Shown here: positions 1-17,744 of the stretch, piece after piece
Numbering within the stretch: the first letter of the stretch is position 1
Layout of the letters: each line of letters opens with the position of its first letter
DNA from: Promethearchaeota archaeon
Lineage (GTDB): Archaea > Asgardarchaeota > Lokiarchaeia > Sigyniarchaeales > SOKP01
Assembly: GCA_011364975.1 (NCBI GenBank)
Contig: RDOE01000067.1
Location: 1-17,744 of the forward strand
DNA: 17,744 nucleotides
Direction: 5' to 3'
Position numbers and translations under genes: made by a program
Notes under the pieces: generated by a model
Seen by the model: the letters and a program-made list of their open reading frames with translations, nothing else
Database searches by the model: none
What the model was told of the DNA's origin: nothing

Positions 1-469
1 TTCTCATTTATTAATTTCTTATCTTAATCAATATTGTTATCCATTGGTACCAAAAACATTTGAGGAGTTAGCAAAAGCAATTTTATCAAAGAAAATTGTG
101 ATTATGGGGGGCCTACAACCTGGTCAATCAACTACTTCGGTAGCAATCGAAATTGCAGAATATATAAAAGCTGATAATCTAATTATACTTACCGATGTTA
201 AAGGAATTTTTGATAAAGATCCCAAGATTCATAATGACGCTAAATTACTCCCAAAAGTAACCTTAAAACAGCTTAGCGACATAATTATAAACAAAAGTAG
301 TGAAACTCAAGCTGCAGCAGGGGAATACAGGATTTTTGATGCCGTTTCCCTTCAAATTCTCAAAAGAAGTAAAATTACGGTATGTGTTCTTTCAGGCATA
401 GAAGTAGAGGAATTTCAAAAATTAATGAATCGAAGTAAAGAATTTATTGGTACACTTATTACAGATTAG
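1..469 (+). CDS. pyrH: UMP kinase (archaeal PyrH), 5'-truncated by the window edge
   Basis: Motifs MGGLQPGQSTTSVA, TDVKGIFDKDPK and AGEYRIFDAVSLQIL match archaeal UMP kinase. The frame is open from base 2 (SHLLISYLNQYCYPL...), so the real start lies upstream of the window. Confidence 0.93.
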   Translation, partial: SHLLISYLNQYCYPLVPKTFEELAKAILSKKIVIMGGLQPGQSTTSVAIEIAEYIKADNLIILTDVKGIFDKDPKIHNDAKLLPKVTLKQLSDIIINKSSETQAAAGEYRIFDAVSLQILKRSKITVCVLSGIEVEEFQKLMNRSKEFIGTLITD

Positions 470-549
470 AATTTATTATCGTAAATTATTTTAACCTTTA
501 AGATTTCTCTACTATAGAAATAAATTTTAGTTGAATAAAAGATATAAAT

Positions 550-777
550 ATGTCTCAGTCTTCTTGGAAAGATCAGATTAAAAAGAAATGGGGGCCACAT
601 AGTCATTGTCCTATCTGTGGAAAAGCAATGCTCAGTGATAAGCAATTTTGTAGCCAATCATGTAAAGATAATTATATTTCCCGTGAAAAAAAGCAAAAGA
701 AAAAGGGAAGGATACAAATGATTATCCTTTTTGGGATGATGGGTGTAATGTTTATTTTTATCATGTTTATTGGATAA
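550..777 (+). CDS. DUF2116-family Zn-ribbon membrane protein
   Basis: PHSHCPICGK...FCSQSC, a basic stretch and a C-terminal hydrophobic helix; this family often follows pyrH in archaea. Confidence 0.8.
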   Translation: MSQSSWKDQIKKKWGPHSHCPICGKAMLSDKQFCSQSCKDNYISREKKQKKKGRIQMIILFGMMGVMFIFIMFIG

Positions 778-862
778 AAATATATGAGTTAAACCTTCAT
801 AAATTTTTTAATTTATGCTAATTATTATAATAAATATGAAGAAGGTCACTATTTTATAGTGA

Positions 863-988
863 GCAGAGATAACCAAGCCAGGTCAATGCATTTGGAAGTT
901 CTTGAATTGAAAATTTCAAGCGACAAACGGTGATGGACTCAAGATCCATTGTCATAGGACTACGGGAGTTCAAATCTCCCTCTCTGCA
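863..988 (+). tRNA. tRNA-Leu(CAA) with a 41-nt D-loop intron (887..927)
   Basis: Acceptor GCAGAGA/TCTCTGC plus discriminator A988; D-stem ACC/GGT; anticodon stem ATGGA/TCCAT with loop CTCAAGA (CAA at 940-942); variable arm GTC-ATAG-GAC; T-arm GGGAG-TTCAAAT-CTCCC. CCA is not encoded. Confidence 0.95.
887..927 (+). other. Non-canonical tRNA intron (about position 21/22) with relaxed bulge-helix-bulge
   Basis: GGTC-AA|T pairs against GACA-AA|C (one G.A mismatch); internal hairpin CTTGAA/TTCAAG. Removal restores the archaeal Leu D-loop AAGCCAGGTCAAC. Confidence 0.85.
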
Positions 989-996
989 TTTTTTTC
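989..996 (+). terminator. Oligo-T archaeal terminator after tRNA-Leu
   Basis: T8 run directly after the discriminator base. Confidence 0.55.
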
Positions 997-1029
997 AATT
1001 TCTACAAATCGATGAACAGATTAATTTTT

Positions 1030-1386
1030 TTATTTTTTGAATTCCTTTAATATTTCATTTATAAATTTCATTAAAGGTTTAATAACTTCTTGCTCATTCT
1101 TTATGCCTTTCAGAAAAAGTATTAACAATACTGGTGCATTTAAAGAAGAAGAGAATTTCTCTGCAATAATTTGGTTTAATAGTTCTTTATGAATCCCAAA
1201 TAATTTATAGGATTTAGATTTGATTTTCATCTCATCAATTCGAATCGGTGTTGCGATTGTAACATCTCCGATACCAAATTCTTCATTGTCTGAAATTAAG
1301 AGTAAATAAGATTTATGTAATTCAAATAAGCGAAGATATATTTTTAAGCTGTCAATATCAATATCTTTTTCAACTATAAGTTTCAT
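1030..1386 (-). CDS. Proteasome assembly chaperone PAC3/PAC4-like protein
   Basis: 118 aa. Pattern IYLRLFELHKSYLLLIS...IGDVTIATP...SYKLFG...IIAEKFSSSLNAPVLL parallels PSMG4/PAC4 as recalled from memory. Confidence 0.6.
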   Translation of the reverse strand: MKLIVEKDIDIDSLKIYLRLFELHKSYLLLISDNEEFGIGDVTIATPIRIDEMKIKSKSYKLFGIHKELLNQIIAEKFSSSLNAPVLLILFLKGIKNEQEVIKPLMKFINEILKEFKK

Positions 1387-1628
1387 ATTTAGTTAAATAA
1401 TATTTTATTAAATTCAATCGTAATTATATTTTAAATTCTTCTTCAATTTTCCAGCCTTTCGGTTCTCTATTTATTATTCTTTCCTATCTAATTTTTTTGC
1501 CTCTATTACCTGATATTTTCAGTTACCATTAAACAATGGCTTTATATCTTAATTTGAATTAAAAATTATAAATAATAATTTATACCTATTATTTAAAGCT
1601 ATCAAATACTTAAGATTTCTCTATTTCA

Positions 1629-1859
1629 ATGTCTAGTTCTGAGGATTTATCAAATAAAACTAAAATCTGTGAGATAAATATATGTTATAATTGCAATAAT
1701 AAGGTATTTGATAAATCTATTAAGTATTGCCCAAAATGTCAGGTTCTTCTTAATCCTAATGACTTAAAGTGGCGAAAAAGTTTCATTCTTTTCTTACTTT
1801 TATTATTTATATTCCCTATTATTCTGATTGCTTATACAATAATTTCTTATTATCATTAG
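1629..1859 (+). CDS. Small Zn-ribbon protein with C-terminal membrane anchor
   Basis: CYNC...YCPKC followed by a hydrophobic segment of about 25 residues. Confidence 0.7.
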   Translation: MSSSEDLSNKTKICEINICYNCNNKVFDKSIKYCPKCQVLLNPNDLKWRKSFILFLLLLFIFPIILIAYTIISYYH

Positions 1860-1900
1860 AGTAAAAAAATTCAATTTTACAAATAGTTTCATAGATCCAC

Positions 1901-2275
1901 TTAATCTGGAGAAAAAATTACATCTGATATTCTTTGTCGTCTTATATCAAAATCATGATCAAGATGTAAGGTGATACAGTGTTGATCCTTCCTTTCCTTA
2001 TTCTTATGAATATAACTTACAGGTACAACTGGTAAATCTGAATTATTAATATAACTTTTTGGAATTGGAACCGGAATCACTTCTTTACATCTTTCACAAT
2101 TTACTAGAACTACCCTATTATCTTTTCTCTCCAACTTTTTAATTCGATTTAATAAACTTGTTGATAAACCAGGGGAGTCTATTGTAATTTTATTTATTTT
2201 AGGTGGTTCTGGTATTGATGGAATGTTAAAGTTCTCCTCTTCTTCTGCCCAATCTTTTTCCTTTACCTTTTTCAT
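1901..2275 (-). CDS. Hypothetical protein with C-terminal Cys/His (probable Zn-binding) domain
   Basis: AAGGAG upstream of the ATG; Pro-rich N-terminus; CERC...YIH...HCITLHLD. Confidence 0.75.
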   Translation of the reverse strand: MKKVKEKDWAEEEENFNIPSIPEPPKINKITIDSPGLSTSLLNRIKKLERKDNRVVLVNCERCKEVIPVPIPKSYINNSDLPVVPVSYIHKNKERKDQHCITLHLDHDFDIRRQRISDVIFSPD

Positions 2276-2383
2276 TATAGACTCCTTGTTTAATGCTTGG
2301 AATTTGAATGTTATAACTGGTTGTAAAATGGTTTTAGTTTATCTTCTAATAATGATTAAATTATTATAGCAAATAGAAAAAAT

Positions 2384-2992
2384 CTACACTCCAAATATTT
2401 GTCTTAATTCGGCATAGATTTTTGAAAGCTCAGAAATAATCTGAACATTATTTTGCTGCAGGTAATAATTGATATAACCTGATAGCCCTTCATTATCCTT
2501 AATCCAATCTAAAAATGATTGTATTTCCCCTCTTAATTGGGAATCAATATTTGAATTGACTTGAGTTGCAGAAGTTGTACCATAATTACCCATTGCAGTG
2601 TTTGACTCCAAATAACTACTTTTTGAGCTTATTTCTGCCAGAGTTCTTGCTGTATCCATTGTTGCACCCATAGGTTCTCCATCGGGTTCAAGGTATACAA
2701 TTAATTTATGTTCATCATCTTTTGCTCCAAGGATGTGGCCTTCTCCTCGAATTGAAGTAGCTACTAATCGTTCGGAGGTACATTGAAGTATAGAATATTT
2801 GACTCCAGATATCATAACGAATTGTGCATTCATACTGTTCCAGCTGGAAACAACGCGACCTACATCTGGACTAATATCCCAATTATCCGTTGAATATAAA
2901 ATATTATCATTTCCTTTAATAACTGCCGCAGCAATAATGCTAGGATCTTTTCGCATAAGATTATTTACTGCTGTTGCGGGATCAATGGGCAT
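2384..2992 (-). CDS. Asgard profilin with C-terminal extension
   Basis: Residues about 1-123 carry Loki-profilin motifs (AAAVI..ILYSTDNWDIS, ISGVKYSILQCTSERLVATSIRGEGHIL, IVYLEPDG). About 78 extra residues follow. Confidence 0.85.
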   Translation of the reverse strand: MPIDPATAVNNLMRKDPSIIAAAVIKGNDNILYSTDNWDISPDVGRVVSSWNSMNAQFVMISGVKYSILQCTSERLVATSIRGEGHILGAKDDEHKLIVYLEPDGEPMGATMDTARTLAEISSKSSYLESNTAMGNYGTTSATQVNSNIDSQLRGEIQSFLDWIKDNEGLSGYINYYLQQNNVQIISELSKIYAELRQIFGV

Positions 2993-2999
2993 TTTTTAT

Positions 3000-3004
3000 C
3001 CTCC
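3000..3004 (-). promoter_or_regulatory. Shine-Dalgarno GGAGG for the profilin gene
   Basis: Minus strand reads GGAGG-ATAAAAA-ATG, a 7-nt spacing. Confidence 0.65.
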
Positions 3005-3101
3005 ATTTTTAAGATTATAACTAAGTTATAATAGAATTAATATTAATATATTGGTATAAATATAATTATAAAATTATTATTAAAAATTTATTGTTGGGAA
3101 G

Positions 3102-3572
3102 CTAACCTTTTTTTTCCTTTCTGATATTAATTTTGCCAAATTTAAGGTTTTTTTGATTTTCATTATCTTCAAATTGAGAGTATCTTACTTTTTTTAAATT
3201 GTATTCAAAAACCATTTCATTTCGAAAAAAAAATTCGTGTTCTAAATCTTGCTTTTTCTTTTCATTGAGATGATTTTTCAAGGAATCTTCATCTTTAAAA
3301 ATCTTTCCACAAACTGGACATGTTATAAATGGATCTTCTAATAAGCCTTTTGGAGACTTTACTATAACCGGTAAAACCTTCTTTTTATATATGTTTAGCT
3401 CATTCTTCCGACAATAATGCTTTTGTAATTTACCATACGGAGGATATTGAAAAAAAATTTTACTCCCATGAGTACATTCCCAATATAACACATCTATACC
3501 ACATCGTGGACAAGATGTTTTAAAAGAGCGGAGATAACAATGACTTCCGTGACTCTTAGAATAATGTCGCAT
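3102..3572 (-). CDS. Multi-zinc-finger protein (Cys/His N-domain plus C2H2-like finger)
   Basis: HGSHC, CPRC, ECTH and KHYC motifs, then CPVCGKIFKDEDSLKNH...H. Confidence 0.75.
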   Translation of the reverse strand: MRHYSKSHGSHCYLRSFKTSCPRCGIDVLYWECTHGSKIFFQYPPYGKLQKHYCRKNELNIYKKKVLPVIVKSPKGLLEDPFITCPVCGKIFKDEDSLKNHLNEKKKQDLEHEFFFRNEMVFEYNLKKVRYSQFEDNENQKNLKFGKINIRKEKKG

Positions 3573-3740
3573 TATATAAATAGAAAAATAAAACCTATTA
3601 AAATTTTTTGGTGCAAATTTAAAATCAAAATTATAGTCTTATGATTTTTATTAACTGATAAATTCCAAAAACGCAAACATTTAAAAGTATGACTTTAATT
3701 ATAGAAATTAAAGAATTGAAAAAGTTTTAGGTATAAGTTT

Positions 3741-4670
3741 TTGGATCTTTCAACACCTCAAAATAATTTAAATTTATGCCCAGAATGTGGAAACTCAAAT
3801 TTAATTTCAGATGAGGCGCGTGGTGAGATCATATGTAATATCTGTGGTTTAGTTTTAAGTCAAAAAGTAATAGACTCCGGTCCAGAATGGAGAGCATTCT
3901 CCTCAGAGGAGGCTAACAGAAAGGTTCGTGTAGGTGCTCCGACAACTTTAACCCTTCATGATAAAGGATTAAGTACTATGATTGGTTGGAAAAATAAAGA
4001 TGCATTTGGTAAAACAATTAGTCCTAAAATGAAAGCTGAAGTTTACCGATTAAGGAAATGGCATGTAAGAACCAGAACAAACAAATCAATTGATAGAAAT
4101 CTCGCCTATGCGATGAATGAATTAGATCGTTTTGCTTCCCAACTTAACCTTTCTAAAGATTTGAAAGAATCTGCGGCTCATATTTATAGAAAAATGGCTA
4201 ACAAAAATTTAATTAGAGGTCGATCCATTGAAGCGATGTTAGTTGCATCAATTTATTTATCCTGTCGTCTTAATCATGTACCGAAAACTATTGATGATTT
4301 TATGGAATTTGCTCTTGTAGATAAAAAAAAAGTGGCTCGATGTTATAGATTAATTCTAAATGAGTTAAAAGTCAATATCCAAGTATCCTCTCCAATAAAC
4401 TTTATCCCTAGATTCTGCGCTGAGTTAAGATTATCTGGCAAAACACAAAATAGAGCAGCAGAATTGTTAAAGCTAGCAAAGAAATATCATATTATTGCAG
4501 GAAAGGCACCAACAGGTCTTGCGGGAGCAGCATTGTATGTTGCAGCTATTCAAGAAGGAGAAAGAAGAACCCAAAAAGAAATTTCTTTAGCTGCTGGAGT
4601 CACTGAAGCGACAATTAGAAATAGATATAAAGAATTAGTAAATCATTTAAAATTCGATTTAAATATGTAA
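3741..4670 (+). CDS. tfb: Transcription initiation factor IIB (TFB)
   Basis: Zn ribbon CPEC/CNIC, B-reader GPEWRAF, two cyclin repeats, VTEATIRNRYKEL; TTG start. Confidence 0.97.
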   Translation: MDLSTPQNNLNLCPECGNSNLISDEARGEIICNICGLVLSQKVIDSGPEWRAFSSEEANRKVRVGAPTTLTLHDKGLSTMIGWKNKDAFGKTISPKMKAEVYRLRKWHVRTRTNKSIDRNLAYAMNELDRFASQLNLSKDLKESAAHIYRKMANKNLIRGRSIEAMLVASIYLSCRLNHVPKTIDDFMEFALVDKKKVARCYRLILNELKVNIQVSSPINFIPRFCAELRLSGKTQNRAAELLKLAKKYHIIAGKAPTGLAGAALYVAAIQEGERRTQKEISLAAGVTEATIRNRYKELVNHLKFDLNM

Positions 4671-4695
4671 GGAAGAAAAATAGAAAATTACGTAG

Positions 4696-4845
4696 TTAAC
4701 GTACTTTAATCCTTTTAATAACATCTGGACGTTTTTTATACAATATTCTAAATCCACAGTGTGAACATTTAATCCCAGGAAGTGCATTTAATTCCTTTTT
4801 TGTAACTTCCTTCCCACAACTTTTCCTTGCACACACATATTTCAT
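4696..4845 (-). CDS. rpoP: DNA-directed RNA polymerase subunit Rpo12 (RpoP), 49 aa, absent from the ORF track
   Basis: Manual translation MKYVCARKSCGKEVTKKELNALPGIKCSHCGFRILYKKRPDVIKRIKVR contains the CxxCGxRILYKKR signature. Confidence 0.95.
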   Translation of the reverse strand: MKYVCARKSCGKEVTKKELNALPGIKCSHCGFRILYKKRPDVIKRIKVR

Positions 4846-4944
4846 GAATCAAATAAATTAATCAAAGTTAAAATATTTTTCGCTAATGAAAACCAATAAA
4901 GAAAAATGGAAATATTATCATATTAATTTAAGCTTTATTGAGGA

Positions 4945-5760
4945 TTAAATATATAAAGATTTCTTTTTATCCTCCGTATCGATAAACTGAAATGTATCCA
5001 GGTCTTTTTCGAGTTGTTCTCTCTTATTTTGAAGATTTTTAGTAATATCATCTAAATTTTCTAAAGAGTATTTTTTCTTAATTGGAAGTGAGAATGAGTT
5101 CTTTAACATTTCTAAAAGAGTAATTGAAGCTTTTAAATCAGTAATATCTTCATTCACCATGGCAATATTATCCGTTTCAGCTAATAATACTAAACCATCT
5201 ATATTGAACCTTGCTTTTGCCAATGTTGGAATTAACCCATTAGCACCAATAATTACTCCTTTTTGGATTTTTTGACATTTATTTTTAGATAAAAACTCAT
5301 CTAATAATTCTCTGTTAGTAGAACTTGCATATATATTAGGAATTTTTTGGTTTAACTTGCGACTACTTACGGGATATGCCCCAAGAGCAATAATCAGTTT
5401 AATTTCTAAATTAAAAATAATTTCTGTTAAAAAATTTGATATTTTGTAGATACCTTTTGGAGTTAAGCTCTGAGCATCTGCAGTAATTAACATTATATCT
5501 CTAAGAGATTCAGGATCTTTCCAAAAAAGAATTTCTGCTTTGGGCGCTGAAAGTAAACTATCATCAACAATAGCACCTGCGGGATAGTCATCAAAAATAA
5601 AGTCCATATAATGCTGTGCATCTAATTGTCCTATTAATGAATCTAAGGCAAATTTACCTACATCTGCTATACCGGGCATACCTAAAATACAAATAGGATT
5701 TATAAAATCATTTTTTGAAAATTCAATATGTTTAATAATTCTAATACCGGATTCAGTCAA
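4945..5760 (-). CDS. PAC2-family proteasome assembly chaperone (PbaA/PbaB-like) with HbYX tail
   Basis: GMPGIADVG, ADAQ, IIALGAY, IIGANGLI; C-terminus ...SLYI. Confidence 0.88.
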   Translation of the reverse strand: MTESGIRIIKHIEFSKNDFINPICILGMPGIADVGKFALDSLIGQLDAQHYMDFIFDDYPAGAIVDDSLLSAPKAEILFWKDPESLRDIMLITADAQSLTPKGIYKISNFLTEIIFNLEIKLIIALGAYPVSSRKLNQKIPNIYASSTNRELLDEFLSKNKCQKIQKGVIIGANGLIPTLAKARFNIDGLVLLAETDNIAMVNEDITDLKASITLLEMLKNSFSLPIKKKYSLENLDDITKNLQNKREQLEKDLDTFQFIDTEDKKKSLYI

Positions 5761-5929
5761 TTTTTATACCATAATAATTAATTTTGATTGATATAAAATG
5801 TGTCTTCTTTTTTTCTTTAAAATCAATGTGTTATCCTAATAGACACATGATTTATCGTTAAAGTAATACTTTCATATTATCACAGAACACTACTTAAGTA
5901 GAAAGAGTAATATCATCAAATTAATAAAA

Positions 5930-5948
5930 ATTTGTTAATTTAACAAAT
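5930..5948. promoter_or_regulatory. Palindrome ATTTGTTAA-T-TTAACAAAT, candidate operator
   Basis: Perfect 9-bp arms ending 9 nt before the TTG start at 5958. Confidence 0.3.
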
Positions 5949-5957
5949 AGAATAGAA

Positions 5958-6575
5958 TTGGTAAATCTTAAATATAAATGTATGAAGTGTGGAACGTGTT
6001 GTTCAATTCCTAAAGATATTGAGGGAAATTATATAAAGAGAATACCCTTATACCCTGAAGAAGTAAATAAGTTGATAGATATTGCTCGAGAAAGAGGTAT
6101 TCCATTAAAGGTTAAAGAAGATTTAGTATTTCCAGATATTTTAAATAAAAAAATTCTCGTTCTAACTTATAGATTCATTTTAGAGAATTCAGGTTATTGC
6201 ATTTTTCATGATCCTATTGTTGGCTGTACTATCCATGAAAATAAACCACTTTCTTGTCAAGCATATCCCTTAGCAATAAAAAGGATTGATGCTTTTAATT
6301 TAGAAATATCTATAGATCCACTATGTAATTGGATTGAAAAAAATTATGAAAAGTTAAAACAATTAAACTTACAGAACATAAAAGAAATATTTTCGGAAGA
6401 ATATGAAAATGCAATAACATTTTTACGAAAAAATAAAAATTTACAGCTTAAGATAAAAAAATTAGAAGTAGAAAAAAAGATAAAAATATCACGGCAAATT
6501 TCATTAGATGATTTTAATAGATTTTTAAAAGAATGGGATCGAATTGAAATAATTACAAAGGAATCTCAAAAATGA
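5958..6575 (+). CDS. YkgJ-family CxxCxxCC cysteine-cluster (Fe-S/Zn) protein
   Basis: CMKCGTCC, CIFH...GCTIHENKPLSCQAYP, DPLC. Confidence 0.88.
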   Translation: MVNLKYKCMKCGTCCSIPKDIEGNYIKRIPLYPEEVNKLIDIARERGIPLKVKEDLVFPDILNKKILVLTYRFILENSGYCIFHDPIVGCTIHENKPLSCQAYPLAIKRIDAFNLEISIDPLCNWIEKNYEKLKQLNLQNIKEIFSEEYENAITFLRKNKNLQLKIKKLEVEKKIKISRQISLDDFNRFLKEWDRIEIITKESQK

Positions 6576-7207
6576 AGAAATTCGTATCATTAATCTCAGG
6601 TGGATTAGATAGTCCAATTGCTTCCTATCTAATGATTAAAAAAGGATTTATCCCTATCTTTATTTCATTTTTAACTTCTGATGATATAGATCATACATTA
6701 AAATTAAAAGTTAGCAAAGTAGTATCAGAATTAAGTAAATTCACCAAATATAAGGTTAAATTATTCTTTATAAACCATGACTCAAATTTAGAAAAATTCG
6801 TTAATGATTGTGACCGTAAACTCACATGCATTTTATGTAAGCGATTAATGTTAAGAATATCTAAATATATTGGTAAATTAGAAAATACTAACATCATTAT
6901 TACAGGAGATATTATGGGAGAACAAGCAAGCCAAACCCTAGATAATCTTTTTGCTTATCAAAATATAATGAAAGAATTTATCATCCTTAGACCTTTAATT
7001 GGCTTAAATAAACATGATATTATTAAATTTAATAAAGAATTAGGCCTCTATGAAATAACTTCCACGCAATCAGCAGGTTGTCGCTACAATCCTCAATATC
7101 CAGAAACTCATGCAAAATCTCATGAAATAATTTATTCGGAATCGAATTTAGATATAGATTCTTTAATTAAAAACTCAATTAACTCAGTAGAAACTTTAGA
7201 ATTTTAA
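6572..7207 (+). CDS. thiI: ThiI-like PP-loop sulfurtransferase catalytic domain, no THUMP domain
   Basis: SLISGGLDSPIA, CILCKRLM, ITGDIMGEQASQTLDNL, LRPLIG, GC...P..PET; ATGA overlap with the upstream gene. Confidence 0.8.
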   Translation: MKKFVSLISGGLDSPIASYLMIKKGFIPIFISFLTSDDIDHTLKLKVSKVVSELSKFTKYKVKLFFINHDSNLEKFVNDCDRKLTCILCKRLMLRISKYIGKLENTNIIITGDIMGEQASQTLDNLFAYQNIMKEFIILRPLIGLNKHDIIKFNKELGLYEITSTQSAGCRYNPQYPETHAKSHEIIYSESNLDIDSLIKNSINSVETLEF

Positions 7208-7588
7208 TTCTAAGTCACTAATGAGTTTCTCAAATTCTTCATCCTCTAATTCAAGTGTTTGAAAATTATGTAGCAATTCACAAATTAATTGTGCTAAAAT
7301 ATGTTTGCAGAAGTTACGTTTTTTTTTAATAACAACATTTTTATAAAAATCTTGACATGAACAAAACAAAGTGGGGTAGATAATATGTTCACAATTTTCT
7401 CCTAAAGCAACCCATACTATCCTATTCGAAGGGCTATAAGTAATTTTTGTGATACCCTTCCTTATTACATCAATAACTTTGTCACTTTTGTTAGGGTAAA
7501 GTGTTTCAATATACTCTATGAGTTCATTATCAATAAATTTCTTTTTCTTTAGTTTTAGTTTAAGCTCAAATATAAAATCTTTTGACAT
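7196..7588 (-). CDS. SWIM zinc-finger protein, SWS1/ZSWIM7-like
   Basis: CSCxxF...CKHILA SWIM motif, plus SPSNRIVWVALG resembling ZSWIM7 SPSGRRVYQVLG (recalled). Confidence 0.8.
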   Translation of the reverse strand: MSKDFIFELKLKLKKKKFIDNELIEYIETLYPNKSDKVIDVIRKGITKITYSPSNRIVWVALGENCEHIIYPTLFCSCQDFYKNVVIKKKRNFCKHILAQLICELLHNFQTLELEDEEFEKLISDLELKF

Positions 7589-7639
7589 TTTTTAATCATA
7601 ACAATATTAGTATTTTAAATTAATAAAAAGGATCCTCAC

Positions 7640-8947
7640 TTGAAAAAAATTTTATATTTTCCTACCAGGTATTTTCCAGCAATTTCAGGAGCAGAATTTT
7701 ATATCCAAAGAATTGCGGAAATACTTAATTTAAAATATAATTATAATGTAAACATAATTACATCGAATGCTCTTGATTTTAAGTCATTAAGAGCAGTTAA
7801 TGGTAAATTAGTAGATGAAAATAATAAATATTATAATATTGTAAATAATTTAAAAGTCAATCGTTATCCCATTAACTATTCACTAAGCTTAGATGCAAAA
7901 ACACAAATAGTGAAGGAATTAGCATCATCTCAGAAATTATTTCTCGATGACACACAAATAAAATATTTCTTATCAAATGGGCCATACTTAGAAAATTTAT
8001 TAAAGGAACTTGAAAAATTTAAACAGGATTCATATGATCTTATTCATACTACTTTTTATCCCTACTTTAATTTAGTAATTACACTGCTAATCGGAAAAAT
8101 AACAAATAAGCCAACAATTTGTACCCCCTTTTTCCACTTTTCTAATCCTAGGTATTTAAATTCTGCAGCTGTTAAAATTTTAGATAAATTCGACATAATT
8201 ATTTCCTGTACCAGCTCAGAAAAAGAATTTTTAATCAAAAATTTTAAGATTTCAGAACATAAAATTAGAGTAATACCTATGGGTGTAGATAATAAGATAT
8301 TTTCCGCATCCTTACATAAAGATAACCATGAATATAGCTTTAAACAAAAATACTTCAGAAAAAAAGAAAAATGTTATAAAATGGTATTATTCTGTGGATA
8401 TAAGAATTTTGAGAAAGGTGCATTATCAATTCTCAAAGCAATACCTCTTATAGTTAACAAATTTAGAAAAGTATATTTTGTGTTTATTGGACCATCAACG
8501 ATAGCTTTTAATAGAGAACTTTCTAAACTCCAAAAATTGAGAGATTACCGAATTATTAATCTCTCACCAGATAATTTAAAGGGGTATTTTGACAAAAAAA
8601 AAATTGCGGCATTTCAAGAAACTGATCTTTATTTAATGCCTAGTAGAAGTGATGCTTTCGGCATCGCTTATCTAGAAGCATGGGCTTCTGGAAAACCTGT
8701 TATTGGGGCAAAGATAGGGGCAACTCCTGAAGTAATACGTCAAGATATTGATGGTTTTTTAGTGGACTTTAACAATCCTATTGATATAAGTGATAAAGTA
8801 ATTAAGCTCTTAAAGAATAAACGATTAAGACATAAACTGGGAAATTCTGGTAAAGAAAAGATTGAAAAATTTTTTACGTGGGATATTATTACAAAAAAGA
8901 CTCATGAATTATACCAAGAATTAATTACAGAATGGGGAAAAAAATGA
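7640..8947 (+). CDS. GT-B glycosyltransferase family 4
   Basis: YFPAISGAE, VIPMGVD, KG, MPSRSDAFGIAYLEAWASGKPVIG, FTWD. Confidence 0.92.
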   Translation: MKKILYFPTRYFPAISGAEFYIQRIAEILNLKYNYNVNIITSNALDFKSLRAVNGKLVDENNKYYNIVNNLKVNRYPINYSLSLDAKTQIVKELASSQKLFLDDTQIKYFLSNGPYLENLLKELEKFKQDSYDLIHTTFYPYFNLVITLLIGKITNKPTICTPFFHFSNPRYLNSAAVKILDKFDIIISCTSSEKEFLIKNFKISEHKIRVIPMGVDNKIFSASLHKDNHEYSFKQKYFRKKEKCYKMVLFCGYKNFEKGALSILKAIPLIVNKFRKVYFVFIGPSTIAFNRELSKLQKLRDYRIINLSPDNLKGYFDKKKIAAFQETDLYLMPSRSDAFGIAYLEAWASGKPVIGAKIGATPEVIRQDIDGFLVDFNNPIDISDKVIKLLKNKRLRHKLGNSGKEKIEKFFTWDIITKKTHELYQELITEWGKK

Positions 8948-10179
8948 AAAATATTGCGGGAAATGCATATCTTAATAAATTTGATGACCAAATTCTAGCT
9001 GATTCTGTTTCAATTAGAGAGGTTTTAAAAATTTCTGATACACCATTTATGATTTTTTTGGAAAATAGAATAAGAGAAAACATAAGAAATTTCTGTAATA
9101 CATTTAAATCAATCTTTAGTAATTTTGAGAGTTATTATTCATTCAAAGCTAATTATCTTCCCGAAATTTGTAGAATTATACAAAGCGAAGGAATAGGTGC
9201 TGAGCTTGTCGGATTACCCGAATTAAATCTAGCTCTTAGCCTTGGATTTCCATCTGATAAAATAATAGTAGGAGGCCCATACTTACCAGACAATCTTATT
9301 GATAAATCAATAAACAAGGATGTTAGAGAAATTATTGTGTATAATCTTAATGATTTAAATCGTATAAACGAGTTTGCGAGAAAATATGATAAAGTTCAAA
9401 ATATCTGTTTAAGGATTAAATCTACTAAATTTGCAAGTAAATTAGGTATCTCATCTAGTTTAACTAAAATAAATATATTAAAAGATTTATTGAAAAAGAA
9501 TAAAAATATAAAGTTAAAAACTATTTTATCTCACTATTCTACTCAAATGAATAATTTCGAGCAATATAGCGAAAACATAATGAATATTATACATTTTTAT
9601 GAAGTTCTACAAAAACATAATATTGATATTGAGAATATTAACTTAGGAGGAGGATTTCCTGAAGCTTCTATAATGCATAAAGAAAGGTTAAAGATAATTG
9701 CCCAAAATATTAAATCTATATTAGAACAACATGATATAAATTATAAAAAAGTATACGCTGAGCCAGGGCGTTATTTTGTAGGTGATTCTGGATTATTTAT
9801 CACTCATATTTTAAAAAAAACTTCAGAAAGATGGATATACATAAATATTGGAAATCATATCTGCCCTAAATTCGCAAGATGTTCCCTAAGATTTTATAAT
9901 GGTTCTAGGATAAATGATCCACATAAATTTAAAACTTCTATAGCCGGAATAATTCCAACAGACCAAGATGTGTTAGTAAAAGATTACTTTTTTACGAAAG
10001 AATTAAAGGAGGGGGATTTTGTTATGGTAACTAATGTAGGTGCCTATTGTTTAACCTTTTCTAATAGATTTCCTTATTCATTGCCAAATATTTTCTTAAT
10101 AAAAGGTGAAAATATTCAAAAAATATTTGATCAAGAGATCCAAGGTGATTTTTTCATTAATTCATCAAAAATATACTAA
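8944..10179 (+). CDS. Fold-type III PLP enzyme, diaminopimelate/ornithine decarboxylase-like with atypical active site
   Basis: YSFKAN (PLP Lys), SKLG, HYSTQ, NLGGGF, EPGRY, GAY. Start placed at the ATGA overlap 8944-8947. Confidence 0.8.
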   Translation: MKNIAGNAYLNKFDDQILADSVSIREVLKISDTPFMIFLENRIRENIRNFCNTFKSIFSNFESYYSFKANYLPEICRIIQSEGIGAELVGLPELNLALSLGFPSDKIIVGGPYLPDNLIDKSINKDVREIIVYNLNDLNRINEFARKYDKVQNICLRIKSTKFASKLGISSSLTKINILKDLLKKNKNIKLKTILSHYSTQMNNFEQYSENIMNIIHFYEVLQKHNIDIENINLGGGFPEASIMHKERLKIIAQNIKSILEQHDINYKKVYAEPGRYFVGDSGLFITHILKKTSERWIYINIGNHICPKFARCSLRFYNGSRINDPHKFKTSIAGIIPTDQDVLVKDYFFTKELKEGDFVMVTNVGAYCLTFSNRFPYSLPNIFLIKGENIQKIFDQEIQGDFFINSSKIY

Positions 10180-10276
10180 TTAGATTGGATAAAAAATAAT
10201 ATCTGTGTATTATATTAATTCTAATTTTTCACATATATTATTTCTATAATACAACTAAAACCTTATTTGTTTCTCT

Positions 10277-11383
10277 ATGGAATCTTTAATTAGAAATGCT
10301 CAAAAAAGAGAAGTCGTGAGACCTAATAAAGAACAATTTGGCTATGCTAACATTAAAATAGTAGGCTGTGGAGGCGCTGGGAATAACACTGTTGATCGAT
10401 TAATGAAAATTGGCATTAAGGGAGCTAAATGTGTAGCAATTAATACCGATTTACAACACTTAGAAAGCGTAGAATCGCATATAAAATTGTTAATTGGAAG
10501 AAATTTAACGAGAGGTTTGGGGGCTGGGGGAAACCCAGAAATTGGGAGAGCCGCAGCAGAAGAACAAAGAGAAGACTTAACAAAAGTTTTGCGAGAATCT
10601 AATTTAGTATTTATTACATGTGGAGAAGGTGGAGGTACTGGCACTGGAAGTGCCCCTATTGTTGCAGAAATAGCCAAACTGGAAGGAGCAATAGTTGTAG
10701 GTGTTGTTACATTACCTTTTAATACTGAGATAGGACGTATAGATAAAGCTCAATTAGGATTGAACGAATTGAGGAAATATGCGGATACTTTGGTAGTAAT
10801 TGATAATAACCGGTTATTAGATATTGCTCCTGATTTGCCCATAATTGAAGCCTTTAGTGTAGCCGATGAAGTATTGGCTACTATGGTTAAAGGAATTACA
10901 GAAACAATTTCATTACCATCATTGATCAATTTAGATTTCGCAGATGTGAGAACTATTTTAAGTACGGGAGGTGTAGCAATAGTTGGAGTGGGTGAATCTG
11001 GAAATAAGGATAGTAGAGTGGAAGAAGCAATAGAGGATGCTTTAAATTCACCACTTTTAGACGTATCAATTGATGGCGCAAAAGGAGCATTAATTCATAT
11101 ATGCGGTGGAAATGATATGACTTTAGCAGAAGCAAATTCAGTAGCGAAAAAAATTTCAGAGAAAATGGATGTTAATGATTCAATGGTAATCTGGGGAGCA
11201 AGAGTAAATGACGAATTTGATGGATATTTGAGAGTAATGCTTCTTATAACCGGTATTAAATCTCCACAAATTTTTGGTAAAGAAACAACAAATGTTCAAT
11301 CAATTAGTTCCGATAGATTACCAAAACAAAAAGTAGGATTATCAGACGATATTTTTAATATAGGAGAGTTATCGTTCGATTAA
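10277..11383 (+). CDS. ftsZ: Cell division protein FtsZ (FtsZ2-like motifs)
   Basis: GCGGAGNN, NTD, GGGTGTG, PF..E..R, T7 loop INLDFADV. DNNRLL and PSLINLD resemble the archaeal FtsZ2 clade. Confidence 0.96.
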   Translation: MESLIRNAQKREVVRPNKEQFGYANIKIVGCGGAGNNTVDRLMKIGIKGAKCVAINTDLQHLESVESHIKLLIGRNLTRGLGAGGNPEIGRAAAEEQREDLTKVLRESNLVFITCGEGGGTGTGSAPIVAEIAKLEGAIVVGVVTLPFNTEIGRIDKAQLGLNELRKYADTLVVIDNNRLLDIAPDLPIIEAFSVADEVLATMVKGITETISLPSLINLDFADVRTILSTGGVAIVGVGESGNKDSRVEEAIEDALNSPLLDVSIDGAKGALIHICGGNDMTLAEANSVAKKISEKMDVNDSMVIWGARVNDEFDGYLRVMLLITGIKSPQIFGKETTNVQSISSDRLPKQKVGLSDDIFNIGELSFD

Positions 11384-11430
11384 AATCATTTTTTCTACTC
11401 CTTTATATATCATTTTTAAAAATTAAATCT

Positions 11431-11799
11431 ATGGATCAAAAATTCTCAAATAAGACTCAAAAAGAAATTGATGAGTTATTAAGAAGATTAAATGAATGGG
11501 AGAAATACTTTTCAATTAACCTAAATTATTTTTACGAGGGATGGGCCCTTTATTTTAGGGAAAGAACTATGTATCCCCGGCTTATTGTGGTATTTAAACC
11601 ATATTCTGAGTCAACTTTTTCGCTAAGTAGTTTCGAAATTCACACCTGTATAGAAAATAAAGAAAGATTTAGACAATTATATTTAAATAATAAGATTCCA
11701 AACGTCAATGATTTAATTTCGGAGTTTAAAAAGGTTCTTTATGGAAAGGATATAATCTCCTCACTCTCAAATGAATATCATTTAAATCGTTATCCTTAA
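11431..11799 (+). CDS. Hypothetical protein
   Basis: 122-aa ATG ORF filling the gap between ftsZ and the KH gene; globular, aromatic-rich. Confidence 0.65.
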   Translation: MDQKFSNKTQKEIDELLRRLNEWEKYFSINLNYFYEGWALYFRERTMYPRLIVVFKPYSESTFSLSSFEIHTCIENKERFRQLYLNNKIPNVNDLISEFKKVLYGKDIISSLSNEYHLNRYP

Positions 11800-11824
11800 A
11801 TTTTTCAGAATAAACATATCTGTA

Positions 11825-12382
11825 TTAAAATTCTGGTTTATAAAATTTCTTGAATTCTTCTTTCTTCTTTTCATTATATTTCCTTTCTAAGAACTTTAAT
11901 ACGGAGTGATGGGGCATACCGTTAAGCAGCATACTTACAGCTTTTCTCGCAATTTGTAGATTTTCATATTCTGCTATTAAAGAAATGGTTTTTCCATATA
12001 CTGATACATAACTTTCAGCATATCTTTCAATAGCTTTTCTGATCTCCCCATTTCGTCCTATTATTCTTCCTTTCATCCTTTTTACTTTTTTTTCTGACTT
12101 TCCTAAAAGATTATATAAATTAAATATTTCAAGATCATAAGTCTCATCAAGTAATTTCATTGCTTTATTTGGATTAAAACCTCTATTTATTGCGTTTATA
12201 ATCTTTTGCCCTAGAAAAATATTAAGTGGGTTATATTTCGGATGATCAAGAATTGGTTTAATATCAAAATCTCCGGTTTTACTATCTAAGATAATATTAA
12301 CTCCTAATGATTCTTCAATTCCTTTTTTGGTTTCCCCATCCTTTCCAATAACAACTGCTATTCTATTTTTTCCTACTTTCAT
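11825..12382 (-). CDS. dim2: KH-domain pre-rRNA processing protein (Dim2/Pno1/Krr1 family)
   Basis: RIAVVIGKDGETK, AINRGF, RMKGRIIGRNGE, SVYGKT, G.PH.SV. Confidence 0.92.
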   Translation of the reverse strand: MKVGKNRIAVVIGKDGETKKGIEESLGVNIILDSKTGDFDIKPILDHPKYNPLNIFLGQKIINAINRGFNPNKAMKLLDETYDLEIFNLYNLLGKSEKKVKRMKGRIIGRNGEIRKAIERYAESYVSVYGKTISLIAEYENLQIARKAVSMLLNGMPHHSVLKFLERKYNEKKKEEFKKFYKPEF

Positions 12383-12393
12383 AATTTACAACG

Positions 12394-13254
12394 CTATTTA
12401 TTTATATTAATAATTTCATAATAAAAATCTTCTGGATCAGGAGTTTTTAATCCCAATTTTTCAAAATAATTAAAAATATTTTTAATATCTCTTACTAAAT
12501 AAACTTCTGCTTTTGGATGTTCCTTGGTTACTGCTTGTGAGATATCAATTATAACAGGTTTTTTATTGTGAAATAAAATGTTGAACTCTGATAAATCGGC
12601 ATGAACTAAATTAGCCTTTTGATATAAAATTTTCATAAAGTCCGTAATCTCATTAAAAGTCTTTTTAGGATCTTCTAAATCCTTGATATCTTTAAGTCTA
12701 GGGGCTGGTGTTGATTTAAATCCAATATATTCCATAATTAATACATTATCTTTAACATATATCGGTTTGGGTACTTTTAGACCCACTTTATACGCTCTTT
12801 TAAGATTTTTAAATTCCTTACCTGCCCACAAAAAGATAATTTTTGTGACATTATGTGGAATCTTTTTATATCGAGGATCTCCAATAATATAGTTTTTCAT
12901 CCATTTTGAGGTGTTATTATCTATTTTATAGATTTTTACTGCTACTTCTTCCCCAATATTGTTATATGCTAAGTAGACATTAGCCTCTTTACCTGCGGAA
13001 ATAATCCCTTCAATTCTGTGTAATATTTGATTTTTAAGAATTTGATTTACAAGAAAGAACGTCCTTTCATCGAATACCGAATCGACAGTTGCTCTTCTCT
13101 TAGTATAATCGACCTTTTTGATTCTTTTAACATCAATACTTTTCTTTTCTAAATCATCTAGATTTAAGTTATTTCCATGCTCAATATCATCTACCATTAG
13201 ATCCTCCTCAATTTCAGGTTCTTTCTCTTCTTGAATATTATCATTTTTTTTCAA
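12394..13254 (-). CDS. rio1: RIO1 atypical serine kinase/ATPase
   Basis: ISAGKEANVY, AVKIY, YIIGDPRY, WAGKEFKNL, LVHADLSEFNIL, IIDISQAV..HP. Confidence 0.95.
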   Translation of the reverse strand: MKKNDNIQEEKEPEIEEDLMVDDIEHGNNLNLDDLEKKSIDVKRIKKVDYTKRRATVDSVFDERTFFLVNQILKNQILHRIEGIISAGKEANVYLAYNNIGEEVAVKIYKIDNNTSKWMKNYIIGDPRYKKIPHNVTKIIFLWAGKEFKNLKRAYKVGLKVPKPIYVKDNVLIMEYIGFKSTPAPRLKDIKDLEDPKKTFNEITDFMKILYQKANLVHADLSEFNILFHNKKPVIIDISQAVTKEHPKAEVYLVRDIKNIFNYFEKLGLKTPDPEDFYYEIININK

Positions 13255-14181
13255 TTATCCCTCATCTCGCAATATATATAGAGATATTTTTTCATCAAAG
13301 AATTGGTTATAATCCTTTACTATTTTTAAATCATTTTTATCTCTTAATACTACCATCTTTTTAGTAATATTTTCAATAAAATATTTCTCTTCATTTAGCA
13401 AAATCCAATCTGACTTTTTGAAAGGTAAGAATTTTACAAGAGTTTTTAACCTGTAAAGATTTCGACCTTTTTGAGAATCCCTTCCTACTAATTTTTGTGA
13501 TCGCTTCAATATAAAATGATAATTAGGCTTTAAAAATGAAATAATCTTTTTCATTAATTCATTAGTACTCAAATAAAGGTCAACTCCATATTTTTGATCT
13601 TCAAGTTTTGATATATATTGTCTATTATCTTCAAAAAACAGACTTTCTACATACATTTGTATTTTTGAAAGAGCATCTGCGATTACATCAAAAAAGATTT
13701 CATTACTTACTCTTAATTGGATGATTGATAAAAAATATATACCCGACTTTAAATTTGAACAATTTTTACAGAGTTCATAATTAATATTAATATTAACTCT
13801 TTGCTCATAAACTAATTTAACATTTTCAATTAGTTTACCTCTTACTATTAATGTAAACGATTTTATTAAACCACTTGAACTATAGATTAAGGTCTGATCA
13901 TCATGAATGAAAACAAAATCAATTAAATTTGATTTTAAATAATTTTTTAACAAAAATCTTTTCACTACTTCTTCAATTATAGAAAAAACATCATCCGATT
14001 GGCATTCTACCCATTCCTCTTTTTTAGAATATTTTCCACATTCATTACAAATTTTAATGGAAAAGGAATCAGGTAATTCAAATAAAGGATTTTCATTTAG
14101 GTAACAGTTCATACACATATTATAATGGGTGGATTTGTTGTCTAATGCTTTTCCACAAACAGCACAAAATCTATGAGGCAT
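13255..14181 (-). CDS. nmd3: NMD3-family large-subunit biogenesis protein
   Basis: CAVCG, CMNC, CNEC, CKNC, SIIQLR, GVDLYLST, KLVGRD...LYR. Confidence 0.92.
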   Translation of the reverse strand: MPHRFCAVCGKALDNKSTHYNMCMNCYLNENPLFELPDSFSIKICNECGKYSKKEEWVECQSDDVFSIIEEVVKRFLLKNYLKSNLIDFVFIHDDQTLIYSSSGLIKSFTLIVRGKLIENVKLVYEQRVNININYELCKNCSNLKSGIYFLSIIQLRVSNEIFFDVIADALSKIQMYVESLFFEDNRQYISKLEDQKYGVDLYLSTNELMKKIISFLKPNYHFILKRSQKLVGRDSQKGRNLYRLKTLVKFLPFKKSDWILLNEEKYFIENITKKMVVLRDKNDLKIVKDYNQFFDEKISLYILRDEG

Positions 14182-14477
14182 TAAAACATCATCTTTAAAG
14201 CCATTGGAATACCATTTATCTTCCGAACGCCATCTTCTGGTAATATTTTTAGATTAATCGCTCCGTTTGTTATATTCTCTCCAACTATATTGAAAAAGGA
14301 AGCTTCTTTTAAAATTTCCAATGCTTCCTCGATATCTAGAAGAGTTCCACCAAAAAATTGTTTATTTATCTCAATTCTTAAGTTTCCCTCTTTAAATTCT
14401 TGATCTATGAGCAATTCATCACAACAAGCTATGGTTTCAATACCATTTCGTCTATGAATTTTAAGATATACTTTCAT
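14181..14477 (-). CDS. DUF424-family protein
   Basis: MKVYLKIH...IACCDELLI...FFGG...NIVGE...INGIP. Start moved to ATG 14477 to avoid a long overlap with aIF2-beta. Confidence 0.88.
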   Translation of the reverse strand: MKVYLKIHRRNGIETIACCDELLIDQEFKEGNLRIEINKQFFGGTLLDIEEALEILKEASFFNIVGENITNGAINLKILPEDGVRKINGIPMALKMMF

Positions 14478-14491
14478 TTTTAAAATTCTCA

Positions 14492-14905
14492 CTACTTTTC
14501 TTTTATTTCTTCTCTTGCACCACATGCAGTACATTTAAGAAATAACTTTTTACCTTCTCTTTGAATTTCGGTATCTGGTTTATTACATATTCTGCACAAG
14601 ACATATGTTTTTGAATATTGTTCAATTAATTTATTTAATACTTGTTCTTTATAAGTTCCTTTTAAAAATAATTGTTGACCTCTTAGTTCTCCCATTGTTC
14701 CTGCCTTTTTTAAAAAAATCCCCATAAAATGCTTTTTATCACGATTCAAAGTGTTAATTATCTTGTTAAAATTAGTAATATATGTGTTTTTTGCCTCAAT
14801 TCGAATCTCGACAGTAGGAATTTCAAATCTCGAAGACTTTTTTACATTATCTGGAATCTTTTCATAAGCTTTATCCAATAGCTCATCGTAATTTCTTAAA
14901 TTCAT
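14492..14905 (-). CDS. eif2b: Translation initiation factor 2 subunit beta (aIF2-beta)
   Basis: YDELLDKAY, RFEIP, TNF...LNRD, YVLCRICNKPDT, LKCTACGA. Confidence 0.96.
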   Translation of the reverse strand: MNLRNYDELLDKAYEKIPDNVKKSSRFEIPTVEIRIEAKNTYITNFNKIINTLNRDKKHFMGIFLKKAGTMGELRGQQLFLKGTYKEQVLNKLIEQYSKTYVLCRICNKPDTEIQREGKKLFLKCTACGAREEIKEK

Positions 14906-15039
14906 CTGAAAAACTTTTTAATTCTAATTATATCTAAGATAATTAATATTTAGCGTAAAAATAATTTTTCTATTTTAAAAAAATTGAATTAAAAATTTAT
15001 CATTAAAATATAGGTAATCAACAATCTCAAGAAGGATGC

Positions 15040-15813
15040 TTAAAAGCTCTGATATAAATTTTCCTCTGATTGATATATTCTTGACTCCATTTCAAGATCC
15101 TTGATATAAGTCCTAATTTTTTCTTCAGGAATATTCAATTTTAATTTTAATTCACTTAGAGTAATTCCATTTCCATTTTGAGAATATTCTTCAATAATCG
15201 AATAAATATGTTCTTTAATTGTATTAACTTCAGGTGATCGATCATTTTCAAATAATGTGTCAATATCAATATCATCTGAAATATCGTTAAACAAGAATTC
15301 TTCTTCTGTGTTTAACGAATTATCCCTTTTTGAATAATCACCATCATCAGTTGGAATTTCATAGAGGTTCTCGTTTTTCATTTTTTTAATTATTTTAGCA
15401 TCATTTAGTAGAATGTAATTCGGACTATCTAGTAGGTTAACATTTTCAAGTGAAATTTGAACTTTATTATTCCAACTTCTAATTTTCCCAATTATATTTA
15501 CCATGTCTCCCCTCTTTAAATTTTTATAAAACTCAGAGTCAACATTCCACTTAATTGCAGAAATTACTCCAGAACCATCGTCTAAGATGAACCTATAATT
15601 GAGATTAGTATCTTTTGATATATCTTCATCATTAGATAATTTTTTACTAATTAATTCTTCCTTTTCGATAATTGTTGCAACCAATCTCGTCCTTTTGAGG
15701 TTTCCAAATATAGTAAATAGCGATTTATCTTGATCATTATATTTACCTTCTAGAATTTGTTTTATCCAACATTCTATAGCAGGAAAAAATTGGTAATTTT
15801 GGATATTTGACAT
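15040..15813 (-). CDS. RPA32/RPA2-like ssDNA-binding protein (OB fold, acidic linker, winged helix)
   Basis: RTRLVATI, FILDDGSGVISAIKW, GDMVNIIGKIRSW; C-terminal GITLSEL...IKDLEMESRIYQ. Alternative TTG start at 15825. Confidence 0.8.
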   Translation of the reverse strand: MSNIQNYQFFPAIECWIKQILEGKYNDQDKSLFTIFGNLKRTRLVATIIEKEELISKKLSNDEDISKDTNLNYRFILDDGSGVISAIKWNVDSEFYKNLKRGDMVNIIGKIRSWNNKVQISLENVNLLDSPNYILLNDAKIIKKMKNENLYEIPTDDGDYSKRDNSLNTEEEFLFNDISDDIDIDTLFENDRSPEVNTIKEHIYSIIEEYSQNGNGITLSELKLKLNIPEEKIRTYIKDLEMESRIYQSEENLYQSF

Positions 15814-15998
15814 TTTTAATTCCAAATCATTGAGATATAATGCTGATTATTATTCTATTTAAACTATTAAGCAAATAAAGATTTAATTATTAATACTTCA
15901 ATATTATTCATTTTCTGCAATAAGAGTTAGAAATCCAAACTCTAAACCTAAGTATTTTTTAGATGAAAAAGTAGCGGGGGTTCGATTTGAACGAACGA

Positions 15999-16029
15999 TT
16001 CCGCCGATTGCCCGTAAGTGAGCAAGCGT
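15999..16029 (-). other. Non-canonical variable-loop tRNA intron (about 46/47), 31 nt
   Basis: Relaxed BHB CTGA-GA|A against GCGG-AA|T; internal stem TTGCTC/GGGCAA. Removal restores the variable loop AGATC. Confidence 0.8.
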
Positions 16030-16038
16030 TCTCAGGGT

Positions 16039-16063
16039 ATCTCAATAGAGACATATCTCCGTT
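16039..16063 (-). other. Canonical 37/38 tRNA intron, 25 nt
   Basis: BHB: CTCA-TA|A pairs with TGAG-AT|A; internal hairpin GGAGA-TATG-TCTCT. Confidence 0.88.
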
Positions 16064-16258
16064 TATGAGCCCTGCGGCATAAACCAGGCTAGCCCACCCC
16101 GCTTATATTGTATTCTATAATAAATTAATCTTTTCTATGGTTTATATAATTATGATCTTTTAAAAGGTTTTATGATTTTATGCTATTTTAGTGGTATTTT
16201 TTTAGATATATATAAATTGTAATATAATTATATAAATTAAACGTTCCATTCTTCAAAA

Positions 16259-16993
16259 ATGGCAAACTCTCATTCAAAAAGCTTTTTTGGGCAAAATACA
16301 GGAATAATACTTACAAGTTGGTCAAAATATGAGCCATTTATTTTCTTAAATTGTATTAAGATGAAACCAAATGGTATTTGGGAAAAATTATCTGATAATG
16401 AAGGAAAAATTATTAAATTATCATTAGAAGAAATAATATTAATTTTAAGGGTATTAAATCGCCAAAATCTCATGTGGCAAAATATCCATCGTTATAAAGA
16501 TTCAAAAACATGCATCTCTTTTACCTGGCAAGATGCAGAAACTGATATCTTCTGGATAAACATCGATAATTATTCAAAAATGCTCAATCCCGCTCAAATA
16601 GAAATCCTAAGATTACTACTAACGCACATACTTCATGAAAAATTAATTTATTCAACTTCATTGGACCAAGAATTTAACAATAAAAAATCTGCAACATCGA
16701 ATGGAAATTCTCATAGCAATAATACAGAAGAAGAAAGTGCTGTTGAATATCTTGAAAGTATAGATTCGGAATTAAAACCTGATGAAGGTGAAAAATTTTT
16801 ATTAAATGATGTAACCAATATAGAAAGTATGATTATTAGCGAAACTGACAAAGCATTAATGCTTAAATTTGAAAACGATAAGATGTGGATCCCTAAATCG
16901 ACGATTCATAATCATTATGACCCAAAAAAAGAGTTAATCCAACACTTTTTAATTTCTAATTGGATTTTAAAGAAATATAAGATAATTTCCTAA
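16259..16993 (+). CDS. Hypothetical two-domain protein, candidate Whirly/PC4-like ssDNA-binding N-domain
   Basis: Apparent repeated strands-then-helix pattern with KIIKLSLEEI and KMLNPAQIEIL; low-complexity linker; C-domain ETDKAL...WIPKS. The CDS is solid, the function is inferred. Confidence 0.6.
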   Translation: MANSHSKSFFGQNTGIILTSWSKYEPFIFLNCIKMKPNGIWEKLSDNEGKIIKLSLEEIILILRVLNRQNLMWQNIHRYKDSKTCISFTWQDAETDIFWINIDNYSKMLNPAQIEILRLLLTHILHEKLIYSTSLDQEFNNKKSATSNGNSHSNNTEEESAVEYLESIDSELKPDEGEKFLLNDVTNIESMIISETDKALMLKFENDKMWIPKSTIHNHYDPKKELIQHFLISNWILKKYKIIS

Positions 16994-17097
16994 GGTCTTG
17001 TTAATCCCTAGTTATCCTTTTTTTTCCAAAATAAATAACCTTAACTTTTAGATATAATTTATGATAATAATAGTTTAAGCCATAAACAATTAAATAA

Positions 17098-17744
17098 ATG
17101 GGAATGATGAATACTTTTTTAGAATTCTTTTTTAACCCTTGGTTCTTAATTTCACTAGTTTTTTGGGTTATTGTGATTTTCTTTGTTTTGATTTTAAAAA
17201 ATAAAAAAGGTGCGTATAATTTTTTCTTCCCATTATTAGCTATGTTTAAGACCAAAAAATTAAATAATATTATTGTAAATATCTCAAAGAGAAAACCAAA
17301 ATTCTGGCGGACTTTTTGGAATATCGGTATTTTTGTCTCATTCGGATTTACCATTTATGGACTTTTTTTCTTCTTCATTAATCTTTTAAATTTAATCTTT
17401 CAACCAAGTGTCGAACAAGCAATTGTCCCTCTAATACCAGGGGTTACAATTGATCTTCCAATTTTTTTCTATCTTATCTTACCCTTATTATTTATAATGA
17501 CAACACACGAATTTGCTCATGGTATTTCTGCAAGTGTTGATGGTGTTGAAATTAAATCAACGGGTATTTTAGGTGTAGGAGTTTTTTATTTAATCGGTTT
17601 TGGAGCTTTTGTAGAAGTTGATGAGCGAGAGCTTTTTTCTCAAAGACATAATAGAAATACAAGATTAAGAATAGCTTCAGCGGGGACCTCGATCAACGGT
17701 CTTACTGTACTTATTGCCCTACCAATTTTGATATTTTTTCCTAT
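17098..17744 (+). CDS. Site-2 protease (peptidase M50), 3'-truncated by the window edge, absent from the ORF track
   Basis: Manual translation MGMMNTFLEFFFNPW...PLIPGVTI...THEFAHG (HExxH at 17506-17520)...GAFVEVDE...RLRIASAG, with several transmembrane segments. Confidence 0.92.
   Translation, partial: MGMMNTFLEFFFNPWFLISLVFWVIVIFFVLILKNKKGAYNFFFPLLAMFKTKKLNNIIVNISKRKPKFWRTFWNIGIFVSFGFTIYGLFFFFINLLNLIFQPSVEQAIVPLIPGVTIDLPIFFYLILPLLFIMTTHEFAHGISASVDGVEIKSTGILGVGVFYLIGFGAFVEVDERELFSQRHNRNTRLRIASAGTSINGLTVLIALPILIFFP

Follow-up and report, generated by a model that had tools for sequence, protein, structure and literature searches.

Plant organelles and trypanosomes have proteins with the Whirly fold, which bind single-stranded DNA or RNA, and the plant Whirly proteins carry a KGKAAL motif at their first strand pair. 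The plant proteins (PBF-2/p24, StWhy2, and AtWHY1-3; PF08536) form a whirligig-shaped tetramer and melt duplexes, and trypanosome MRP1/MRP2 (PF09387) forms a heterotetramer that binds and anneals RNA, as set out in a review of the Pur-alpha/PC4-like superfamily (Janowski & Niessing 2020, PMC7549692); the words "archaea" and "archaeal" occur nowhere in its text. In one plant review, Whirly proteins are treated as plant-specific (PMC9070903), and sPC4/Whirly domains are reported as sensor domains of the bacterial Menshen and Shedu systems (PMC12065111). Among the matches listed for Whirly and archaea in the literature, none had an archaeal Whirly protein as its topic, and the one work that pairs Whirly with Asgard archaea goes no further than to note in general terms, with reference to general structural papers, that all three domains of life have Whirly/Pur-alpha proteins.

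The window analyzed here is the whole 17,744-nucleotide stretch of contig RDOE01000067.1 from a Promethearchaeota archaeon (G+C, 25-33%), whose genome totals 3.74 Mb in 200 contigs and is 99.25% complete with 6.09% contamination. The sequence-only reading of this DNA had placed an unrecognized archaeal Whirly-like single-strand-binding protein (SSB) at 16259..16660; this is real coding DNA, but it represents only the first 134 codons of a longer open reading frame, here called P0001 (Table 1).

Table 1. Features of the P0001 locus (positions refer to the window)
Feature	Position	Strand	Remarks
P0001, whole gene, two-domain protein	16259..16993	+	Open ORF; 244 codons plus stop
P0001 N-terminal domain, residues 1-135	16259..16663	+	Predicted Whirly/PC4-like type I fold
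P0001 linker, residues 136-182	16664..16804	+	Variable, polar, predicted disordered; net charge -9 in the window copy
P0001 C-terminal domain, residues 183-244	16805..16990	+	Small beta-barrel plus short helix (predicted); conserved ET.KA.L...WIPKS motif
tRNA-like element	15972..16104	-	By eye; initiator-type acceptor stem AGCGGGG..., CAU anticodon; apparently two introns
RPA32-like gene (OB domain plus C-terminal winged helix)	15040..15825	-	Divergent from P0001; Pfam tRNA_anti-codon OB, E 1.8e-9
M50 (site-2-protease-type) peptidase	17098..17742	+	Downstream, co-directional, runs off the window; Pfam Peptidase_M50, E 7.2e-10

A word-indexed search (446 candidates) returned 234 homologues of P0001 at E<=0.01, typically about 50% identical over their full length, and an exhaustive phmmer search linked 333 cluster representatives to it at E<=1e-3, a number that fell to 205 at 1e-10 and to 86 at 1e-30. 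Where a source record gives them a name, nearly all of the homologues are called "hypothetical protein" and come from Thor-, Hod-, Hermod-, Loki-, or Promethearchaeota metagenome-assembled genomes (MAGs); an antitoxin name is attached to one JGI homologue. P0001 itself matched no Pfam family (hmmscan, E<=1) and no PDB sequence at E<=10, and against NCBIfam there was a single match below its cut-off (20.5 bits versus 45). Sixteen longer relatives (290-995 aa) were scanned against Pfam at E<=0.01 for fused domains; fifteen had no family, and the sixteenth had one match below the cut-off. For expression, no RNA data set turned up among 20 listed runs from six studies. A role as a defense-system sensor of the Shedu/Menshen kind was rejected, there being a single PADLOC match (E 0.37) and no effector domain. 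We found no description of the family in the open-access texts covered by our search. The term "unrecognized" in the sequence-only reading was thus apt, and we consider P0001 to represent a new and unannotated family with a two-domain architecture of its own, within a known fold superfamily.

Conservation across an alignment of 51 family members (A1) falls into two blocks, residues 1-135 and 183-244, separated by a linker without conservation that ranges from 32 to 76 aa in length. Both blocks are basic, with median pI values over the 51 members of 9.0 for the N-terminal domain and 9.5 for the C-terminal domain. The former is also rich in aromatic residues: 19 of its 135 residues are F, W, Y, or H, among which W41, W73, W90, and Y105 are invariant. 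The domain limits in Table 1 are predicted ones.

AlphaFold2 run on A1 gave a mean pLDDT of 77.6, with most of the N-terminal domain at 81-96 and residues 140-182 below 50, and all five models (mean pLDDT 74-78) agree. The predicted N-terminal domain consists of two similar units: strands at residues 5-10, 14-20, 27-35, 41-43, and 52-55 precede a helix at 56-66, and strands at 72-79, 82-90, 98-102, and 105-109 precede a second helix that begins at 111. ESMFold2, a different predictor, folded the same domain with a pLDDT of 89. Whirly proteins are characterized by a pair of antiparallel sheets, both with a helix after them, within about 150 residues; the predicted model has this arrangement, and it likewise shows the Whirly-type fold of MRP1/MRP2 and the PC4-like type I topology (strand x4-helix-linker-strand x4-helix, an intramolecular dimer of ~150 aa). 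The sequence-only reading had staked itself on such a duplicated sheet-helix fold appearing in a predicted structure, and for residues 1-135 the AlphaFold2 model has it. A Foldseek comparison, which that reading had proposed, of this model with the PDB gave 11 matches at E<=1e-3, every one a Whirly protein; the best was WHY1 (4koo, E 9e-5), followed by PBF-2 (1l3a), StWhy2 (3n1h/3r9z/3r9y), and WHY3 (4koq). WHY2 and MRP1/2 came next, at E 1.0-2.2e-3, and then PURA. A second structure aligner matched the model to Whirly, MRP, Pur-alpha, and PC4-like chains, with MRP1/2 as the best structural neighbor; Whirly and MRP were matched far more strongly than the Pur-alpha/PC4-like superfamily.

Tailed-phage proteins, some of them annotated as Whirly, are also close to the N-terminal domain. 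The top match in BFVD was "Whirly transcription factor [uncultured Caudovirales phage]" (E 6.3e-5), and the nearest clusters in a language-model Atlas look-up of residues 1-140, which uses sequence features and no structure, were viral ones carrying Pfam Whirly on 25% and 12% of their members. Their scores were 0.92 and 0.90 (213 and 204 of 256 features in common), values to be read against shuffled proteins, which give a first match of at least 0.9 in 4-10 cases per 100. Because two structure aligners and this structure-free method all returned Whirly, the possibility of a prediction artefact is weakened, and we regard a Whirly-type fold for residues 1-135 as well supported, by prediction.

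Sequence comparisons gave a different picture. The Pfam Whirly model (PF08536) found nothing at E<=10 in P0001 or in the whole genome (three candidates scored), and among the best 25 of the 28 families matched by the 51 members at that threshold there was no Whirly, MRP, PUR, or PC4. The MRP1/MRP2 model (PF09387) likewise had no match in the genome, but its control was equally silent, making the result uninformative. Against PDB sequences, a profile of the N-terminal domain (A3) hit no Whirly, MRP, PUR, or PC4 protein at E<=10, and phmmer and the family profiles hit no Whirly, MRP, or PUR protein. In structural alignments, identity with the plant proteins is 10-11%. The family consensus contains no KGKAAL-like string; residues 9-15, at the first strand-turn-strand, read FFGQ.TG. 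As no sequence model matched, the family does not belong to Pfam Whirly, although it resembles Whirly in its predicted fold. The eukaryotic families show no link to it in sequence, so that shared ancestry is unsupported.

The parallels to plant Whirly that had been drawn by eye fared accordingly. The four strings quoted from the protein do exist, at residues 8-18, 41-63, 73-79, and 107-121, and in the model they lie on strand 1-turn-strand 2, on the last strand and helix of unit 1, on the first strand of unit 2, and on the last strand and helix of unit 2, which are topologically matching places. They have no statistical sequence match behind them in any of the Pfam Whirly comparisons, and the repeated strands-then-helix unit, which is evident in the predicted structure, was not detectable as a sequence repeat (hhalign of residues 1-69 against 70-136 in the family alignment: probability 0.6%, 7 columns).

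The tetramer whose prediction had been proposed was modeled as four copies of residues 1-140, using A1. A ring was obtained in each of three runs (scores 0.83/0.85/0.82, against 0.00 for the best control), at least 94% of contacts being common to the runs and partner pLDDT being at least 88. Of 30 proteins with structures solved as pairs, 20 attain the mark used for these scores, as does 1 of 23 whose structures are single chains, and this mark is calibrated on two copies rather than four; moreover, a high score may reflect the predictor's memory of solved Whirly/MRP tetramers. Each copy contacts two neighbors (copy 4 contacts copies 1 and 3) through residues 1-7, 56-61 of helix 1, and 111-136 of helix 2, and this predicted interface holds the invariant or near-invariant residues H5, L56, L120, H123, I129, and T133. 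The homotetramer with central helices and radiating sheets that typifies Whirly is thus found in silico only, and the helices-at-hub ring, as in PBF-2 and MRP1/2, is a prediction. The assembly modeled here is a homotetramer, whereas MRP1/MRP2 is a heterotetramer. The family also has no HMM match to MRP1/MRP2, and no editing system is known in archaea. Like plant Whirly, the family has basic, aromatic-rich sheets; unlike the eukaryotic, organelle-targeted plant proteins, it is archaeal and cytoplasmic, has no HMM match to them, and adds a C-terminal beta-barrel on a long linker.

That second domain, modeled alone as residues 179-244, gave a pLDDT of 89.9 and a predicted four-strand, barrel-like sheet with a short helix. 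Its fold matches are weak, mostly to OB/S1/SSB/RPA-type domains, and an Atlas look-up (score 0.81) provides only a lead. At the sequence level, the phage family phrog_8389 matches the C-terminal domain in all three paralogues of the window's genome (E 9.1e-5, 1.9e-7, and 9.9e-6; PHROGs have no curated cut-off), and the phage families concerned have no known function.

The family is narrowly distributed. In 301 genomes sampled evenly from the phylum, 75 had a match: all 68 of the window's own family, 4 of 7 in a second family of the same order, and the only genome of another family of the same class. The other 27 families yielded one match in 225 genomes (E 5.6e-4), and large families of other Asgard classes had matches in 0 of 28, 1 of 76, 0 of 19, and 0 of 21 genomes. 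Family-bearing genomes give one to six matches, mostly two or three; in the window's genome there are three paralogues (identities of 100, 46, and 39%). These counts define a class-restricted paralogous family and not a pan-Asgard one, so that the phyletic survey that had been called for bears out an archaeal family but confines it to the window's own class. A collection of species-representative genomes contained 102 stretches that encode a relative, of which 80 were kept. Their titles name Asgard MAGs or "uncultured archaeon," as the label "archaeal" would have it, save for one Nanopelagicaceae bacterium contig; as this bears the full archaeal gene block, it was probably mis-binned. The sequence-only reading makes no mention of the domain at residues 183-244, of the paralogues, or of how narrowly the family is distributed.

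In a FastTree phylogeny of 82 full-length rows (one row under 200 aa was left out), the 40 syntenic rows stand apart from the remaining 42 on a weakly supported branch (60). The syntenic group, A, comprises 41 of the 83 loci and includes the window copy. Of the 83 loci, 38 have an RPA32-like gene upstream, and every one of these belongs to group A; two of the three remaining group A loci have too little upstream DNA, and the third (L042) has a different upstream region. The divergent, RPA32-like neighbor had been correctly noted from sequence: in addition to its OB domain, it matches RPA_C at E 1.7e-4 and 22.7 bits, just over the cut-off of 22.6. The terms RPA2, RPA32, and SSB are absent from a paper on the replication machinery (PMC12680538). 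Downstream, the M50 peptidase follows the gene in 40 of 41 group A loci. One strand of the group A neighborhood carries a KH protein, one or two copies of a RIO kinase, DUF424, aIF2-beta, and the RPA32-like gene; aIF2-beta (E 1.4e-30) and DUF424 are also among the neighbors in the window, which are genes of archaeal information processing. The other strand carries the family gene, the M50 peptidase, a PP-loop ATPase, an ArsA/Get3-type ATPase, and a Pelota/eRF1-type gene. The KH, RIO kinase, DUF424, aIF2-beta, PP-loop ATPase, and Pelota/eRF1 genes of this neighborhood form a translation and ribosome-biogenesis block.

Between the RPA32-like gene and the family gene lies the tRNA-like element, 133 nt long and G+C-rich, which had been called tRNA-iMet. 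By eye it does read as an initiator-type tRNA(CAU) interrupted by two introns, but neither ARAGORN nor Rfam made a call on the native sequence; when pairs of introns were taken out on trial, ARAGORN called tRNA-Met(cat) 408 times out of 3306, which provides soft support only. Matches to the element occur in 40 loci, all in group A (the 41st lacks that DNA), and in many of these 40 both ends of the element are 100% identical.

The largest non-syntenic group, B (about 27-30 rows), has a Ras-type GTPase, a class IV aminotransferase, a thioesterase, acetyltransferases, and a HAD hydrolase nearby, and no nucleic-acid theme was apparent in its neighborhoods. Group C (about 12 rows, including one paralogue from the window's own genome) adjoins a CoiA-type nuclease, a gene of the histone-deacetylase family, and a PDCD5-type gene for a dsDNA-binding protein.

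A relative is also encoded by a virus. One IMG/VR record, 43,882 bp long, has direct terminal repeats, is rated 100% complete by CheckV, and bears the markers of a tailed virus (portal, large terminase at E 5.6e-27, tape measure, and tail proteins). Here, the N-terminal domain is a separate ORF of 139 aa, matching profile A3 at E 1.8e-58, and the preceding ORF of 307 aa ends in the C-terminal domain (phrog_8389, E 7.5e-5); the two domains therefore occupy adjacent genes, in reverse order. Both ORFs belong to a co-directional run of thymidylate kinase, thymidylate synthase, Cas4-type nuclease, PCNA, zinc ribbon, the 307-aa ORF, the N-domain gene, MoxR ATPase, and VWA. Elsewhere, the virus encodes a D5-type primase, UDG, a dUTPase/MazG-type enzyme, and a methyltransferase, and among the scanned viral ORFs of at least 100 aa, no OB-fold SSB was recognized. 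In a quick IQ-TREE analysis of 83 N-terminal domains, the viral copy grouped within A, alongside three rows from cells (SH-aLRT 99); its best identity is 66%, and it sits on a long branch. Its nested position makes capture from a host likely, and its long branch leaves that capture short of proof. A tblastn search of 50,697 deposited phage records with the family (E<=1) gave no match.

On balance, these results suggest that the family, which has two domains and is restricted to Asgard archaea, is probably a tetrameric binder of single-stranded nucleic acid with a Whirly/PC4-like fold, ssDNA being the favored ligand. That it binds single strands we infer from the fold, the predicted ring, the basic and aromatic-rich sheets, and the viral replication-module context. 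The preference for ssDNA comes from the PCNA, thymidylate enzymes, and nuclease of the virus, from the RPA32-like neighbor, and from the nuclease and dsDNA-binding neighbors of group C. In the proposed mechanism, residues 1-135 would form two sheets of four to five strands, each followed by a helix, and four N-terminal domains would make up a ring whose hub holds the N-terminus and both helices of each and whose sheets face outward, like those of plant Whirly and MRP1/2. The outward sheets would bind single-stranded nucleic acid independently of sequence, and the flexible linker of 32-76 residues would tether the small, basic second barrel (residues 183-244), which may provide an extra nucleic-acid contact or a docking site for a partner. 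The protein might thereby protect or anneal ssDNA in replication and repair. The phrase "unrecognized archaeal Whirly-like SSB" is therefore partly supported: three of its four elements hold, the Whirly likeness as a predicted fold, and SSB is the element that we infer.

The same fold and ring could instead act on RNA, as an MRP1/2-like factor that binds or anneals RNA in the maturation of tRNA, rRNA, or other RNA, with an Rpp29-like barrel as a second RNA module. This alternative is unlikely in our estimation, but it is a serious one, because the best structural match is MRP1/2, which binds RNA and not DNA, because the C-terminal domain shows a faint likeness to Rpp29, an RNA-processing protein and the only named one that it resembles in sequence, and because group A is embedded in its translation and ribosome-biogenesis block, beside a tRNA-like element and genes for KH, RIO, aIF2-beta, PP-loop ATPase, and Pelota proteins. 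The second aligner's Z for MRP1/2 differs from that for two plant Whirly structures by only 1.5-2. The Rpp29 likeness lies under every cut-off: the C-terminal family profile aligns with PDB Rpp29 entries at E 0.014-0.03, all below significance (best Rpp29 E 0.014, MTH11 E 0.017); Pfam RNase_P-MRP_p29 (PF01868) is the commonest weak match, in 8 of 51 members, with a best E of 0.035; and Rpp29 is absent from the 50 best fold matches of the C-terminal model. Because it lies on the other strand, the tRNA-like element is not co-transcribed with the family gene, and the viral copy is located among genes for PCNA, thymidylate enzymes, and a nuclease rather than among RNA genes.

If binding of single strands, the preferred reading, were wrong altogether, the Whirly-like fold might serve as a protein-protein scaffold or oligomeric adaptor of the SsgA/SsgB kind, with no role in nucleic-acid metabolism. 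Such a function would suit the group B neighborhoods, the membrane protease that is the downstream partner in group A, and the missing motif of the known Whirly DNA contacts. We nevertheless judge it quite unlikely, and less likely than nucleic-acid binding, since the structural-alignment Z of nucleic-acid binders is about twice that of SsgA, the median charge of both folded domains is basic, the viral gene sits inside a replication module, and the weak fold matches of the C-terminal domain are mostly to OB/S1/SSB/RPA-type domains. That the Whirly likeness is an artefact of structure prediction, and that the domain has another fold, is very improbable and also ranks below nucleic-acid binding: although the structures are all predicted, the alignment is shallow (one archaeal class), sequence methods find no link, and shuffled proteins can reach high Atlas scores, the five AlphaFold2 models agree with most of the N-terminal domain above a pLDDT of 81, ESMFold2 also folds that domain, and two aligners and the feature method converge on Whirly.

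A much bolder extension of the preferred reading, single-strand binding by a tetramer, is that one Asgard class and its tailed viruses run a second, non-OB, Whirly-fold tetramer system for binding single strands beside RPA and PCNA in replication and recombination, and that the eukaryotic organellar Whirly and MRP proteins, whose origin is unexplained, descend from that archaeal or viral lineage instead of having arisen within eukaryotes; we offer this as speculation and think it improbable. The weight of our findings is limited by the fact that the family was not found in the other sampled Asgard classes, including large ones. Should the prediction hold, a conserved "hypothetical" protein with two to six copies per genome across an Asgard class would nonetheless gain a fold and an activity open to testing, and these archaea would be seen to have exchanged the domain with a tailed virus, in which it lies in the replication module. 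The archaea most studied as models of how eukaryotes arose would also have a candidate system for binding single strands alongside RPA.

Within group A, the paralogue group to which the window copy belongs, the RPA32-like gene stands, across 35-38 loci, beside a strictly kept block made up of a KH protein, a RIO kinase (in one or two copies), DUF424, and aIF2-beta. On the downstream side, conservation also takes in an ArsA/Get3-type ATPase and a Pelota/eRF1-type gene. The tRNA-like element beside the family gene is retained at 40 group-A loci, and in many of those both of its ends are 100% identical; its sequence reads as that of a putative initiator-type tRNA(CAU) containing two introns, and neither ARAGORN nor Rfam called a tRNA at this position. 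ARAGORN predicted no tRNAs across the whole window. The length of the tRNA that Rfam places near the left end of the window makes it probable that this gene contains an intron.

Features of the window discussed here
Feature	Position	Strand	Length	Basis
tRNA	863-988	+	126 nt	Rfam, 43.2 bits, full model
Part of conserved KH/RIO/DUF424/aIF2-beta block	14181-14905	-		Conservation across group-A loci
tRNA-like element, G+C-rich	15972-16104	-	133 nt	By-eye reading

The record titles of relatives name Thor-, Hod-, Hermod-, Odin-, and Lokiarchaeota, whereas the taxonomy-based survey essentially confines the family to the window's own class; either many titles of metagenome-assembled genomes are loose, or the two taxonomies disagree. 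One contig (L038, DATKTW010000006.1), titled 'Candidatus Nanopelagicaceae bacterium', carries the whole archaeal block of DUF424, aIF2-beta, RPA32-like, family gene, and M50, is near-identical to the Asgard loci, and was judged to be probably mis-binned.

Several copies are architectural variants. P0192 (258 aa) is a tandem pair of N-domains lacking the C-domain, the 995 aa P0162 continues after its N-domain for ~830 residues that match no Pfam family, and in P0207 (372 aa) the linker is very long and rich in Gly, Ser, and Pro. Within one genus, some genomes (G030, G159, G117, and G192 are cited) encode N-domain-only copies, as ORFs of 143-224 aa that match the profile over positions 1-137/142. 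A few copies contain in-frame stops (one TAG in G255, two TGA in G117, and three stops in G210), and these are probably pseudogenes.

The family is also found in a virus. IMG/VR record G301 (L084-L088), at 43,882 bp and with direct terminal repeats, is a complete tailed-virus genome that encodes PCNA, thymidylate synthase and kinase, a D5-type primase, UDG, and a Cas4-type nuclease; in it the N-domain and C-domain are separate genes in reversed order. Because the viral N-domain branches within the cellular group-A copies, its sequence points to an Asgard host for this virus.
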